A stretch of DNA of 64,000 nt. Source: Anaeromyxobacteraceae bacterium. Its GTDB lineage: Bacteria; Myxococcota; Myxococcia; Myxococcales; Anaeromyxobacteraceae. Below the pieces are notes generated by a model. It saw nothing but the letters and a program-made list of their open reading frames with translations. It made no database searches and had not been told where the DNA came from. This document shows positions 1-64,000 of the stretch, one piece after another. The position numbers and the translations under genes are program-made. Each line of letters opens with the position of its first letter. The stretch's first letter is position 1. The stretch lies in NCBI GenBank assembly GCA_047602405.1, contig JASGHJ010000002.1:480001-544000 (forward strand). Reading direction: 5' to 3'.

Positions 1-2
1 GC

Positions 3-242
3 GACGAGGCCGACCAGGCGGCCCGCCTCGTCGCCATCGCCGACCAGGGCTCCGCCGCCGCCAAGCGCTGGATGGTCTACGCCTCCACCGCCTACGCGAC
101 CGGCACCGGCGAGACGAAGGACCTCCTCGAGGGCGTGGCGGCGTACGCGCAGACGCGCAAGGGCTACCTCGACGCGCTCCTCGCCTACCACACCGCCCGC
201 GCGCAGCTCGACCTCGCGACCGGCGCGCCTCCAGGCCGATAG
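3..242 (+). CDS. TolC-family outer membrane efflux protein, C-terminal part (5' truncated by window)
   Basis: Own translation DEADQAARLV...YATGTGETKDLLEGVAAYAQTRKGYLDALLAYHTARAQLDLATG..* resembles the OEP C-terminal helix pattern; TAG at 240-242. Confidence 0.65.
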   Translation, partial: DEADQAARLVAIADQGSAAAKRWMVYASTAYATGTGETKDLLEGVAAYAQTRKGYLDALLAYHTARAQLDLATGAPPGR

Positions 243-656
243 ACCTCCTCCTCCTCCTTCCTGGTCTCCCCCTCCGTAGGCATGCGTGTCCGTGGGAGCC
301 AAACGGGCCTCCGCGACAGCGCTTGCTCGGACGGGTTTGAGACGGAAGAGATCGCCGGAACCGTTGCCGTTCCACGGCGGTGATCGTGCAGCACGCCTGC
401 GGACCATGTGCGCGTGACGACGCCGTGCGCTTCGCGCACGTCGCCGTCCTCGCGCGATGGTTCCTTGGCCTGCAATGCGAGATGTGGTGGCGGTACCTCG
501 CCCGTCGCTCGCTGCGCGCTGCTGCGGAGGCCCGTTTGGCTCTCGGGCGGAGTGGACGGCGGTGCGGCCGTGACTGCTGGGTGGCTGGAGATGAACTGAT
601 ATGGTTGGACCCGTCAACGAAGCCGGCCCGGTCGCAGGGTCGGCTTTTTCGTTTCT

Positions 657-867
657 GCGTTCGGGCGGCCAAGGCGGTGGTCGACCTGAACTAGAGCGAC
701 GGCGGATCAGACTGATATTCGCGGGTTGGGTACCGCATGACCTGAATCCGTCGGGGGCTGCCTCGGTCTAACAGCGGGCATCAGGCTTCACGGCCCTGCC
801 CATAGTTCATACGAGGATTCCCCTTTGGGCCGGACCAAGTCGTCCACCGCCCTCGCCGCCCGAACGC
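657..867 (-). ncRNA. Putative bridge RNA / seekRNA of the IS1111-type element
   Basis: Outer stem 657-680 with 844-867 encloses two stem-internal loop-stem modules; loop sequences match the target (ATGAACTA; CTAAC) and donor junction (CTGATAT). Confidence 0.8.
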
Positions 868-874
868 GTCACAG

Positions 875-1969
875 CTACGCCTTTAGGAGTTGTGGCTGGC
901 GCCCGATGGCCCAGACGAATCCCGCCAACTCGCGCGCGATGGCAACGACGACGCGGTTCTTGTTCATCCCGCGTCCCGTGAGCTTCCGATAGCGACCGCA
1001 GAGCCGCTCCTGGGCACGCCAGGCGATTCGCAAGACCTCCTCCGACAAGCCTCGACTTCTCTTCCTGAGGGCAGGGCTGTTCGCTGCTCGGTACCGGTAA
1101 GCCCAGGCGGCCTCGACGAGAATGCGCCGAGCGTGGCCGTTCCCGGCGCGTGTGATTCTCCCTTGCTGCCGAGTTTCTCCGCTCGAGTGTTCCGAGGGGA
1201 CGAGGCCGAGGTAGCCCATCAGCTCGGGGGCAGTGGCGAACCGGTCCAGGTCGCCGAGCTCCGCTGCGAGCACCGTGGCCGTGATGAGGTTGACGCCGCG
1301 TAGCGACTGTAGCGCCTTCACCAGGGGCATCCGGCTCCAGCTCTCCACGAGCTCCTCGATGCTGCGGGTATGCCGGCGAACCCTCTCCCCCACGTCTTCC
1401 ACCGTCTTCAGGTAGTCCTCGAGGACCCGTTGCTGCGCCTCGTGCTCGAAATGCTGGACCCGAACCCACGCCAGGTGGTCGCGAGTCCACCGTGTCTTCC
1501 CTGTCCAGCGCCGCCCATGACGGAGAAGGAACTTCCCGAGCTGGTGACGGGCTACGCGCTCAGCCTTCTTCGCGGCATCTCGCGCGCGCTCGAGATCGCG
1601 CATGGCCTCGGTGGCTTCGTCGGGCACGTGGACTTCGGTCAGGTCTCCAGACCTCAGAAACCGGGCGAGCTTCACGGCATCCCGCCGGTCGGTCTTGACG
1701 CGATCGCCGGCCTTCATAGGCACCAACGAAGGCGCGACCACGACGCATTCGACGCCGCCGGCGTTGAGCGCTCGGTAGAGCCCGAACCCTGTTGGACCAG
1801 CCTCGTAGCAGCATTTGATGGTACCGAGCCGTCGCAGGCGCTTCAGCAGTGCCGCGGTGTCGTTGGCGACGACCGCCAAAGCGCTCGGCTCTCCCCGGCC
1901 GGGCTCAGCGACCGCGATGGCGATGCTGTCTGCGTGGACGTCGAGACCGACGAATCGTACGCTCTCCAT
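875..1969 (-). CDS. IS110-family DEDD transposase/recombinase (364 aa)
   Basis: MESVRFVGLDVH, YEAG, KTDRRDA (RuvC-like DEDD), YLGLVPSEHSSG..ITRAGN..RRILVEAAW (Tnp domain with catalytic Ser). Confidence 0.96.
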   Translation of the reverse strand: MESVRFVGLDVHADSIAIAVAEPGRGEPSALAVVANDTAALLKRLRRLGTIKCCYEAGPTGFGLYRALNAGGVECVVVAPSLVPMKAGDRVKTDRRDAVKLARFLRSGDLTEVHVPDEATEAMRDLERARDAAKKAERVARHQLGKFLLRHGRRWTGKTRWTRDHLAWVRVQHFEHEAQQRVLEDYLKTVEDVGERVRRHTRSIEELVESWSRMPLVKALQSLRGVNLITATVLAAELGDLDRFATAPELMGYLGLVPSEHSSGETRQQGRITRAGNGHARRILVEAAWAYRYRAANSPALRKRSRGLSEEVLRIAWRAQERLCGRYRKLTGRGMNKNRVVVAIARELAGFVWAIGRQPQLLKA

Positions 1970-2502
1970 GGTTGGACCCGCCTCCCGCTGTGGCTCTGCG
2001 CCGTGGGGTTTCGCAGCTTCGCGGAGTAACCCACGTTCGCGTGACAGCGGGTCCAACCATTCTGTCTAACGGTGGAGCGAAGGCGCCTACGGAGAGAGAA
2101 GAACGGCATCACCGTCACCGCTCGTGCGTCAGTCTCTCCGCTGCCGCCTCATCACCATCAGTTCAGCACTTGCTACCCAGCATCTACGGCCGATCTCAGT
2201 GCAATGCATCCGTGGGCGAGACGTGCCCCCGCAGCGCCGGCCGGCGGAGGTCGGGCTCTCCACGTGTCCAGTATCTCAGCGAATGCAGGCCAAGGGATGT
2301 GGGCGTGTGACGGCATGGCGCGCGCAGCGCGCTGTGCCGTCACGCGCAACTCAACCGCAGGCCTGCCGCGGCCTGAACGATCGCAGCGGCCCCGGTCCCG
2401 GGCGTCTGTTCCATACACGGACCGACGCAGCCGGCCGGCGTCGCGGGGGCGCGTCGAGCCCCCTCGGCACCGCACCTCCCTCGAGCCTGGAGGAGCGTGA
2501 GG

Positions 2503-4611
2503 TCAGTTGCTGGGAGCCGCCGCCGGCACCGGGAAGCCGCGCTTGCGCATGAGCGCCGCGATGCCCGGGTCCTTGCCGCGGAACGCGCGGTAGCCCTCGT
2601 CGGGATCGACGGTGTTGCCCGCGGAGAACACGTGCTGCTTGAGGCGGGCCGCGACCGCGCGGTCCCAGGGGCCCTTCGCCTCGGTGAAGGCCTCGTAGGC
2701 GTCGGCGGAGATCGTGTCCGCCCAGAGGTAGCTGTAGTAGCCCGCGGAGTAGCCGTCGCCGGTGAAGAGGTGGTTGAACTGCGGGAGGCGGTGGCGCATC
2801 ACGAGCTCCCTGGGCATGCCGAGGGCGGTGAGCGTCTCCTTCTCGAAGGCCGCCGGCTCCACCGGGCCGGTGGCGAGGTGGGCCTTCATGTCCACGAGCG
2901 CGGAGGAGAGGTACTCGAGGGTGGCGAAGCCCTGGTTGAAGCGGGAGGCGCGCTGGAGCTTCTCGAGGAGCGCCTTCGGCATGGGCTTCCCGGTGCGGAA
3001 GTGGACCGCGTGGCGGGAGAGGATCTCCGGGGTCTCCAGCCAGCGCTCGAGGAGCTGGGAGGGGAACTCGACGTAGTCGTTCGGGACGTTCGTGCCGGAG
3101 AGGGTGGGGTAGGTGACGTTCGAGCAGAGGCCGTGGAGCGCGTGGCCGAACTCGTGGAAGAGCGTCTCGGCGTCGGTCCAGGAGACGAGCACCGGCTCGC
3201 CGGGCTTGCCCTTCACGAAGTTCGAGTTGTTCGAGACGATGGTGGTGATCTCGCGGTCGAACCGCTCCTGGTTGCGGTACTGGCTCATCCACGCGCCGGA
3301 CTGCTTGCCCTCGCGCGCGTACGGGTCGAAGTACCAGAGCCCGACGTGCTTGCCCTTCGCGTCCTTCACCTCCCAGACGCGCACGTCGGGGTGGTAGACC
3401 GGCAGCCCCTTCACCGGCGTGAAGCGCAGCCCGAAGAGGCGGTCGGCCACCTCGAACATGCCCTCGCGGAGCTTCTCGAGCTGCAGGTAGGGCTTCACCT
3501 CGTTCTCGTCGAGGTCGTAGCGGGCCTTGCGGACCTTCTCGGCGTAGAAGCGGTAGTCCCAGGGCTCGATGGTGATTCCGGCCTTGTCGGCGTCGGCGAC
3601 CTTCTGCATGTCGGCGACCTCCTCGCGGACGCGCGCCACCGCGGCCGGCCAGACCGCCTCCATGAGCGCCATGGCGCGCTCGGGGGTCCGGGCCATCGAG
3701 TCCTCGACGCGCCAGTGCGCGTGGGTCGGGTAGCCGAGGAGCCGGGCGCGCTCCCCGCGGGCCTGGAGGATCTCGGCGATGACCGCCTTCGTGTCGTGCG
3801 CGTCGCCGTGGTCGCCGCGGGTGACGAAGTTGCGCCACACCTTCTCGCGCAGGTCACGGCGGGACGAGAACGCGAGGAACGGCTCCACCGACGAGCGGGT
3901 GTTCGCGACGAGCCACTTCCCGGGCTGGCCCTTCGCGGCCGCGTCGGCCGCGGCGGCGGCGCGGTAGGACTCCGGCAGCCCGTCGAGGTCGCTCGCCTCG
4001 AGCACCGTCGCCCAGCCGGCCTCGTCGGCGAGGACGTCCTGGGCGAAGGTCGTGTAGAGCGACGCGAGCCGCTCGTTCAGCGCCGCGACCTTCTGCTTCG
4101 TCGGGCCGTCGAGCCGCGCCCCGGCCCGCACGAAGCTCGTGTACCAGCGCCACGCGAGGCGGCGCTGCTCGGGCGAGAGCGCGGCGCGCGCCTGGTACAC
4201 GGCCGCGACGCGCGAGAAGAGCCGCTCGTTCTGGTAGAGCCGGTCGGAGAAGGCGGCGAGCTTCGGGGCGAGGTCCCGCTCGACGGCCTGGAAGTCCGGG
4301 GTGGAGAGCGTGCCCGACCAGACGCCGAACACCGAGGAGACCTGGTCGAAGGTGCGGCTCGAGCGCTCGAGCGCGGCGAGCGTGTTCGCGAAGGTCGGCG
4401 CGGCGGGGTCGGCCGCGATCCGCTCCTGGTTCGCGAGCGCCTCGGCCATCGCCGCCTCGAACGCGGGCGCGAAGTGCTCGACCTTGACCGCCGCGAAGGG
4501 CGGGACGCCGCCGTGAGGGCCTGACCATGGGGCGAGGAGCGGGTTCGTCACGGGGGCCTCGGTGCCGGCGAGGGTCGCGGTGAGGAGCAACCCCAGGGTG
4601 AAGGTGGTCAT
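2503..4611 (-). CDS. dcp: M3 family metallopeptidase (peptidyl-dipeptidase Dcp-like), with signal peptide
   Basis: NPLL..W..PPF, TLFHEFGHALH, DYVEFPSQLLE, YSAGYYSYLWA, YRAFRGKDP. Confidence 0.9.
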   Translation of the reverse strand: MTTFTLGLLLTATLAGTEAPVTNPLLAPWSGPHGGVPPFAAVKVEHFAPAFEAAMAEALANQERIAADPAAPTFANTLAALERSSRTFDQVSSVFGVWSGTLSTPDFQAVERDLAPKLAAFSDRLYQNERLFSRVAAVYQARAALSPEQRRLAWRWYTSFVRAGARLDGPTKQKVAALNERLASLYTTFAQDVLADEAGWATVLEASDLDGLPESYRAAAAADAAAKGQPGKWLVANTRSSVEPFLAFSSRRDLREKVWRNFVTRGDHGDAHDTKAVIAEILQARGERARLLGYPTHAHWRVEDSMARTPERAMALMEAVWPAAVARVREEVADMQKVADADKAGITIEPWDYRFYAEKVRKARYDLDENEVKPYLQLEKLREGMFEVADRLFGLRFTPVKGLPVYHPDVRVWEVKDAKGKHVGLWYFDPYAREGKQSGAWMSQYRNQERFDREITTIVSNNSNFVKGKPGEPVLVSWTDAETLFHEFGHALHGLCSNVTYPTLSGTNVPNDYVEFPSQLLERWLETPEILSRHAVHFRTGKPMPKALLEKLQRASRFNQGFATLEYLSSALVDMKAHLATGPVEPAAFEKETLTALGMPRELVMRHRLPQFNHLFTGDGYSAGYYSYLWADTISADAYEAFTEAKGPWDRAVAARLKQHVFSAGNTVDPDEGYRAFRGKDPGIAALMRKRGFPVPAAAPSN

Positions 4612-4659
4612 GTCGGTGGTCTCCGGAGAGCGCAGGTCTGCCCGGAGGGAGGCGCGCCG

Positions 4660-5367
4660 TCAAGGCGCGTGACGTCCGGCCCCCGGACGGCGCGGCCGCT
4701 CCGGGGCGGGCGGCGCGAGGAGCCGGTGGAGCGCGTCGAGCTGCGGCTTCGACGCGGTGAGCCGCGCGGCGAGCACGAGGCGGCGCGCCCCGCCGGGCGT
4801 GCAGCCCTCATCTGCGGGCCCGTCCACCTGCACGTACACGAGGTCGCGCGGGAGCAGCTGCGCGGGATCGAGCTGCGTGCGCGTGAAGGTGCGGGTCTCG
4901 CCGGGCTCGACGGGGAGCCGCGCCGCGAGCGCCGCGAGCAGCGCGTTCGGCGGCCCGGGGTCCACGATCACGGTCAGGACGACCGGCCTCTCGTCGCCGC
5001 CGAGGTGCACGAGGTGCACGGCGAGCGGGTGCTTCCCGCCGTGCGCGTCGGCGCCCGGCGCGTGCAGGTGCACGTTGAGGAGCTCGAAGGACTCGCCGCC
5101 GACCGTCAGGATGCTCCCCGGCGGGAAGGGGATGCGCACGGTCCCGCCGTCGTGCACGGTCGTCAGCGGGACGGGCCGGTAGCGGACCTCGAGGGCCTTC
5201 GCCGGGCGCCGCGGCTCCGCGTCCGCCGGCTCGGACGGCGGCGGGGGCGCGGCCGGGTGCCTCTCGCGGGCGGCGCGCGGCGGAGGCGAGCGCCGGGGCC
5301 GGCCCTCCGCCACGGCGGGGGCCGCGAGGGCGAGCGCGAGCGGGAGGAGGGCGAGCCACCGGATCAC
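4660..5367 (-). CDS. Secreted alpha-carbonic-anhydrase-like protein (degenerate active site)
   Basis: GTG start, signal peptide; FELLNVHLHAP...HPLAVHLVH, LDPAQLLP match the alpha-CA pattern. Confidence 0.7.
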   Translation of the reverse strand: MIRWLALLPLALALAAPAVAEGRPRRSPPPRAARERHPAAPPPPSEPADAEPRRPAKALEVRYRPVPLTTVHDGGTVRIPFPPGSILTVGGESFELLNVHLHAPGADAHGGKHPLAVHLVHLGGDERPVVLTVIVDPGPPNALLAALAARLPVEPGETRTFTRTQLDPAQLLPRDLVYVQVDGPADEGCTPGGARRLVLAARLTASKPQLDALHRLLAPPAPERPRRPGAGRHAP

Positions 5368-5553
5368 GGGCACCCGAGGTGCAAGACCGGGGCCTGCCTC
5401 ACCCACCGAAGCTCGAAGGGATTCGAGCCCTTCCGGCACCACCCCGGGTGTCAGCACACCCTTCCTGGGGCTCCGGGGGCGGGCGTATGGACGCCGGGAC
5501 AGGGTCCGGGAAAGCTCCGCGGATCGTGAAAAGGCCGTAGCATCGACCCCTCC

Positions 5554-6408
5554 ATGGCGAGCGACGGCTGGAACGACGGGTGGGAGCGCCGGAGGCAGCG
5601 GCGGCGCGAGCGCCGGGAGCAGCAGGGCGAGGCGCTGCAGCATCGCCGGCGCGGGTGGGGCGAGGTCCCGGGCTTCGTGTCGCACGCGGGCGTCTGGGCC
5701 ATCCTGAGCTTCGGCCTGCACCAGCTCCCCGAGGTCGCCGTCTGGTGGTGGGGGTTCGCGGTCGCGATGCACGGCGTCGGCATCCTGGGCCGCGTGCTCT
5801 CCCGCCGGCCCCCCGAGCCCGCCCCGCCGCTGCCCGAGCCCACCGCGCGCCGCGAGGCGCCGCCCGCGCTCGAGCCCGCGGCCTCGCCCGCGCCGGCGGA
5901 TCCGTTCCTCGCCGAGGTGGACGCCGCCATCGCGGCGCTCGAGCAGGCCGCGGGGGCGAGGACGCTCCCGGGCGTCGATCTCGCGGCGTTGCGAACGACC
6001 GCGGCGGAGCTCCGGCGCCGGCACCTCGCGCTCCTCGCGCTCGGCGACGAGGCCGCCTGGGAGCGCCTCGCCCGGGAGCGGGCCGAGGCGCTCGAGCGCG
6101 CGCAGGCGGCGGCCGACCCGCGCACCGCCGAGGTGCTGCGGGCGCAGGCCGACAGCGTCGCCGGCCGGCTCGCCGCGCTCGAGCAGGCGCTCGGGGCGGC
6201 CGCGCGTCTCGAGGCGCGGGAACGCACGCTGCTCCACCAGGTGGAGGCGCTGCGGCTCTCCCTGCTCCAGACCGGGGTCGACGAGGCCGCCGGGCCCGAC
6301 CTCGCCGCCGAGGTCGAGCGGCTCCGGCTCGACCTCCGCGCGGAGGCGGAGCTCGAGTCGGACCTCGCCCGCGCCCGGCTCGGGGCGCGCGCCCACCAGC
6401 GGACCTGA
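5554..6408 (+). CDS. Hypothetical protein: N-terminal 2TM-like hairpin plus coiled-coil C-terminus
   Basis: Two hydrophobic segments (FVSHAGVWAILSFGL; WWWGFAVAMHGVG), Ala/Glu/Leu/Arg-rich helical tail. Confidence 0.7.
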   Translation: MASDGWNDGWERRRQRRRERREQQGEALQHRRRGWGEVPGFVSHAGVWAILSFGLHQLPEVAVWWWGFAVAMHGVGILGRVLSRRPPEPAPPLPEPTARREAPPALEPAASPAPADPFLAEVDAAIAALEQAAGARTLPGVDLAALRTTAAELRRRHLALLALGDEAAWERLARERAEALERAQAAADPRTAEVLRAQADSVAGRLAALEQALGAAARLEARERTLLHQVEALRLSLLQTGVDEAAGPDLAAEVERLRLDLRAEAELESDLARARLGARAHQRT

Positions 6409-6426
6409 GCCGGTGGCCCCGCTCGG

Positions 6427-6894
6427 TCAGTCGACCGCGGCGCCGGGCTCGGGCATCCGCGAGCTGCCCTGGAAGACGACGCCGCGGTCGATGAGGATCG
6501 CGGGCGTCTCGATGTCGCCCTTCACCCGGGCGGTCTCGCGCAGCTCGACGAGCTGGCTCGCCTTGATGTTGCCGGTCACCTCGCCGAACACGATCACCGT
6601 GCCGCAGGTGATGTCGGCCGCCACCTTCGAGCGCTCGCCGAGCACGAGCACGTCGTTCGTGGTGATGGAGCCCGTGAAGCGCGCGTCGATCCGCACGGTG
6701 CCCGCGAACTTCAGCTTCCCCTCGAACTCGGCGCCGTCGCCGAGGAGGAGATCGCCCGGGGAGGCGGGGGGCTCGCGCTTCGAGGTGACGTTCATCGCGG
6801 TGTTCTCCGTGGGGGGCGGTGCAGGCGGGGAAAAGGCGCCGAGCGCGACGTTGCGCACGGGATCGAGGTCGGACTTCTCTCTCCAGAAGGGCAT
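6427..6894 (-). CDS. Bactofilin (polymer-forming cytoskeletal protein)
   Basis: LLGDGAEFEGKLKFAGTVRIDA.FTGSI...V.GNIKASQLVELRETARVKGDIETPAILIDRGVVFQG. Confidence 0.92.
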   Translation of the reverse strand: MPFWREKSDLDPVRNVALGAFSPPAPPPTENTAMNVTSKREPPASPGDLLLGDGAEFEGKLKFAGTVRIDARFTGSITTNDVLVLGERSKVAADITCGTVIVFGEVTGNIKASQLVELRETARVKGDIETPAILIDRGVVFQGSSRMPEPGAAVD

Positions 6895-7017
6895 GGTCCC
6901 TCGCGCGGGCCGCGTGAGTGGGCCCGTGTCCACGGGGAGTTGCGCACGCGCGGCGCGGCCGGCATCCACGGATTGGGGCGCGGGCCCCTTCACGCCGGAG
7001 GTGGGGAACGGTGGGCG

Positions 7018-8178
7018 TCAGTCCGCGAGGAGCCGCGCGTCCGCGCCGAGCAGCGCGGCCCCGCGGGCCACCGCCGTCTGCGGATCGTCCTCGACCGCCT
7101 GGGGGCGCGCGAACGCGGCCGCCACCGCGGCGCGGACCTGCGGGACGAAGGTGGTGCCGCCGATGAGCAGCACCGCGCCGAGGTCCTTCACGGCGAGGCC
7201 GGCCTCGAGCACCGTCGCCGAGGTCGCCTCGATCGAGCGGTGCACGAGGTCCGCCCACGTCGGGGCGAGGTGCTCGCGCGAGAAGGTGTAGTCGAGGTGC
7301 TGCATCCGGCCGCCGACCGAGAAGGCCTCGGCGAGCTGGTAGCGCACCTCCTTGCGGGCCGACAGCGCGCGCTTCACGAGCTCGCACTGGCGCTGGATGC
7401 GCTCCCACAGCACCGCGTCCCGGGTGACGTCGATGCCGTGCACCCGGAAGATCCCGCTCGCGACGTAGCGCGCGAAGGCGGCGTCGAAGTCGTCGCCGCC
7501 GAGGACGTCGTCGCCGCCGCTCGAGAGGACGCGCAGGGCCTGCCCCTCGCGGCGCACGACCGTGGCGTCGAGGGTGCCCCCGCCGAAGTCGTACACGAGG
7601 AGCGGCGCCGAGCCCCAGGAGGCCCCGGTGAAGCCGCGCGCGACCGCGCCCGCGCAGGGCTCGGCCACCGTCCGCAGGACCTCGAGGCCCGCGGCCTTGC
7701 CGGCCCGCACCATGGCGGCCTTCACCGCCTCGTCGGCGGTGACCGGCACGGTCAGCACCACCTTGCGGACGCGCTTGCCGAACTTCGTCTCGGAGCGCTC
7801 CTTCAGGTACCGCAGGATGAACGAGGCGACCTCGCTCGCCTGGAACTCGCCCCCGCGCACCTGCACCGCGGCCTCGCCGTCCGGGCCGGGCTGGCGGATC
7901 TTGAAGCCCGCCACCTGGTCGAGCAGGCGGCCGGCCGGTGAGTCGGCCCGCCGCCCGACGATGCGCTTCACGCCGAAGACCGTGTTCTGGGGGTCCTGGG
8001 TGCGCAGGCGGTCGGCGTCGGAGCCCACGATCGGCGGCCCGCTCTTCGGGAAGTGCACGACGCTCGGCACGCAGGCCTCGCCGCGGCCGTCGACCGCGAA
8101 GTGGAGCTTGCCGTCCACGACGGCGGCGGCCGTCGAGAACGTGGTGCCGAGGTCGATGCCGAGGACGAGCTCGCTCAG
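7018..8178 (-). CDS. Hsp70/DnaK-family protein, nucleotide-binding domain only; probable CTG start
   Basis: LVLGIDLGTT upstream of the tracked start, VLTVP, EPCAGA, YDFGGGTLD, LGGDDFD, LIGGTT.VP, AVARGAAL. Confidence 0.88.
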   Translation of the reverse strand: MSELVLGIDLGTTFSTAAAVVDGKLHFAVDGRGEACVPSVVHFPKSGPPIVGSDADRLRTQDPQNTVFGVKRIVGRRADSPAGRLLDQVAGFKIRQPGPDGEAAVQVRGGEFQASEVASFILRYLKERSETKFGKRVRKVVLTVPVTADEAVKAAMVRAGKAAGLEVLRTVAEPCAGAVARGFTGASWGSAPLLVYDFGGGTLDATVVRREGQALRVLSSGGDDVLGGDDFDAAFARYVASGIFRVHGIDVTRDAVLWERIQRQCELVKRALSARKEVRYQLAEAFSVGGRMQHLDYTFSREHLAPTWADLVHRSIEATSATVLEAGLAVKDLGAVLLIGGTTFVPQVRAAVAAAFARPQAVEDDPQTAVARGAALLGADARLLAD

Positions 8179-8378
8179 GCGGCCCTCCCCGGACTTGCGT
8201 GTCGCAGCGCCTTCACCCGGCGCAGTCTGGCACGAACCCGTTCGGGGATCACCTCGGAGCGGCCCACCCCGCGGCCATGCCGCCGGGGTAGCGGGTCGGT
8301 CGGGGGCCTACCTCGGAACCGCCCTCCACCACGCCCCGCGGTCCGCGCCCGGGACCGCACCGCCTCGACCGCCGCGCC

Positions 8379-8846
8379 TCAACGTACGGGGACCGGCCCG
8401 AGCGCCGCCGGGACGAAGCAGGTGCCCCCGAAGACGTAGCGGCGTGCGTCGACCACCCGCCCGCCACGCACGGAGAACACGAGCTGCTCGGCGCCCGGCA
8501 GCGCCGGCTCGCCGTCGAGGACCGCGTCGGCCTGATCCTTCTCCGAGAAGACCGCCGGCGCCTCCACGTGCGAGTGCCAGACCGCCACGATCTCCGCGCC
8601 CTCGCGGGCGTGCCGCTCGAAGGTCGCGAGCAGCGCGTCGGGGTCCATCACGTACGCGTCGCGCGAGGTGCGCGGATGGTGCAGCGGGTCCTCGGCGTGG
8701 GCCGCGTCGGCGGCGTTGGGCAGCTCCTCGCCGTGGAGGCCGCCCGCCCGCCGCACCACGAACCCGCAGGCCTCCCGCGCGGGCGAGGCCTCGCACAGGG
8801 CCGCGAGGTGGGCGAGGAGCTCGGGGGGGTAGGGGAGCGCGTCCAC
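8379..8846 (-). CDS. JAB/MPN+ (Mov34, M67) metalloprotease
   Basis: PAREACGFV and VAVWHSHVEAPAVFSEKD (JAMM motif). Confidence 0.9.
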   Translation of the reverse strand: MDALPYPPELLAHLAALCEASPAREACGFVVRRAGGLHGEELPNAADAAHAEDPLHHPRTSRDAYVMDPDALLATFERHAREGAEIVAVWHSHVEAPAVFSEKDQADAVLDGEPALPGAEQLVFSVRGGRVVDARRYVFGGTCFVPAALGPVPVR

Positions 8847-8883
8847 GGTCGAGGAGGATACACCGCGGCCCGCCCCGGTTGCG

Positions 8884-8931
8884 ACTACAGCTGTAGTTGA
8901 CCGCGCGGCGGCGGGTGACTACAGTCGTAGT
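8884..8931 (+). promoter_or_regulatory. Two BlaI/MecI/CopY-type operators overlapping a sigma70-type promoter
   Basis: ACTACAGCTGTAGT (8884-8897) and ACTACAGTCGTAGT (8918-8931); TTGACC (8897-8902)-17 bp-TACAGT (8920-8925). Confidence 0.85.
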
Positions 8932-8932
8932 C

Positions 8933-9322
8933 ATGACGAAGCCGACGCTGGGCGACCAGGAGCTCAACCTCCTCCGGCACGTGGCCGAGGCCGGCCCCCT
9001 CACCGTGGGCCAGGCCGCCGACGGGTTCGGGGAGCGAAATGGCCTCGCGCGCTCCACCGTACTCACCGTGATGGAGCGGCTCCGGCAGAAGGGCTACCTG
9101 ACCCGGCGCCGGGTCGAGGGCGTCTACCAGTACCGCTCGGTCGAGGGGGCGGACGCGCTCCTCCGCGGCGTCGTGGGCGAGTTCGTCGAGCGGACGCTCG
9201 CCGGGTCGGTGTCCCCGTTCGTCGCGTGGCTCGCCGAGGCGGGGGAAGACGTGTCGAAGGAGGACCTCGACCGCCTCGAGGCCCTGGTGCGGCAGCTCCG
9301 GGAGAAGGGGGAGAAGCCGTGA
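8933..9322 (+). CDS. BlaI/MecI/CopY family transcriptional repressor
   Basis: LGDQELNLL..GPLTV..LARSTVLTVMERLRQKGYLTRR..YQY..FVERTLAGS. Confidence 0.93.
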   Translation: MTKPTLGDQELNLLRHVAEAGPLTVGQAADGFGERNGLARSTVLTVMERLRQKGYLTRRRVEGVYQYRSVEGADALLRGVVGEFVERTLAGSVSPFVAWLAEAGEDVSKEDLDRLEALVRQLREKGEKP

Positions 9323-11215
9323 CCGCGCTCGTCGACCTGCTCCTCCGGGCCTCGCTCGCGGGCGCCCCCTTCGCGCTGCTCGCGCTCGCGGCGGCGCGGT
9401 TCCTGCCGCGCCTCCCCGCCGCGCTCCGCGCCGGGCTCGTCTGGCTCGCGTGCGCGCGGTTCCTCGCCGCGCTCGCACCGCTGCCCGCGGTCGAGCTCAG
9501 GGTGCTGCCGGGGGCGGTCCGGGACGCTCATCCTTCGACTTCGCTGCTTCGCAGCTCCGCTCAGGATGAGCGGGGAGCGGTCCGTTCTCTGGCTCGCGCT
9601 CCCGATCTCGCTCCCGCTCCCAATCCCAATCTCGCTCCCGTTCCCGATTCTCGCTCCCAATCCCGCTCCCGCTCCCGCTCCCGTTCCCACTCCCGCTCCG
9701 CCCACGCCCGACGTCCGCAGCGTCCTCGGCGCCCTCTGGCTCCTCGGCGCGGCGGCGGCGGCGTGGCGCCTCGCCCGCGGCGCACGGGGGGTTCGCGGGC
9801 TCGTGGCGCGCGCGACGCCGCTCCCGCCCGGCCACCCCGCGCACGCGGCGCTCGCCGCGCTGGGCAGGTCGACCCGGCTCCGCCTGCCGCGGCTCGCGCG
9901 CTCCGGCGAGATCCGCGCGCCGCTGTGCGCGGGCCTCCTCGATCCGGTCATCCTGCTCCCGGACTGGCCGCTCCCTCCCCGCGCCCTGCGGCTCGTCCTC
10001 GCGCACGAGCTCGGCCACCTCCGCCGCCTCGACCTCTGGCTCGCGTGGGTGCCCGCGCTCGCGGAGCTCGCGCTCTGGTTCCACCCGCTCGTCCGGCTCG
10101 CCGCGCGCGAGCACGCGCAGGCGCGCGAGGAGGCCTGCGACGCCCTCGCGCTCGAGCTCACCGGCGACGCGCCGGCCGACTACGGCCCGCTGCTCGTCGC
10201 CTTCGGCACGGGCCACCCCCGGCTCGCGCTCGCCGCGGCGGCCGGCGCTCCCCACGTCCGCCAGCTGGAGAGGAGACTCAGGATGCTGTCGTCCCACGGA
10301 ACGAAGGCCGCCCGCCGCGCGCGCTGGCTCGGCGCGGTGGTGCTCGCCGCGATCGCCCCCGCGCTCGTGCCGTTCGCGCTGGCCCAGGCGCCCGCGCCGC
10401 AGCCCCCGGCCCCGCCAGCGCCCGCCCCGGCGGCGCGCGCACCGCTGCCGCCCGCGCCCGCGGCCCCCGCCGCGGCGGTGCCGGCCGCGCCCGCGACGCC
10501 CGCCGCGCCGCCCGCCCGCCCCGGCCGCGTCGCCCGGGCTGCCCCGCTGCCGCCCGCGCCGCCGGCACCTCCGGCGCCCCGCGCCGGGAAGGTGCCGCCG
10601 CCCCCGCCCGCGCCCGCCGCGCCCATCCCGCCCGACGACGGCGAGTTCCTCGTCCTGCGGGACGGGAAGTCGAGCATCGTCGCGAACGGCGCCAACGTGA
10701 ACGTGAGCTCGTCGAACGGGGTCCTGCACCTCAGCGTCGGCGACCGCGACGTCGTCCGCACGCTCACGGCGCCCTACGTCGCGTTCGGGCGGGACGGCAA
10801 GGCCTGGGTGGTGACGGATCCGGCCGAGGTGGCGCGCCTGCGCAAGCTCTACGAGGGCATCCACGACGAGGAGATGGACCGCGCCTCGGCGGAGATGACG
10901 AAGCTCGGCGCCGAGCAGTCGAGGCTCGGCGACGAGCAGTCCAGGCTCGGCGAGCGGCAGGGCGAGCTCGGGCGGAGGATGGGCGCCGGTCACGAGGACC
11001 TCGACGCCCTCGGCAAGCAGATGGACCAGCTCGGCGCGCAGATGGACGTCCTGGGCGGCCAGATGGACGCCATCGGGGAGAAGATGGACGCCGTCGGGAA
11101 GCGCATGGACGCGGCCGGCAAGCGCATCGAGGCCCGCGCCCACGCGGCGGACGAGGCCTCGCGGAAGCTGCGCGACGAGTGGATCCAGCGCGGCGTCGCG
11201 AAGCCGCTGGAGTGA
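9319..11215 (+). pseudogene. M56 family (BlaR1/MecR1-like) peptidase, frameshifted at ~9648 (possibly assembly error)
   Basis: GTG overlaps the repressor stop; N-terminal TM segments in one frame, LAHELGHLRRLD..WFHPL..REEACD in the next; GATTCTC has one extra T relative to the GATCTC repeat. Confidence 0.85.
9525..9572. repeat. REP-like palindrome embedded in the M56 coding sequence
   Basis: CGCTCATCC-TTCGACTTCGCTGCTTCGCAGCTCCGCTCA-GGATGAGCG; related units at 25202-25253 and 38874-38920. Confidence 0.75.
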
Positions 11216-11476
11216 TCAGCGCCGTTCGCGCTGCGGCTGCCCGCCCGGCTGGCTCCGGGCGGGCAGCACGAAGAACGGCAGGAAGGCGAGCAGCACCAGC
11301 ACCGCGAGCTCGCCCCAGCCGACCCGCCGGGCGAGGACCCCGATCGCGAGCACGATCCCGACGGTCAGGAACCAGAGCCGCCCACGGCGCCACCGCCCGC
11401 TCCGGAGCAGCCACGCGAACGTGACCGCCGAGAGCAGGAGCGCGACGAGCGTCAGGAGCGCGGGACGACCCCACAT
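11216..11476 (-). CDS. Small membrane protein (~3 TM), unknown function
   Basis: 86-aa ORF with three hydrophobic stretches. Confidence 0.7.
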   Translation of the reverse strand: MWGRPALLTLVALLLSAVTFAWLLRSGRWRRGRLWFLTVGIVLAIGVLARRVGWGELAVLVLLAFLPFFVLPARSQPGGQPQRERR

Positions 11477-11494
11477 GCGGCCGATGGTAGTCCA

Positions 11495-11719
11495 TCACCG
11501 GCGCCCGACCCAGCGCGCCGGTTGCGCCTGGGGATCGGGCTCGGAGGCCGACCCGTGCCGCGCGAGCCTCCCGGCCGGCCCCACCACGCCCTCCATGAAG
11601 AGTGACCAGAGGGCCACCCACACGACCGACAGGAGCAGGCCCGCCAGCCACTCCTCCCGCACGTCCTGCCAGAGCCCCCGTGGGGGCGGTGCGCTACGCT
11701 TCGCGATTTGAGAGTTCAT
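11495..11719 (-). CDS. Small single-TM hypothetical protein
   Basis: AGGAG upstream of ATG; WLAGLLLSVVWVALWSLF; divergent from LysR. Confidence 0.6.
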   Translation of the reverse strand: MNSQIAKRSAPPPRGLWQDVREEWLAGLLLSVVWVALWSLFMEGVVGPAGRLARHGSASEPDPQAQPARWVGRR

Positions 11720-11785
11720 GACGTCCACTCCTTCTCCTCGCGCGGCCCGCCCGTCGGGCCGCGGCGACGGATTCGAGGTGTACCG

Positions 11786-12727
11786 ATGCCGAAGGCCGTC
11801 CGGAACGCGCAGGCGAGCGCCGCCCCCGCGCAGCAACGCGCGGCCTCCATGGACTGGGGGCACCTGCGGTTCTTCCTCGAGATGGCGCGCACCGGCAGCC
11901 TCTCGAAGGCGGCGCGGCGGCTCGCGGTCGACCGGAACACCGTGGCCCGCCGGGTGGCCGCCCTCGAGGACGCGCTCGGCCTCACGCTGTTCGAGCGCGG
12001 GCCGCTCGGCTGGACCCGGACCGCGGCGGGGGAGGAGCTCGCGGAGCTCGCCTCTCGCGTCGAGGCCGACGTGCTCGCGCTCGCGCTCCACGCCGGGGCG
12101 CGGGATCGCGCGCTGACCGGGGCGGTGCGCCTCACCACCACGATGCACCTCACCACCTACCTCCTCACGCCGGCCGTGCCGCGCCTGCGGGAGCGCCACC
12201 CGGGGCTCGTGCTCGAGATCGCCGCCGACGCGCGCGCGTTCGACCTCACCCGGCGCGAGGCGGACCTCGCGCTGCGCATGGGCCGGCCGCAGGCGCCCGG
12301 GCTCGTGACGCGCAAGCTCTCCCCGATCCAGTTCCGGTTCTACGCGGCGAGGTCGCTCGTCGGGAGCCGCCGCACCGTCGACCTCGCGAGGGACCCGTTC
12401 GTCGGCTTCGAGGAGAGCCTCGTGCAGACGCCGCAGGAGAGCTGGTTCGCGCGCACGGCGCCGGAGCGGCGGGTGGTGTTCCGCTGCAACTCCACCGCCG
12501 CGCTCGCCGCGGCGGCGCGCGCCGGCGTGGGGGTCGGGCTGCTCCCCTGCTTCGTCGCCGAGCCCGACCCGGACCTCGTGGCGCTCGACGGCCCGCCCGC
12601 GCCGGACCACGAGCTGTGGCTGCTCGTGCACGGCGAGCTGCGCCGTTCACCACCCGTACGCGCGATCATCGAGTGGGTCGACGAGCTCGTCGCGCGGGCC
12701 CGGCCGCTGCTCGTGCCGGGCCGCTGA
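11786..12727 (+). CDS. LysR family transcriptional regulator
   Basis: MDWGHLRFFLEMARTGSLSKAARRL...TVARRV..LE..LG..LFER; DLTRREADLALR. Confidence 0.95.
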   Translation: MPKAVRNAQASAAPAQQRAASMDWGHLRFFLEMARTGSLSKAARRLAVDRNTVARRVAALEDALGLTLFERGPLGWTRTAAGEELAELASRVEADVLALALHAGARDRALTGAVRLTTTMHLTTYLLTPAVPRLRERHPGLVLEIAADARAFDLTRREADLALRMGRPQAPGLVTRKLSPIQFRFYAARSLVGSRRTVDLARDPFVGFEESLVQTPQESWFARTAPERRVVFRCNSTAALAAAARAGVGVGLLPCFVAEPDPDLVALDGPPAPDHELWLLVHGELRRSPPVRAIIEWVDELVARARPLLVPGR

Positions 12728-12851
12728 GGCGCCGGGGGTCGTCTCGCGGGAACATGTCCTGTCCGGCGGTGTTCAGGTGTCAGGATCTGCGGCAAGCTGC
12801 CGCAAGCGTTCTGGCTCGACACCACGCACCCACTGGACGAAGGCTCCCCGA

Positions 12852-13511
12852 ATGCCGAGACGCCTCCTGACGCTGCTCTGCTGCCTCGCCGCGGCGGCCC
12901 CCGTCCTCGCCCGCGCCGGCGAGCTGCTCGACGACGCGCTCACGCCCCCGCTCGCCGCGCCCGACCTGACCGCGCGCGCGGAGGACGGCAAGGCCGCGCA
13001 GCCCGCGCCGGGTGGGCTCGACTTCGACCTCCTCGGCGAGGCGAAGCCGCCGCCCGACGCGCCCGACGCGGAGGACCTCCGCCTGCGCCGCAAGCTCCTC
13101 ACCTGGCACCAGGGGCTCGGGCTCGGACTCCTCGGCCTCGAGCTCGCCACGACCGCCGTGGGGCAGCTCAACTACCGCGACAAGTTCGGGACGCCGGCGA
13201 ACACCGGGAAGTGGCGCGCTCCTCACGCCGTGCTCGCGTACGCGACCGCCGCGGCCTTCGCGGTGAACGCCGGGTTTGCCCTCGCCGCGCCCGCGCCGGT
13301 GAAGCGCGAGTGGAAGCTCGATCGCGTCATGGTCCACCGGATCGCGCTCTTCACCGCCTCGGCCGGCATGCTCACCCAGGTGGGCCTGGGCATCTACACC
13401 GCGTCGCGCGAGGGCTACGTGAACCAGCGCCAGATGGCGAGGACCCACCTCTACGTCGGCTACGGCACGCTCGCGGCCATCCTCACGGGCGTCGGCGTCA
13501 TCGTCTTCTAG
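12852..13511 (+). CDS. Signal peptide + 4-TM membrane protein with His in TM helices (cytochrome b-like?)
   Basis: WHQ, PHA, VHR, THL each precede a hydrophobic helix. Confidence 0.6.
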   Translation: MPRRLLTLLCCLAAAAPVLARAGELLDDALTPPLAAPDLTARAEDGKAAQPAPGGLDFDLLGEAKPPPDAPDAEDLRLRRKLLTWHQGLGLGLLGLELATTAVGQLNYRDKFGTPANTGKWRAPHAVLAYATAAAFAVNAGFALAAPAPVKREWKLDRVMVHRIALFTASAGMLTQVGLGIYTASREGYVNQRQMARTHLYVGYGTLAAILTGVGVIVF

Positions 13512-13521
13512 GAGGCCCGCC

Positions 13522-14085
13522 ATGATCCCCCTCGCCGCAGCCCTCCTCCTCGCCACCGCCCCCGCCGCCGCCCGCGCGCTCGCCGTCCAGCCCGGGGCGA
13601 GCAGCGTGTCCTACCAGATCATCCACAAGCTCCACGAGGTGGAGGCCCGCGCGACGAGGCTCGAGGGCAAGGCCGTCGTCCAGCCGGACGGCAAGGTCCT
13701 CGCGATGGTCCGCGTCCCGGTGGCCTCCTTCGACTCCGGCGACGCGAACCGCGACGCCCACATGCAGGAGGCGACCGAGGCCGGCCGCTTCCCGTTCGCC
13801 GTCGTGAAGGGCATCGCCGCGCTGCCGGTGGGGGCCCTCGACGGCGGCCGGCCCTCGACGCTCGCGACGACCCTCGCCGGCGAGCTCGACTTCCACGGCG
13901 TGAAGCGGCCGCTCTCGGTCCCGCTCACCGTGTCCCTCGACGCGGGCGGGGTGGTGAGGGTGAGGGGAGCGTTCATGGTGAGCCTCGACGCCCACGACGT
14001 CGAACGGCCCTCGCTGCTCTTCGTGAAGGTGGACGACGCCTGCAAGATCACCCTCGACCTCACGCTCGCGGAGGTGCGGCCGTGA
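13522..14085 (+). CDS. YceI family protein
   Basis: [39 protein letters not shown]. Confidence 0.9.
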
Positions 14086-14510
14086 AGGCGCTCCTCGTGG
14101 TGGCGGCGGCGCTCGCGGCCGCGGGCTGCACGATGGAGGAGGGGCCGCTCATGGAGCCGGGCAGCGACTGCCTGCGGTGCCACGGCGGCGGTGGGGGCGG
14201 CGGCGAAGAGGAGGGCGGCCCGGCCTGGTCGTTCGCCGGCACCGTCTACCCGGGCGGGAAGGGCGTGCAGGGCGTGACCATCTCGGTGCGCGACGCGAAC
14301 GGCAAGACCGTCTCCGTGCGCTCCAACGAGGCGGGCAACTTCTACTCCGCCGAGAAGCTGCAGCCGCCGGTCACGATCTGGATGAGCTGGGGCGGCGCCG
14401 TCCGCCAGATGCCGGCGCTCACCGGCGCCGACGTCGCGCGCTTCGGCCGCTGCAACGCGTGCCACCGGCCGGGCGGCGACGCGGAGGAGTACCTCGCGCC
14501 GCCGAACTGA
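14082..14510 (+). CDS. Diheme c-type cytochrome lipoprotein with carboxypeptidase-regulatory-like domain
   Basis: Lipobox [22 protein letters not shown]. Confidence 0.8.
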
Positions 14511-14575
14511 ACGGACCCGTCAGGGGCGCGCTCCCCGGTTGGGTAAGAGTCCGTTCGGGCTTACAGTCCCCCCCC

Positions 14576-14953
14576 GTGACGCTGCTCCGCGTGCTCGTCG
14601 TCGACGACCACCCCGACGCGGTGGAGTCGCTCGGGGAGCTCCTCGAGCTCGAGGGCCACCGCGTGCTCCAGGCCCGCGACGGCCGGAGCGCGCTCGCGCT
14701 CCTCGAGGCCGAGCGCCCCGACGCGCTCGTGTGCGACCTCGGGCTCCCGGATCTCTCCGGGCACGAGGTCATCCGCGTCGCGCGGGAGCAGGGCTTCGCT
14801 CCCCGGGTGGCGGTGTCGATGAGCGGGTACGCGGGGCCGGAGGACGAGGCCCGCGCGCTCGCCGCCGGGTTCGCCGCGCACTTCCAGAAGCCGGGCTGCG
14901 CGGACCTCATCGCGCACCTCGCGTCCGCGGCCCGGGAAGCTAGTCTCCCGCGC
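14576..14953 (+). CDS. Response-regulator receiver domain, reading in frame into hutU without a stop
   Basis: [29 protein letters not shown]. Confidence 0.8.
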
Positions 14954-16645
14954 GTGAACGCACCGACCGATCCGATCCGGGCCCCCCGGGGCACCGAGCG
15001 CACGTGCCGCGGCTGGCCGCAGGAGGCCGCGCTGCGGATGCTCATGAACAACCTCGACCCCGAGGTCGCCGAGCGGCCGGCCGACCTCGTGGTCTACGGC
15101 GGCGGCGGCAAGGCCGCCCGCGACTGGACGAGCTACCACCGCATCGTCGAGACGCTGCGCCGGCTGGGCGACGACGAGACGCTCGTCGTCCAGAGCGGGA
15201 AGCCGGTGGCCGTGTTCCGGACCCACGAGGACGCGCCGCGCGTCCTGCTCGCGAACGCGAACCTCGTCCCCCGCTGGGCGACCTGGGACGAGTTCCGCCG
15301 CCTCGACGCGCTCGGCCTCACGATGTACGGCCAGATGACGGCCGGCTCGTGGATTTACATCGGCTCGCAGGGGATCCTGCAGGGCACCTACGAGACCTTC
15401 GCCGCGTGCGCGCGGCGCCACTTCGGCGGCACCCTCGCCGGGCGGCTCGTCGTGACCGGCGGGCTCGGCGGCATGGGCGGGGCCCAGCCGCTCGCGGCCA
15501 CCATGAACGGCGCCGCGTTCCTCGGCGTCGACGTCGACCCCACCCGCATCGCGCGGCGGGTCGAGACCGGCTACTGCGACGTGCAGTGCGAGCGGCTCGA
15601 CGAGGCGCTCGAGCTCGTGCTCCGGGCGAAGGCGGAGCGGCGGGCGCTCTCGGTGGGGCTCGTCGGCAACGTGGCCGAGGTCGTGCCCGAGCTCGCCCGC
15701 CGCGGGATCGTCCCCGACGTGCTCACCGACCAGACGAGCGCGCACGACCTCCGCGTCGGGTACGTGCCGGCCGGCCTGACCCTGCCGGCGGCCGCGAAGC
15801 TGCGCGAGGCGGACCCGGCCGGCTACGAGGCGCGCGTGCTCGACTCGATGCAGGCGCACGTCGCCGGGATGCTCGCCCTCCAGAAGCAGGGCGCCGTCAC
15901 CTTCGACTACGGCAACAACCTGCGCGGGCAGGTGGCCGACCGCCGCGGCATGAAGGAGGCGTTCGAGATCCCGGGCTTCGTGCCGGAGTACATCCGGCCG
16001 CTCTTCTGCAAGGGTGCGGGGCCGTTCCGCTGGGCCGCGCTCTCCGGCGATCCCGCCGACATCGCCGTCACGGACGACGAGGTGCTCGCCGCGTTCCCCG
16101 ACAACGAGCCCCTCGCGCGCTGGATCCGCCACGCCCGCGAGAAGGTCCACTTCCAGGGGCTGCCCGCGCGCATCTGCTGGCTCGAGTACGGCGAGCGGGC
16201 GGAGATGGGGCTGCGCTTCAACCGGCTCGTGCGCACCGGCAAGGTGAAGGCGCCGATCGTCATCGGCCGCGACCACCTCGACGCGGGCTCGGTCGCCTCG
16301 CCGAACCGCGAGACCGAGGCCATGCGCGACGGCTCGGACGCGATCGCCGACTGGCCGCTCCTCAACGCGCTCCTCAACACCGCCTGCGGCGCTTCCTGGG
16401 TCTCGATCCACCACGGCGGCGGCGTCGGCATCGGCTACTCGCTCCACGCCGGCATGGTGATCGTCGCGGACGGCACCGAGAAGGCCGACCGCCGGCTCGA
16501 GCGCGTGCTCACGGCCGACCCGGGCATGGGCGTCGTGCGCCACGCCGACGCGGGCTACGAGCTCGCGACCGAGGCCGCCCGCGCCCGCGGGATCGACATG
16601 CCGATGCTCGGGACCTCCGGGCCGGCGAGGCCGGCGAGGGGGTAG
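14954..16645 (+). CDS. hutU: Urocanate hydratase
   Basis: [52 protein letters not shown]. Confidence 0.97.
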
Positions 16646-16650
16646 GGCGG

Positions 16651-17862
16651 GTGACCGTCCTCGCGAACATCGGCGTCCTCGAGACCTGCGCGCCGGGCGC
16701 CGGCCCGGTGGAGCGCGCCGCGGTCGCGTTCCGGGACGGGGTCGTGCGCTTCGCCGGCCCCGAGGCGGCGCTGCCGGCGGAGTTCGCCGCGGACGCGCGG
16801 TGGGACGCGGGCGGGCGGCTCGTCGTCCCCGGCCTCGTCGACTGCCACACCCACGTCGTGTTCGGGGGCTGGCGCGCCGACGAGTTCGACGCGCGCCTGC
16901 GCGGCGCGACGTACCAGGAGCTCGCGGCCCGCGGCGGCGGCATCGCCGCCACCGTGCGCCAGACCGCGGCGCTCGACGACGCGGCGCTCGCCGCGCGGGC
17001 GCGCGGGTTCCTCGCCGGCATGTCGGCGCTCGGTGTCACCACCGCCGAGTCGAAGAGCGGCTACGGCCTCGCGCCCGACGCGGAGCTCCGGCTCCTCGGG
17101 GTGATGCGCACCCTCGCGGCGGACGCGCCGGTGCGGCTCGTCCCGACCCTGCTCGCCCACGTGGTGCCCGCCGACGAGCGCGCGCCCGACCGGCGCGCGG
17201 CGTACGTCCGGAGCTTCGCGGAGGAGCTCGTGCCGCGGGTCGCCCGGGCAGGCCTCGCCGCCGCGTGCGACGTCTACGTCGACGACGGCGCGTTCTCGGC
17301 CGACGAGGCACGGCGGATCCTCTCCGCCGCGCGCGCGGCGGGGCTCCTCGCGAAGCTGCACGGCGACCAGCACCGGGACGGCGGCGGGGCGGCGCTCGCG
17401 GCGGAGCTCGCCGCCGCGTCGGTGGACCACCTCGAGCACGCGGGCGACGCCGGGATCGAAGCGCTCGCGCGGGCGGGCACCGTCGCCGTGACGCTGCCCA
17501 TCGCCGCCCTGCACCTGCGCTCGCCGTTCGCGCCCGCGCGCCGGCTGCTGGACGCCGGCGTCCCGGTCGCGGTCGCGACCGACTTCAACCCGGGCACGGC
17601 GCCGAGCTACCACCTGCCGCTCGCGATGATGCTCGCCTGCACCGCCCAGCGCATGACGCCGGCGGAGGCGCTGCGCGGCGCGACGATCGTGGCGGCGCGG
17701 GCGCTCGGGCTCGACCGGACGGTGGGCTCGCTCGAGCCGGGCAAGCAGGCCGACCTCGCGGTGCTCGACGCACCCTCGGTCGCGCACTGGCTCTACCACT
17801 TCCGCCCGAACGACTGCGCCCTGACCGTGAAGGGCGGCGAGGTCGTGTGGAGGGCCCCGTGA
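16651..17862 (+). CDS. hutI: Imidazolonepropionase
   Basis: PGLVDCHTH, GGGIAATV, ESKSGYGL, KLHGDQ, SVDHLE, ATDFNPGT. Confidence 0.95.
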   Translation: MTVLANIGVLETCAPGAGPVERAAVAFRDGVVRFAGPEAALPAEFAADARWDAGGRLVVPGLVDCHTHVVFGGWRADEFDARLRGATYQELAARGGGIAATVRQTAALDDAALAARARGFLAGMSALGVTTAESKSGYGLAPDAELRLLGVMRTLAADAPVRLVPTLLAHVVPADERAPDRRAAYVRSFAEELVPRVARAGLAAACDVYVDDGAFSADEARRILSAARAAGLLAKLHGDQHRDGGGAALAAELAAASVDHLEHAGDAGIEALARAGTVAVTLPIAALHLRSPFAPARRLLDAGVPVAVATDFNPGTAPSYHLPLAMMLACTAQRMTPAEALRGATIVAARALGLDRTVGSLEPGKQADLAVLDAPSVAHWLYHFRPNDCALTVKGGEVVWRAP

Positions 17863-18795
17863 ACGCGCTCGTCCCCGCCCGTCCCCCGCTGCCCGCGACC
17901 GCCCCCGACGACCCGCGGGTGGGGCACCTCCTCGGCCGCGACCTCGCGCCCGGCGAGGCGCCGCGGGCCGTGATCCTCGGGTTCCCGACCGATGTGGGCG
18001 TGCGCCGGAACGGCGGGCGGCCCGGCGCCGCGGAGGGCCCGGCCGCGATCCGGCGCCTGCTCTGGAAGCTCACGCCGGACGCCCGGGCCCCGGGGCGCTT
18101 CGGCGCGCTCCTCGGGAAGACGCTCGACGCCGGTGACCTCGCCGTCACCGGCGACCTCGAGGGCGACCAGGCCGCGTTCGGCGAGCACGTCGCCGCGTGG
18201 CTCTCGCGGGGAGCGTTCGTCATCGTGCTCGGCGGCGGGCACGAGACCGGGTACGGCCACTTCCTCGGCCACGCCGGGGCGGGGCAGCGGGTCGACGTGC
18301 TCAACCTCGACGCGCACGCCGACGTCCGCCCGACGAAGGACGGGCTCGGCCACTCCGGCTCCCCGTTCCGCCAGGCGCTCGACCACCCCTCCGGCGCCTG
18401 CGCGCGCTACCGGGTGGCGGGCCTCTTGCCCTGGTCGGCGGCGCGCGCGCACCTCGACCTCGTCACCGCCCGCGGCGGCGACTGGTGGACCGCGGACGCG
18501 CTCGACGCCGCCCTCGTCGAGGAAGCTCTTCGGCGGCCTCGCCGGCCCGGCGATGGTCTCGTTCGACCTCGACGCGGTGGACCAGGCGCACGCGCCGGGC
18601 GTCTCGGCGCCGGCGGCGGCCGGGCTCGGGCCGGCCCGGTGGCTCGAGGCGGCGTTCCTCGCCGGCCGGACGCCGGCGGTCGCCTCCGCCGGGATCGCGG
18701 AGTACGCCCCGCCGCTCGACCGCGACGACGCGGCGGGCCGGGTGGCCGCCGCGACGATCTTCGAGATCCTTCGCGGACTCGCGGCCCGCGGCTGA
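17859..18795 (+). pseudogene. hutG: Formimidoylglutamase (arginase family), frameshifted at ~18521 (possibly assembly error)
   Basis: GVRRNGGRPGAAEGP, LGGGHE, NLDAHADVR in one frame; SFDLDA..APGVSAP, EYAP in the next. Confidence 0.88.
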
Positions 18796-18850
18796 GCGCC
18801 GCAGGGCCGCGTCTTCACCGCGGCCGCCGAACCGGCTATCTCCTGGGTCG

Positions 18851-19330
18851 ATGGAGACGGGGACCGTCAGGTGGTTCGACGACAACCGGGGCATGGGCCA
18901 CATCCGCCCGGACTCCGGCGGCGAGGACGTCTTCGTCCACCACACCCACATCCACGCCGACGGCTGCTTCAAGGCGGTGGGTGAGGGGCAGCGGGTCGAG
19001 TACGTCCACTCGGCGGGCCCGGACGGCGTGCCCTGGGCGCTCGACGTCCGGCGGGTCTTCGGCGAGGACGGCTTCGTCGTCACGGTGCTGTGCGGGGACG
19101 CGGTGCAGGTCAGGACCGCGGCCTGGGGCCGCCCGAACCTCGAGCGGATGGCCGAGAAGCTCCGGGCGTTCGGCGAGGTGAAGGGCGGGCCTTGCCTGGT
19201 CCGGCTGCGGGCGCCGCCGCACGAGCTGACCGTCTTCGACGACGGGCGGGCCATCGTGAAGGGCACCGGCGAGGAGGACGAGGCGCGCCGGCTCGTGTCC
19301 ACGTGGCTCGGCATCCGGCTGCCGTCGTGA
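18851..19330 (+). CDS. Cold-shock domain fused to a MoeB/ThiF C-terminal-like domain
   Basis: TGTVRWFD..GMGHI..DVFVHH (CSD), then LCG.DAVQV...LTVFDDGRAIVKGT..EARRL..WLG. Confidence 0.8.
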   Translation: METGTVRWFDDNRGMGHIRPDSGGEDVFVHHTHIHADGCFKAVGEGQRVEYVHSAGPDGVPWALDVRRVFGEDGFVVTVLCGDAVQVRTAAWGRPNLERMAEKLRAFGEVKGGPCLVRLRAPPHELTVFDDGRAIVKGTGEEDEARRLVSTWLGIRLPS

Positions 19331-20451
19331 GCCCACGCGAGCGCGTCGACGTCGACGTGGCGGTGATCGGCGCCGGCGTGGTGGGGCTCGCCGTGGCCCG
19401 CGCGCTCGCGCTCGCGGGCCGGGGCGTGGCGGTGCTCGAGGCCGAGGCGGGGCCCGGCCGCGGCGCGAGCGCGCGCAACTCCGGCGTCCTCCACGCCGGC
19501 CTGCACCACCCCCCGGGCTGGCTGAAGTCGAGCCTGTGCGTCGAGGGGCGCCGGCTCCTCGTGGAGTACTGCGCCGCGCGCGGGGTACCTCACGCCCGCA
19601 CGGGGAAGATCGTGGTCGCGACCGCGCCCGACGAGGTGCCCGCGCTCGAGGCGATGGCGGCGCGGGGCCGCGTCGCGGGGGTGAACGACCTGTTGCTCCT
19701 CGACGCCGCCGACGTCGCTGCGCTCGAGCCCTCCGTCCGCGCCGTGCGCGGCCTCCTCTCGCCTTCGACCGGGATCGTGGACCCCGAGGCGCTCGTGCGC
19801 GCGCTCGCCCGCGACGCCGCGGACGCCGGCGCGATTGTCGTGTACGGCGCCCCGGTGGTCGGCGGCGCCGGCGCGCCCCGCGGCCTCGTGCTGGAGGTCG
19901 GCGGCGCGACCCCGTTCACGGTCCGCTGCCGCGCCGCCGTGAACGCGGCCGGCCTCGGGGCGCAGGCGGTGGCGCGGGCCATTCGCGGCGTCGCGCCGGC
20001 CTCGATCCCGCCGCTCCACCTCGCGAAGGGGAGCTGGTTCGTGCTCCGCGGCAAGGCGCCCTTCCGGCGCCTCGTCTACCCGGTGCCGGTCGAGGGCGGC
20101 CTCGGCACGCACCTCACGCTCGACCTCGCCGGCGCCGCGCGCTTCGGGCCGGACGTCGAGTGGGTCGAGGCGCCGGGCGCGCTCGCCGTGGACCCCGGCC
20201 GCGCCCCGGCGTTCGAGGCGGCGGTGCGCCGGTTCTGGCCGGGCCTGCCGCCGGGCGCGCTCGCCCCGGGGTTCGCCGGGATCCGCCCGAAGCTCTCCGG
20301 TCCCGGCGAGCCGGCGCGGGACTTCGAGCTCTCGGACGCGAGCGCGCACGGCGTGCCCGGCCTCGTGTGCCTCTACGGAATCGAGTCGCCCGGCCTCACC
20401 GCCTGCCTCGCGATCGCGGCGCGGGTGAGGAAGCTGCTCGGGGTGCGGTGA
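19327..20451 (+). CDS. FAD-dependent oxidoreductase, L-2-hydroxyglutarate oxidase-like
   Basis: VIGAGVVGLA, SARNSGVLHAG, GLGTHLTLD, RFGPDVEW, GIESPGLT. Confidence 0.88.
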   Translation: MSPRERVDVDVAVIGAGVVGLAVARALALAGRGVAVLEAEAGPGRGASARNSGVLHAGLHHPPGWLKSSLCVEGRRLLVEYCAARGVPHARTGKIVVATAPDEVPALEAMAARGRVAGVNDLLLLDAADVAALEPSVRAVRGLLSPSTGIVDPEALVRALARDAADAGAIVVYGAPVVGGAGAPRGLVLEVGGATPFTVRCRAAVNAAGLGAQAVARAIRGVAPASIPPLHLAKGSWFVLRGKAPFRRLVYPVPVEGGLGTHLTLDLAGAARFGPDVEWVEAPGALAVDPGRAPAFEAAVRRFWPGLPPGALAPGFAGIRPKLSGPGEPARDFELSDASAHGVPGLVCLYGIESPGLTACLAIAARVRKLLGVR

Positions 20452-20532
20452 CTGACTCATGGAGGGGCGCTCGGCGCGCCCCTCCCCGCGGAGCGGAGCT
20501 CCGCGGGGCCCCTCCCTGGCAGAAAGGCATCT

Positions 20533-21624
20533 TCAGGCCCGGCGCGGGACGATGCGCACCGCGGGCGTCTTCACCGCCGCGGTGACCGGCCGGCCCGGGA
20601 CGAGCCCCATCCGATCCGCGCTCGCGCGCGTGACGAGCGCGACGAGCGTCACGCCGCAATCGAGCGTGAGGCGCACGAGCGGCCCCTCGTCGCGGCGGGC
20701 CGCGACGACGCCCGCGAGGGCGTTCCGCGCGCTGATGGCCGCGCCGATGTCGGGCAGGATGACCACGTCCTCGGCGCGCACGCAGGCGTAGGCCTCGTCG
20801 AACGCGCCGCCGGGGTCGACGCCGACGAGCTCGGCCTCCCCGGCGCGCACGACGAGCAGGCCCTCCTCGCGGCGGACCGCCCGCGCCGGCAGGACGTTCT
20901 CGGTGCCCACGACCCGCGCGACCTCGGCGTCCACCGGCGCCGAGAACACCTCGTGCACCGGGCCCACCTGCCGGACCGTGCCGTCGACGAGGACCACCAG
21001 CCGGTCGCCGAGCGCGAGCGCCTCGGCGCGGTCGTGCGTGACCACGACCGCGGGGACGCCCGAGGACTCGAGGAGGTGGCGGAGCTCGCCGCGGAGCGCC
21101 TCGCGCGACGGCGCGTCGAGCGCGGAGAGCGGCTCGTCGAGGAGGAGCAGCCGCGGCCGCGGCGCGAGCGCCCGGGCGAGGGCCACCCGCTGGCGCTGCC
21201 CGCCGGAGAGCTCGGCCGGACGGCGGTGCAGGAGCTCCTCGACGCCGAGCCGGCGGGCGAGCTCGGCGACCCGGGCCTCGCGCTCCGGGCGGGGGAGCCG
21301 GTGGAGCCCGTAGCCGACGTTCGCGGCCACGGTGAGGTGCGGGAAGAGCGCGTACTCCTGGAACAGGAAGCCGAGGCCGCGCCGCTGCGGCGACACGTGG
21401 ACGCGCCGGGCGGCGCTGTACCAGGTCTCGCCGGCGAAGGTGATCTCGCCCGCGTCCGGCCGGTCGAGCCCGGCGAGCGCGCGCAGCACCGTGGTCTTGC
21501 CCGAGCCGGAGGGGCCGAAGAGCACCGTGACCGGCGCGCGGTCGAGCGGCCAGCCCGCCTGGACGGCGATGGTCGGTCCGCGGTGGAACCGCCGGACGAC
21601 GTCGAGGGTCAGCGCTCGTTCCAC
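20533..21624 (-). CDS. modC: Molybdate ABC transporter ATP-binding protein with TOBE domain
   Basis: GPSGSGKT, LSGGQRQR, LLLLDEP, VTHD, ISARN..G..C-terminal TOBE. Confidence 0.92.
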   Translation of the reverse strand: MERALTLDVVRRFHRGPTIAVQAGWPLDRAPVTVLFGPSGSGKTTVLRALAGLDRPDAGEITFAGETWYSAARRVHVSPQRRGLGFLFQEYALFPHLTVAANVGYGLHRLPRPEREARVAELARRLGVEELLHRRPAELSGGQRQRVALARALAPRPRLLLLDEPLSALDAPSREALRGELRHLLESSGVPAVVVTHDRAEALALGDRLVVLVDGTVRQVGPVHEVFSAPVDAEVARVVGTENVLPARAVRREEGLLVVRAGEAELVGVDPGGAFDEAYACVRAEDVVILPDIGAAISARNALAGVVAARRDEGPLVRLTLDCGVTLVALVTRASADRMGLVPGRPVTAAVKTPAVRIVPRRA

Positions 21625-22283
21625 CGGAAGAAGGGGCGCCGCTGCAGGGCGTAGACGAGGGAGAGGACCGCGAACGAGACGACCAGGAGCAGGCCGGCGG
21701 TGAGGTGGGCGGCGCGGTATTCGAGCGCCTCCACGTGGTCGAAGATCGCGACCGACATCGTGCGGGTCTTGCCCGGGATGTTGCCGCCGACCATGAGCAC
21801 CACCCCGAACTCGCCGAGGGTGTGCGCGAAGGTCAGGACCGCGCCGGCGAGCACGCCGGGCCAGGCGAGCGGGAGCGTGACCTTCAGGAAGGTGCGCAGG
21901 CGCGAGACGCCGAGCGTGTGCGAGGCCTCGATGAGCCGGCGGTCGACCCCGGCGAGCGCGGCCGCGAAGGGCTGCACCGCGAAGGGGAGGGAGTAGAGGA
22001 TGGAGGCGAGGAGCAGCCCCTCGAACGAGAACGGGAACGGGTGCCCCGCGGCGGCCTCGAAGAGCCTCCCGGGCGCGCTCCGCGGCCCGAGCGCGGTGAG
22101 GAGGTAGAACCCGAGCACGGTCGGCGGCAGCACGAGCGGCAGCGCCACCACCGCCTCCACGAGGAACTTCCCCCGGAAGCGGCTCGTCGTCAGCCACCAC
22201 GCGACGGGCAGGCCCACGACGAGGAGGACGAGGGTCGTGAGGGCGGAGAGCCGGGCCGAGAGTGCGATCGCCGCCGTGTCCAT
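21609..22283 (-). CDS. modB: Molybdate ABC transporter permease
   Basis: LPLVLPPTVLGFYLL, FAHTLGEFGVVLMVGGNIPGKTR. Confidence 0.95.
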   Translation of the reverse strand: MDTAAIALSARLSALTTLVLLVVGLPVAWWLTTSRFRGKFLVEAVVALPLVLPPTVLGFYLLTALGPRSAPGRLFEAAAGHPFPFSFEGLLLASILYSLPFAVQPFAAALAGVDRRLIEASHTLGVSRLRTFLKVTLPLAWPGVLAGAVLTFAHTLGEFGVVLMVGGNIPGKTRTMSVAIFDHVEALEYRAAHLTAGLLLVVSFAVLSLVYALQRRPFFRWNER

Positions 22284-22289
22284 CGCGCG

Positions 22290-23063
22290 TTACGGCAGAC
22301 CATATCCGTACTTCGCCAGGATCGCGCGCCCCTTCTCGCCGGTGACGAAGGCGAGGAACGCGCGGGCGGCGGCGGGCTCCCGCGCCGCCGCGAGGACGAT
22401 CCCGGACTGCTCGATCCTCGGGTAGAGCGCCTCGGGGACGAAGATCGTCCGCCCGGCCTTCAGCTCCGGCGCGAAGGTGAGCGAGTACGGGAGGAAGGCG
22501 ACGTCGGCGGCGCCGGTGGTCGCGAACTGGGCGGCCTGGGCCACGCTCGCGCCGAGGACGAGCTTCTCCTTCACCGCGTCGTGCACGCCCGCCGAGCGGA
22601 AGGCCCACACGGTCGCGCGCCCGAAGGGCGCCACGGCCGGGTTGGCGATCGCGATCCGCTTCACCGAGGGGTCGGCGAGGCCCGCGAGCCCGGTCCTCAT
22701 GAAGTCGAGCTTCGAGCCGGGCGGCGTCCAGGCGACGAGCTTCCCGAACGCGTAGACCCGCTCGTCCGCGGCCACGGCGAGCCCGGCGGCGACGAGCTTC
22801 GCGGGGTACTCGCGGTCGGCGGAGAGGAGCACGTCGAAGGGCGCGCCGTTCTGGAGCTGGGCGAAGAAGGTGCCCGACGCGCCGAGGGTGAGGGCGAGCT
22901 CGACGCCGGGCTGCTCCGCCTCGAAGCCCTTCTTCAGCTCCTCCGCGGCGGTCTTGAGGTTCGCCGCGGCGGCCACCGTGAGCGTGCTCCGGGGCCCGGC
23001 GGCGCGCGCGGCGGGGGTGAGGGCGAGCGCGGCGAGGAGGGCGAGCAGCGGGAGGCGAAGCAT
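22290..23063 (-). CDS. modA: Molybdate ABC transporter substrate-binding protein
   Basis: Signal peptide, VAAAANL, GASG...QLQNGAPFDVLLSAD, IAIANP..APFG. Confidence 0.94.
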   Translation of the reverse strand: MLRLPLLALLAALALTPAARAAGPRSTLTVAAAANLKTAAEELKKGFEAEQPGVELALTLGASGTFFAQLQNGAPFDVLLSADREYPAKLVAAGLAVAADERVYAFGKLVAWTPPGSKLDFMRTGLAGLADPSVKRIAIANPAVAPFGRATVWAFRSAGVHDAVKEKLVLGASVAQAAQFATTGAADVAFLPYSLTFAPELKAGRTIFVPEALYPRIEQSGIVLAAAREPAAARAFLAFVTGEKGRAILAKYGYGLP

Positions 23064-23078
23064 GGGGGCTCCGTGAGG

Positions 23079-23122
23079 ACGTTTAAGAAACAATTGGACA
23101 CGTTTAAGAAACAATTGGACAC
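23079..23122. repeat. Perfect AT-rich 21-bp tandem duplication (ACGTTTAAGAAACAATTGGAC x2) between divergent modA and porin genes
   Basis: 23079-23099 equals 23100-23120. Confidence 0.95.
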
Positions 23123-23175
23123 CTTGTACCCCACGCGGGTAGCGTCCGGCAACGTCGATCTCACCTGGAGGCCTC

Positions 23176-24237
23176 ATGCCGCTCTGCTCGCTCGCCGCCG
23201 CCCTGCTCCTCGCCCAGACGCCCGCGCCGTTCGCGGCGAAGGTGACGCCGTACGGCTTCATCAACTTCCAGTACTCCCGCCTCTACCCATCGCAGCCGAA
23301 GCCGGGCGTGAACACCTTCGAGTTCCGCCGCGCCCGCCTCGGCCTCAAGGGCGACGTCACGCCGAACGTGGCCTTCAACGTCGTCTACGACGGGGCGGAC
23401 AGCGCGCTGAAGGACGCCTGGATCACGCTCAAGGGCCTCCCGGGCGTCGAGGCCCGGCTCGGCCAGTTCAAGACGCCGTTCGGCCACGAGCAGCAGGAGT
23501 CCGACACGAAGCTCCTCTGGCTCAACAACTCGTACGTCGTCGCGGCGCTCGCGCGCGGGAAGGACTCGCGCGACGAGGGCGCCATCGTGAACGGGAAGTG
23601 GACGCTCGGGCCGGTGGCGGTGGACGCCGCGACGGCCTACGTGAACGGCGCCGGTCCGAACGCGAAGGACGATCTCGACGACAAGGGCGTGTGGGCCCGC
23701 GCGGGCGTCGCGACCACGGTCGCCGGCGTGACCCCCCGCCTCGGCGTCTCCTACGGGTACGGCCACCAGGTGGCCGCGCTCGGCGCCGACGCGAAGCTCG
23801 GCCTGCAGGGCACGGGCGCGACCGCGACGTTCGACGACACGACCTTCTACTTCCACGCGGCGGGCCTCGACCTCACGATCGACTCGCCGTGGTTCTTCGC
23901 CGTGTACGAGGCCGTCCAGTCTCGCCGCCACGTGACGAAGCACACGAACCCGACCACCCTCGCGGTCACCAACATCGTGCCGGAGGGCTGGTACGCCGGC
24001 GTCTACGGGAAGACCCCGTGGAACGCCGGGCCGGTGCTGCGCGTCGAGGAGGCCCGGCTCCCGACGGCCGCCGCGACGGCCGTGAACGCGCAGTACAACA
24101 GGCGCACGACCCTCGGCGCCTACTACGACGTCGCCCCGCTCAGCGCGCGCTTCGTCGCCAACTACGAGTGGGACCGGTCGCCGCCGGCCATCCGGACCGG
24201 CAACCGGCTCATCCTGCTGGCGCAGGTGCTGTACTGA
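23176..24237 (+). CDS. Phosphate-selective porin O/P-like outer membrane protein
   Basis: FEFRRARLGLKG, LKDAWI, LGQFKTPFGHE, SRDEG, C-terminal aromatic residue. Confidence 0.85.
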   Translation: MPLCSLAAALLLAQTPAPFAAKVTPYGFINFQYSRLYPSQPKPGVNTFEFRRARLGLKGDVTPNVAFNVVYDGADSALKDAWITLKGLPGVEARLGQFKTPFGHEQQESDTKLLWLNNSYVVAALARGKDSRDEGAIVNGKWTLGPVAVDAATAYVNGAGPNAKDDLDDKGVWARAGVATTVAGVTPRLGVSYGYGHQVAALGADAKLGLQGTGATATFDDTTFYFHAAGLDLTIDSPWFFAVYEAVQSRRHVTKHTNPTTLAVTNIVPEGWYAGVYGKTPWNAGPVLRVEEARLPTAAATAVNAQYNRRTTLGAYYDVAPLSARFVANYEWDRSPPAIRTGNRLILLAQVLY

Positions 24238-24291
24238 GGGGGCGCCCGCGTCCCGCCCGAGGCCAGGGGGGTGAGGTATCCTGGCGGACGC

Positions 24292-25170
24292 ATGGCCGAT
24301 CAGCTCCTCACCACGGTCGAGATCGCGGCCGTCCTCCGGGTCCACCCGAAGCACGTCTACCGGCTCCTGAAGCAGGGGCTGCCGGCGCGCCGGGTGGGCT
24401 CGGAGTGGCGCTTCTCCCGCGCGGACGTGCTCGCCTGGTCCGGGGGCGCGCCCGGGGAGGCGGCGGAGGAGGCCGCCACGCCGGCGCCCGCCGCGGGCGT
24501 CGCCCCCGACGCGGCCCCGGCGCTCGTGGCAGCGAACGGCGACGTGGCGGTGCAGGTGCTGCTCCGGCTCGCGGCGGCGAAGGGGCCGCCGCTCATCGGC
24601 TTCCTGCAGTCGGACATGGGCACGGCGACCGAGCTGCTCCGGTGCCGCGCGGTGCTCGCGGCCGGCGCCCACGCCGGCGGCTTCCCCGGCCACGTGGGCG
24701 ACGAGCGCGTCGCGCGCATCCACCTCGTGATGCGCGAGGTCGGGCTCGTTCACCGGGAGAAGAAGCCGGTGCGGCTCGCCGAGCTCGGGAAGCGGAAGCT
24801 CGCCACGCGCCCCGCCTCGGCCGGCGTGCGCGGGTACCTCGAGGCCGCGCTCCGCGCGGAGAAGCTCGACCCGTCGAGGATCCAGAGGCACGCGCTCGTG
24901 CTCGAGTCGCACCTCGACGTCGCGCTCGCGGTCGCCTCCGGCCGCGCCGACGTCGGCGTCGCGAGCCGCGCCTGGGCCGAGCGCGCCGGGCTGTCGTTCC
25001 AGCCGCTCGCGACCGAGGCCTACGGCCTCATCGTGAAGGCCCGCGATCTCGGCGACCCCAGGGTGGTGCGGCTCTGCGAGATCGCCCAGGGCAAGGCGTT
25101 CCGCGCCGAGGCCGGCGCGATCCCGGGCTACGACCCGGCCGGCTCGGGCGACATCCGATACGACGCCTGA
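24292..25170 (+). CDS. Excisionase-like HTH + PBP-domain transcriptional regulator (oxyanion-responsive type)
   Basis: LLTTVEIAAVLRVHPKHVYRL..LPARRVGSEWRF; SHLDVALAVASGRADVGV; GYD. Confidence 0.88.
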   Translation: MADQLLTTVEIAAVLRVHPKHVYRLLKQGLPARRVGSEWRFSRADVLAWSGGAPGEAAEEAATPAPAAGVAPDAAPALVAANGDVAVQVLLRLAAAKGPPLIGFLQSDMGTATELLRCRAVLAAGAHAGGFPGHVGDERVARIHLVMREVGLVHREKKPVRLAELGKRKLATRPASAGVRGYLEAALRAEKLDPSRIQRHALVLESHLDVALAVASGRADVGVASRAWAERAGLSFQPLATEAYGLIVKARDLGDPRVVRLCEIAQGKAFRAEAGAIPGYDPAGSGDIRYDA

Positions 25171-25201
25171 CGCGCCTCGGGGTGCGGGGCGGGGGCCGGG
25201 A

Positions 25202-25253
25202 TCGTCCCTCGTCTCCGCGGCCGCTGCGCGGCCGCTACGCTCGGGACGAACGG
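25202..25253. repeat. REP-like palindrome
   Basis: TCGTCCC-TCGTCTCC-GCGGCCGC-TGC-GCGGCCGC-TACGCTC-GGGACGA; same layout as 9525-9572 and 38874-38920. Confidence 0.7.
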
Positions 25254-25328
25254 GGGGAAGGAGTCGGAGTGGGAGTTGCCCCGCCCCAACCCGCCCCGCC
25301 CCAACCCAACCCAACCCAACCGCTCCTC

Positions 25329-25577
25329 GGCGGCCGCCTCGACGGGCCTCTCCGCCCGGAGGGCCCTGCGGCTGACCCGCCCGATGATCGGACCGGATGC
25401 GACGACCGCGTCAGGACGAGGCCGCGCTCGTCCATTCCCGTGACGCCGATGCGGCCTCGTCCTGGCGCGCATGTCGTCGCAGCGGGCCGCCCCTTCTCGC
25501 TTCCTCCCCGGCCACCGTGAACCGGCGGGGCTTTGCCTCAGGGCCCGAGGACGGAGAGGCCCGGCGAGGCGGCCGCC
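25329..25577. repeat. ~250-bp imperfect fold-back between convergent genes
   Basis: 25329-25341 pairs with 25565-25577; 25343-25372 with 25535-25563; 25399-25425 with 25451-25480. Confidence 0.85.
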
Positions 25578-25632
25578 CAAGGTCACGCCGGCAGGGAAGA
25601 CGCCGGCAAGGAGACGCCGGCAGGGAACGGTT

Positions 25633-26040
25633 CTAGGAGCGGATCACCCGGCGCCCGAGGAGCGCCGAGGGTGACCAGTGCCGCCAGGCCGAGGGCATGT
25701 GGGAGCCGACGGAGGTCACCGCGGTGGCCGCGAGGTACCAGCCGAGGCGGCCGCCCGGGAAGAGGTTCCCGAGGCCGAGGAGGGCGAGCTTGAGGAGGAT
25801 CGCGAGCCCCGAGCCCTGGCCGAGCGTCATGCAGCCCCAGGTGAGCGAGGTCGCGAGGAGGAGCACGCCGCTCGAGACGGTCACGCAGATCGGCACGAGG
25901 AGCGTGTCGTGCGTGCCGCCCATGGCGATGCCGCCGAGGACGAGCCCCATCGCGGCGATGTGGGCCGAGCGCAGGCCGATCTCGACGGCGCGCTGCCAGC
26001 CCGGCTTCGCGCCCTGCGGGGCGATGGGGAGCGGCGCCAT
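25633..26040 (-). CDS. Small 4-TM membrane protein downstream of moaA
   Basis: ATG 2 bp after the moaA stop; LRSAHI, LLKLALL, GSHMP. Confidence 0.75.
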   Translation of the reverse strand: MAPLPIAPQGAKPGWQRAVEIGLRSAHIAAMGLVLGGIAMGGTHDTLLVPICVTVSSGVLLLATSLTWGCMTLGQGSGLAILLKLALLGLGNLFPGGRLGWYLAATAVTSVGSHMPSAWRHWSPSALLGRRVIRS

Positions 26041-26042
26041 GG

Positions 26043-27059
26043 CTAGCCTCCGATGGCCGCGAGGTTGCGCACGTTGCCGGTGCGGCCCTCGGCGAGCGCG
26101 TGCGCCGGGGGCTTCGCGCCGACGGCCGCGCGGAGCGCCGTGACGAGCGCGCCCCGCTGGTCGTCCGCCGCGAGGAGCGGGCGGAGCGGGATCTCCCGGT
26201 CGGCGAAGAGGCAGAGCTTCAGGTTGCCGGTCGAGGAGACCCGCAGCCGGTTGCAGGAGGTGCAGAACCCGCGCGCGTAGGGCGCGATGAGCCCGATGCG
26301 CCCGCGGTGGCCGGGGTGGGCCCAGTCGGTCGAGGGGCCGCCGACGCCCTCCCGGGGCACCGGCCGGAACCCGCGGGCCTCGAGCCAGCCCTCCACCACC
26401 GAGGCGGGGAGGTGGTGCTGCTTGAAGAACGCCGCGTCGCCCGCCTGCATGAGCTCGATGAAGCGGATGGTGATGGGCACGTCGCGGGCCCACCCGAGGA
26501 ACCGCTCGAGCTCGCCCTCGTCGGTGGAGCGGAGCAGCACCGCGTTCACCTTGATGCGCGGGATGCCCGCCTCCAGCGCGGCCTCGACGCCGGCGATCAC
26601 CGGGTCGAGCCGGCCCACGCCGGTGAGCGCCGCGAACCGCTCCGGGTCGAGGCTGTCGACGCTGACGTTGAGGCAGGTGAGCCCGGCCGCGGCGAGCTCG
26701 CGCGCGATCGAGCGGAGGCGGTAGCCGTTCGTCGTCAGCCCCACGTGCTCCACGCCGGGCGCGCCGGCCGCGGCGGCGACGAGCTCGAGCACGTCGGGGC
26801 GCAGGGTGGGCTCGCCGCCGGTGAGGCGGACCTTCCGGAAGCCGAGCGTCGAGAACGCGGCGAGCAGGCGCCGCACCTCGGCGAGGGAGAGGGGCGCGTC
26901 GTCCGTGCCCTTCGGGCAGCCCTGGGGGAGGCAGTACGCGCAGCGGAAGTTGCAGCGCTCGGTGACGGAGAGGCGGAGGTACTCGAGCCGCCGCCCGAAC
27001 CCATCCACCAGCGGTGAACTGCTCGCCCCGTGCTCCTCGGCCACGCGCGCCTCCCCCAC
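26043..27059 (-). CDS. moaA: GTP 3',8-cyclase
   Basis: YLRLSVTERCNFRCAYC, RLTGGEP, FCTSCNRLR..LCLF, C-terminal IGG. Confidence 0.97.
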   Translation of the reverse strand: MGEARVAEEHGASSSPLVDGFGRRLEYLRLSVTERCNFRCAYCLPQGCPKGTDDAPLSLAEVRRLLAAFSTLGFRKVRLTGGEPTLRPDVLELVAAAAGAPGVEHVGLTTNGYRLRSIARELAAAGLTCLNVSVDSLDPERFAALTGVGRLDPVIAGVEAALEAGIPRIKVNAVLLRSTDEGELERFLGWARDVPITIRFIELMQAGDAAFFKQHHLPASVVEGWLEARGFRPVPREGVGGPSTDWAHPGHRGRIGLIAPYARGFCTSCNRLRVSSTGNLKLCLFADREIPLRPLLAADDQRGALVTALRAAVGAKPPAHALAEGRTGNVRNLAAIGG

Positions 27060-27213
27060 CCGATGACGGCCCGCAGTCTAGTCCCCTCGGGCGAACCCGG
27101 CACCCGGTGAGATGCCCGGCCGGAGGCGGTGTTTCCACCGACTCGATGCCTGCGGCAGAACGCCCGGCCGCGGGAAAGCCCTGCCCCATGCGCGTTCTGG
27201 AGTACCGCCTCGG

Positions 27214-27229
27214 TGGCACGCCGGATGCT
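27214..27229 (+). promoter_or_regulatory. Sigma54 (-24/-12) promoter of the porin-cytochrome-AOR operon
   Basis: TGGCACGCCGGATGCT: GG-N10-GC, ~95 bp before the ATG at 27324. Confidence 0.75.
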
Positions 27230-27323
27230 CAAAGGGGGCGGGCCGGGCAACACATCCGAGATGCAGGGGAACGCGCAGTGCGGGCTCCATGCGAAGCAAC
27301 CTGAAGAGAACCGAGGCGAACGA

Positions 27324-28562
27324 ATGCGGATCGACAGATTGGTCGCCCTCCTCGCCGCCGCCGCCCTCGCGCCCGCAGTGCGCGCAGGGGACGTGCAGGT
27401 GACGAGCTCGACCCAGTACCTCCGTTACGCCGATTTCCTCTCCGACAAGACCGACCAGCAGGACGTCGCCGAGTACCTCCGCCTGAGCGCGACGTTCGGC
27501 GACCAGAAGAACGTGACCGTGGCCGGCTACGGCCGGATCGTGGGCACGCTCACGACGAGCTTCGAGAGCGACAGCCGCAACGAGCTCGCGAACGACGTCA
27601 CCGGCCGGCTCTACTACCTCTACCTCGACTACCGCGACGCCGTGCCGGGGCTCGTCGACCTGCGCGCCGGCCGCACCTTCGTCGGGACGAACGCGCTCCC
27701 GGCGGTGGTGGACGGCGGGCAGCTCCGGCTCAAGAACGCCGGCGTGAAGGGGCTGAGCCTCACCGGGTTCGGCGGCCGCCGCGTCTGGTTCGACAACAAG
27801 AGCGAGCTGCCCTACGACGGCGACTGGATCTGGGGCGCCGGCGCGGCGTTCGACACGGTCGCCATGACCCACGTCGAGGCCTCCTACGGGCGCGAGTACC
27901 ACGCGTCCGAGGTCGCCCGCGACGAGGTGGCCCTCGACGTCGAGACGACGCCGTTCGCCTACGTCAGCGTGTTCGGCCGCGGCAAGGTCGACCTCGTCAC
28001 CTCGAAGGCGAACGAGCTGTCGCTCGGCGCGAAGGTCGCGCCGCTCGCCGGCCTCGTCCTGCGGGCCGAGCTCTACCAGAGCCGCCCGACCTTCGAGCGC
28101 AGCAGCTTCTACCGGTACTTCGAGGTCGAGAACTACCAGCAGGCCTCGCTGGCCGCGGAGTACCGCGTCCTCCCGTGGCTGCGCCTCGACGCGAGCTACG
28201 CGTACGAGCGCTTCGACAAGGACGAGAGCGCCAACGTCTACGAGGCGGGCGTGAAGGCGAAGCCGCTCGCGAACCTCTTCGTGAACGCGAGCTACGAGGG
28301 GCGCCAGGGCTACGCCGGCAAGCTCGGCGGCCTGCGCGCCAGCGCGGGCTACACGTTCTGGAAGGCGACCGTGCTCGCGGGCGCCGACTACGACGACTTC
28401 AAGCGCCAGGCGAGCCGCGACGGCTCCTCGAAGAAGTTCTGGGCGGGCGCCGACGTCGAGATCACGAAGACGGTCAGGGGCGTGCTGCGCCTCGAGCGCG
28501 ACACGAACTACCTGTACGACGCCGCCTACCAGGGCTTCGTCGCCGTCGACGTCCACCTCTAG
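27324..28562 (+). CDS. Outer-membrane beta-barrel protein (porin-cytochrome type)
   Basis: Signal peptide; many amphipathic strands (LYYLYLDY, DLRAGR, RLDASYAYE, FVAVDVHL); directly before a multiheme cytochrome. Confidence 0.78.
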   Translation: MRIDRLVALLAAAALAPAVRAGDVQVTSSTQYLRYADFLSDKTDQQDVAEYLRLSATFGDQKNVTVAGYGRIVGTLTTSFESDSRNELANDVTGRLYYLYLDYRDAVPGLVDLRAGRTFVGTNALPAVVDGGQLRLKNAGVKGLSLTGFGGRRVWFDNKSELPYDGDWIWGAGAAFDTVAMTHVEASYGREYHASEVARDEVALDVETTPFAYVSVFGRGKVDLVTSKANELSLGAKVAPLAGLVLRAELYQSRPTFERSSFYRYFEVENYQQASLAAEYRVLPWLRLDASYAYERFDKDESANVYEAGVKAKPLANLFVNASYEGRQGYAGKLGGLRASAGYTFWKATVLAGADYDDFKRQASRDGSSKKFWAGADVEITKTVRGVLRLERDTNYLYDAAYQGFVAVDVHL

Positions 28563-28580
28563 AGAGGACGGGGAGACACC

Positions 28581-29201
28581 ATGAAGACGCAGAGCATCCT
28601 CATCCTCGCGGCGGCGGCCCTCCTGGCCTCCGGCGGGGCCGCGCGCGCCGAGGAGCACCGGCAGTACGCCGACTCGAAGCCCGAGGAGTGCGCGGAGTGC
28701 CACCGGTCGTCCGGCGTGATGGAGAACCACGGCGCCGACTTCCTGAAGGACCACCGCCGCCTCGCGCAGAAGACCGGCAACAACTGCGAGCAGTGCCACC
28801 AGCAGTCCTGGTGCTCCGACTGCCACCACGGCGGCAACCTCACGCACCGCTTCGACAGCAGCCTGTCCCGGCGCGGCGAGCCGATGCCGGTCACGCACAA
28901 GGCCGACTTCGTCTCGACGCACGCGATGAAGGCCAAGGACGACCCGCAGTCCTGCGCGCGCTGCCACCGGACGCAGAGCTTCTGCTCCGACTGCCACCAG
29001 CGCGAGCTCTCCTGGAAGCGGTCGGAGATGTCGATCAAGAAGCACGCTCCCGTCTACGTGGGGGCCGGCGTGCTCGACCCGGCGTGGATCTCGCTGCACC
29101 GGGGCGACGCGCGGCGCGACCTCCAGTCGTGCCAGGCGTGCCACCCCTCGAAGTCGCAGTGCTCGAACTTCGCCTGCCACCCGGGGCTCGGTGGGCGGTA
29201 G
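28581..29201 (+). CDS. Periplasmic multiheme cytochrome c (6 CxxCH + 1 CxxxxCH)
   Basis: CAECH, CEQCH, CSDCH, CARCH, CSDCH, CQACH, CSNFACH; Sec signal. Confidence 0.93.
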   Translation: MKTQSILILAAAALLASGGAARAEEHRQYADSKPEECAECHRSSGVMENHGADFLKDHRRLAQKTGNNCEQCHQQSWCSDCHHGGNLTHRFDSSLSRRGEPMPVTHKADFVSTHAMKAKDDPQSCARCHRTQSFCSDCHQRELSWKRSEMSIKKHAPVYVGAGVLDPAWISLHRGDARRDLQSCQACHPSKSQCSNFACHPGLGGR

Positions 29202-29270
29202 CCGCAAGGAAACTTCAGGAATCTCGAGGAATCGAAGAAGCGAATCGGAGCCAGAGCAAGGAGAGGTCAA

Positions 29271-30092
29271 ATGGCAGGCAACAAGCTTCCAGTCGTCGCT
29301 GACACGATCGTCGAGCTCCCCGCGGAGCTGACGACGCTCGAGCAGGTCAAGGCGTTCATCCAGCAGACCATCGGTCGCCGCAGCTTCGTGAGCGGCATGG
29401 GCGTGGCCGGCCTGGGCGCGGTCGCGTTCCAGTTCGGGTGCGCGAGCGATCCCAAGGCCGCGACCCCGCGCCAGGTGTACGTGCCGAACGCGAAGGGCAT
29501 GATCGTCGCGGACCCCGGCCTGTGCGTCGGCTGCCGGCGCTGCGAGTCGGCGTGCTCGGCCTACAACGGCGGCACCGTCCGTCCGGCCGTGTCGAACGTC
29601 AAGGTGAACCGGAACGTCCAGTACGGCGTCGAGGGCACCTGGAACGGCGCGCGCGGGATGGGGCTCTACGGCAACTTCCGCATCGTCCAGGACACCTGCC
29701 GGCAGTGCCCGCACCCGGTGCCCTGCCAGCTCGCGTGCCCGAACGCGGCGATCGAGGTCGTGGGTGACCAGAACGCCCGCATCGTGAACACGGACAAGTG
29801 CGTCGGCTGCGGCATCTGCGTCGACGCGTGCCCGTGGGAGATGACGGCGCTCGACGGTCCGGTCAAGGGCGAGAACACCAAGTCGCACAAGTGCCATCTC
29901 TGCGCCGGTCAGCTCGGCCTGGACGACGGCGTGAACGGCCTCATGACGCGGCCCAACTGCGTCGAGGCGTGCCCCGCCGGCGCCCTGCAGTTCGTCCCCT
30001 GGGACGACCGCACCGACATCGTCCCGACGCGGCAGGTGGTCACGCCGAACTACGCGGCGGACGTCAAGGACACCTGCAAGCAGTGCCACTGA
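29271..30092 (+). CDS. Tat-signal 4Fe-4S polyferredoxin (YdhY/DmsB-like) with terminal CxxCH
   Basis: GRRSFV, FGC; CVGCRRCESAC, CRQC..C..ACP, CVGCGICVDACP, KCHLC..CVEACP; ends CKQCH*. Confidence 0.9.
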   Translation: MAGNKLPVVADTIVELPAELTTLEQVKAFIQQTIGRRSFVSGMGVAGLGAVAFQFGCASDPKAATPRQVYVPNAKGMIVADPGLCVGCRRCESACSAYNGGTVRPAVSNVKVNRNVQYGVEGTWNGARGMGLYGNFRIVQDTCRQCPHPVPCQLACPNAAIEVVGDQNARIVNTDKCVGCGICVDACPWEMTALDGPVKGENTKSHKCHLCAGQLGLDDGVNGLMTRPNCVEACPAGALQFVPWDDRTDIVPTRQVVTPNYAADVKDTCKQCH

Positions 30093-30134
30093 CCCCTTTC
30101 GGATTCCGGAACCCTAGAAGAGAGGTAGAGGAAC

Positions 30135-32612
30135 ATGGCTGAGACCTACGGATGGGCAGGCAAGGTGCTGCGGGTCGACCTGACGACGAAGGCGATCACG
30201 GTCGAGAGCACCGAGAAGTACAAGGCGTTCATGGGCGGCACGGGCCTGGGCTGGAAGGTGATGTGGGACGAGGTCCCGCCCGGCACGAAGGCGTTCGACG
30301 CGGCCAACAAGGTGATCTTCGCCGTCGGCCCCGCGACGGGCTCCGGCTCGCCGTGCTCGGGCCGCACCTCGGTGTGCTCGCTGTGGCCGGTCAACGGTGA
30401 CGATCTGCCGGCCGCCGGTCACGTCGGCGGGCACTGGGGCCCGGAGCTCAAGTACGCCGGCTACGACGCGATCATCGTGCAGGGCGTCTCCGACAAGCCG
30501 GTGTGGCTCCGCATCGAGGACGACAAGGTCAGCCTCGAGGACGCCTCCGTGGTCTGGGGGCAGGGCATCTACCGGACCAACAACCACATCGTGAACCTGC
30601 TCGGGCCCGAGGCGCACGTCATGGCCATCGGCCAGGCCGGCGAGAACAAGAGCCGGCTGGGCGCCATCTTCACCGACCGCTCGCACCGCGCGGGCGGCGT
30701 GGGCGGCATCCTCGGCTCGAAGATGCTGAAGGCGATCGGCGTCCGCGGCACGGGCGCGGTGAAGATCGCGGCGTCGAAGGCCGAGTGGAAGAAGCTCAAC
30801 AACTACTACCTGAGCATGATGGGCGCGAACAACCAGTGCGTCGTCGCCCGCGAGCTGCAGGCGTGGTCGGAGTACTCGCCGGGCGGCACCCGCTGGTCGG
30901 GCCGTGACGGCGTGCTCTGGGGCTCCGCGCTCCCGCCGGTCAACACCGGCACCTGCCCGGACGCCGAGCACCCGACGGTGGACGCGCCGTACCCGCTCAA
31001 CAAGATCGGCCTCCGCACGCAGAAGGGCTTCAACGACTTCGGCGAGGAGGGCCTCAAGCGCACGGTCCGCATGGACGGCTGCCACTCGTGCCCGATCCGC
31101 TGCCACATCGCGGCGGACCACCCGGAGCTCGAGAACTACGGCGTCTCCCGGTACAACATGAACACGTGCATGGGGAACAGCGGCATCGTCTCCACGTACC
31201 CCAGCACCGCCGGGACGAACCCGCAGCAGAACCCGATGCTGCTCACCTACATGTCGAACCACCTCGAGGGTGACTACGGCATCTGGAACGACTACGGCGG
31301 CTGGAACTACGTGTTCAAGTGGATGTACACGCAGAAGGACACCGTCGCGACGATCCCCGACCCGGCGAACGCGGGCCAGACGATCGCCAACCCCTGGCTG
31401 AACAAGACGTACATGGAGAAGTACCTCTCCCAGGGTGACTTCCAGCCGGTCGACAAGACGACGGGCCTGCCGACGGCGAACACGAGCGAGTACTACCGGC
31501 TCCGCACGACGAAGATCTGGAACTCCGGCAAGAGCCCGTTCGACCTCCTCGACGGCGCGGACCCGCGCTGGCTGCAGTTCTACGCCGCCAGCGTGGCCGC
31601 CAACGTCGGTCCGACGTACTGGACCGCCGCGGACGGCGCCGCCCCGGCCGTGGTCGGCAAGTGCCGGACGGCCGGCACGATCGGATGGCTGATGGGCATG
31701 GGCCCGCCGAACATGGCGAAGCGCATCCCGGAGCTCGGGCCGGCGTTCGAGACCGACTACACGAACCTCCACATGTGGAAGCTCGGCCACACGCTCCACC
31801 ACTCGGTGGAGTCGATGGCGCAGGTCGGCGGGTTCGTGAACGTGTTCCAGGCGGTCCGCGACGCCAACGCGCACACGCACCACAACTTCTTCACGAACGG
31901 CCTCCCGAACTCGGCGGCCGTCCCGCTGAAGCGCGCCATCTCCCAGGAGATCGCCTGCTCGCCGTACTCGAAGTCGTTCTTCGCGGCGGGCGGCATGACC
32001 GGCACCCCGGTCACCGACAAGGGTGAGTCGGCCGGCGAGTGGGTCTACGACCTCGCGCCGTACCCGACCGCCCCGTCGAACATGAACATGGCCCGCGCCT
32101 CGTTCATCGCCCAGTGCATCATCTCCTACGAGCTGCAGAACTCCCTGACCGAGTGCAACTACACGCTCCCGGTCTGGGCGTCCCCGCTGAAGAGCCGTGA
32201 CGGCGCCATCGCCACGGTCGGCGGGAAGCCCGTGAAGGGCTACCGCGGTGACCCGGAGCTCGACGTGAAGGTCTACAACGCCGTCACGGGCGAGAACCTC
32301 ACCCAGGCCGACTACGAGAAGATGGGCCTGCGCCTCTTCACGCTCTGGCGCGTGTACATGGCGCGCGTCATGTCGGCCCGCACGGCCGGCAAGGGCGCGG
32401 ACCTCTCGGTCGCCTTCGACCTCGCCCCCGAGTGGGCGTTCGAGGCGAGCCACGCGGGCGCCTGGACGAGCGAGGCGGAGTTCGAGGCCGGCCGGAAGAT
32501 GATCTACGACCTGTTCGGCTACACGGCGAAGGGCCTGCCCACCGCGGCGACCCTCGGCGCCATCGGGCTCGGTGACACGGTCGCGACGCTGCAGGCGGAA
32601 GGCATCATCTAG
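30135..32612 (+). CDS. Aldehyde:ferredoxin oxidoreductase family enzyme (YdhV-like)
   Basis: GWAGKVLRVDLT, GGHWGPELKYAGYD, IGQAGEN, GSKMLKAI, GCHSCPIRC, GLPT..TL..GL. Confidence 0.92.
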   Translation: MAETYGWAGKVLRVDLTTKAITVESTEKYKAFMGGTGLGWKVMWDEVPPGTKAFDAANKVIFAVGPATGSGSPCSGRTSVCSLWPVNGDDLPAAGHVGGHWGPELKYAGYDAIIVQGVSDKPVWLRIEDDKVSLEDASVVWGQGIYRTNNHIVNLLGPEAHVMAIGQAGENKSRLGAIFTDRSHRAGGVGGILGSKMLKAIGVRGTGAVKIAASKAEWKKLNNYYLSMMGANNQCVVARELQAWSEYSPGGTRWSGRDGVLWGSALPPVNTGTCPDAEHPTVDAPYPLNKIGLRTQKGFNDFGEEGLKRTVRMDGCHSCPIRCHIAADHPELENYGVSRYNMNTCMGNSGIVSTYPSTAGTNPQQNPMLLTYMSNHLEGDYGIWNDYGGWNYVFKWMYTQKDTVATIPDPANAGQTIANPWLNKTYMEKYLSQGDFQPVDKTTGLPTANTSEYYRLRTTKIWNSGKSPFDLLDGADPRWLQFYAASVAANVGPTYWTAADGAAPAVVGKCRTAGTIGWLMGMGPPNMAKRIPELGPAFETDYTNLHMWKLGHTLHHSVESMAQVGGFVNVFQAVRDANAHTHHNFFTNGLPNSAAVPLKRAISQEIACSPYSKSFFAAGGMTGTPVTDKGESAGEWVYDLAPYPTAPSNMNMARASFIAQCIISYELQNSLTECNYTLPVWASPLKSRDGAIATVGGKPVKGYRGDPELDVKVYNAVTGENLTQADYEKMGLRLFTLWRVYMARVMSARTAGKGADLSVAFDLAPEWAFEASHAGAWTSEAEFEAGRKMIYDLFGYTAKGLPTAATLGAIGLGDTVATLQAEGII

Positions 32613-32639
32613 GCCGTACCGTCCGTGGACGGCTGAACG

Positions 32640-32671
32640 CGGCCCCCGGACCGAAGCTGGTCCGGGGGCCG
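32640..32671 (+). other. Strong intergenic hairpin between AOR and YdhW-like gene
   Basis: CGGCCCCCGGACC-GAAGCT-GGTCCGGGGGCCG, no U-tract. Confidence 0.7.
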
Positions 32672-32688
32672 TCCTCTCGGAGGAGCGC

Positions 32689-33579
32689 ATGAACGCGATC
32701 ACGAACGTCGAGCACCTCTTCGATCCCACGCGCCCGGCGCCGCCCGAGAAGCTGCAGGCCGTCCCGCAGGACGTCCCGGACGCCCGGCCGGCGGCGCTCA
32801 AGGCCACCATCGCCGCGCACGTCCGGGAGGCCTCCAGGGCGGGGCGGATCGCGACCGAGCAGTCGGTCCGCGCGCTCGCGCCGGAGCTCTCCCAGCAGCG
32901 CCTCTCCGAGCTCCTGGCCGAGATGGCGGGGGAGGGCGCCTACGGCGACGTGAAGGCGGTGGTCGCGCCGTCCGGGCGGGTCTACCTCTTCTCCGAGACG
33001 ACGCTCATCGCCGTCGAGGCGCAGCAGAAGGCGGGCGTCGAGGAGGCGAAGATCGCCATCGCCGAGAAGATCCGGGCCGACTCCCGGATGCTCCTGCTCA
33101 CCCCGGCCGCCGCGCTCGAGCCCCTGTTCCCGTTCGAGGGCGAGGCCCAGCGCGCGGGGCTGCTCGAGGAGGTGAAGGCGGACCCCCGCTTCAAGGACCT
33201 CCAGGCCGTCACCGGCCCGAAGGGCGAGGTCTACTGGCACTCCGACGCCTACATCAGCGGCAACTACGGCAAGATCATGATGCGCTCCAGGACCGCCGAC
33301 TTCGGGTGGGCGATCGCGGAGTTCGTGCGCGACCGGTCGATGATCCAGCCCGCGCCGACGCGCATCTCGGTCTTCAAGGAGTCGGTGTTCGGCATCGACT
33401 TCCGGAAGATCGAGGACCTCGTGCTCGAGCTCCTCGCGAAGCCCGAGTACGCCGACGTGAAGAAGCTCGTCCAGCGCGAGACGGGCGCGGTCTACCTCTA
33501 CTCGGAGCGGCACCTCACCGAGCAGCAGGCCACCCACCTCATGGACTGGGAAGAGGTCGAGAAGGCGCGGAACCCGTAG
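32689..33579 (+). CDS. YdhW-like accessory protein with three internal repeats
   Basis: Repeats YGDVK..SGRVYLFSE / FKDLQ..KGEVYWHSD / YADVK..TGAVYLYSE; GGAGG RBS; follows a YdhV-like gene. Confidence 0.72.
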   Translation: MNAITNVEHLFDPTRPAPPEKLQAVPQDVPDARPAALKATIAAHVREASRAGRIATEQSVRALAPELSQQRLSELLAEMAGEGAYGDVKAVVAPSGRVYLFSETTLIAVEAQQKAGVEEAKIAIAEKIRADSRMLLLTPAAALEPLFPFEGEAQRAGLLEEVKADPRFKDLQAVTGPKGEVYWHSDAYISGNYGKIMMRSRTADFGWAIAEFVRDRSMIQPAPTRISVFKESVFGIDFRKIEDLVLELLAKPEYADVKKLVQRETGAVYLYSERHLTEQQATHLMDWEEVEKARNP

Positions 33580-33584
33580 GGCCG

Positions 33585-35000
33585 CTACCCGGCGCTCTCG
33601 AGGCCCAGCTTCCGGATCTGGTAGCGCAGCGAGTCGTAGGTGATGCCCAGGAGCTTCGCGGCCTGGGCCTTGTTCCCGTGCGCCCGGGCGAAGGCCTGCT
33701 CGATGAGGCTCTTCTCGAGCTCGTCGAGCGAGAGCCCCTCGGGCGGCAGCTGCAGCCCGGAGCCCGCCGCCGGCGCGCCGTGCGCGTGTGCGTGCGCGGG
33801 CGCGAGCCGCAGGAGCTCCTTGGGGAGGTGCTCGGCGCGGACGATCGGGCCGGCCTCCAGCACCACGATGCGCTCGAAGACGTTCCGGAGCTCCCGGACG
33901 TTGCCCGGCCAGGCGTAGGCGGTGAGGAGCCGCTCGGCCTCGGGGGTGAACTCGGTCATCGGCGTGCGGCCGTACTTCGTCGCGAAGTTCCCGAGGAAGT
34001 GGCGCGCGAGGGGCAGCACGTCCTCGGGCCGCTCGCGCAGCGCCGGGATGTGGATTGAGAAGGTGGCGAGCCGGTAGAAGAGGTCCATCCGGAACTCGCC
34101 GTTCCGGACCGCCTCGTCGAGGTCGCGGTTGGTGGTCGCGAAGACCGTGGCGTCGATAGGGAGATCGTGGCGCCCGCCGATGCGCCGCACGGTCCGCTCC
34201 TCCAGCACGCGCAGGAGCTTCGCCTGCAGGTTCCACTTCATCTCCCCGATCTCGTCGAGGAGGATGGTGCCGCCGGAGGCGAGCTCGAAGATGCCCTTCT
34301 TCTCGGAGCGGGCGTCGGTGAAGGAGCCCTTCTCGTGCCCGAAGAGCTCGCTCTCGATGAGCTGCTCGGGCAGCGCGGCGCAGTTGATCCCGATGAAGGG
34401 CCGCAGGCGCCCGCCGTTCGCGGCGTGCATGAGGTCGTGGATGTAGCGGGACATCAGCTCCTTGCCGGTCCCGCTCTCGCCGGTGACGAGCACCATCGGC
34501 ACCGCGGCGCGGGCGAGCTTCTCGGCGGCGGCGCGCAGCTCGCGCACGACCGCGGAGCCGCCCACCGGCTCGCGGCGCGCGAGCGCGGGCCCGCTGATGC
34601 GGCGGAGGTACTCGACCTCCTGGCGGAGCTGGCCCTTCTCCAGGATCGACGCCAGGACGAGCTTCACCTCGTCGAGGTCGAAGGGCTTCGTCAGGTAGTC
34701 GACCGCCCCCATCTTCATCGCCCGCACCGCGCTCTCCGCGCTGCCGTCGGAGGAGAGCATCACCACCTGCCCCGGGATGGCCCGCTCGGTGAGCTCGCCG
34801 AGCACGTCGAGCCCGGTGGTGCCCGGGAGCTTCAGATCCAGGAGGACGAGGTCGGGCGCGAAGGTCCGGAGCTCCTCGACCGCGCCGGCGGGGTCGGTGC
34901 GGGCGAGGACCTCGTAGCCCTCGCCCCGGAGCGCCCGGGCGAGCATGGTGACCACGAGCTCGTCGTCGTCGAGCAGGAAGATGCGGGCCCTGACGCTCAT
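33585..35000 (-). CDS. Sigma54-dependent response regulator (REC-AAA+-HTH, NtrC family)
   Basis: LLDDDE, GESGTGKE, ESELFGHEKGSFTDA, LDEIGE, WPGNVREL, GNKAQAAKLLGI. Confidence 0.95.
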   Translation of the reverse strand: MSVRARIFLLDDDELVVTMLARALRGEGYEVLARTDPAGAVEELRTFAPDLVLLDLKLPGTTGLDVLGELTERAIPGQVVMLSSDGSAESAVRAMKMGAVDYLTKPFDLDEVKLVLASILEKGQLRQEVEYLRRISGPALARREPVGGSAVVRELRAAAEKLARAAVPMVLVTGESGTGKELMSRYIHDLMHAANGGRLRPFIGINCAALPEQLIESELFGHEKGSFTDARSEKKGIFELASGGTILLDEIGEMKWNLQAKLLRVLEERTVRRIGGRHDLPIDATVFATTNRDLDEAVRNGEFRMDLFYRLATFSIHIPALRERPEDVLPLARHFLGNFATKYGRTPMTEFTPEAERLLTAYAWPGNVRELRNVFERIVVLEAGPIVRAEHLPKELLRLAPAHAHAHGAPAAGSGLQLPPEGLSLDELEKSLIEQAFARAHGNKAQAAKLLGITYDSLRYQIRKLGLESAG

Positions 35001-36439
35001 GCGGATCTCCGGGCGGGCGGGGCGTCCGCCGGCAGGTGGAGCTGGAAGACGGTGCCGCCCGCGGCCCCCGGCGCGAACGAGAGCGAGCCGCCCTGCTGCT
35101 CGGCGAGCCGCTTCGAGACGGCGAGCCCGAGCCCGGTGCCCCCGGGCTTGGTGGTGAAGAAGGGCTGGAAGACGTGCGGGGCGTGCTCGGGGCTGATGCC
35201 CCGGCCGCCGTCGACGATCGCCACCTGCACCTCGCCGCGGGTGGCGTCGTAGGAGGTGCGCACCTCCACCTGCCCGCCGTCGGGCATCGCGTCCGCGGCG
35301 TTGAGGAGGAGGTTGAGCAGGATCTGCTGGAGCTGGCGCGGGTCGGCCCGGATCGCCGGGACCTGCCCGAGCGTCCGCGCCAGCCGCAGCGGGCGCTCGG
35401 CGCGATCCACGTGGCTCCTGAGGTAGAAGGAGGCCACGGTCTCGACGAAGGTGTTCACGTCGACCGAGGCGAGCTGGGGCCGCGCCGGGCGGGCGAAGTC
35501 GAGGAAGGCGCGGAGCATGCCCTCGAGCCCCACCACCTCGCGGGCGACCTTCTCGAGCACCGCCCGGTCCTCCCCCGAGAGCTTCGCTTCGTGGACGAGG
35601 ACCTGCATCGCCGCCTTGATGCCGGCGAGCGGGTTCTTGATCTCGTGCACGAGCCCCGCGGCGAGCTCGCCGACGACCACGAGCTGCTCGGTGCGCTGCA
35701 TGAGCTGCATCTGCTCCTGGAGCGAGCCGGCCATGTCGTTGAAGGACTGGGCGAGCTCGGCGAACTCGTCGCGCAGCCCCAGCACCCGGTGATCGAGGTC
35801 GCCGTGCTTGAGCCGCCGGGTCGCCTCGAGGAGCGCGTCGAGCGGGTTCGTGAGCCCGGTCACCGCGACGAGCCCCACCAGCACCGAGAGGAGCGGGCCG
35901 AAGACGACGAGCGCGTAGACCACGTACTTCGTGCGCGCGATGTCGTCGAGCGCGCGCAGCGTGTGCTCGGTGAGGAGCGCCTGGGTCGTGTCGACCATGG
36001 TGCGGACCTGCAGGACGAGGTGATCCCCAATCTCGTAGGCCTGCAGGCGCGCCGGGCCCACGTCCTCGCCGGCGTCGGCCGGCACCGCCGCGAGCGCGGC
36101 CCGGTAGCTCACCGTCTGCTGCCGCAGGGAGGCGAGCTGCTCCGTCACCCGCGGTGCGTGGTGGCAGCCGAAGCACCCGTCGATGGCGTCCTGCAGCCGG
36201 GTCACGTCCCCCGCGTCCGCGGGCACCGGCCGGGCGGGCGGCGAGCCGCGGAGGAGGAGATCGGCCTGGGTCTGCTTGAGCCTGAGGAGGAACCCCTCGC
36301 GCAGGAGCTCCACCTGGTGCTGGCGGATGACGCGATCGACGTCCTCGGTCGCGATCCGGATCTTGCTGGCGAGGTAGAGCCCCGCCACCAGGAACACGAG
36401 CGTGTGGAGCACCAGCCCCAGGATGATCTTCCGCCGCAT
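34997..36439 (-). CDS. HAMP sensor histidine kinase with periplasmic CxxCH
   Basis: 2 TM, CFGCHH, HAMP, VHEIKNPL, NLLLNA, PFFTTK, GTGLGL. Confidence 0.94.
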   Translation of the reverse strand: MRRKIILGLVLHTLVFLVAGLYLASKIRIATEDVDRVIRQHQVELLREGFLLRLKQTQADLLLRGSPPARPVPADAGDVTRLQDAIDGCFGCHHAPRVTEQLASLRQQTVSYRAALAAVPADAGEDVGPARLQAYEIGDHLVLQVRTMVDTTQALLTEHTLRALDDIARTKYVVYALVVFGPLLSVLVGLVAVTGLTNPLDALLEATRRLKHGDLDHRVLGLRDEFAELAQSFNDMAGSLQEQMQLMQRTEQLVVVGELAAGLVHEIKNPLAGIKAAMQVLVHEAKLSGEDRAVLEKVAREVVGLEGMLRAFLDFARPARPQLASVDVNTFVETVASFYLRSHVDRAERPLRLARTLGQVPAIRADPRQLQQILLNLLLNAADAMPDGGQVEVRTSYDATRGEVQVAIVDGGRGISPEHAPHVFQPFFTTKPGGTGLGLAVSKRLAEQQGGSLSFAPGAAGGTVFQLHLPADAPPARRSA

Positions 36440-36720
36440 CTCGAGGCCTCATTACGCCACGCCGCCGCCCTCCGCGTCCCCCTCAGGAGGTGCGGCATGA
36501 CGCCCGGGGTGTCAACGATCACTTCACCGTCAGTACGCTCACCCGCGCGCCGATCCGCCTGCTGGATCGCGAGCGGATGGCGGGCCAGCGGCACGAAGCC
36601 GCACCCGCGCCGGTGGACCCGACCCGCCCCGTCGGGCCAGGATCCGCGCCGTCCGGGGAGGGGCTCGCGGCGCTCGGCGTCCGTCCAGCCGTCAAAGCTC
36701 CCGGGCGGACGGAGGACGGG

Positions 36721-37257
36721 ATGGCCAAGGTGAAGGTCGGCGACAGGGTGAAGCTCCACTACACGGGCCGGCTCTCGGACGGCTCGGTGTTCGACTCCTC
36801 GCAGGACGCGGGCGACGAGGTGTACCGGAACTTCAGGGGCGGCGGGGTCGCGTTCGCGCCCATGGAGCTCGTGGTCGGGAGCGGGGAGATGCTGCCCGCC
36901 TTCGAGGAGGCGCTGGTCGGCCTCGAGCCCGGCGCGGAGGTGAGCATCACGCTGCCGCCCGCCCGGGCGTTCGGGCCGCGGCACGAGGACCGCGTGCTGA
37001 CGGTCGCCCGGGACGAGATCGTCCCGCGCGAGTCGGGCATCGAGTCCTTCCGCGTGGCGGAGGGCCGGCACCGCCCCAACAACTTCGACCCCGGCGTGGG
37101 CGACGTCCTCGAGGTGACGACGCTCGACGGCTCGCTCGCCCCCGCGAAGGTCATCGCGATGACCGAGGAGTCCGTGACGCTCGACTGGAACCACCCGCTG
37201 GCCGGCCGGGAGCTCACCTTCGAGATCCGGCTCGTGGAGATCGCGCCGGGCGCCTAG
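36721..37257 (+). CDS. FKBP-type peptidyl-prolyl isomerase (SlyD/SlpA-like)
   Basis: GDRVKLHYTGRL.DGSVFDSS, FEEALVG, LDWNHPLAGRELTF. Confidence 0.93.
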   Translation: MAKVKVGDRVKLHYTGRLSDGSVFDSSQDAGDEVYRNFRGGGVAFAPMELVVGSGEMLPAFEEALVGLEPGAEVSITLPPARAFGPRHEDRVLTVARDEIVPRESGIESFRVAEGRHRPNNFDPGVGDVLEVTTLDGSLAPAKVIAMTEESVTLDWNHPLAGRELTFEIRLVEIAPGA

Positions 37258-37523
37258 GCCCCGGCGAGCTCTCGCATGCGCTGCCGCAGGGCGAGGCGCT
37301 TCTTCGTGGCCGCGGCGTCGAACGGGGCCGCCTCGCGGCGCTCCAGCGAGGCCGCCCCGTGCCGGCAGACCTCCACGCACAGGCCGCAGCCCTCGCAGAA
37401 CGCCTCGCCCGCGAGCCGCGATCTTCCGTTGACCGTGTGGAGGGCCTCGTTGGGGCACTCGGTGATGCACAGGCCACACCCCGTACAGTCCGCCCCGACG
37501 AACCCGACGATCTCCCGCAGCAT
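37254..37523 (-). CDS. 2[4Fe-4S] ferredoxin
   Basis: CTGCGLCITECP and CEGCGLCVEVC. Confidence 0.88.
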   Translation of the reverse strand: MLREIVGFVGADCTGCGLCITECPNEALHTVNGRSRLAGEAFCEGCGLCVEVCRHGAASLERREAAPFDAAATKKRLALRQRMRELAGA

Positions 37524-37594
37524 GGCTCACCACCCTAGCCGACCCGCCCGCGCCGGGACCATCACCCGGGGCGCGGCGTAAGGACGCGCAGTCC

Positions 37595-38767
37595 ATGATC
37601 CCCGATCCCGACAGGTTCCTCGCCGCGGCCGCCGGTGGCGCCGCCGGCGCCGTCCGCGACCTCCTCGCCTCCGCGCCCGAGCTCGTCCGCCACCGCGACC
37701 GGCCGCAGGGCACGACCGCCCTCCACCTCGCCGCCCGCCACGGCCACCGGGAGGTGGTGCAGGCGCTGCTCGACGCGGGGGCCGAGGTCGACGCCCTCGA
37801 GACGGCGAGCGGCACGACCGCGCTGCACTGGGCCGCCGAGGTGGGCCACCCGTCCGTCGTCGAGGCGCTCGTGGCGCGCGGGGCCTCGCTCGAGCTGCGC
37901 GACGCCTGGTACGGTTACACGCCGCTCGGCTGGGCGACGGCCGTGGCGATCGTCTCGAAGGCGCACCGCGATCGCGCCGGCGCCGCCGACGCGCTCCGGC
38001 GCGCGGGCGCGCAGGAGGACGTCTTCACGGCGCTCGGCGCCCGGGACGCGGCGGCGCTCCGCCGGCTCGTCGCCGCCGACCCGGCCCGCCTCGAGCAGCG
38101 GAACGGCTTCGCCGACGACGCGCTCACCCCGCTCCTCTGGGCCGCCGGCCACGGGTGGGACGAGGGCGTCGAGGCGCTGCTCGCGCTGGGCGCCGACACC
38201 GGCGCGCGCTGCGCGCTCGGCCTGACCCCGCTCGGGATCGCGCTGCACCGCTCGCACGACGGCTCGGCGCGGGTGCTCGTCGGGCACGGCGCGCTCCAGG
38301 ACGTCTCCACCGCGGTCGTCGGCGGCAGCGCCGCCACGCTCACGCCGGAGGTGGCCCCCGAGCTCACCCCCGCGCTCGCGACCCGGCTCCTCTTCGTCGC
38401 GGCGATGGAGGGCTGGGGCGACGTCGTCGAGGCGCTGGTGCGCCGCGGCGCCGAGCCCGCCCACCGGATGAAGCGGCTCCTGCGCGAGTCGCCGCTCGTG
38501 GCGACCCCGCTCCACCTCGCCGCGCGCTTCGACAAGCCGAAGGCCGTGAAGGCCCTCGCCGCCGCGGGGGCCCCGCTCGACGCGGGCCCGGAGGACGGCG
38601 CCCCCACCGCCCTCCACGTCGCCGCCGGCGAGGGCCACCACCGCACCGTCGAGGCCCTCCTCGCGGCCGGCGCGCGACGGGACGTCCTCGATCCCTGGTT
38701 CAACGCCACCGCGTCCCAGTGGGCCGGGTCCAGCGGCGATTCCCAGACGATCCTCCTCCTCCGCTGA
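37595..38767 (+). CDS. Ankyrin-repeat protein
   Basis: Repeated TALHLAA/TALHWAA/TPLLWAA/TPLHLAA...LL..GA. Confidence 0.93.
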   Translation: MIPDPDRFLAAAAGGAAGAVRDLLASAPELVRHRDRPQGTTALHLAARHGHREVVQALLDAGAEVDALETASGTTALHWAAEVGHPSVVEALVARGASLELRDAWYGYTPLGWATAVAIVSKAHRDRAGAADALRRAGAQEDVFTALGARDAAALRRLVAADPARLEQRNGFADDALTPLLWAAGHGWDEGVEALLALGADTGARCALGLTPLGIALHRSHDGSARVLVGHGALQDVSTAVVGGSAATLTPEVAPELTPALATRLLFVAAMEGWGDVVEALVRRGAEPAHRMKRLLRESPLVATPLHLAARFDKPKAVKALAAAGAPLDAGPEDGAPTALHVAAGEGHHRTVEALLAAGARRDVLDPWFNATASQWAGSSGDSQTILLLR

Positions 38768-38873
38768 GCGCCCTCGTTCGACGTTCGACGTTCGACGGAG
38801 GTACGGTGCCGTGGGGGCGAAACGCGCCTCCGCGACGCCGGCCGGCTGCGTCGGACTGACGTCACCACATCTC

Positions 38874-38920
38874 CCGCTCATGGTGAGCGTAGCCGCGCGA
38901 AGCGCGGCGGAGTCGAACCA
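38874..38920. repeat. REP-like palindrome abutting the long repeat
   Basis: CCGCTCATGGTGAGCGTAGCCGCGCGAAGCGCGGCGGAGTCGAACCA. Confidence 0.7.
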
Positions 38921-39533
38921 GGCAGGCCTGCGGTTGAGTTGCGTGTGACGGCACGGCGCGCTGCGCGCGCCATGCCGTCACGCGCACACATCCCTTGGCC
39001 TGCAATCGCTAGGATCCTGGTGGCGTGGAGAGCCCGACCTCCGCCGGCCGGCGCTGCGGAGGCGCGTTTCGCCCTCGGGGGTGGAGACCTGAGGTCGGCC
39101 GATACTGCTGGGTGGTGAGTGATGAACTCATGGTGAGTGACGGCGACGACGGCGATGACGGTGATGCGGGACGGATCGCCGCCCCGCCGCTGGCCGTTCA
39201 TCAGCACCCGTTAGTCGCCCATCAGCACCCAGCAGTCTCGGCCGGCCTTCATCCGCTACCCCCGAGAGCCAAACGGGCCTCCGCAGCAGCGCGCAGCGAG
39301 CGACGGGCGAGGTACCGTCACCACATCTCGCATTGCAGGCCAAGGAACCATCGCGCGAGGACGGCGCCGTGCGCGCAGCGCACGACGCCGTCACGCGCAC
39401 ATGGTCCGCAGGCGTGCTGCACGATCACCGCCGTGGAACGGCACGGTTCCGGCGATCTCTTCCGTCTCAAACCCGTCCGAGCAAGCGCTGTCGCGGAGGC
39501 CCGTTTGGCTCCCAAGGACACGCATGCCCACGG
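38921..39533. repeat. Long non-coding fold-back repeat, copy 2 (IS-free, inverted relative to copy 1)
   Basis: Reverse complement aligns to 274-597 + 2068-2367. Confidence 0.9.
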
Positions 39534-39571
39534 GACTGCCCCGGACCACCAGCATCGGCAGCGGGACGGGA

Positions 39572-40783
39572 TCAACGCACGACGAAATCCGGGCGGAGCA
39601 GCTGGACGTCGATGGGGGATCCCGGCTCGAGCTCGGCGCCGGTGTCCGGGAGGATGGCGAGGCCGTCTGCGCGGAGGGAAGGGTGGATGAGCCCCGCCTC
39701 CTGCTTGCCCGCGCTGAAGGCGTGGACGGCGCCGTTCACGAGCGCGAGGCGGACCCGGAGGACCAGGGCGCGGCCCGGCTTCGCGACGAGGCGCTCCTGG
39801 TAGAGGGCGCGCACCACCGGCCGGTCCACGTGGCGGTGGCCGCCCATGCGGAGGAGGGCGGGGCGGACGAAGGTCTCGAAGGTGAGGAGCGCCGCGACCG
39901 GGTTGCCGGGGAGGGTGAAGGCGGGGCGGTCGCCGCGCCGCCAGAAGGCGACCGGGCGGCCCGGCTTCATCTCGACCTTCCAGAAGACCTGGGTGGCGCC
40001 GACCGCCTCGAGCGAGGCGCGCACGTGGTCGCGGTCGCCCATCCAGACGCCGGCGGAGGTGACGAGGGCGTCGGAGGTGAAGCCCGCCGCCACGAGGGCC
40101 TCGGTCGCGGCGCGGTCGTCGCGGGCGACGCCGAGCGGGACCGGGACGCCGCCCGCCTCGGCCACCGCGGCGGCGAGGGCGGAGGAGTTCATGTCGTAGA
40201 GGCGGCCGGGCGCGCGCGGCTCACCCGGCGCGAGCAACTCGTCGCCGGTGGAGAGCACGGCGACGTGGGGGCGGCGCACGACCTCGACCTCGGTCCGCGA
40301 GAAGGCCGCGAGGACCGCGACGTCGGCGGGGGTCAGCACCGTGCCGGCCGCGAGCGCGAGGCCGCCCGCGCGGAGGTCCTCGCCCGCGCGGCGCACGTGG
40401 GCGCCCGGGCGGACCGGCGCGCGCACGAGCACGAAGTCCCCCTGGGCCTCGGCCTCCTCGAGCGGCACGATTGTGTCGGCGCCCTCGGGGACCGGGGCGC
40501 CGGTCATGATGCGGGCGGCGGCGCCGCGGGCGAGCGGCCCCGCCGGCACCCGCCCCGCGGGGACGAAGCCGCGGACGGCGAGCGTCGCGGGGAGCGCGGC
40601 GAGGTCGGCGGCGCGCACCGCGAAGCCGTCCATCGCGGAGTTGTCCCAGGCCGGGTGGTCCCAGGGCGCGAGGAGGTCGGCGGCGAGCACGCGCCCGACG
40701 CCGGCGGCGAGGGGGACGGCCTCGGCGGCGAGCGGTCGGACGTTCTCGAGGACGAGGGCCCTCGCCAGGGGAAGGCTCGGCAT
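39572..40783 (-). CDS. moeA: Molybdopterin molybdotransferase
   Basis: NSAMDGFAV, RIMTGAPVPEGAD, STGDEL, MKPGRP, LPGNPVA. Confidence 0.96.
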   Translation of the reverse strand: MPSLPLARALVLENVRPLAAEAVPLAAGVGRVLAADLLAPWDHPAWDNSAMDGFAVRAADLAALPATLAVRGFVPAGRVPAGPLARGAAARIMTGAPVPEGADTIVPLEEAEAQGDFVLVRAPVRPGAHVRRAGEDLRAGGLALAAGTVLTPADVAVLAAFSRTEVEVVRRPHVAVLSTGDELLAPGEPRAPGRLYDMNSSALAAAVAEAGGVPVPLGVARDDRAATEALVAAGFTSDALVTSAGVWMGDRDHVRASLEAVGATQVFWKVEMKPGRPVAFWRRGDRPAFTLPGNPVAALLTFETFVRPALLRMGGHRHVDRPVVRALYQERLVAKPGRALVLRVRLALVNGAVHAFSAGKQEAGLIHPSLRADGLAILPDTGAELEPGSPIDVQLLRPDFVVR

Positions 40784-40808
40784 GGGCGAGAGGATACGCC
40801 GGAACGGC

Positions 40809-41723
40809 TCAGCCCGCGGCGGACGCGAGGTACGGGTTGCGTCCGATGCGCAGGAGCCCCCGCTCGGCGACCAGGAGGTCGAGCGCGATCGAGGCGAGGT
40901 CGTCCGCGAGCGGCTCGAGGCCCGGGGCCTTCTCCCGGTAGAGCAGCTTCAGGTACGCCTCGCACGGCTCGCAGGCCTCCGCGCGGGCCGGATCCTCCCC
41001 GTCGGGCGCGGGCTCCGGGGAGCCTTCCTCCGCGGGCCGGAGGCCGAGGTACGTCACCTTCGCGCCGGAGGCGCACAGCACGCACTGCAGCCGGGTCTTG
41101 TGCCACTCGGTGCCGCAGACGCCACAGAGGAGGTGGCGGAGCTTGTCGTCGGCCTGCACGACGCCCACCGCGGGCGGCTGGCCGCAGACGGGGCACGAGG
41201 CGTCCGGGCGGCGCGGCACGCTCGCCGGATCGATCCGCGCGGCGTGCGCCGAGAAGGCGACCTGCAGCGCGGCGCCCACGAAGGGCGCCGCGGCGAGGTC
41301 GGCCTGGGTGAGCTCGCCCGCGAGGACGCGGAGCGCGAGCCCGTCCAGCTCGGCGGCGTGGCGGCGGGGCAGGCCGGAGACGGCGTCCCGCGCCGCCTGC
41401 GGCATCGGCACGCCCGCGAGCGCGCCCGCGATGGACGCGAGCGCGTCGCGCCAGCCGTCCGGCGGGCGCGACCCGTCGAGCGGGCGATCCTCGCCGGCCG
41501 GCGTCGGCCCGGGGCGGAAGCTCGCCGCGGCCGAGACCTGGGCCGCGGCGATGCGGCCCGCGAGCGCGAGGAACTCGCCGGCCGCGTGGCCGGGGGCGAG
41601 CTCCGCCAGCCGCTCGGCGCGACGGCGGAAGGCCGCCGCGCCGGGGTGGGCCACGAGGTGCGGGATCTCGCCGAGATCGCCCTTCGACGGGGTCCCGACC
41701 CACGCGCTCGCGGTGTCGCTCAT
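40809..41723 (-). CDS. fdhE: Formate dehydrogenase accessory protein FdhE
   Basis: CPVCG, CGVCGTEW..RLQCVLC, AEACEPCEAYLK, ADDLAS..LD, NPYL. Confidence 0.93.
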   Translation of the reverse strand: MSDTASAWVGTPSKGDLGEIPHLVAHPGAAAFRRRAERLAELAPGHAAGEFLALAGRIAAAQVSAAASFRPGPTPAGEDRPLDGSRPPDGWRDALASIAGALAGVPMPQAARDAVSGLPRRHAAELDGLALRVLAGELTQADLAAAPFVGAALQVAFSAHAARIDPASVPRRPDASCPVCGQPPAVGVVQADDKLRHLLCGVCGTEWHKTRLQCVLCASGAKVTYLGLRPAEEGSPEPAPDGEDPARAEACEPCEAYLKLLYREKAPGLEPLADDLASIALDLLVAERGLLRIGRNPYLASAAG

Positions 41724-42397
41724 CGACCGCCCTGGGCGCGCACGCGATCCGGCTCCTCGGGGCCGCCGGACACCTCCCGGTACCAGGCCGGGTGGTGGAA
41801 GCGGGCCCAGGCGGCGCTCACGGTGCCGCGGACCATGGACCGGATGCTGCCCTTCGTCCAGAAGGCCGCGTACACGTGCACGCCGATGCCGATGAACATC
41901 ACGAACGCGCACACCGCGTGGGTGAGGCCGGCGGCCCGGCGGAGCGTCGCGCCGAAGGTCGCGCGGGAGGCGGCGTCGAACGCGAACGCCGGCTGCCAGA
42001 GCACGATGCCGGTGAGGAGGAGGAGCGCGATGATCGGCACCATCGACCAGTACATCATCTTCTGGCCGGCGTTGTACTTGTGCGTGTCGGCCGGCTCGTG
42101 CTCCTTGCGCATGTAGCGCCACATGTGCTCGACCCAGGCCGAGTCCGCGGGCAGCCACCGGTTGTCGCGGACGAGCTTCGCCGCGTACCAGGCGAAGGCG
42201 GCCGCGAGGATCACCCCGGCGACGGGGTGCAGCCAGCGCATGAACGGCCCGCCGCCGAAGAACCCGGCCAGCCAGAAGAACACCGGGTGGAAGAGGGCGA
42301 GGCCGGAGAGGAAGAGGAAGGTGAAGACGATCGCGATGACCCAGTGGACCATGCGCTCGGCGACGCCGTGACGGAGGATGGGGGCTTCGCTCTTCAT
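41720..42397 (-). CDS. fdnI: Formate dehydrogenase gamma (cytochrome b556) subunit
   Basis: ERMVHW, LHP, KYNAGQK, HVYAAFW.KGSIRSM.G.V...WA..HHPAWY. Confidence 0.94.
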   Translation of the reverse strand: MKSEAPILRHGVAERMVHWVIAIVFTFLFLSGLALFHPVFFWLAGFFGGGPFMRWLHPVAGVILAAAFAWYAAKLVRDNRWLPADSAWVEHMWRYMRKEHEPADTHKYNAGQKMMYWSMVPIIALLLLTGIVLWQPAFAFDAASRATFGATLRRAAGLTHAVCAFVMFIGIGVHVYAAFWTKGSIRSMVRGTVSAAWARFHHPAWYREVSGGPEEPDRVRAQGGR

Positions 42398-42402
42398 GGC
42401 GC

Positions 42403-43269
42403 TCAGGCCTCCTTCTTCTCTTCGGGGACCTCGAGCGGTCCGTGGCGCATGTAGTGGAGGATGCCGGCGACGAGCACGCCGAACATGGTGACGACGCCGA
42501 CCGTGCGGGCGACGCCGCTCCGCCAGAGGGCCACGAGCGGGCTCACCCTCGGATCCTTCGGCAGCCCGTACGCCTCCGGCTCGTCGCCGTGCGGGAGCAC
42601 CATGACGACGTGCGTGCCGCCCACGCCCTTCGGGTCGTAGACCGCCGCCTTCGCGAAGCCGCGGGACACGAGGTCGACGAGGCGGTGCTCGGCCTGGAAG
42701 AGCATCTCCTCCTTCGAGCCGAACTGGATCGCGCCGGTCGGGCAGGACTTCACGCAGGCCGGCTCGAGCCCGACCGAGACGCGGTCGGAGCAGAGCGTGC
42801 ACTTGTAGACCTTGGAGTCCTCCTTGCGCATGCGGGGGATGTTGAACGGGCAGCCGGAGATGCAGTACCCGCAGCCGATGCAGGCCTCCTGGTGGAAGTC
42901 CACGATGCCGTTCGAGTACTGGATGATCGCACCCGGCGAGGGGCAGGCCTTGAGGCAGCCCGGGTCGGCGCAGTGGAAGCAGCCGTCCTTGAGGATCAGC
43001 CACTGCAGCGCGTCCCCCACCTGGCGCTCGTTGAAGCGCATGAGCGTCCAGGTCTGATCGCCGAGGTCGGCGGGGTTCGTGTACGCGCCGTCGTTCTGGC
43101 CGACCTCCGCCCTCAGGTCGTTCCACTCCATGCAGGCGGACTGGCAGGCCTTGCACCCGATGCAGCGCGAGACGTCGACGAGCTTCGCGAGCTCGAGGGT
43201 CTGGCGCGCCGAGGGCGGGGAGGAGGTCGAGGCGGAGCGGGCCTTCACGTCGAGGGACTGGAGTGCCAT
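42403..43269 (-). CDS. fdnH: Formate dehydrogenase beta (Fe-S) subunit
   Basis: CIGCKACQSAC, CFHCADPGCLKACP, CIGCGYCISGCP, KCTLC..CVKSCP, C-terminal TM. Confidence 0.96.
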   Translation of the reverse strand: MALQSLDVKARSASTSSPPSARQTLELAKLVDVSRCIGCKACQSACMEWNDLRAEVGQNDGAYTNPADLGDQTWTLMRFNERQVGDALQWLILKDGCFHCADPGCLKACPSPGAIIQYSNGIVDFHQEACIGCGYCISGCPFNIPRMRKEDSKVYKCTLCSDRVSVGLEPACVKSCPTGAIQFGSKEEMLFQAEHRLVDLVSRGFAKAAVYDPKGVGGTHVVMVLPHGDEPEAYGLPKDPRVSPLVALWRSGVARTVGVVTMFGVLVAGILHYMRHGPLEVPEEKKEA

Positions 43270-43281
43270 GGTCTCGCTCTC

Positions 43282-46200
43282 CTAGGCCTTCTCGATGTCG
43301 ACCAGGAACGCCTTGTACTCGGGCGTCTGGATGTTCGCGTCGCCCACGCTCGGGGTGAGCGTGTTCGCCATGTGGCCCTTCTTCGCCACGCCCATGAAGC
43401 CCCAGTGGATCGGGATGCCGACGGTCTCGACCTCCTTGCCCTGGATCTTCAGGGTCGCCATGCGCTTCGTCACCACCGCCTTCGCGGTGATCCGCCCGCG
43501 CTTCGACCTCACCGCGATCCGGTCGCCGTTCTTGATCCCCTTCTTCGAGGCGAGGCTCTCGGAGATCTCGACGAAGCCCTCCGGCTGGAGCGCGGCGGCG
43601 GTGCGCGTGTGCTTCGTCCAGAAGTGGAAGTGCTCGGTGACGCGGTAGGTGGTCGCGACGTACGGGAACTCGGAGGCCTTCCCGAACTTCTCCCGGTCGC
43701 CGGGGAACACCCGCGCCGCCGGGTTCGAGAGCGCCCTGCCGCCCATCGGGTTCTTCTCGAGCGGGGTCTCGAACGGCTCGTAGTGCTCGGGGAAGGGCCC
43801 CTCGACCATGGCCGGCGCCCACAGGCGGGCGACGCCCTCGGCGTTCATGATGAACGGGCCGACGCCCTCCTCGGGCGCCGCGTCGGCGCGCATGTCGGGC
43901 ACGTCCGGGCCCGCCCACGCCTTGCCGTTCCAGGCGACGTACTTGCGATCCGGGTTCCACGGCTTGCCGGACGGATCGGCCGAGGCGCGGTTGTAGAGGA
44001 TGCGCCGGTTGGCCGGCCACGACCACGCCCAGGAGCCGGTGGCCCCGAGGCCCGTCGGATCGGCGGCGTCGCGCCGGGCCATCTGGTTGCCGGCCTGGGT
44101 CCAGGAGCCCGTGAAGATCCAGCAGCCCGAGGTGGTGGTGCCGTCGTCGCGCAGGTGCGCGAACGTGCCGAGCTGCTCGCCGGCCTTGGCGAGGACCTTG
44201 GTGGGATCCTTCGGGTCGGTGACGTCGGCGAGCGCCGTGCCGTTGAACTCCATCGCGAGCTCCTGCGGGGAGGGCGCGCGCGGCTTCTTGTACGGCCAGG
44301 TCAGGTTGAGGATCGGGTCCGCGAAGGTCCCGCCCTCCTTCTTGTAGAGCGCGCGGATGCGGGTGAAGAGGTCCGCGACAATCTCGATGTCGTTGCGCGC
44401 GTCACCGGGCGGCTCGGCGGCCTTCCAGTGCCACTGCAGCCACCGGCCGGAGTTGACGAGCGAGCCGTCCTCCTCGGCGAAGCAGGACGAGGGCAGGCGG
44501 AACACCTCGGTCTGGATCTTCGTCGGGTCGACGTCGTTGAACTCGCCGTGGTTCTCCCAGAAGCTCGCCGTCTCGGTCGCGAGGGGATCGATCGAGACGA
44601 GGAACTTGAGGCTCGAGAGGCCCTTCAGGAGCTTCGCCTTGTCCGGGAAGGAGGCGAGCGGGTTGAACCCCTGGCACAGGTACCCGTTCACCTTGCCCGC
44701 GGCCATCATGTCGAAGTAGCGGAGGATGTCGTAGGGAGCGTCGATCTTCGGCAGGTAGGCGTACGCCCAGTCGTTCTCCTTGGCCGCGGCGGCGCCGAAC
44801 CAGGACTTCTGCAGCGACACGAAGAACTTCGTGTAGTTCGCCGAGAGGTAGTTCATCTGCCCGGGCCTGAGCGGCTTCGGCGTGCGCTTGTCGACGTAGG
44901 TGGCGTAGTCGGCGTCGGCCTCGGTCGGCAGCGTCAGGTAGCCCGGCAGCGTGTGGCTGAGGAGGCCGAGGTCCGTGAGCCCCTGGATGTTGGAGTGGCC
45001 GCGCAGCGCGTTCATCCCGCCGCCCGGCATGCCCATGTTGCCGAGGAGCAGCTGGATCATCGCCATGGTCCGGATCATCTGGGAACCCTGGCTGTGCTGC
45101 GTCCAGCCGAGCGCGTACAGGTGCGTCATCACGCGCTCCGGCGCCGCGGTGGAGCCGACGAGCTCGCAGATCTGCTTGAACTTCTCCTTCGGCGTCCCGC
45201 AGATCTCCTCGACCTTCTCGGGCGTGTAGCGCGAGAAGTGCTTCTTCATGAGCTGGTAGACCGAGCGCGGGTCCTGGAGCGTCATGTCGACCTTCGCGTA
45301 GCCGTCCTTGTCGACGTCGTACGCCCAGGTCGCCTTGTCGTACTTGCGCTTCGCCTCGTCGTAGCCGGTGAAGAGGCCGTCGGCGAAGCCGAACTCCTCC
45401 TTCACGAGGAAGGGCGCGTTCGTGTACGCCCGCACGTACTCCGTCTGGATCTTGTCGTTCTGGAGGAGGTAGTTCGCGAGGCCGCCCAGGAACGCGATGT
45501 CCGAGCCCGCGCGCACCGGCGCGTAGACGTCGGCCATCGCCGCGGTCCGCGTGAAGCGCGGGTCGACGACGATCAGCTTCGCCTTGTTCTTGACCTTCGC
45601 CTCGACCACCCACTTGAAGCCGCAGGGGTGAGCCTCGGCGGGGTTCCCTCCCATGACCATCACGACGTCGGCGTTCTTGATGTCGACCCAGTGATTCGTC
45701 ATCGCACCGCGACCGAACGTGGGGGCCAGACCGGCCACCGTGGGTCCGTGTCAAACGCGTGCTTGGTTGTCGAAGGCCACACCTCCCATCGACCGGAAGA
45801 CCTTGTGCGTGATGTAGCCGGTCTCGTTCGAGGAGGCGGACGCGGCGAGCATGCCCACCGTGGTCCAGCGGTTGACCGCGACGCCCGCCGCGTTCTGCGC
45901 GACGAAGTTCTTGTCGCGGTCGTCCTTCATCAGCCGGGCGATGCGGTCGAGCGCCCAGTCCCAGGTGACCTTCTCCCACTTCGTCGCGCCCGGCGCGCGG
46001 TACTCGACCGCCTTCAGGCGGTTCGGCGAGCGGACGAAGTCGACGAGCGAGGCGCCCTTCGGGCAGAGCGTGCCGCGGTTCACCGGGTGGTCGGGATCGC
46101 CCTCGATGTGGAACACCTCGGAGCGCGCGTTCTTGGAGCGGTCGCCGAGCGTGTAGAGGATGACCCCGCAGCCGACGGAGCAGTAGGGGCACGTGTTCCG

Positions 46201-46338
46201 CGTCTCGCTCGCCTGCGAGAGCTTGAACGTGCGGACCTCGGCGAGCGTGCGCGCCGGCGAGAAGCCGAGCGCGCCGAGGCTCGTGGCGCCGAGGCCACCA
46301 GCCGCGATCTTGACGAATTGCCTACGGGTGACGGGCAT
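43282..46338 (-). CDS. fdnG: Formate dehydrogenase-N/O alpha subunit, selenocysteine-containing (1018 aa, Sec at codon 196)
   Basis: Tat TRRQFVK, CPYCSVGC..C, DNQARV-TGA(45751-45753)-HGPTVAGLAPTFGRGAMTN, ALRGHSN; the two tracked ORFs share a frame. Confidence 0.96.
45715..45750 (-). promoter_or_regulatory. Bacterial SECIS element
   Basis: Directly 3' of the UGA: CACGGACCCACGGU-GGCC-GGUCU-GGCC-CCCACGUUC hairpin. Confidence 0.75.
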
Positions 46339-46760
46339 CCGGATCCTCCGGGGGTGAGCGATCGGGGTGAGGCCGAATCCGTACGGTGCGCCGGTCGGGG
46401 TGCACTTTGCTCGTCCGTGTTGGGGCGTGTGCGCGGTTGCTCACCAGCTGCGGCGCAGCGCGCCATCATCGACTTCTTTCGTCGACTTCACGGACGGTGG
46501 GGTCGCGCCCGCTGTGACATGTCACACGGCGCGGGCCGATCGGATCGGCGGGGACGGCGCCGGTCCGCGCCGCGCGCGCGGTCGCGAGGCGCGCGCCGGG
46601 GCCAGCGCACGCCGGGTCGCATCGAACGCGGGCGCGGCGGCGGCGCCCGGCGGCCTGAGCCTACCCCTCGCGGGACTTCCGCCGTACACTGCCGCGCCAA
46701 GAGGTGGCCGCCGGCGCCCGCGCTCTCGCGGGCCCGCGCCACGCGAACCGCACCTCAACC

Positions 46761-49493
46761 ATGTCAAAGCTCCCGTATCCGTCCTCGCAGGAGGACGCTC
46801 CGCTCTCCACGCTGCCCGCCGCCGCCCTCCGCGCCGTCTTCCGCGAGGGCTACGGCGCGGGCTCCCTGCGCGCCAATCTCATGGCGGGCCTCGTGGTCGG
46901 CGTCGTCGCGCTCCCGCTCGCGATGGCGCTCGCGATCGCGGTGGGCGTCCCCCCGCAGTTCGGCCTCTACACCTCCATCGTCGCCGGCCTCGTCATCGCG
47001 ATCCTGGGCGGCTCGCGGACGCAGGTGAGCGGCCCCACCGCCGCCTTCATCGTCATCCTCGCCCCATCTACGCGCGCTTCGGCCACTCCGGCCTGCTCGT
47101 GGCCGGCCTCATGGCCGGGGTCCTGCTCATCGGGATGGGCCTCCTGCGGATGGGGAAGCTCATCGAGTTCATCCCGCACCCGGTCACCACCGGCTTCACC
47201 GCCGGCATCGCGACCGTCATCGCGGTGCTGCAGGTGAAGGACCTCCTCGGCCTGCGGCTCGAGCACACCCCGGAGCACTTCGCGGAGCGGGTGGTGGCCT
47301 TCGTGCGGGCCGCGCCCACCGCCTCGGGCCACGAGCTCCTCGTCGGCGCGATCACGCTCTACCTGCTCCTCATGGTGCCGCGGATCACGAAGCGCGTCCC
47401 GGCGCCGCTCGTGGCCCTGCCGTTCGCCGCGCTCGTCGCGATCGCGCTCAGGACCTGGGCCGGCGCCGACGTCGCGACCATCGCGAGCCGGTTCCACTCC
47501 GTCGTGAACGGGGTGGAGGTGCGCGGCATCCCGCAGCTCCCCCCGCTCCCGATGCTGCCCTGGCTCGCGGCCGGCCCCGCGGGCGAGGCGCTCACCTGGG
47601 ACCTCGCGACGTTCCGCGCCCTCCTCGGCAGCGCCTTCGCCATCGCGATGCTCGGCGCGATCGAGTCGCTCCTCTCGGCCGTCGTCGCCGACGGCATGGC
47701 CCGCACCCGGCACGACCCCGACGCGGAGCTGCTCGCCCAGGGCGTCGGCAACGTGATCGCGCCGTTCTTCGGCGGCATCCCGGCGACCGGCGCCATCGCC
47801 CGCACCGCCACCAACATCCGCTCGGGCGGGCGCAGCCCGGTCTCCGCGGCGGTGCACGCCCTCGTGGTGCTCGCCGCGGTGCTGGTGCTCGCGCCCTTGC
47901 TCGGGTACCTGCCCATGAGCGCGCTCGCCGCGCTCCTCCTGCTCGTCGCCTGGAACATGTCCGAGGCGAAGCACTTCGTGCACACGGTGCGGGTCGCGCC
48001 GCGCAGCGACGTGGCGGTGCTGTTCACCTGCTACGGGCTCACGGTCTTCGTCGACATGGTGATCGGCGTCTCGGTGGGCATGGTGCTCGCCGCGATGCCT
48101 CTTCATGCGGCGGATGGCCCTCGTCACCGAGGCCGGCCCGGTCGACTCGGGCGAGCACGGCCTCCCCGGGCCCGTGCCGGCCGGCGTGGTGGTCTACCGC
48201 GTGTCCGGCCCGCTCTTCTTCGGCGCGGCCCAGAAGGCCATGCGCGCGCTCTCGGTCATCGCCGACCAGACGAGCGTGGTGGTCCTGCGGCTCGAGGACG
48301 TCCCGGTCATCGACGCGACCGGCCTCGTGGCCCTCGAGAGCGCGCTCGGGCAGCTCCACTCCCGCGGCGCGACCGCCATCCTGCTGGGCCTGCAGGCCCA
48401 GCCCCGGGAGTTCCTCGCGCGCACGCACCTCCTCCAGGCCTCCCACGTCATCGTCCTCGACACGCCCGAGGAGGCCCTCCGGGCCGCGGGCGAGATCGCC
48501 TCGACGCGGCGCCGGGACGCGCTCGGCGCCATCCCGCGCGACGTCTCCGTGCAGGACGTCATGCGCCGCGACGTGGCGTCGGTCCCGCCGGCGGCCACGG
48601 TCCGCGACGTCGTGGAGCTCATGCTCGCGCGCGGCCGGCGCTCCCTCCCGGTCGTGGACGGCGGCCGCCTCGTCGGCATCGTCACGAACGGTGACCTCGT
48701 GCAGCGCGGCGGGCTGGGCCTCCGGCTCGACTTCCTCTCCGAGCTGGGCTCGCCCGAGGTGCGGGCCGAGCTCGACCGCCTCGCCGGAGCGAGGACCGCC
48801 CGCGACGTGATGACCCCGTCGCCGGTGACCGTCGAGCCCGGGCTCGCGCTCCGGCGCGCGGCGGCGCTCATGACGAGGAAGCGCCTGAAGCGCCTCCCCG
48901 TCGTGGACGGGCAGGGCGCGCTCGTGGGCTGGCTCTCCCGCGTGGACGTGCTCCGCGCGATGGCCGGCGCCGGCGGCCCGGGCCTCGAGGCCCGGCCGGC
49001 CGCGTTCCCGCTCGAGACCACGCTCGCCGGCGTCATGCGCCGCGACGTCCCGGCCGTCCTGGCCGACGCGCCGCTCGCCGAGGTGCTCCAGGCGGTGGTC
49101 TCGACGCGCCTCAACAAGGCCCTCGTGCTCGACGCCGACCGCCGGGTGATCGGCCTCGTCACCGACGCGGAGCTCATCGACCGCATGACCGCCGCCGCGC
49201 GCCCCGGGATCCTCCGCTCGCTCATGCGCCGCGGCGCGCCCGAGGGGCTCACCGAGCAGCAGGCGAAGGCCCGCCGTGCGGCCGACCTGATGGTGGGCGG
49301 CGTGCCGATGGCCCGGGTCGACACGCCGCTCGGCGAGGCGATCGCGATCATGCTGAAGGCGGACCGGAAGATCCTCGCCGTGACCGACGCCGACGGCCGG
49401 CTCGCCGGCATCGTCGACCGCGCCGACCTCCTGCGCGGCGTCGCCCAGCACGGCGACGCCGACGGGACCCCGGCGCCCATCGCGAGCACCTGA
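46761..49493 (+). pseudogene. SulP/SLC26 (DauA-like) transporter with STAS and four CBS domains; two compensating frameshifts (~47064, ~48098), possibly assembly errors
   Basis: [50 protein letters not shown], four CBS repeats. Confidence 0.88.
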
Positions 49494-49508
49494 GCGTCCG
49501 GGGTCGGG

Positions 49509-50768
49509 TCAGGGCCGCGCCGCCCGGGCCGCCCGGTCGAGGAGGGCCGCCCGCTCGCGGGCGTTGCGGGTGAGCGCGGCGGCGAGCGCGAACGCCTCGG
49601 CGGCCTCGGGGCGCCGGCCGAGCCGCTCGAGGAGCTCGCCGCGGGCGGCGGGGAGCGGGGGGTAGCCCTCGAGCGCCGCCTCGTCCCGCAGCGCCTCGAC
49701 GAGCGCGAGGCCGTCGGCCGGGCCGTACGCGAGGCCGATCGCCATCGCGCGGTTGAGCTCGACGACCGGGGACGGCGAGACCTCCGCGAGGGCGTCGTAG
49801 AGCGCGGCGATGCGCGGCCAGTCGGTGGCCGCGGCGGTCGGGGCCCGCGCGTGCTCGGCCGCGATCGCCGCCTGCAGCGCGTACGGGCCGCGCGCCCCGC
49901 CGAGCGCACGGGCGCGCTCGAGCGCCGCGCGGCCGCGCCCGGCGAGCAGCCGGTCCCAGCGCCCGCGGTCCTGCTCGAGGAGGGACACGGCCGCGCCGTC
50001 CGGGCCGGTGCGGGCGCGGGCGCGGGCCGCGGTGAGCTCCATGAGCGCGACGAGGCCGTGCACCTCGGGCTCGTCCGGGGCGAGCCCCGCGAGCACGCGC
50101 CCGAGCCGGAGCGCCTCGTCGCACAGCGCCGGACGCATGAGATCCTCGCCCGCGGTCGCCGCGTGCCCCTCGTTGAAGACGAGGTAGACCACCTGCAGCG
50201 CCGCGGGCAGCCGCTCGGCGAGCGCGGCCCCCCGGGGCACCTCGAACGGCACCCGGGCCTCCGCGAGCGTCCGCTTCGCGCGCACGATGCGCTGGGCGAC
50301 GGTGGCGGGCGGCACGAGGAACGCGCGCGCGATCTCGTCCGTCTCGAGCCCGCACAGGAGCCGCAGCGTCAGCGCCACGCGGGCCTCGAGCGACAGCACC
50401 GGGTGGCAGGCGACGAGCACGAGCCCGAGGAGCGCGTCGCCCGCGGCGCGGGGGTCCTCCTCGTGCGCAACCGGCGCGGGGCCGTCCGCCGCCTCGAGCG
50501 CGAGCGCCCCGTGCCTCGCGTCGGCGAGGGCGCGGTGCCGGAGCGCGTCGAGCCCGCGGCGCCGCGCGGCGGCGAGGAGCCACGCCCCCGGCCGCTCCGG
50601 CACGCCGTCGCGGGGCCACTGCTCGAGCGCCGCGACGAGCGCGTCCTGCGCGAGCTCCTCGGCGGCGCCCACGTCGCGGACGAGGCGGGTGAGGCTCGCG
50701 ACGAGCCTCGCCCGCTCGAGCCGGAAGACCGCCTGGACGGCCCGGCGCGCCCCGTCCGCGTCCGGCAC
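49509..50768 (-). CDS. ECF sigma factor with long C-terminal extension (ECF42-like)
   Basis: AEELAQDA, CHPVL..RVALTLR, AQRIVRAK, YLVFNEG, YALQAAIAA, TDWPRIAALY. Confidence 0.9.
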   Translation of the reverse strand: MPDADGARRAVQAVFRLERARLVASLTRLVRDVGAAEELAQDALVAALEQWPRDGVPERPGAWLLAAARRRGLDALRHRALADARHGALALEAADGPAPVAHEEDPRAAGDALLGLVLVACHPVLSLEARVALTLRLLCGLETDEIARAFLVPPATVAQRIVRAKRTLAEARVPFEVPRGAALAERLPAALQVVYLVFNEGHAATAGEDLMRPALCDEALRLGRVLAGLAPDEPEVHGLVALMELTAARARARTGPDGAAVSLLEQDRGRWDRLLAGRGRAALERARALGGARGPYALQAAIAAEHARAPTAAATDWPRIAALYDALAEVSPSPVVELNRAMAIGLAYGPADGLALVEALRDEAALEGYPPLPAARGELLERLGRRPEAAEAFALAAALTRNARERAALLDRAARAARP

Positions 50769-50772
50769 CCGC

Positions 50773-51204
50773 CTAGCCTCGCTCCTGGAGCGTCGTGCGC
50801 AGGCGCGCCTCGCGCGCCTTCTCCTCCGGGGGCACCGCGTCGCCGAAGTCCTCCACCTCGAACAACGGCCGGAGCTCCAGGATCCCTTCCTCCCCGGGCA
50901 TCGGGTCGGGGCAGCGCCGCGCCCACTCGAGCGCCTCGTCCATCGAGCGCACCTGCCAGATCCAGAAGCCCGCCACGAGCTCCTTCGTCTCCGCGAACGG
51001 GCCGTCGAGCACCGTCTTCGGGGCGCCCGGCCGCATGACCACCCGCTTGCCGCGGACGGAGGGGTGCAGCCCGTCCCCGGCGAGCATCACGCCCGCCTTC
51101 ACGAGCTCCTCGTTGTACTTCCCCATCGCCTCGAAGAGCTCGGGCGCCGGCATCTTCCCCGCCTCGGAGTTCCGGGTTGCCTTCACGATGACCATCACGC
51201 GCAT
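50773..51204 (-). CDS. YCII-related (DGPF) protein
   Basis: YNEELVKAGV, DGPFAETKELVAGFW. Confidence 0.93.
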   Translation of the reverse strand: MRVMVIVKATRNSEAGKMPAPELFEAMGKYNEELVKAGVMLAGDGLHPSVRGKRVVMRPGAPKTVLDGPFAETKELVAGFWIWQVRSMDEALEWARRCPDPMPGEEGILELRPLFEVEDFGDAVPPEEKAREARLRTTLQERG

Positions 51205-51479
51205 GTCGTTCGCCTCTCGTCCTTGGGTTGTCGGCCCGGGTTCCCGGCCCGCAGCGGCCGGTGTGCCACCTGGCTCTACACCGACGTCGGGCGGGCGGCC
51301 CGATCATCGACACGCGCCCCATCGGAGGCGGTCACCGCTGACCCTGCGTCCGTGCGCTCGCCCCGGCGTTCCGGAGGCGCGCGAGCACCAGAGCCGGGGG
51401 ACAGCACCGAGGCCGGAGGCGGGCGCCGTCCCCCGAACCGCGGGCTTGCTCGCGCGTCCGCATCGGCCAGAATGCGCCC

Positions 51480-53387
51480 ATGGCCCAGCGCCGCATCGGG
51501 GACGTGCTCGTCTCGCGCCGCGTGGTCTCCGGCGCCATGGTGACGGCCGCCCTCGGGGAGGCCAAGCGCAAGAACGAGAAGCTCTGCTCGGTCCTGCTCC
51601 GGCACGGCGTCGAGGAGGGGCGGCTCGCGGGCGCGCTCGCCGAGCTGTTCGGCACGCCCGGCGTCGACCTCTCGCGCTCGGTGATCCCGCTCGACGTGCT
51701 GGCGCTCGTCCCGGCGGAGGTCGCCCGCGCCGACCTCGTCCTTCCGCTCTCCCGGGAGGGCGGCCGCCTCCACCTCGCCGTCGCGAGCCCCGAGAGCGCC
51801 ACCGCCCAGGTGGACGAGGTGCGCGTCTCGAGCGGCCTCGAGGTCTCGGTCTACGTCGCCGTCCACGCCTCCCTGAAGGACGTGATCGAGCAGGCCTACA
51901 CCGCCTCCACCCGCGGGCACCTCGTGTGGCGTGGGAAGGGCGCCAGCGCGTCGGGCCCGTGGGTCGAGCGCGTGCAGGCCGTCGCCTTCGCGCGGCCGCC
52001 GCAGCCGGCCCCTGCCACCCGCGCGGCGATGCCGCCCCCGCCGCCCGGCAGCCAGGCGACGCTCGGACGGCTCAAGCTCGACAGGGGACCCACAAACACG
52101 CAGCCCGCCGTGCAGGCCGCGCCCGTCCCGCGCCCGCCGCCCGCCCCCGCGCGCGCGACCGCGCCCGCGATCGTCCCGCCGCCGCCCGCCGCCCTCGTCC
52201 CGCCTCCCCCGCCGGCGCTCACGCCGCCCCCGCTGCCGCAGGCGCGGGCCCAGGCCGCCCCGGCGCCCGCGCCGGACCCGGTCGAGATCCTCCACGGCGT
52301 GCCCGCGCTCGACCTCGACGCGCTCGGCGGCGTGGAGGTCGAGCCCATCGAGGTGGAGACCGACGCGGTCGTGGTCGCCGCCCCCCAGGTGCCGGTCACC
52401 GAGCGCGAGATCGTCGTCTCCGGGGACGAGCCGGCGGCGGCGCCCGCCTCGCCGGCGCTCGACCTCGACGCCGAGGACGTCGTCGTGCTGGGCGACGAGC
52501 CCGCCCCGGCGCTGCCCCCCGCGGCCGAGCGCGCCGCCGCCGCCGCGGAGCCGCCGGCGCTCGACGTCGAGATGCTGGCGCTCACGCCGCCGCCGCGCCC
52601 GGGCGGGAAGCGGATCGTGCTCGTCGTGGACGACGAGCCCGAGGTCGCGCTCCTCGCGAAGAGGACCCTCGAGCACGCGGGCCACGCGGTCGCGACGGTC
52701 GGTGACGGCGAGGCCGCCCTCTCCGAGTCGGCGCGCCTGCAGCCGGATCTCGTGCTCCTCGACGCGATGCTCCCGAAGCTGCACGGCTTCGAGGTCTGCA
52801 TGCGCCTGCGGGCCGACCCGCGCACCTCGCGCATCCCGGTCGTCATCATGACCGCCGTGTACCGGGGCTGGCGGTTCGCCGACGACGCCCGCGAGGCCTA
52901 CGGCGCCGAGGACTACATCGAGAAGCCCTTCTCGCTCGACGACCTGCGGCGGCGCGTCGACGCGGCCCTCGACCGCGGCCGCCCCCGCCGCAAGCCGCCG
53001 CCGGGCTTCGCCGACGCCTACCGCCGCGGCCGCGAGGCCTTCCGCGCCGGCGACCACGCCGCCGCCGCGAAGGCCTTCGAGGAGGCGCTCGCGATCGACG
53101 CGTTCTCGCCGGAGGCGCACGCCGCGCTGGGCGTCACGCTGCGCGCGACGGGCGACCGCTTCCGCGCCATGACGATGCTCGAGCGCGCCGTGGAGCTCCG
53201 CCCCCAGGACCTCACCTCCCTGCAGGCGCTCGCGAACGTCTACGACCGCAACGGCTTCTTCCGCAAGGCCATCGAGGCCCTGGAGCGCGCCCTCGCCGCC
53301 GCGAAGGACGACGACGTGCGCGAGGCGCTCCGGAGCGACCTCATGGGCCGCCTCGACCTCGACGGCGCCACGTTCGCGGGGAACTAG
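51480..53387 (+). CDS. GSPII_N/MshEN-like + Pro-rich linker + receiver + TPR protein
   Basis: RRIGDVLV..VPAEVAR..VLP; VLVVDDE..LLDAMLP..EKPF; TPR-like helices. Confidence 0.85.
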   Translation: MAQRRIGDVLVSRRVVSGAMVTAALGEAKRKNEKLCSVLLRHGVEEGRLAGALAELFGTPGVDLSRSVIPLDVLALVPAEVARADLVLPLSREGGRLHLAVASPESATAQVDEVRVSSGLEVSVYVAVHASLKDVIEQAYTASTRGHLVWRGKGASASGPWVERVQAVAFARPPQPAPATRAAMPPPPPGSQATLGRLKLDRGPTNTQPAVQAAPVPRPPPAPARATAPAIVPPPPAALVPPPPPALTPPPLPQARAQAAPAPAPDPVEILHGVPALDLDALGGVEVEPIEVETDAVVVAAPQVPVTEREIVVSGDEPAAAPASPALDLDAEDVVVLGDEPAPALPPAAERAAAAAEPPALDVEMLALTPPPRPGGKRIVLVVDDEPEVALLAKRTLEHAGHAVATVGDGEAALSESARLQPDLVLLDAMLPKLHGFEVCMRLRADPRTSRIPVVIMTAVYRGWRFADDAREAYGAEDYIEKPFSLDDLRRRVDAALDRGRPRRKPPPGFADAYRRGREAFRAGDHAAAAKAFEEALAIDAFSPEAHAALGVTLRATGDRFRAMTMLERAVELRPQDLTSLQALANVYDRNGFFRKAIEALERALAAAKDDDVREALRSDLMGRLDLDGATFAGN

Positions 53388-55681
53388 AAGGAGAACTGGG
53401 CCCCGAGCGCCGGGGTGACCGCCCAGTTCGCGCTCGGGCGGTGCCTCGTGCGCGGGTGGAGCTCGTAGCCGAGCTGGGCCCGGATGCGCTCGAGGACCGT
53501 GAACGCCAGGGCCGCCTGGACCACGGGCCCCGAGCAGGCGGCGATGCGGCCCGGATCGAGGCAGGGCTTCTGGCCGCCCTCGTCGGCGGCGGTGAGGAGC
53601 CAGCCGCCGCGCAGGAGGAGGGCGGTCTGGGTGCGGTAGTCGGCCAGGAAGCCCGGCTGGATCTCGAGGCCGGCCAGGGCCGAGAAGGCCGGGCGCACCG
53701 GATCGCTCGAGATGAGCTGGGTGACCTTGTCGATCTGGAAGGCCGCGTGGAGGCGGGCGTGGGTGCGGCGCTTCGAGGGGAGCTCGCGGGCGTAGCCGAG
53801 CTCGAGGTCGCGCCCGAGCAGGCCCCAGGCCGTGTGGCGCGGCGGGACCCACGCGACCGCGTTGAGCGCGAGGGTGGACGCGAGCGAGAACGCGGCGCGC
53901 TCGGCCGCGGGCTGGTCGGAGGCGAGCCGCGCGACGACGTCGCCGACCCTGCGGCGGAAGGCGGCCATCGCCTCGTCGGCCTGGTCGCGCGCCAGCCCGA
54001 GATCGCGGAAGAAGAAGCGGTGCGCGGACAGGAGGCGGAGCGCGTGCCCGGCCTCGCCCTCGCCCACGCGCTCCTGCCACTCGAGGCCGTCCGGCCAGTG
54101 GACGCCGTTCACGGCCGGCGGGGGGACGCCGCCCATCGCGGCGCGGCAGTGGTCGTGGCGCACGCCCACCGCCTCGGCCGCGGTGCGCTTCGCGCAGTCG
54201 GAGTAGAGCCGGTCGAGGGAGACCTGCAGGAGGATGCGGAAGTCCTCGAGCGACGGCTCCTCGCAGGCCGGGGCGAGCTCGGGGTCGTGCTCGACCGCCG
54301 CCCGCATGCACGCGAGCGGGCGCCAGCCGCCGATCACCTTCGCCTCGCCGCGCTCGCCCTCCCAGGGCAGCTCCGGGAAGTGGAGCGGGGGCGCGTCCTC
54401 GCCCCGGCGCCGCGCGTCGCCGACCACGTCCTCGAGCATCCGCCGGGCGTCGTACATGCCGAGGTAGAAGTCGAAGACGCGGAACTGCGTCTCGACGAAG
54501 CCCAGGAACGCCGAGAGCGGCCGGCTGGCGGTGGGGAAGTGGCGGCGGGGGACGAGGGTGCGCCCGCCGATCTCCGGGTGCTCCTCCACGAGGGTGAGGA
54601 GCTCCTTGCCGCGGGAGGTGGAGATGAAGCCGTCGAGGATCCGCCCGAGCAGCGGGGTGAGCGAGGCGGGCGGGCCCTCGGAGGCGACCGGCCGCTCGCC
54701 GGGCCAGGCCGGCACCTCCGGCGAGACGTAGACGAACAGCACGTCGTCCGGCAGCGCGAAGCGCGAGAAGTCCGGGTGCGGCGCCCAGCGGCGGCCGCTG
54801 CCCTCGGGCACGAGCCCCGCGCCGGCGAGGCGTGCGGCGAGGCGCAGGGGCGCGTTGTCGAGGATGCCGCCGTCGACGAAGAGATCCGAGCGCGCCCGCG
54901 CGGCGGTGCAGGGGCCGGCGTCCGCGCCGGCCGGGTCGTAGACGCAGTGGGCGAGCGGCTGCGGCTGGAAGGCGACGGGGAACGCCGCGGAGGCGAGCAG
55001 CAGCTCGCGCAGCGAGCGGAACGGGACCTCGCCGTCGGGGAGCTCCGGCAGCAGGAGCTGGGCCACCGGGAAGTCCGGGTCCACGTAGTTCCGGATGCTG
55101 GGCGCCGTCCCGGGGCCGCGGCCCCGGATGCGCACCACGAACTTCTCCTCGATGCGCGGGACGGTGATGAGGCCCCCCGCCGACCGCACCTCGCGCGGCG
55201 TGACCCGGGTGACCGAGACGCCGAGCACGACGTCGCAGCCGGAGTCGAGCCCGAGGGCGAACGCCGCCTCGATGGCGTCCGCGGAGCGCTCGAGCGCCCC
55301 GCGCGAGAACGCCGCGAGCGCGCCCGGGCTCCCGGCGGTGAGGCCGTTCAGGCCGAGCGGGATCCACGACTGCCAGAAGAGCCCGTCGGCGGGCCGGGTG
55401 CCCTCGACCCCGCAGGCGGTGATGACCGAGATGAGCCCGTTCACCGCGCCCGCCGAGGCGCCGGTGATTGCGCGCACGCGGGCGAAGCCCGGGTTGGCGC
55501 GCGTGACGAGGAGGCCGTAGTGGAGGACGCCCGCCTCGTAGGCGCCGAGCGAGACGCCGCCGGCGATCGCGAACACGAGGCTCGCGCCCTCGGCGTGCCG
55601 GCGGGCCGGGGCGGGCGGATCGGCGCGGGCCGCGCCCGGGGCGAGCGCCGCGGCGAGGACGAGCGCCGCCGCGCGCCGCAT
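53384..55681 (-). CDS. Secreted patatin-like phospholipase
   Basis: GGVSLG, GASAG, ASAAFP, DGG; signal peptide. Confidence 0.87.
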   Translation of the reverse strand: MRRAAALVLAAALAPGAARADPPAPARRHAEGASLVFAIAGGVSLGAYEAGVLHYGLLVTRANPGFARVRAITGASAGAVNGLISVITACGVEGTRPADGLFWQSWIPLGLNGLTAGSPGALAAFSRGALERSADAIEAAFALGLDSGCDVVLGVSVTRVTPREVRSAGGLITVPRIEEKFVVRIRGRGPGTAPSIRNYVDPDFPVAQLLLPELPDGEVPFRSLRELLLASAAFPVAFQPQPLAHCVYDPAGADAGPCTAARARSDLFVDGGILDNAPLRLAARLAGAGLVPEGSGRRWAPHPDFSRFALPDDVLFVYVSPEVPAWPGERPVASEGPPASLTPLLGRILDGFISTSRGKELLTLVEEHPEIGGRTLVPRRHFPTASRPLSAFLGFVETQFRVFDFYLGMYDARRMLEDVVGDARRRGEDAPPLHFPELPWEGERGEAKVIGGWRPLACMRAAVEHDPELAPACEEPSLEDFRILLQVSLDRLYSDCAKRTAAEAVGVRHDHCRAAMGGVPPPAVNGVHWPDGLEWQERVGEGEAGHALRLLSAHRFFFRDLGLARDQADEAMAAFRRRVGDVVARLASDQPAAERAAFSLASTLALNAVAWVPPRHTAWGLLGRDLELGYARELPSKRRTHARLHAAFQIDKVTQLISSDPVRPAFSALAGLEIQPGFLADYRTQTALLLRGGWLLTAADEGGQKPCLDPGRIAACSGPVVQAALAFTVLERIRAQLGYELHPRTRHRPSANWAVTPALGAQFSF

Positions 55682-56790
55682 CAGCGGACCTTGCCCCGCG
55701 GCGCGCGGGGGGCGGCGGCCTTCCGGGGCGCCCGGGCCGGCGCGGGGACCCCCGCCGCGACGTCGCCCGACGCCACGACCCGGTTCCGCCCGGTGCGCTT
55801 CGCCTCGTAGAGGGCCGCGTCGGCGCGGTCGAGCACGGCGTCGACGCTCTCGCCGCTGCGCCAGGCGACGACGCCGGCCGAGACCGTGATGCGCACCGGC
55901 TCCCCGCGGGCCTCGAACCGGAGCCCCTCGACCGAGGCGCGGATGCGCTCGAGCGCGCCCCGCGCGGTGGCGAGGGGCGTCTCGGGCAGCATGACCACGA
56001 ACTCCTCGCCGCCGTGGCGCGCGAGGCGGTCGGTGGCCCGCAGCGACCGGCGGATGGCCCCGGCGACCGCCTTGAGCGCGTCGTCGCCCACCGCGTGGCC
56101 GAAGCGGTCGTTCACCAGCTTGAAGTGGTCGAGGTCGAGCATCGCGAAGCAGAGGGGGCGCCAGTAGCGCTCGGCGCGGCGCACCTCCTCCTCGGCGAGC
56201 TCGTAGAGCTGGCGCCGGTTGAGGGCGCCGGTGAGCGGGTCGGTGGTGGCGAGCTCGCGCAGCCGCTCCTCGGTGCGCTTCTGCTCGGTGACGTCGGCGA
56301 TCCCGAGCATCCAGCGCGTGCCGCCGTCCTGGTCGAGCGCGCGTGCGTCGAGGAGCGCCCAGAACAGCCGGCCGGTGGCGGTCTCCACCTGCGCGATGAC
56401 GCCGTCGACGGCGGCCTCGCGGCGGAGCCGGTCGAAGAAGCTCTCCACGCCGATCGCCATGTGGATGGCGGGCGCGGTGCGGCCCACGAGCTCACGCTCG
56501 GTGGACTCGAGGATCTGCGCGGCGCGCTGGTTCGCGAGCAGGACGCGGCGGTCGGCGGGGTCGATGAGGAGCAGGGCGACCGGGGCGGCGTCGAGCAGGC
56601 GGCGGAGGTTCTCCTCGCCCGCCTCGAGCCGCCGGGTGCGCTCCTCGACCAGCCCGGCGACGTCGTTGAAGGTGCGCGCGACGAGGTCGGCGTCGGGATC
56701 GGTCCCACCCCGCGGCAGGCGGTGGGAGAGCTCGCCACGTGCGAGCCGCATCAGCCCCTCTGCGAGCTCTGCGGGGATCCTCGAGGACAT
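55681..56790 (-). CDS. HAMP-like/PAS diguanylate cyclase
   Basis: TDPLTGALNRR, DLDHFK.VND.FGH..GD, RATD-x5-GGEEF, RADAALYEAK..GRN. Confidence 0.94.
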   Translation of the reverse strand: MSSRIPAELAEGLMRLARGELSHRLPRGGTDPDADLVARTFNDVAGLVEERTRRLEAGEENLRRLLDAAPVALLLIDPADRRVLLANQRAAQILESTERELVGRTAPAIHMAIGVESFFDRLRREAAVDGVIAQVETATGRLFWALLDARALDQDGGTRWMLGIADVTEQKRTEERLRELATTDPLTGALNRRQLYELAEEEVRRAERYWRPLCFAMLDLDHFKLVNDRFGHAVGDDALKAVAGAIRRSLRATDRLARHGGEEFVVMLPETPLATARGALERIRASVEGLRFEARGEPVRITVSAGVVAWRSGESVDAVLDRADAALYEAKRTGRNRVVASGDVAAGVPAPARAPRKAAAPRAPRGKVR

Positions 56791-56935
56791 CGCGCGTGGG
56801 TGAACCGTACCACGCCCGCCCCGCGCCGGCCCGCGCCCGGGTCGCGGCGGGCGTCCCGCGAAGGCGGGGGTGCGCGCCCGTGGCGCCGGGCAGGGCGTTC
56901 GATCCATCATCCGGAGCGGGGGGAGGGAGCACCTC

Positions 56936-57289
56936 ATGGGAACGCCTACACCGGCCGAGCGCCGGCACTACCGGCGCGTGCGCGCGCCCATCCTCGTGCG
57001 GCCCGCCGGGCGCGTGGCCTCGGGCAAGCTGCTCCGCCCGGTGGGCGACATCGGCCGCGGCGGCGTGCGCGCGTACGCGGACGAGGACCAGCCCGTCGGG
57101 ACGCGCGTGGAGATCGAGCTGCTCTTCCCGGGCGGCGCGCCCGCGCACGTGGTCGCCGAGGTGGCCTGGGTGCAGCGCCTGCCGCCGGGTGCGCCCGCGC
57201 GCTTCGAGGTCGGCATGCGCTTCCTCCAGATCCACGCGGACGACGTCGCGCGGATCGACGCGGCGTCGGAGCTCGTGAACGACGGGTAG
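56936..57289 (+). CDS. PilZ domain protein
   Basis: ERRHYRR (RxxxR), DIGRGG, AEVAW, GMRF. Confidence 0.88.
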   Translation: MGTPTPAERRHYRRVRAPILVRPAGRVASGKLLRPVGDIGRGGVRAYADEDQPVGTRVEIELLFPGGAPAHVVAEVAWVQRLPPGAPARFEVGMRFLQIHADDVARIDAASELVNDG

Positions 57290-57373
57290 CAGGGGGCCGT
57301 CCGGCCGGCGGTTCCCGATCGACAGGCGCGGCGGCGCGTGGTTTCTTCGCGGTCTCTCGACAGGAGCGCCCGC

Positions 57374-59005
57374 ATGCCCACGCCCGCCTTCCACTACCAG
57401 GACCCGTTCCCCGTCGCGAAGGACGCGACCCGCTACCGGCACCTCGGCAAGGACGGGGTGCGCACGGCCACCTTCGAGGGGAAGGACGTCGTGGTCGTGG
57501 AGCCGGTGGTGCTCGAGCGGCTCGCCCGGGCCGCGCTCCACGACGTGTCGTTCTTCCTGCGCCCCGAGCACAACGAGCTGGTCGCGAAGATCCTGGGCGA
57601 CCCGGCCGCCTCGCCCAACGACAAGGGCGTCGCGCTCGCCTTCCTGCGCAACGCCGAGATCGCCGCCCGCGGCGAGCTGCCCATCTGCCAGGACACCGGC
57701 ACCGCCACCATCGTCGCGAAGAAGGGCCAGCAGGTCTGGACCGGCGCCGACGACGCGGAGTGGCTGTCGCGCGGCGTCTACGCGACCTACACCGAGGACA
57801 ACCTGCGCTACTCGCAGACCGTCGCCCTCGACATGTACCGGGAGGTCAACACCGGCACGAACCTGCCGGCGCAGATCGACATCCTCGCGACCCCGGGCAA
57901 GAAGTACGACTTCCTCTTCGTCGCGAAGGGCGGCGGCTCCGCCAACAAGAGCCTGCTCTTCCAGGAGACGAAGGCGCTCCTCAACCCCGAGCGGCTCGAG
58001 AAGTTCCTCGGCGACAAGTTCCGCCACCTCGGGACCGCCGCCTGCCCGCCGTACCACCTCGCGGTGGTCATCGGCGGCACCTCGGCCGAGCAGACCATGA
58101 AGACGGTGAAGCTCGCGTCGGCGAAGTGGCTCGACGGCCTGCCCACCGAGGGCAACGCGCACGGCCAGGCGTTCCGCGACGTCGCCCTGGAGGCGAAGCT
58201 CCTCGAGCTCGCGCACGGGCTCGGCATCGGCGCCCAGTTCGGCGGCAAGTACTTCGCCCACGACGTGCGGGTCATCCGGCTGCCGCGCCACGGCGCCTCC
58301 TGCCCGGTGGGCATCGGCCTCTCCTGCTCGGCCGATCGCAACGTCCGCGCCCGCATCGACGCCGACGGCGTGTGGCTCGAGGAGCTCGACCGCGACCCCG
58401 GCCGCCTCCTCCCGGTCCAGCTCCGCGGCCCCGGCGCGAAGAAGCACGAGCACGGCGTGAAGATCGACCTCGGCCGCCCGATGAAGGAGATCCAGGCCGA
58501 GCTCTCGAAGCACCCGGTCTCGACGCCGCTCCTGCTCTCCGGCACGCTCGTCGTGGCCCGCGACATCGCCCACGCGAAGTTCAAGGAGCGCCTCGACGCC
58601 GGCGAGGGCGTGCCCCAGTACCTGAAGGACCACCCGGTCTACTACGCGGGCCCGGCGAAGACGCCGAAGGGCAAGCCCTCCGGCTCGTTCGGCCCGACCA
58701 CCGCCGGCCGGATGGACTCGTACGTCGACCTCCTCCAGGCCCACGGCGCCTCCCTCGTCATGATCGCGAAGGGCAACCGCTCGAAGCAGGTCACCGACGC
58801 GTGCAGGAAGCACGGCGGCTTCTACCTCGGCTCGATCGGCGGCCCCGCCGCGGTGCTCGCCGAGGAGAACATCAAGAAGGTGGAGTGCATCGACTACGCC
58901 GAGCTCGGCATGGAGGCGGTCTGGAGGATCGAGGTCGAGGACTTCCCCGCCTTCATCCTCGTGGACGACAAGGGCAACGACTTCTTCGAGCGGCTGGGGT
59001 GCTGA
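57374..59005 (+). CDS. Class I (Fe-S) fumarate hydratase
   Basis: [48 protein letters not shown]. Confidence 0.96.
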
Positions 59006-59025
59006 GCCCGCGTTAGGAGCCCGGG

Positions 59026-59442
59026 ATGGCCCGCTACTCGACCCCCATCCCGGCCCTCGCGCTGGGGTTCATGAACGACGATCACGCCGAGGAGCTCCAG
59101 CTCCTCGAGGCCGCGGCCCTGGCGGCCGCGGCGACCCCGCCGCTCGACCGCGCCGCCGTCATGGCGCGCCTCGGCGCGCTCGCCGCGCACACGCAGGCGC
59201 ACTTCGAGCGCGAGGAGGCCGTCATGCGCGAGGTGGGCTTCCCTCCGTACCCGGTGCACAAGGCCGAGCACGACCGCGTGCTCGCCGAGTTCGGCGGCGA
59301 GGTCGCGGCGTACGAGGCGGGCGGCGACGCCGCGCGGCTCCTCGCCTACCTCGACGCGGTGGTCTCGGGCTGGTTCCCGTCGCACATGGCCTCGATGGAC
59401 ACCATCACGGCGCAGTTCGCCGCGATGCGGGGGAAGCGGTGA
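59026..59442 (+). CDS. Bacteriohemerythrin
   Basis: DH, HFEREE, HKAEH, HMASMD. Confidence 0.9.
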   Translation: MARYSTPIPALALGFMNDDHAEELQLLEAAALAAAATPPLDRAAVMARLGALAAHTQAHFEREEAVMREVGFPPYPVHKAEHDRVLAEFGGEVAAYEAGGDAARLLAYLDAVVSGWFPSHMASMDTITAQFAAMRGKR

Positions 59443-60746
59443 GCGCCGCCGCCGCGCTCCTCGCCGTCGCCCTCGTCGCGCCGTCCTTCCCGCCCGTCCG
59501 CACCGCCGCCGAGCAGGGCGCGCTGCGCGACCGCGTCGTGCGCGCGCGGGCCGACCGGCTCGTCGGCCCGGCCATGAAGGCGAACGGGATCGGGATTTGG
59601 ATCACGCTCACCCGCGAGGACGCGCCCGATCCGCTGCTCCGGCTCCTCACGCCCGACGGCACCTACCCGGGCGGCCGGAACGCCTACGTCTTCCTCGAGG
59701 AGGGCAAGGCGCGCGCGACCCGCGTCGCCGTCGGCAGCCACCAGCCGCCCGAGGCGGCCGGCTTCTGGGACGAGGCGGTCGAGGCGCGCGGCGACGAGGT
59801 CGGGGCGCGGCTGCGCGCGCTCGCCGAGCGGGTGCCGGGCCCCATCGCGGTGAACCAGGCCGAGGCCACGCCGCTCGCCGACGGCCTCTCCGCCTCCGCG
59901 CGCGCCTGGCTGGAGGGCGTGCTCGGCCCGCACGCCGCGCGCCTCGTCTCCTCGGAGCGCCTCGTCGTGGACGTCCTCGAGCCGCGGCTCCCCGAGGAAC
60001 TCCCGGCGTGGGAGGAGGCGGCCGCGATCACCCGCGCGCTCTGGGAGACGGCGTTCGACCCGCGCGTGCTCGTGCCGGGCAAGACGAGGGTGGGAGACCT
60101 CGTCGCCCTCCTGCGCGAGCGCGCCGCCGCGCAGCGCGTGGACCTCTGGTTCCGGCCGGACTTCCGCGTGCAGCGCCGCGGCCGGCCCTTCGACCCCGGC
60201 ACGCCCACCGGCCTCGAGGTCGTGATCGAGCCCGGCGACCTCGTCCACATCGACGTCGGCGTCGTGTACGCGGGCCTGCTCTCGACCGACTACCAGCGCA
60301 TGGCCTACGTGCCGCGCCCCGGGGAGCGCGCGCCGCCGGCCGGGCTCGCCGCGGCCCTCGCCGGGACGAACCGCCTGCAGGACCTGCTCGCCGCCGAGAT
60401 GCGCCCCGGGCGCACCGGCCCCGAGGTCCACGAGGCCGCGACGAAGGCGGCCGGCGCGGCCGGGCTCGCCGCGCAGATCTACTCGCACTCCATCGGCACG
60501 AGCGGCCACTTCGTGGGCGCGGCGATCGGCAGCTTCCGGCCCGGCCCCGGCGCGAGGCCCTCGCTGCGCGCGACCTTGCCGCTCCGGCTCGGGGCGGGCA
60601 CCGCCATGGAGCTCAACACGAGGGCGGCCGTGCCGGAGTGGGGCGGGCAGGAGGTCTACGCGATGGAGGAAGACACGACCGTGCTCGAGCCGTCCGGCCC
60701 GCGCTTCCTGGTCCCGCGCCAGACGGCGCTCGTGCTCGTGCGCTGA
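59439..60746 (+). CDS. M24 (aminopeptidase P-like) peptidase
   Basis: GDLVHIDVG, STDYQR, YSHSIG..GH, MEL, MEED. Confidence 0.88.
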   Translation: MSAAAALLAVALVAPSFPPVRTAAEQGALRDRVVRARADRLVGPAMKANGIGIWITLTREDAPDPLLRLLTPDGTYPGGRNAYVFLEEGKARATRVAVGSHQPPEAAGFWDEAVEARGDEVGARLRALAERVPGPIAVNQAEATPLADGLSASARAWLEGVLGPHAARLVSSERLVVDVLEPRLPEELPAWEEAAAITRALWETAFDPRVLVPGKTRVGDLVALLRERAAAQRVDLWFRPDFRVQRRGRPFDPGTPTGLEVVIEPGDLVHIDVGVVYAGLLSTDYQRMAYVPRPGERAPPAGLAAALAGTNRLQDLLAAEMRPGRTGPEVHEAATKAAGAAGLAAQIYSHSIGTSGHFVGAAIGSFRPGPGARPSLRATLPLRLGAGTAMELNTRAAVPEWGGQEVYAMEEDTTVLEPSGPRFLVPRQTALVLVR

Positions 60747-60782
60747 CCGCCGCCGCCCGCGGCGGCGGCGGTCAGCCGGTCC

Positions 60783-61664
60783 TCACCGCGAGGCCGGCAC
60801 GACCAGCACCGGCAGCGTCGAGGTCGCGGCGAGCTCGCTCGCGATGCTCGGCGACACGAGCCGCTCGAGGCCGCCGCGGACGTGCACGCCCACCACGAGG
60901 AACGGCGCCCGGGCCTGCCCGGCGTGCAACACGGCCGCGTCGAAGAGGTCGCCCCGGAGCACGTGGGTGCGCGAGGGGTGGAGCCCGCGCGCGCGGACCC
61001 AGGCGGCGAGGTCCTTCTCGCCCTGCGCGACGAGCACCGCGGTCTCCTCGGCGAGCAGCGCGGCCGGGACGAACTCCGGGCTCGAGGCGGCGAGGTGCGG
61101 CACGACGTGCACGAGGTCGAGCGGCCGCCCGAGCCGCGCGGCGAGCGCGGCCGCGAGGTCGCAGGCGGCCTCGGCGTCCGCGTCGAGGCTGGTCAGGGCG
61201 ACCACGGGCCCCTCGCCGATCGCGCCGCGGCGGAGGTCGGGCGGGACGACGAACGTCGGGCCGGGGGGGTCGCGCAGGAGCCGCCGCGCGACGCGGCCGA
61301 GCCGGACGATCCGGCGCTCGTCGGAGCCGGCGAGGCGGCCGATGATGGCGCCGTCGGCCTTGCGGGAGGCACGCTCGGCGCGCAGCCCCTCGTCGGCGCG
61401 GGTGGCCTGCACCACCTCCAGCTCCACGATCCGGCCCTCGGGATCCTCCTCGTCGAGGACCCGCCGCGCCTGGCCGCGGGCCGCGGCCTCCACCTCCGGG
61501 AGGTGCTGCGTGCGCAGCGCCGCCCGGAGGTGATCCTCCTCGAGCACGTGCACCGCGACGAAGCGCTCGGGTTCCCTGGGCGCGGTCGTGGCGCCGAGCC
61601 AGCTCGCGAACCGCAGCGCGCCCACCGACCGGGGGCGCAGATCGAGGCCGATGATCGACCGCAT
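60783..61664 (-). CDS. Universal stress protein (tandem USP)
   Basis: IIGLD, VHV twice, LGRVARRLL, VVG...SIA......PVLVVP. Confidence 0.88.
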   Translation of the reverse strand: MRSIIGLDLRPRSVGALRFASWLGATTAPREPERFVAVHVLEEDHLRAALRTQHLPEVEAAARGQARRVLDEEDPEGRIVELEVVQATRADEGLRAERASRKADGAIIGRLAGSDERRIVRLGRVARRLLRDPPGPTFVVPPDLRRGAIGEGPVVALTSLDADAEAACDLAAALAARLGRPLDLVHVVPHLAASSPEFVPAALLAEETAVLVAQGEKDLAAWVRARGLHPSRTHVLRGDLFDAAVLHAGQARAPFLVVGVHVRGGLERLVSPSIASELAATSTLPVLVVPASR

Positions 61665-61763
61665 GGCGGGCCTCCTCGTGAGCCCATGGTCCGCCTCGCA
61701 GGGCCCGGCGTCGAGCCCCCGCGGTGGGGCCGTGCGGGACTGCCGCACCGCGGGAGGTCGTGC

Positions 61764-63005
61764 TCAGGGGGCGCCGCGCTGGAGGGCCGGCGGCGGGGTG
61801 AGCGCGGAGGCGCGCTCCGGGACGGCCGCCCAGGTGACCCCGAGGAAGGCGCCGACCTCGCGGAAGCTCCCCTGGATGCTCCGGTGGTCCTGGTTCCAGC
61901 GCCAGCGGAGCCCGCCCTCGAGGTCGATGCCGTCCTCCAGGCGCCGCGTCACGCGGAGCTCGGTGCCCACGGCGAGCGGCTCCCAGACCCTCCGCGAGAC
62001 GCCGTCGAAGCCGAGGACCGGCTCGTCGGGCGGCGAGGAGGCGGCCGCGTTCAGGCCGGCGCCGAGCCCCCAGTCCGGGCCGAGGCGCCAGCCGACCGCG
62101 GTCGTGGCGGTGAACGCCTTGCGGACCGCGCCGGTGACCCGGTCGATGTCCGGGGCGAAGCGCAGCCCGCCGCTGACCGTGATGCCGCTGCGGTCGGGGT
62201 CGCGCACGAAGGTGAGCTCGCCCGAGGGCGCCAGGCCGGTGACGGCCGGCTCGCCGTCGGTGCCCTCCCGGATCCCGTAGACGCCGGCCGAGGCGATCCC
62301 GCGCCAGAGCGGGGCCAGGCGGCGCTCCCAGCGCAGCCCCGCGAGCGCGAAGTCGGCGTCGCGCGCCGGGCCGTTCACCGGCCAGGTGCGCGCCGTGCGG
62401 ACCTCGGTGGTGACGGAGAGCTGATCGCGGACGGTGACGCCCTGGTCGACGAAGAGGGAGAGCCCGCGGTCCCGCTGCGGCGGGAGGACGAGGCGGCTCT
62501 GCGCGTCGAGCCCCTTCGCGTCCCCGATGAAGCCGCGGAGGGTCGCGACGGTCCGCGGCCCGAAGCGCAGCGCGACGTCGGCCTGCGCGCGCGCGTCGAG
62601 GATGTGCTGGACCTCGGAGGTCGGCGGCAGCGCGTAGGGCGAGAAGTCGGTCCAGGCGTCGGCCAGCGGGTCGAGCACCGAGCGGACGAGGCCGCCGACG
62701 AGGGTGAGGTGGAGGTCGGGGTGGGGCGCCGCGTCCCCACGGAGGAGGAGGCGGTGGTCGAGGTTGGCGTGCTTCGAGATCTCGGGCGACCAGAGCCGGG
62801 GCGCGTAGGTGGTGCGCAGCCGGAACGCGTGGCCCTCGAGCGTCGCGCCGACGGTCGGCGTGAGCTCCCCCGCCTGCCGGGTCTGTGGCGAGAGCGACTC
62901 GAGGAGGGGGGAGAGGCGGGTGCTGCGCGCCTCGGCCCGCACCGAGAGATCGAGGGCCAGGCTCGGCGCCCCGAGCGCCAGCGCGAGTGCCGCGGCCGCG
63001 ATCAT
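61764..63005 (-). CDS. Outer-membrane beta-barrel protein associated with polysaccharide export
   Basis: Signal peptide, amphipathic strands, FLGVTW near the C-terminus, directly downstream of OPX. Confidence 0.65.
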   Translation of the reverse strand: MIAAAALALALGAPSLALDLSVRAEARSTRLSPLLESLSPQTRQAGELTPTVGATLEGHAFRLRTTYAPRLWSPEISKHANLDHRLLLRGDAAPHPDLHLTLVGGLVRSVLDPLADAWTDFSPYALPPTSEVQHILDARAQADVALRFGPRTVATLRGFIGDAKGLDAQSRLVLPPQRDRGLSLFVDQGVTVRDQLSVTTEVRTARTWPVNGPARDADFALAGLRWERRLAPLWRGIASAGVYGIREGTDGEPAVTGLAPSGELTFVRDPDRSGITVSGGLRFAPDIDRVTGAVRKAFTATTAVGWRLGPDWGLGAGLNAAASSPPDEPVLGFDGVSRRVWEPLAVGTELRVTRRLEDGIDLEGGLRWRWNQDHRSIQGSFREVGAFLGVTWAAVPERASALTPPPALQRGAP

Positions 63006-63008
63006 CGG

Positions 63009-63638
63009 CTACTCGACCACGATGACGTCGCCGTGGCGCATCCGGAAGGTCGAGGCCGGGCGCTTGCCGGCGGCGAGGTCCCCCCAGCGGAAGCGGATCC
63101 GCACCGGGTCCGCCTTGCTCGAGAGGTCCTGGCGCAGCACGAAGATGCGGTCGTCGGCCGCGTACTGCGTGCGGCCGCCCGCGGCCGCCAGCGCGTGGAG
63201 GAGGGCGGCGCCACGCTCGAGGTCGTACGCGCCGGGGCGGGCGACCTCGCCGAGCACCGACACCTTCACCGGCCGCGCCTCCTCGACGGTGACCGTGACG
63301 ATCGGCTCCTTCACGTAGGTCTTGAACCGGCCCTCGAGGTTCTTCGCGAGCTCGGCGGGCGTGAGGTTCGCGGCCTCGACGTCCTGGAGGAACGGCATCG
63401 TCACGCGCCCGTCCTCGCGGACGCGCAGCCGGGGCGCGCTCATCGCGTCCTGGCCCCACACGCGGATGCCGATGAGATCGCCGGGCGCGACGCGGTAGGC
63501 GCCATCCTCCGCCCTGTCGGCGGAGAGCTGATCCACCCAGATGTACTTCCCGGTGGTGCCGCACGCGAAGAGTGCGGCGACGGCGAGCGCGAGCGCGGCG
63601 CGGCGCGGGAGAGCAGTGGAGGTCATGGTTGGCGGCAT
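63009..63638 (-). CDS. Short polysaccharide export (OPX/Wza-like) lipoprotein
   Basis: LFAC lipobox, YRVAPGD, VREDGRVTMPF, VSVLGEV.RPG.Y, GDVIVVE. Confidence 0.93.
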   Translation of the reverse strand: MPPTMTSTALPRRAALALAVAALFACGTTGKYIWVDQLSADRAEDGAYRVAPGDLIGIRVWGQDAMSAPRLRVREDGRVTMPFLQDVEAANLTPAELAKNLEGRFKTYVKEPIVTVTVEEARPVKVSVLGEVARPGAYDLERGAALLHALAAAGGRTQYAADDRIFVLRQDLSSKADPVRIRFRWGDLAAGKRPASTFRMRHGDVIVVE

Positions 63639-63783
63639 CGTAGCGCGCGCGGCGCCCGGGTCACAGGGGAATGGGTCCCGGCCGGGGCGCGATCACCGTG
63701 CCGAGAGCGTGGGTCCCTCGAACGCGGCGCAGTCCGGAGGGCGGCCGCGGTGCGATACAGTCGCGCCTCCTGGAGGGGACCTC

Positions 63784-64000
63784 ATGCAGCGGATCTCGCT
63801 CTTCACGCCGGGCTCGAGCCCGAAGCACGTGCTCGCCGTCGGCGCCCACGCCGACGACATCGAGATCGGCTGCGGCGGCACGCTGCTGCGGCTCGCCGCG
63901 GAGCACCCCGACCTGCAGGTGAGCTGGGTCGTGCTCTGCTCCACCCCCGAGCGCCGGCGCGAGGCCGAGGCCTCGGCGGAGCTGTTCCTCGCGGGCGTGA
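63784..64000 (+). CDS. PIG-L/LmbE family deacetylase (3' truncated by window)
   Basis: Own translation MQRISLF...VLAVGAHADDIEIGCGGTLL...RRREA; GGAGG RBS. Confidence 0.9.
   Translation, partial: MQRISLFTPGSSPKHVLAVGAHADDIEIGCGGTLLRLAAEHPDLQVSWVVLCSTPERRREAEASAELFLAGV

Follow-up and report, generated by a model that had tools for sequence, protein, structure and literature searches.

An IS1111-type element and its recombinase

The window, by which we mean the whole 64-kb stretch of DNA analysed here, carries at 598–2067 on the minus strand a 1,470-bp insertion sequence of the IS110 family with the layout of the IS1111 group, a placement that stood when the sequence was read again. Its tnp gene (875–1969, minus strand) encodes a 364-residue DEDD/Ser recombinase and is framed by non-coding ends of 277 nt downstream (598–874) and 98 nt upstream (1970–2067). 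A core dinucleotide CT is present at 596–597 and again at 2066–2067, and because CT is common to both sides, the point of cutting can be placed only to within 2 nt. Re-reading also bears out two earlier statements about this DNA, namely that excising 598–2067 gives GATGAA-CT-AACGG and that the element's ends, when joined, read TCTGT-CT-GATAT.

The borders are fixed independently by four copies in the genome, which align over exactly 1–1470, with 0, 1, 1 and 2 base differences from the window copy. CT is found on both sides of all four and no other flank repeat accompanies it, i.e., there is no longer target duplication. The tnp frame is open in every copy, in keeping with the initial description of the element as intact. 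A 13-bp subterminal inverted repeat, perfect between 601–613 (right end in tnp sense; plus strand ATGGTTGGACCCG) and 2048–2060 (left end), is set in 3 and 5 nt from the core and falls within the 7–17 bp range of the IS1111 group; together with the unequal non-coding ends, it upholds the assignment to the IS1111 type.

The protein is just as readily placed in the IS110 family, as had been proposed, with matches to PF01548 (E = 3.6e-13), PF02371 (E = 8.3e-22) and the NCBIfam model NF033542, "IS110 family RNA-guided transposase" (254.3 bits, cut-off 140). ISCro4 is an IS110-group member close to IS621. It provides the best PDB match (9t56, E = 2.6e-8), followed by IS621 (E = 2.7e-8), where the match covers the C-terminal domain only. 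The DEDD and SG motif positions align with those of ISCro4, a distant likeness confined to two short aligned stretches, and a HMMER alignment to the ISCro4 and IS621 chains places the predicted catalytic residues at D10, E56, D94, D97 and S263-G264. Residues 255–264, GLVPSEHSSG, fit the motif GL-P----S(t)G given for IS1111 transposases; their quoted length of 330–350 residues (PMC11187229) leaves the 364-residue protein outside the range, which we count against the IS1111 reading.

The closest transposases are 54% identical in the plasmid collection and 84% identical, in a MAG, in a set holding one genome per species, so that "possibly uncharacterised" was a fair description. Among annotated proteins of the plasmid collection, the nearest are ISSfr2-family and unnamed IS110-family transposases of Azospirillum and rhizobial plasmids, which match over their full length but are only 52–54% identical and have other targets and ends. 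The target and inverted-repeat strings had no natural match in the searched supplements of PMC11187229 and PMC11208160, where two matches were synthetic oligonucleotides. Since bridge RNAs have already been predicted in 93.0% of the IS1111 elements in ISfinder (Durrant 2024, PMC11208160), the element is possibly uncharacterised yet not novel in kind; it is a further example of the system described in 2024.

One target site inside a host repeat

All four copies interrupt WTGAA-CT|AACGGT, a site that lies within a palindromic, MITE-like repeat. Comparison of the flanks, which the sequence-only reading had asked for, thus returned one shared site in 4/4 copies and none in unrelated sequence. In the window, the left half with the core, GATGAA-CT, occupies 590–597 (plus strand) at the inner tip of one host-repeat arm, and the right half, AACGGTG, occupies 2068–2074 (plus strand); WTGAACT and AACGGT, respectively, recur in all four copies. 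The target is defined over 13 nt. We write it as ATGAACTAACGG, the expected site of new insertions, and give ATGAACTAACGGT as the target sequence for an assay construct; ATGAACTA is found twice in the window against 0.07 occurrences expected.

The host repeat is 350–580 bp long with arms of ~160 bp, and its four occupied members are diverged. Empty members of the same family are present in the genome. The empty perfect site TGAACTAACRG gave no match in the element's own genome, and the empty target in its repeat context gave none in 37 genomes (its own and 36 congeneric ones), of which many are incomplete. Because the uninterrupted target was not found in the genomes searched, precise insertion rests on the comparison of copies and on family geometry. 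Near-sites with at least one mismatch stay empty, as at C2:2411838 (TTGAACT|ACCGGT) and at window position 44849. On these sequences, the four copies appear to be one active-looking insertion sequence that occupies every perfect target in the genome.

The same four copies could also have arisen by duplication of repeat-plus-element blocks, the element itself now being inactive, and the similar right flanks at C2:980641 and C2:2508405 are what one would look for in that case. The flanks of the copies, however, differ at many positions within 40 bp, whereas the element copies depart from the window copy by no more than 2 of 1,470 bases, and long identical flanks around all copies were not seen. 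One copy has the opposite orientation on the chromosome, every copy has an open frame, and the repeat family retains its empty members, all of which make block duplication very improbable in our estimate and leave repeated insertion into one site as the preferred account.

A predicted two-module RNA and its guides

The 277-nt end downstream of tnp contains a predicted bridge (seek) RNA at 657–867 on the minus strand, in which a closing stem (657–680/844–867) encloses two modules. Both the minimum-free-energy (MFE) fold and covariation identify it. The reverse complement of 598–880 folds at −135.3 kcal/mol (z = −4.67), a value that none of 200 shuffles equalled, and the stems 761–765/812–816 and 776–780/797–801, first proposed from the sequence alone, appear in this fold and both covary in 40 relatives. 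The long stem fares likewise, with double, compensatory changes in 20 of 23 pairs among 14 sequences. In a test of the whole structure, 0/500 shuffles reached the observed value for four of five measures, a figure that ignores kinship and therefore overstates independence, and slid controls were at most 47% paired as against 90.8% observed. The covariance model R1 finds one match per insertion-sequence copy and nowhere else in the genome; in the window, the match spans 694–832 (C2:480694–480832). RNAalifold applied to the 40-sequence alignment mis-drew the donor module and was not relied on. A search of window positions 400–2300 against Rfam 15, with E up to 10, gave no relevant match; two chance snoRNA-like matches at 2127–2187 lie far below threshold. 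Among public sequencing runs, those listed for the element are metagenomic DNA runs in which it has a small share, and none with RNA is listed.

The target-binding module (754–823, minus strand) is built from the stems 820–823/754–757, 812–816/761–765 and 797–801/776–780; its helices 1–4 are 82.5–100% paired, with double changes in 12 of 15 pairs across 40 sequences. The two sides of its internal loop pair with opposite target strands and overlap at the core. The 5' target guide (803–810, minus strand) reads AUGAACUA, as had been noted, and is complementary in 8/8 positions to TAGTTCAT, the target strand in tnp sense, covering the left half, the core and one further base; the complement of TAGTTCAT, ATGAA-CT-A on the plus strand of the window, is identical to the guide. 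The 3' target guide (768–774, minus strand) reads CUGUUAG and is complementary to plus-strand CT-AACGG in six of seven positions, the seventh being a G.U pair, again as originally described. The segment complementary to the top strand (tnp sense) thus lies 5' of the bottom-strand segment, in agreement with IS1111 seekRNAs, the order being reversed in IS110 (PMC11187229).

The proposal of the sequence-only reading that the loops would read the target is supported by the covariation of loop bases with flanks and element end across relatives whose transposases are 47–84% identical. We compared guides and flanks for 27 unique RNAs and ran a blind mutual-information scan in which each of the 175 RNA columns was set against positions in the flanks and ends, and which ranked the guide columns top. 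Columns 38, 37, 34 and 33 emerged as the top partners of right-flank positions +1 to +4 (89, 93, 78 and 74% complementary), and columns 79 and 78 as those of left-flank positions −2 and −3 (89 and 78% identical). Right flanks match in 109/162 cognate comparisons (67%) as against 27.8% of non-cognate ones, and left flanks in 101/161 as against 45.3%. The total of 210 was reached by 0/10,000 permutations, the maximum being 157, although kinship is ignored here too and independence overstated. Several relatives match imperfectly, among them L104 (0/6 on the right flank) and L102 (2/6).

These comparisons also bear on the possibility that the recombinase recognises the host repeat by protein–DNA contact, the downstream structure being a 3' UTR, terminator or stability element with incidental target matches. 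The presence of 4/4 copies in one repeat family is a pattern that a repeat-specific protein contact would equally produce. Relatives with 47–84% identical transposases, however, sit in unrelated sequences with their loop bases changed to match, and right flanks agree at 67% where chance gives 28%. Because the loop bases change with the unrelated sites, such protein recognition is already disfavoured, and we consider it extremely improbable. Our preferred reading, with a probability of about 85%, is an intact insertion sequence of the IS1111 type within the IS110 family, whose predicted bridge (seek) RNA, by pairing with both target strands and the right end of the element, would guide insertion at ATGAA-CT-AACGG.

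The donor-binding module (697–753, minus strand) has an outer stem (748–753/697–702), an inner stem (733–737/720–724) and the conserved loop UACCCAAC; both stems are 89–95% paired with little variation. Of the second module as first drawn, the inner stem and the segment AUAUCAG survive, while the middle stem 703–710/742–750 is not supported as drawn, with only 52.7% of cells paired in the family alignment. An alternative helix, 738–742/704–708, which excludes that stem, is 80% paired without double changes and fits at least as well. The donor guide AUAUCAG (712–718, minus strand) matches the donor junction in 7/7 positions, as claimed, being identical in tnp sense to the last five element bases plus the core. 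Its first six nucleotides occur in the cognate right end in 40/46 relatives, compared with 12/1,178 non-cognate pairs; each of six variants (ATATCA, ATGAGA, ATCTCA, ATAGCA, ACATCA and ATCCTA) agrees with the end of its own element, and identity reaches 100% between columns 153 and 155 and right-end positions −3 and −1, respectively.

For the other donor guide, described at the outset as not clearly identifiable, the same verdict follows from the mutual-information scan, in which the variable left-end positions +4 and +5 have no RNA column that follows them. Three candidates were set aside. AUUC (743–746) would pair with left-end GAAT, yet ACUC or AUCC stands there in close relatives that share this left end; GUC (739–741) agrees, for several clades, with the core G and left-end +1 and +2, but the alternative helix accounts for these changes by wobble; and GUCUGAU (706–712) is complementary across the junction in 7/7 positions here, whereas relatives with differing ends all keep UGAUC unchanged. 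On inspection, neither GUC nor GUCUGAU showed consistent covariation. Of the left-end half of the donor, the RNA probably reads no more than 3 nt, with the rest most likely left to the protein on the 13-bp inverted repeat.

A shorter RNA might also do the work, a seekRNA of ~80–100 nt like those described for ISEc11, ISPa11 and ISKpn4 and consisting of the target module alone, with the ends found via the flanking target halves and the second module serving protein binding or processing. It is in line with this that the predominant 82–96 nt RNAs described for IS1111 elements carried only target matches and that the donor needed its target flanks (Siddiquee 2024, PMC11187229), and that the second loop here matches the donor on a single side while the middle pairing of that module is unclear. 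AUAUCAG nevertheless tracks the right end through six variants, as would not be predicted for a segment of purely structural use, and both modules lie, as a single unit, within the covarying long stem, which leads us to regard the short form as unlikely and to retain the two-module RNA in what follows.

The predicted handshake guide AC (766–767, minus strand) equals left-end bases +1 and +2 and not the target. Its first base agrees with left-end +1 in 27/27 relatives (A in 18, U/T in 9), the two states reflecting a single clade split. These two bases after the target guide behave like the handshake bases of IS621, for which such guides were defined (PMC11208158). Column 158, the base after AUAUCAG, is the second-best partner of right-flank +1 (MI 1.17, 67% identical), a pattern that appears to mirror the donor-loop handshake of IS621.

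Expression, proposed mechanism and relation to known systems

Since no sigma-70-like promoter was found in the linear element, how the RNA is made can only be inferred. A promoter is predicted to form at the circle junction, which in tnp sense would read ...CCATATC-AG-ACAGAATGG... and would bring together a −35 half TTGACG (612–617, minus strand) and a −10 half CAGAAT (2059–2064, minus strand). Across the computed junction, TTGACG-17 nt-CAGAAT scores 9/12, and 26/28 relatives score at least 8/12. A third copy of the inverted repeat (1968–1980, minus strand) overlaps the tnp start codon and, as RNA, is predicted to base-pair with the repeat at the left end, thereby covering the SD and AUG. The reverse complement of 1940–2067 folds at −60.1 kcal/mol (z = −4.11), and an equivalent closing helix appears in the MFE structure of five of six relatives in single-sequence folds; RNAalifold on left-end regions missed the fold-back, the register differing between clades. 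A terminator-like hairpin lies at 619–647 (plus strand), between the RNA and the right-end repeat, and because its strong T tail is on the plus strand, it faces transcription entering from outside.

Drawing on work on IS621, ISEc11 and related elements, we infer the following course of circle excision, junction-promoter use, RNA binding, handshake and serine exchange. The element would excise as a circle with its ends joined at the CT core, and the junction would create the TTGACG-17-CAGAAT promoter, which would drive tnp and then, by read-through, the 277-nt downstream end, yielding a bridge (seek) RNA with two loops, to be bound by a recombinase tetramer. Each target strand would be held by one guide, AUGAACUA or CUGUUAG, with an overlap at the core, and the donor junction would be held on its right-end side by AUAUCAG. 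Once the top strands have been exchanged, AC beside the target guide would pair with the incoming left end, and serine-mediated exchange at CT would insert the element without target duplication.

A more specific proposal, which we put forward tentatively and think possible without expecting it to hold, is that donor reading in this IS1111 lineage is asymmetric. Of the donor, the RNA would read only five right-end nucleotides with the core, plus a left-end handshake of 2 nt, and the remainder of the left end would fall to the recombinase, acting on the 13-bp repeat. Coupled with this, the left end would fold back and mask the start codon in all transcripts except those initiated at the circle-junction promoter. 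If true, donor recognition would be a hybrid of RNA and protein, unlike the four-guide scheme of IS621.

The element resembles the IS1111 seekRNA elements ISEc11, ISPa11, ISKpn4 and ISPst6 (Siddiquee et al. 2024, PMC11187229) in its subterminal inverted repeats, the long non-coding region downstream of tnp, the GL-P----S(t)G motif, the circle-junction promoter (predicted here) and two short RNA segments that match both target strands, overlap at the insertion point and place the top-strand-complementary segment 5'. Compared with their descriptions, it differs in the length of its transposase (364 as against 330–350 residues), in a different target, inside a MITE-like repeat, and in a second loop with an evident donor match. 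With IS621 of the IS110 group (PMC11208160, PMC11208158; PDB 8wt6) it shares the DEDD and serine recombinase, a CT core in both target guides, target and donor loops, and handshake bases, here predicted, adjoining the core-binding guide (PMC11208158). It departs from IS621 in carrying the RNA downstream rather than upstream of tnp, in a reversed guide order relative to tnp, in inverted repeats of 13 rather than 2–3 bp, in protein similarity over the C-terminal domain only, and in offering only one identifiable donor guide. As in the REP-targeting IS110-family elements ISPpu9 and ISPpu10 (PMC12288879), insertion occurs at one fixed position of a repeated extragenic palindrome, although the host repeat here is 350–580 bp long with ~160-bp arms and is no short REP.

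The element described here leaves the understanding of how IS110/IS1111 elements work unchanged. What it adds is a natural bridge-recombinase system that can be read cleanly, in a high-GC bacterium, with a 13-nt target and a defined donor junction, and its ~45 relatives with co-varying guides and sites form a comparative data set and make it a ready candidate for studies of RNA-guided recombination of the IS1111 type, a subject less explored than IS621. The same RNA architecture recurs in alpha-proteobacterial loci, where the donor guide reads AUGAGAG.

Element borders, transposase and classification

Everything we tested fits an IS1111-type element with a predicted bridge/seekRNA, a class experimentally established in 2024, in work that predicted a bridge RNA for 93.0% of the ISfinder IS1111 entries (PMC11187229, PMC11208160). 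All strings and coordinates of the sequence-only reading were found again in the window. The core CT is present at 596-597 and again at 2066-2067, and the cut position is ambiguous by this shared CT, as for all such elements. A search of the element's own genome with 598-2067 gave four full-length copies, each aligned over exactly 1-1470, with 0, 1, 1 and 2 mismatches to the window copy and one of the four in the opposite orientation on the chromosome. All four have ...GCTGGGTGG-n7-(A/T)TGAACT as one flank and AACGGT(G/A) as the other. Because of this four-copy alignment and its flanks, the borders and the single site shared by 4/4 copies, WTGAA-CT-AACGGT, which had been left to be checked on other copies, rest on evidence independent of the earlier reasoning.

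The sole long frame (875-1969, minus strand; 364 aa, ATG preceded by GGGAGG) encodes a transposase (tnp) that contains PF01548 (DEDD_Tnp_IS110) and PF02371 (Transposase_20) and that reaches 254 bits, over a cut-off of 140, with the NCBIfam model NF033542 ('IS110 family RNA-guided transposase'). The solved transposases of IS621 and ISCro4 align with its C-terminal domain (E ~2.6e-8), and at the N-terminus a short alignment with ISCro4 places D10, E56, D94 and D97 at the DEDD positions. The GL-P----S(t)G motif described for IS1111 transposases (Siddiquee et al.; PMC11187229) is fitted by GLVPSEHSSG (residues 255-264). A perfect 13-bp inverted repeat (601-613/2048-2060) is set 3 and 5 nt inside the core, and the non-coding ends measure 277 nt downstream of tnp versus 98 nt upstream; a subterminal inverted repeat and a longer non-coding end 3' of tnp are reported marks of the IS1111 group, and together with the motif they agree with the type first proposed.

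The closest plasmid-borne transposases, the ISSfr2 family included, share 52-54% identity, and the closest one-genome-per-species relative, from a MAG, shares 84%. Judged by these identities, the element is far from any named one compared, among plasmid-borne transposases and one-genome-per-species contigs; it is newly described, and the kind of system is already known from 2024. The genome also carries four copies of a second, different IS110-family element (G000:C1:164241-165311, C1:1073649-1074719, C1:1256672-1257748 and C2:3207010-3208089), with open frames of 474-477 aa that score 287-294 bits against NF033542 and no match to R1, our covariance model of the RNA.

A conserved predicted RNA fold downstream of tnp

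The computed fold of the reverse complement of 598-880 (-135.3 kcal/mol, z = -4.67) recovers a long closing stem (657-680/844-867) around two stem-loop modules, much as it had been drawn from the sequence. Relatives came from one transposase scan of one-genome-per-species contigs, which gave 174, and the best 80 of these (47-84% identity) were kept. A regex anchor located the RNA core in 58/80 loci (48 distinct strings); the 22 loci with no anchor are mostly cut contigs or diverged anchors. After five false anchors (L046:1637, L055:1609, L098:1359, L112:1530 and L117:1, named by locus) and four near-duplicates (L090, L091, L108 and L115) were left out, the remaining 39 RNAs and the window's RNA made up alignment A1.

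All four helices of the first module (754-823) are 82.5-100% paired on A1, with both-sided changes in 12 of 15 pairs. Overall, 90.8% of cells are paired; sliding the partners by 1-3 columns lowers this to 33-47%, and the observed value was reached by 0/500 shuffles in four of five measures. The closing stem shows at least one compensatory change in 20 of its 23 pairs across 14 longer sequences. In the second module (697-753), a conserved outer stem (748-753/697-702) is accompanied by an inner stem (733-737/720-724) and by a loop, UA(A/C)CCAAC, that hardly varies. The middle stem originally proposed for it (703-710/742-750) fared poorly, being paired in just 52.7% of cells; inspection by eye shows it retained in close relatives, where a bulge changes position. 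An alternative helix that competes with it, GGUCA/UGAUC (738-742/704-708), is 80% paired, with one-sided changes only.

Predicted target and donor guides in relatives

The two sides of the first-module loop read, on the minus strand, AUGAACUA (803-810) and CUGUUAG (768-774), and had been taken as target guides. Element ends in relatives were placed via the inverted repeat with one geometry (core, 5 nt, repeat ... repeat, 3 nt, core), left and right being in tnp sense, with the right end at the 598 side. Of 57 RNA-locus pairs, 17 were dropped (repeat not found, wrong length, left core other than AG, or flank too short), leaving 40 pairs with 27 distinct RNAs. The right flank, six bases beyond the core, matches the reverse complement of the 5' loop side at 109/162 positions (non-cognate, 27.8%), and the left flank matches the 3' side at 101/161 (non-cognate, 45.3%); none of 10,000 permutations reached the observed total of 210 (maximum 157), in tests that ignore relatedness. 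Close relatives occupy quite different sites, each spelled out in its own loop, as in L043 (right flank AGTTCGC, 5' loop side GCGAACUA), L050 (AGCAGGC, GCCUGCUA), L048 (AGGGTGGG, CCCACCCU) and L128 (AGAGGCGC, GCGCCUCU). Mismatching relatives occur, for example L104 (0/6) and L102 (2/6). The L104 copy lies between GGATTAG repeats and its guides fit the flank only if shifted by 2 nt; the insertion may have slipped or gone off target.

In a mutual-information scan blind to the model, which compared each RNA column with each position of the flanks or ends, columns 38, 37, 34 and 33 came out as best partners of right-flank +1 to +4 (89-74% complementary), and for left-flank -2 and -3 the best were columns 79 and 78 (89 and 78% identical). 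Together with the loop-flank matches, these columns indicate that the target loop reads ~4-5 bases on the right, 3-4 on the left and the core from both sides. The guide order agrees with IS1111 seekRNAs, in which the segment complementary to the tnp-sense top strand is reported to come first, and is reversed relative to that described for ISEc21 (IS110-type). One alpha-proteobacterial clade (L077, L108, L109 and L110 versus L111 and L112) has, in several copies, core AG at the left junction and AA at the right, with UU in the 5' target guide and AG in the 3' guide; it looks like the outcome of insertions with unlike donor and target cores, the heteroduplex having been resolved one way at one junction and another way at the other.

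The putative donor guide AUAUCAG (712-718) equals the last five element bases plus the core. In 46 RNAs (40 of A1 and six from the covariance-model search of related genomes), its first six bases recur 61-121 nt downstream, at the right end, in 40, and the exact heptamer in 29, most others differing in the second core base alone; donor guides of different sequence are found at the right end in 12/1,178 pairings. Six variants (ATATCA, ATGAGA, ATCTCA, ATAGCA, ACATCA and ATCCTA) each match their own element, L048 being a one-base exception. For the same-genus RNA match L127 (G012:C4:1420353-1420492), no right end could be recognised in the 420 nt downstream, and this copy may be decayed or truncated.

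For the left-end donor half, the scan found no RNA column following the variable positions +4 and +5, and three candidates failed inspection; the earlier verdict of 'not clearly identifiable' stands. The bases AC (766-767), after the 3' target guide, match the first two left-end bases, not the target, and become UC in the clade whose left end starts with TC; first-base agreement holds in 27/27 relatives, but over a single clade split. At column 158, directly after AUAUCAG, 67% of relatives carry the same base as the first of their right flank, and this column ranks second among the partners of that flank position. The AC bases and column 158 resemble in their behaviour the handshake guides reported for IS621 (PMC11208158). 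The covariation of the target loop, and of one side of the second loop, with DNA in relatives supports the bridge-RNA reading.

Host repeat and expression signals

The insertion site forms the inner tip of an arm in a palindromic MITE-like repeat (350-580 bp, arms of ~160 bp in two sub-types) whose 26 BLAST pieces fall at ~15 genomic loci, in the window at 430-597 plus 2068-2340 and again at 38960-39378, with termini CTGCGCGCAC.../...GTGCGCGCAG. This family houses all four copies; the sub-type ending TGAACT-AACGGT alone is used, and all four perfect sites in the genome are filled. Empty members end TGAACT-ACCGGT, GGAACT-AACGTT, TGAACT-GATGGTG or TGAACGACTAACGG, and an isolated ATGAACTA-CCTC at 44849 is also empty. 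Rfam gave no match to the repeat over 400-2300; archaeal C/D-box snoRNA hits at 2127-2187 (minus strand, repeat arm) scored 16 and 14 bits against thresholds of 42 and 38 and were taken as chance. In its own genome, R1 finds the RNA inside the four copies only, with no orphan RNA genes; elsewhere it finds single copies in 5/24 same-genus genomes and a pair in one genome from another family, a distribution that, on these matches, is patchy and mobile.

No sigma-70-like promoter was found in the linear element. Joining the ends sets TTGACG (617-612) 17 nt from CAGAAT (2064-2059), and the same arrangement scores at least 8/12 in 26 of 28 relatives, with TTGAC in 23. Expression is probably driven by a promoter formed at the circle junction, as reported for ISEc11, ISEc21 and IS621. 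A third repeat copy (1968-1980) overlaps the tnp start codon and, in the predicted fold of a transcript entering from outside, pairs with the left-end repeat (2048-2060), covering the SD and AUG (-60.1 kcal/mol, z = -4.11); an equivalent closing helix, in another register, is part of the MFE fold in five of six relatives tested and of the centroid in the sixth. A junction-promoter transcript would be without most of this helix's 5' strand, so that tnp translation may, in this folding model, be tied to the circular form. One terminator-like hairpin (619-647) points inward from the right end, and another, in the host repeat ~35 nt outside the left end (2101-2123, minus strand), faces into the element in tnp sense.
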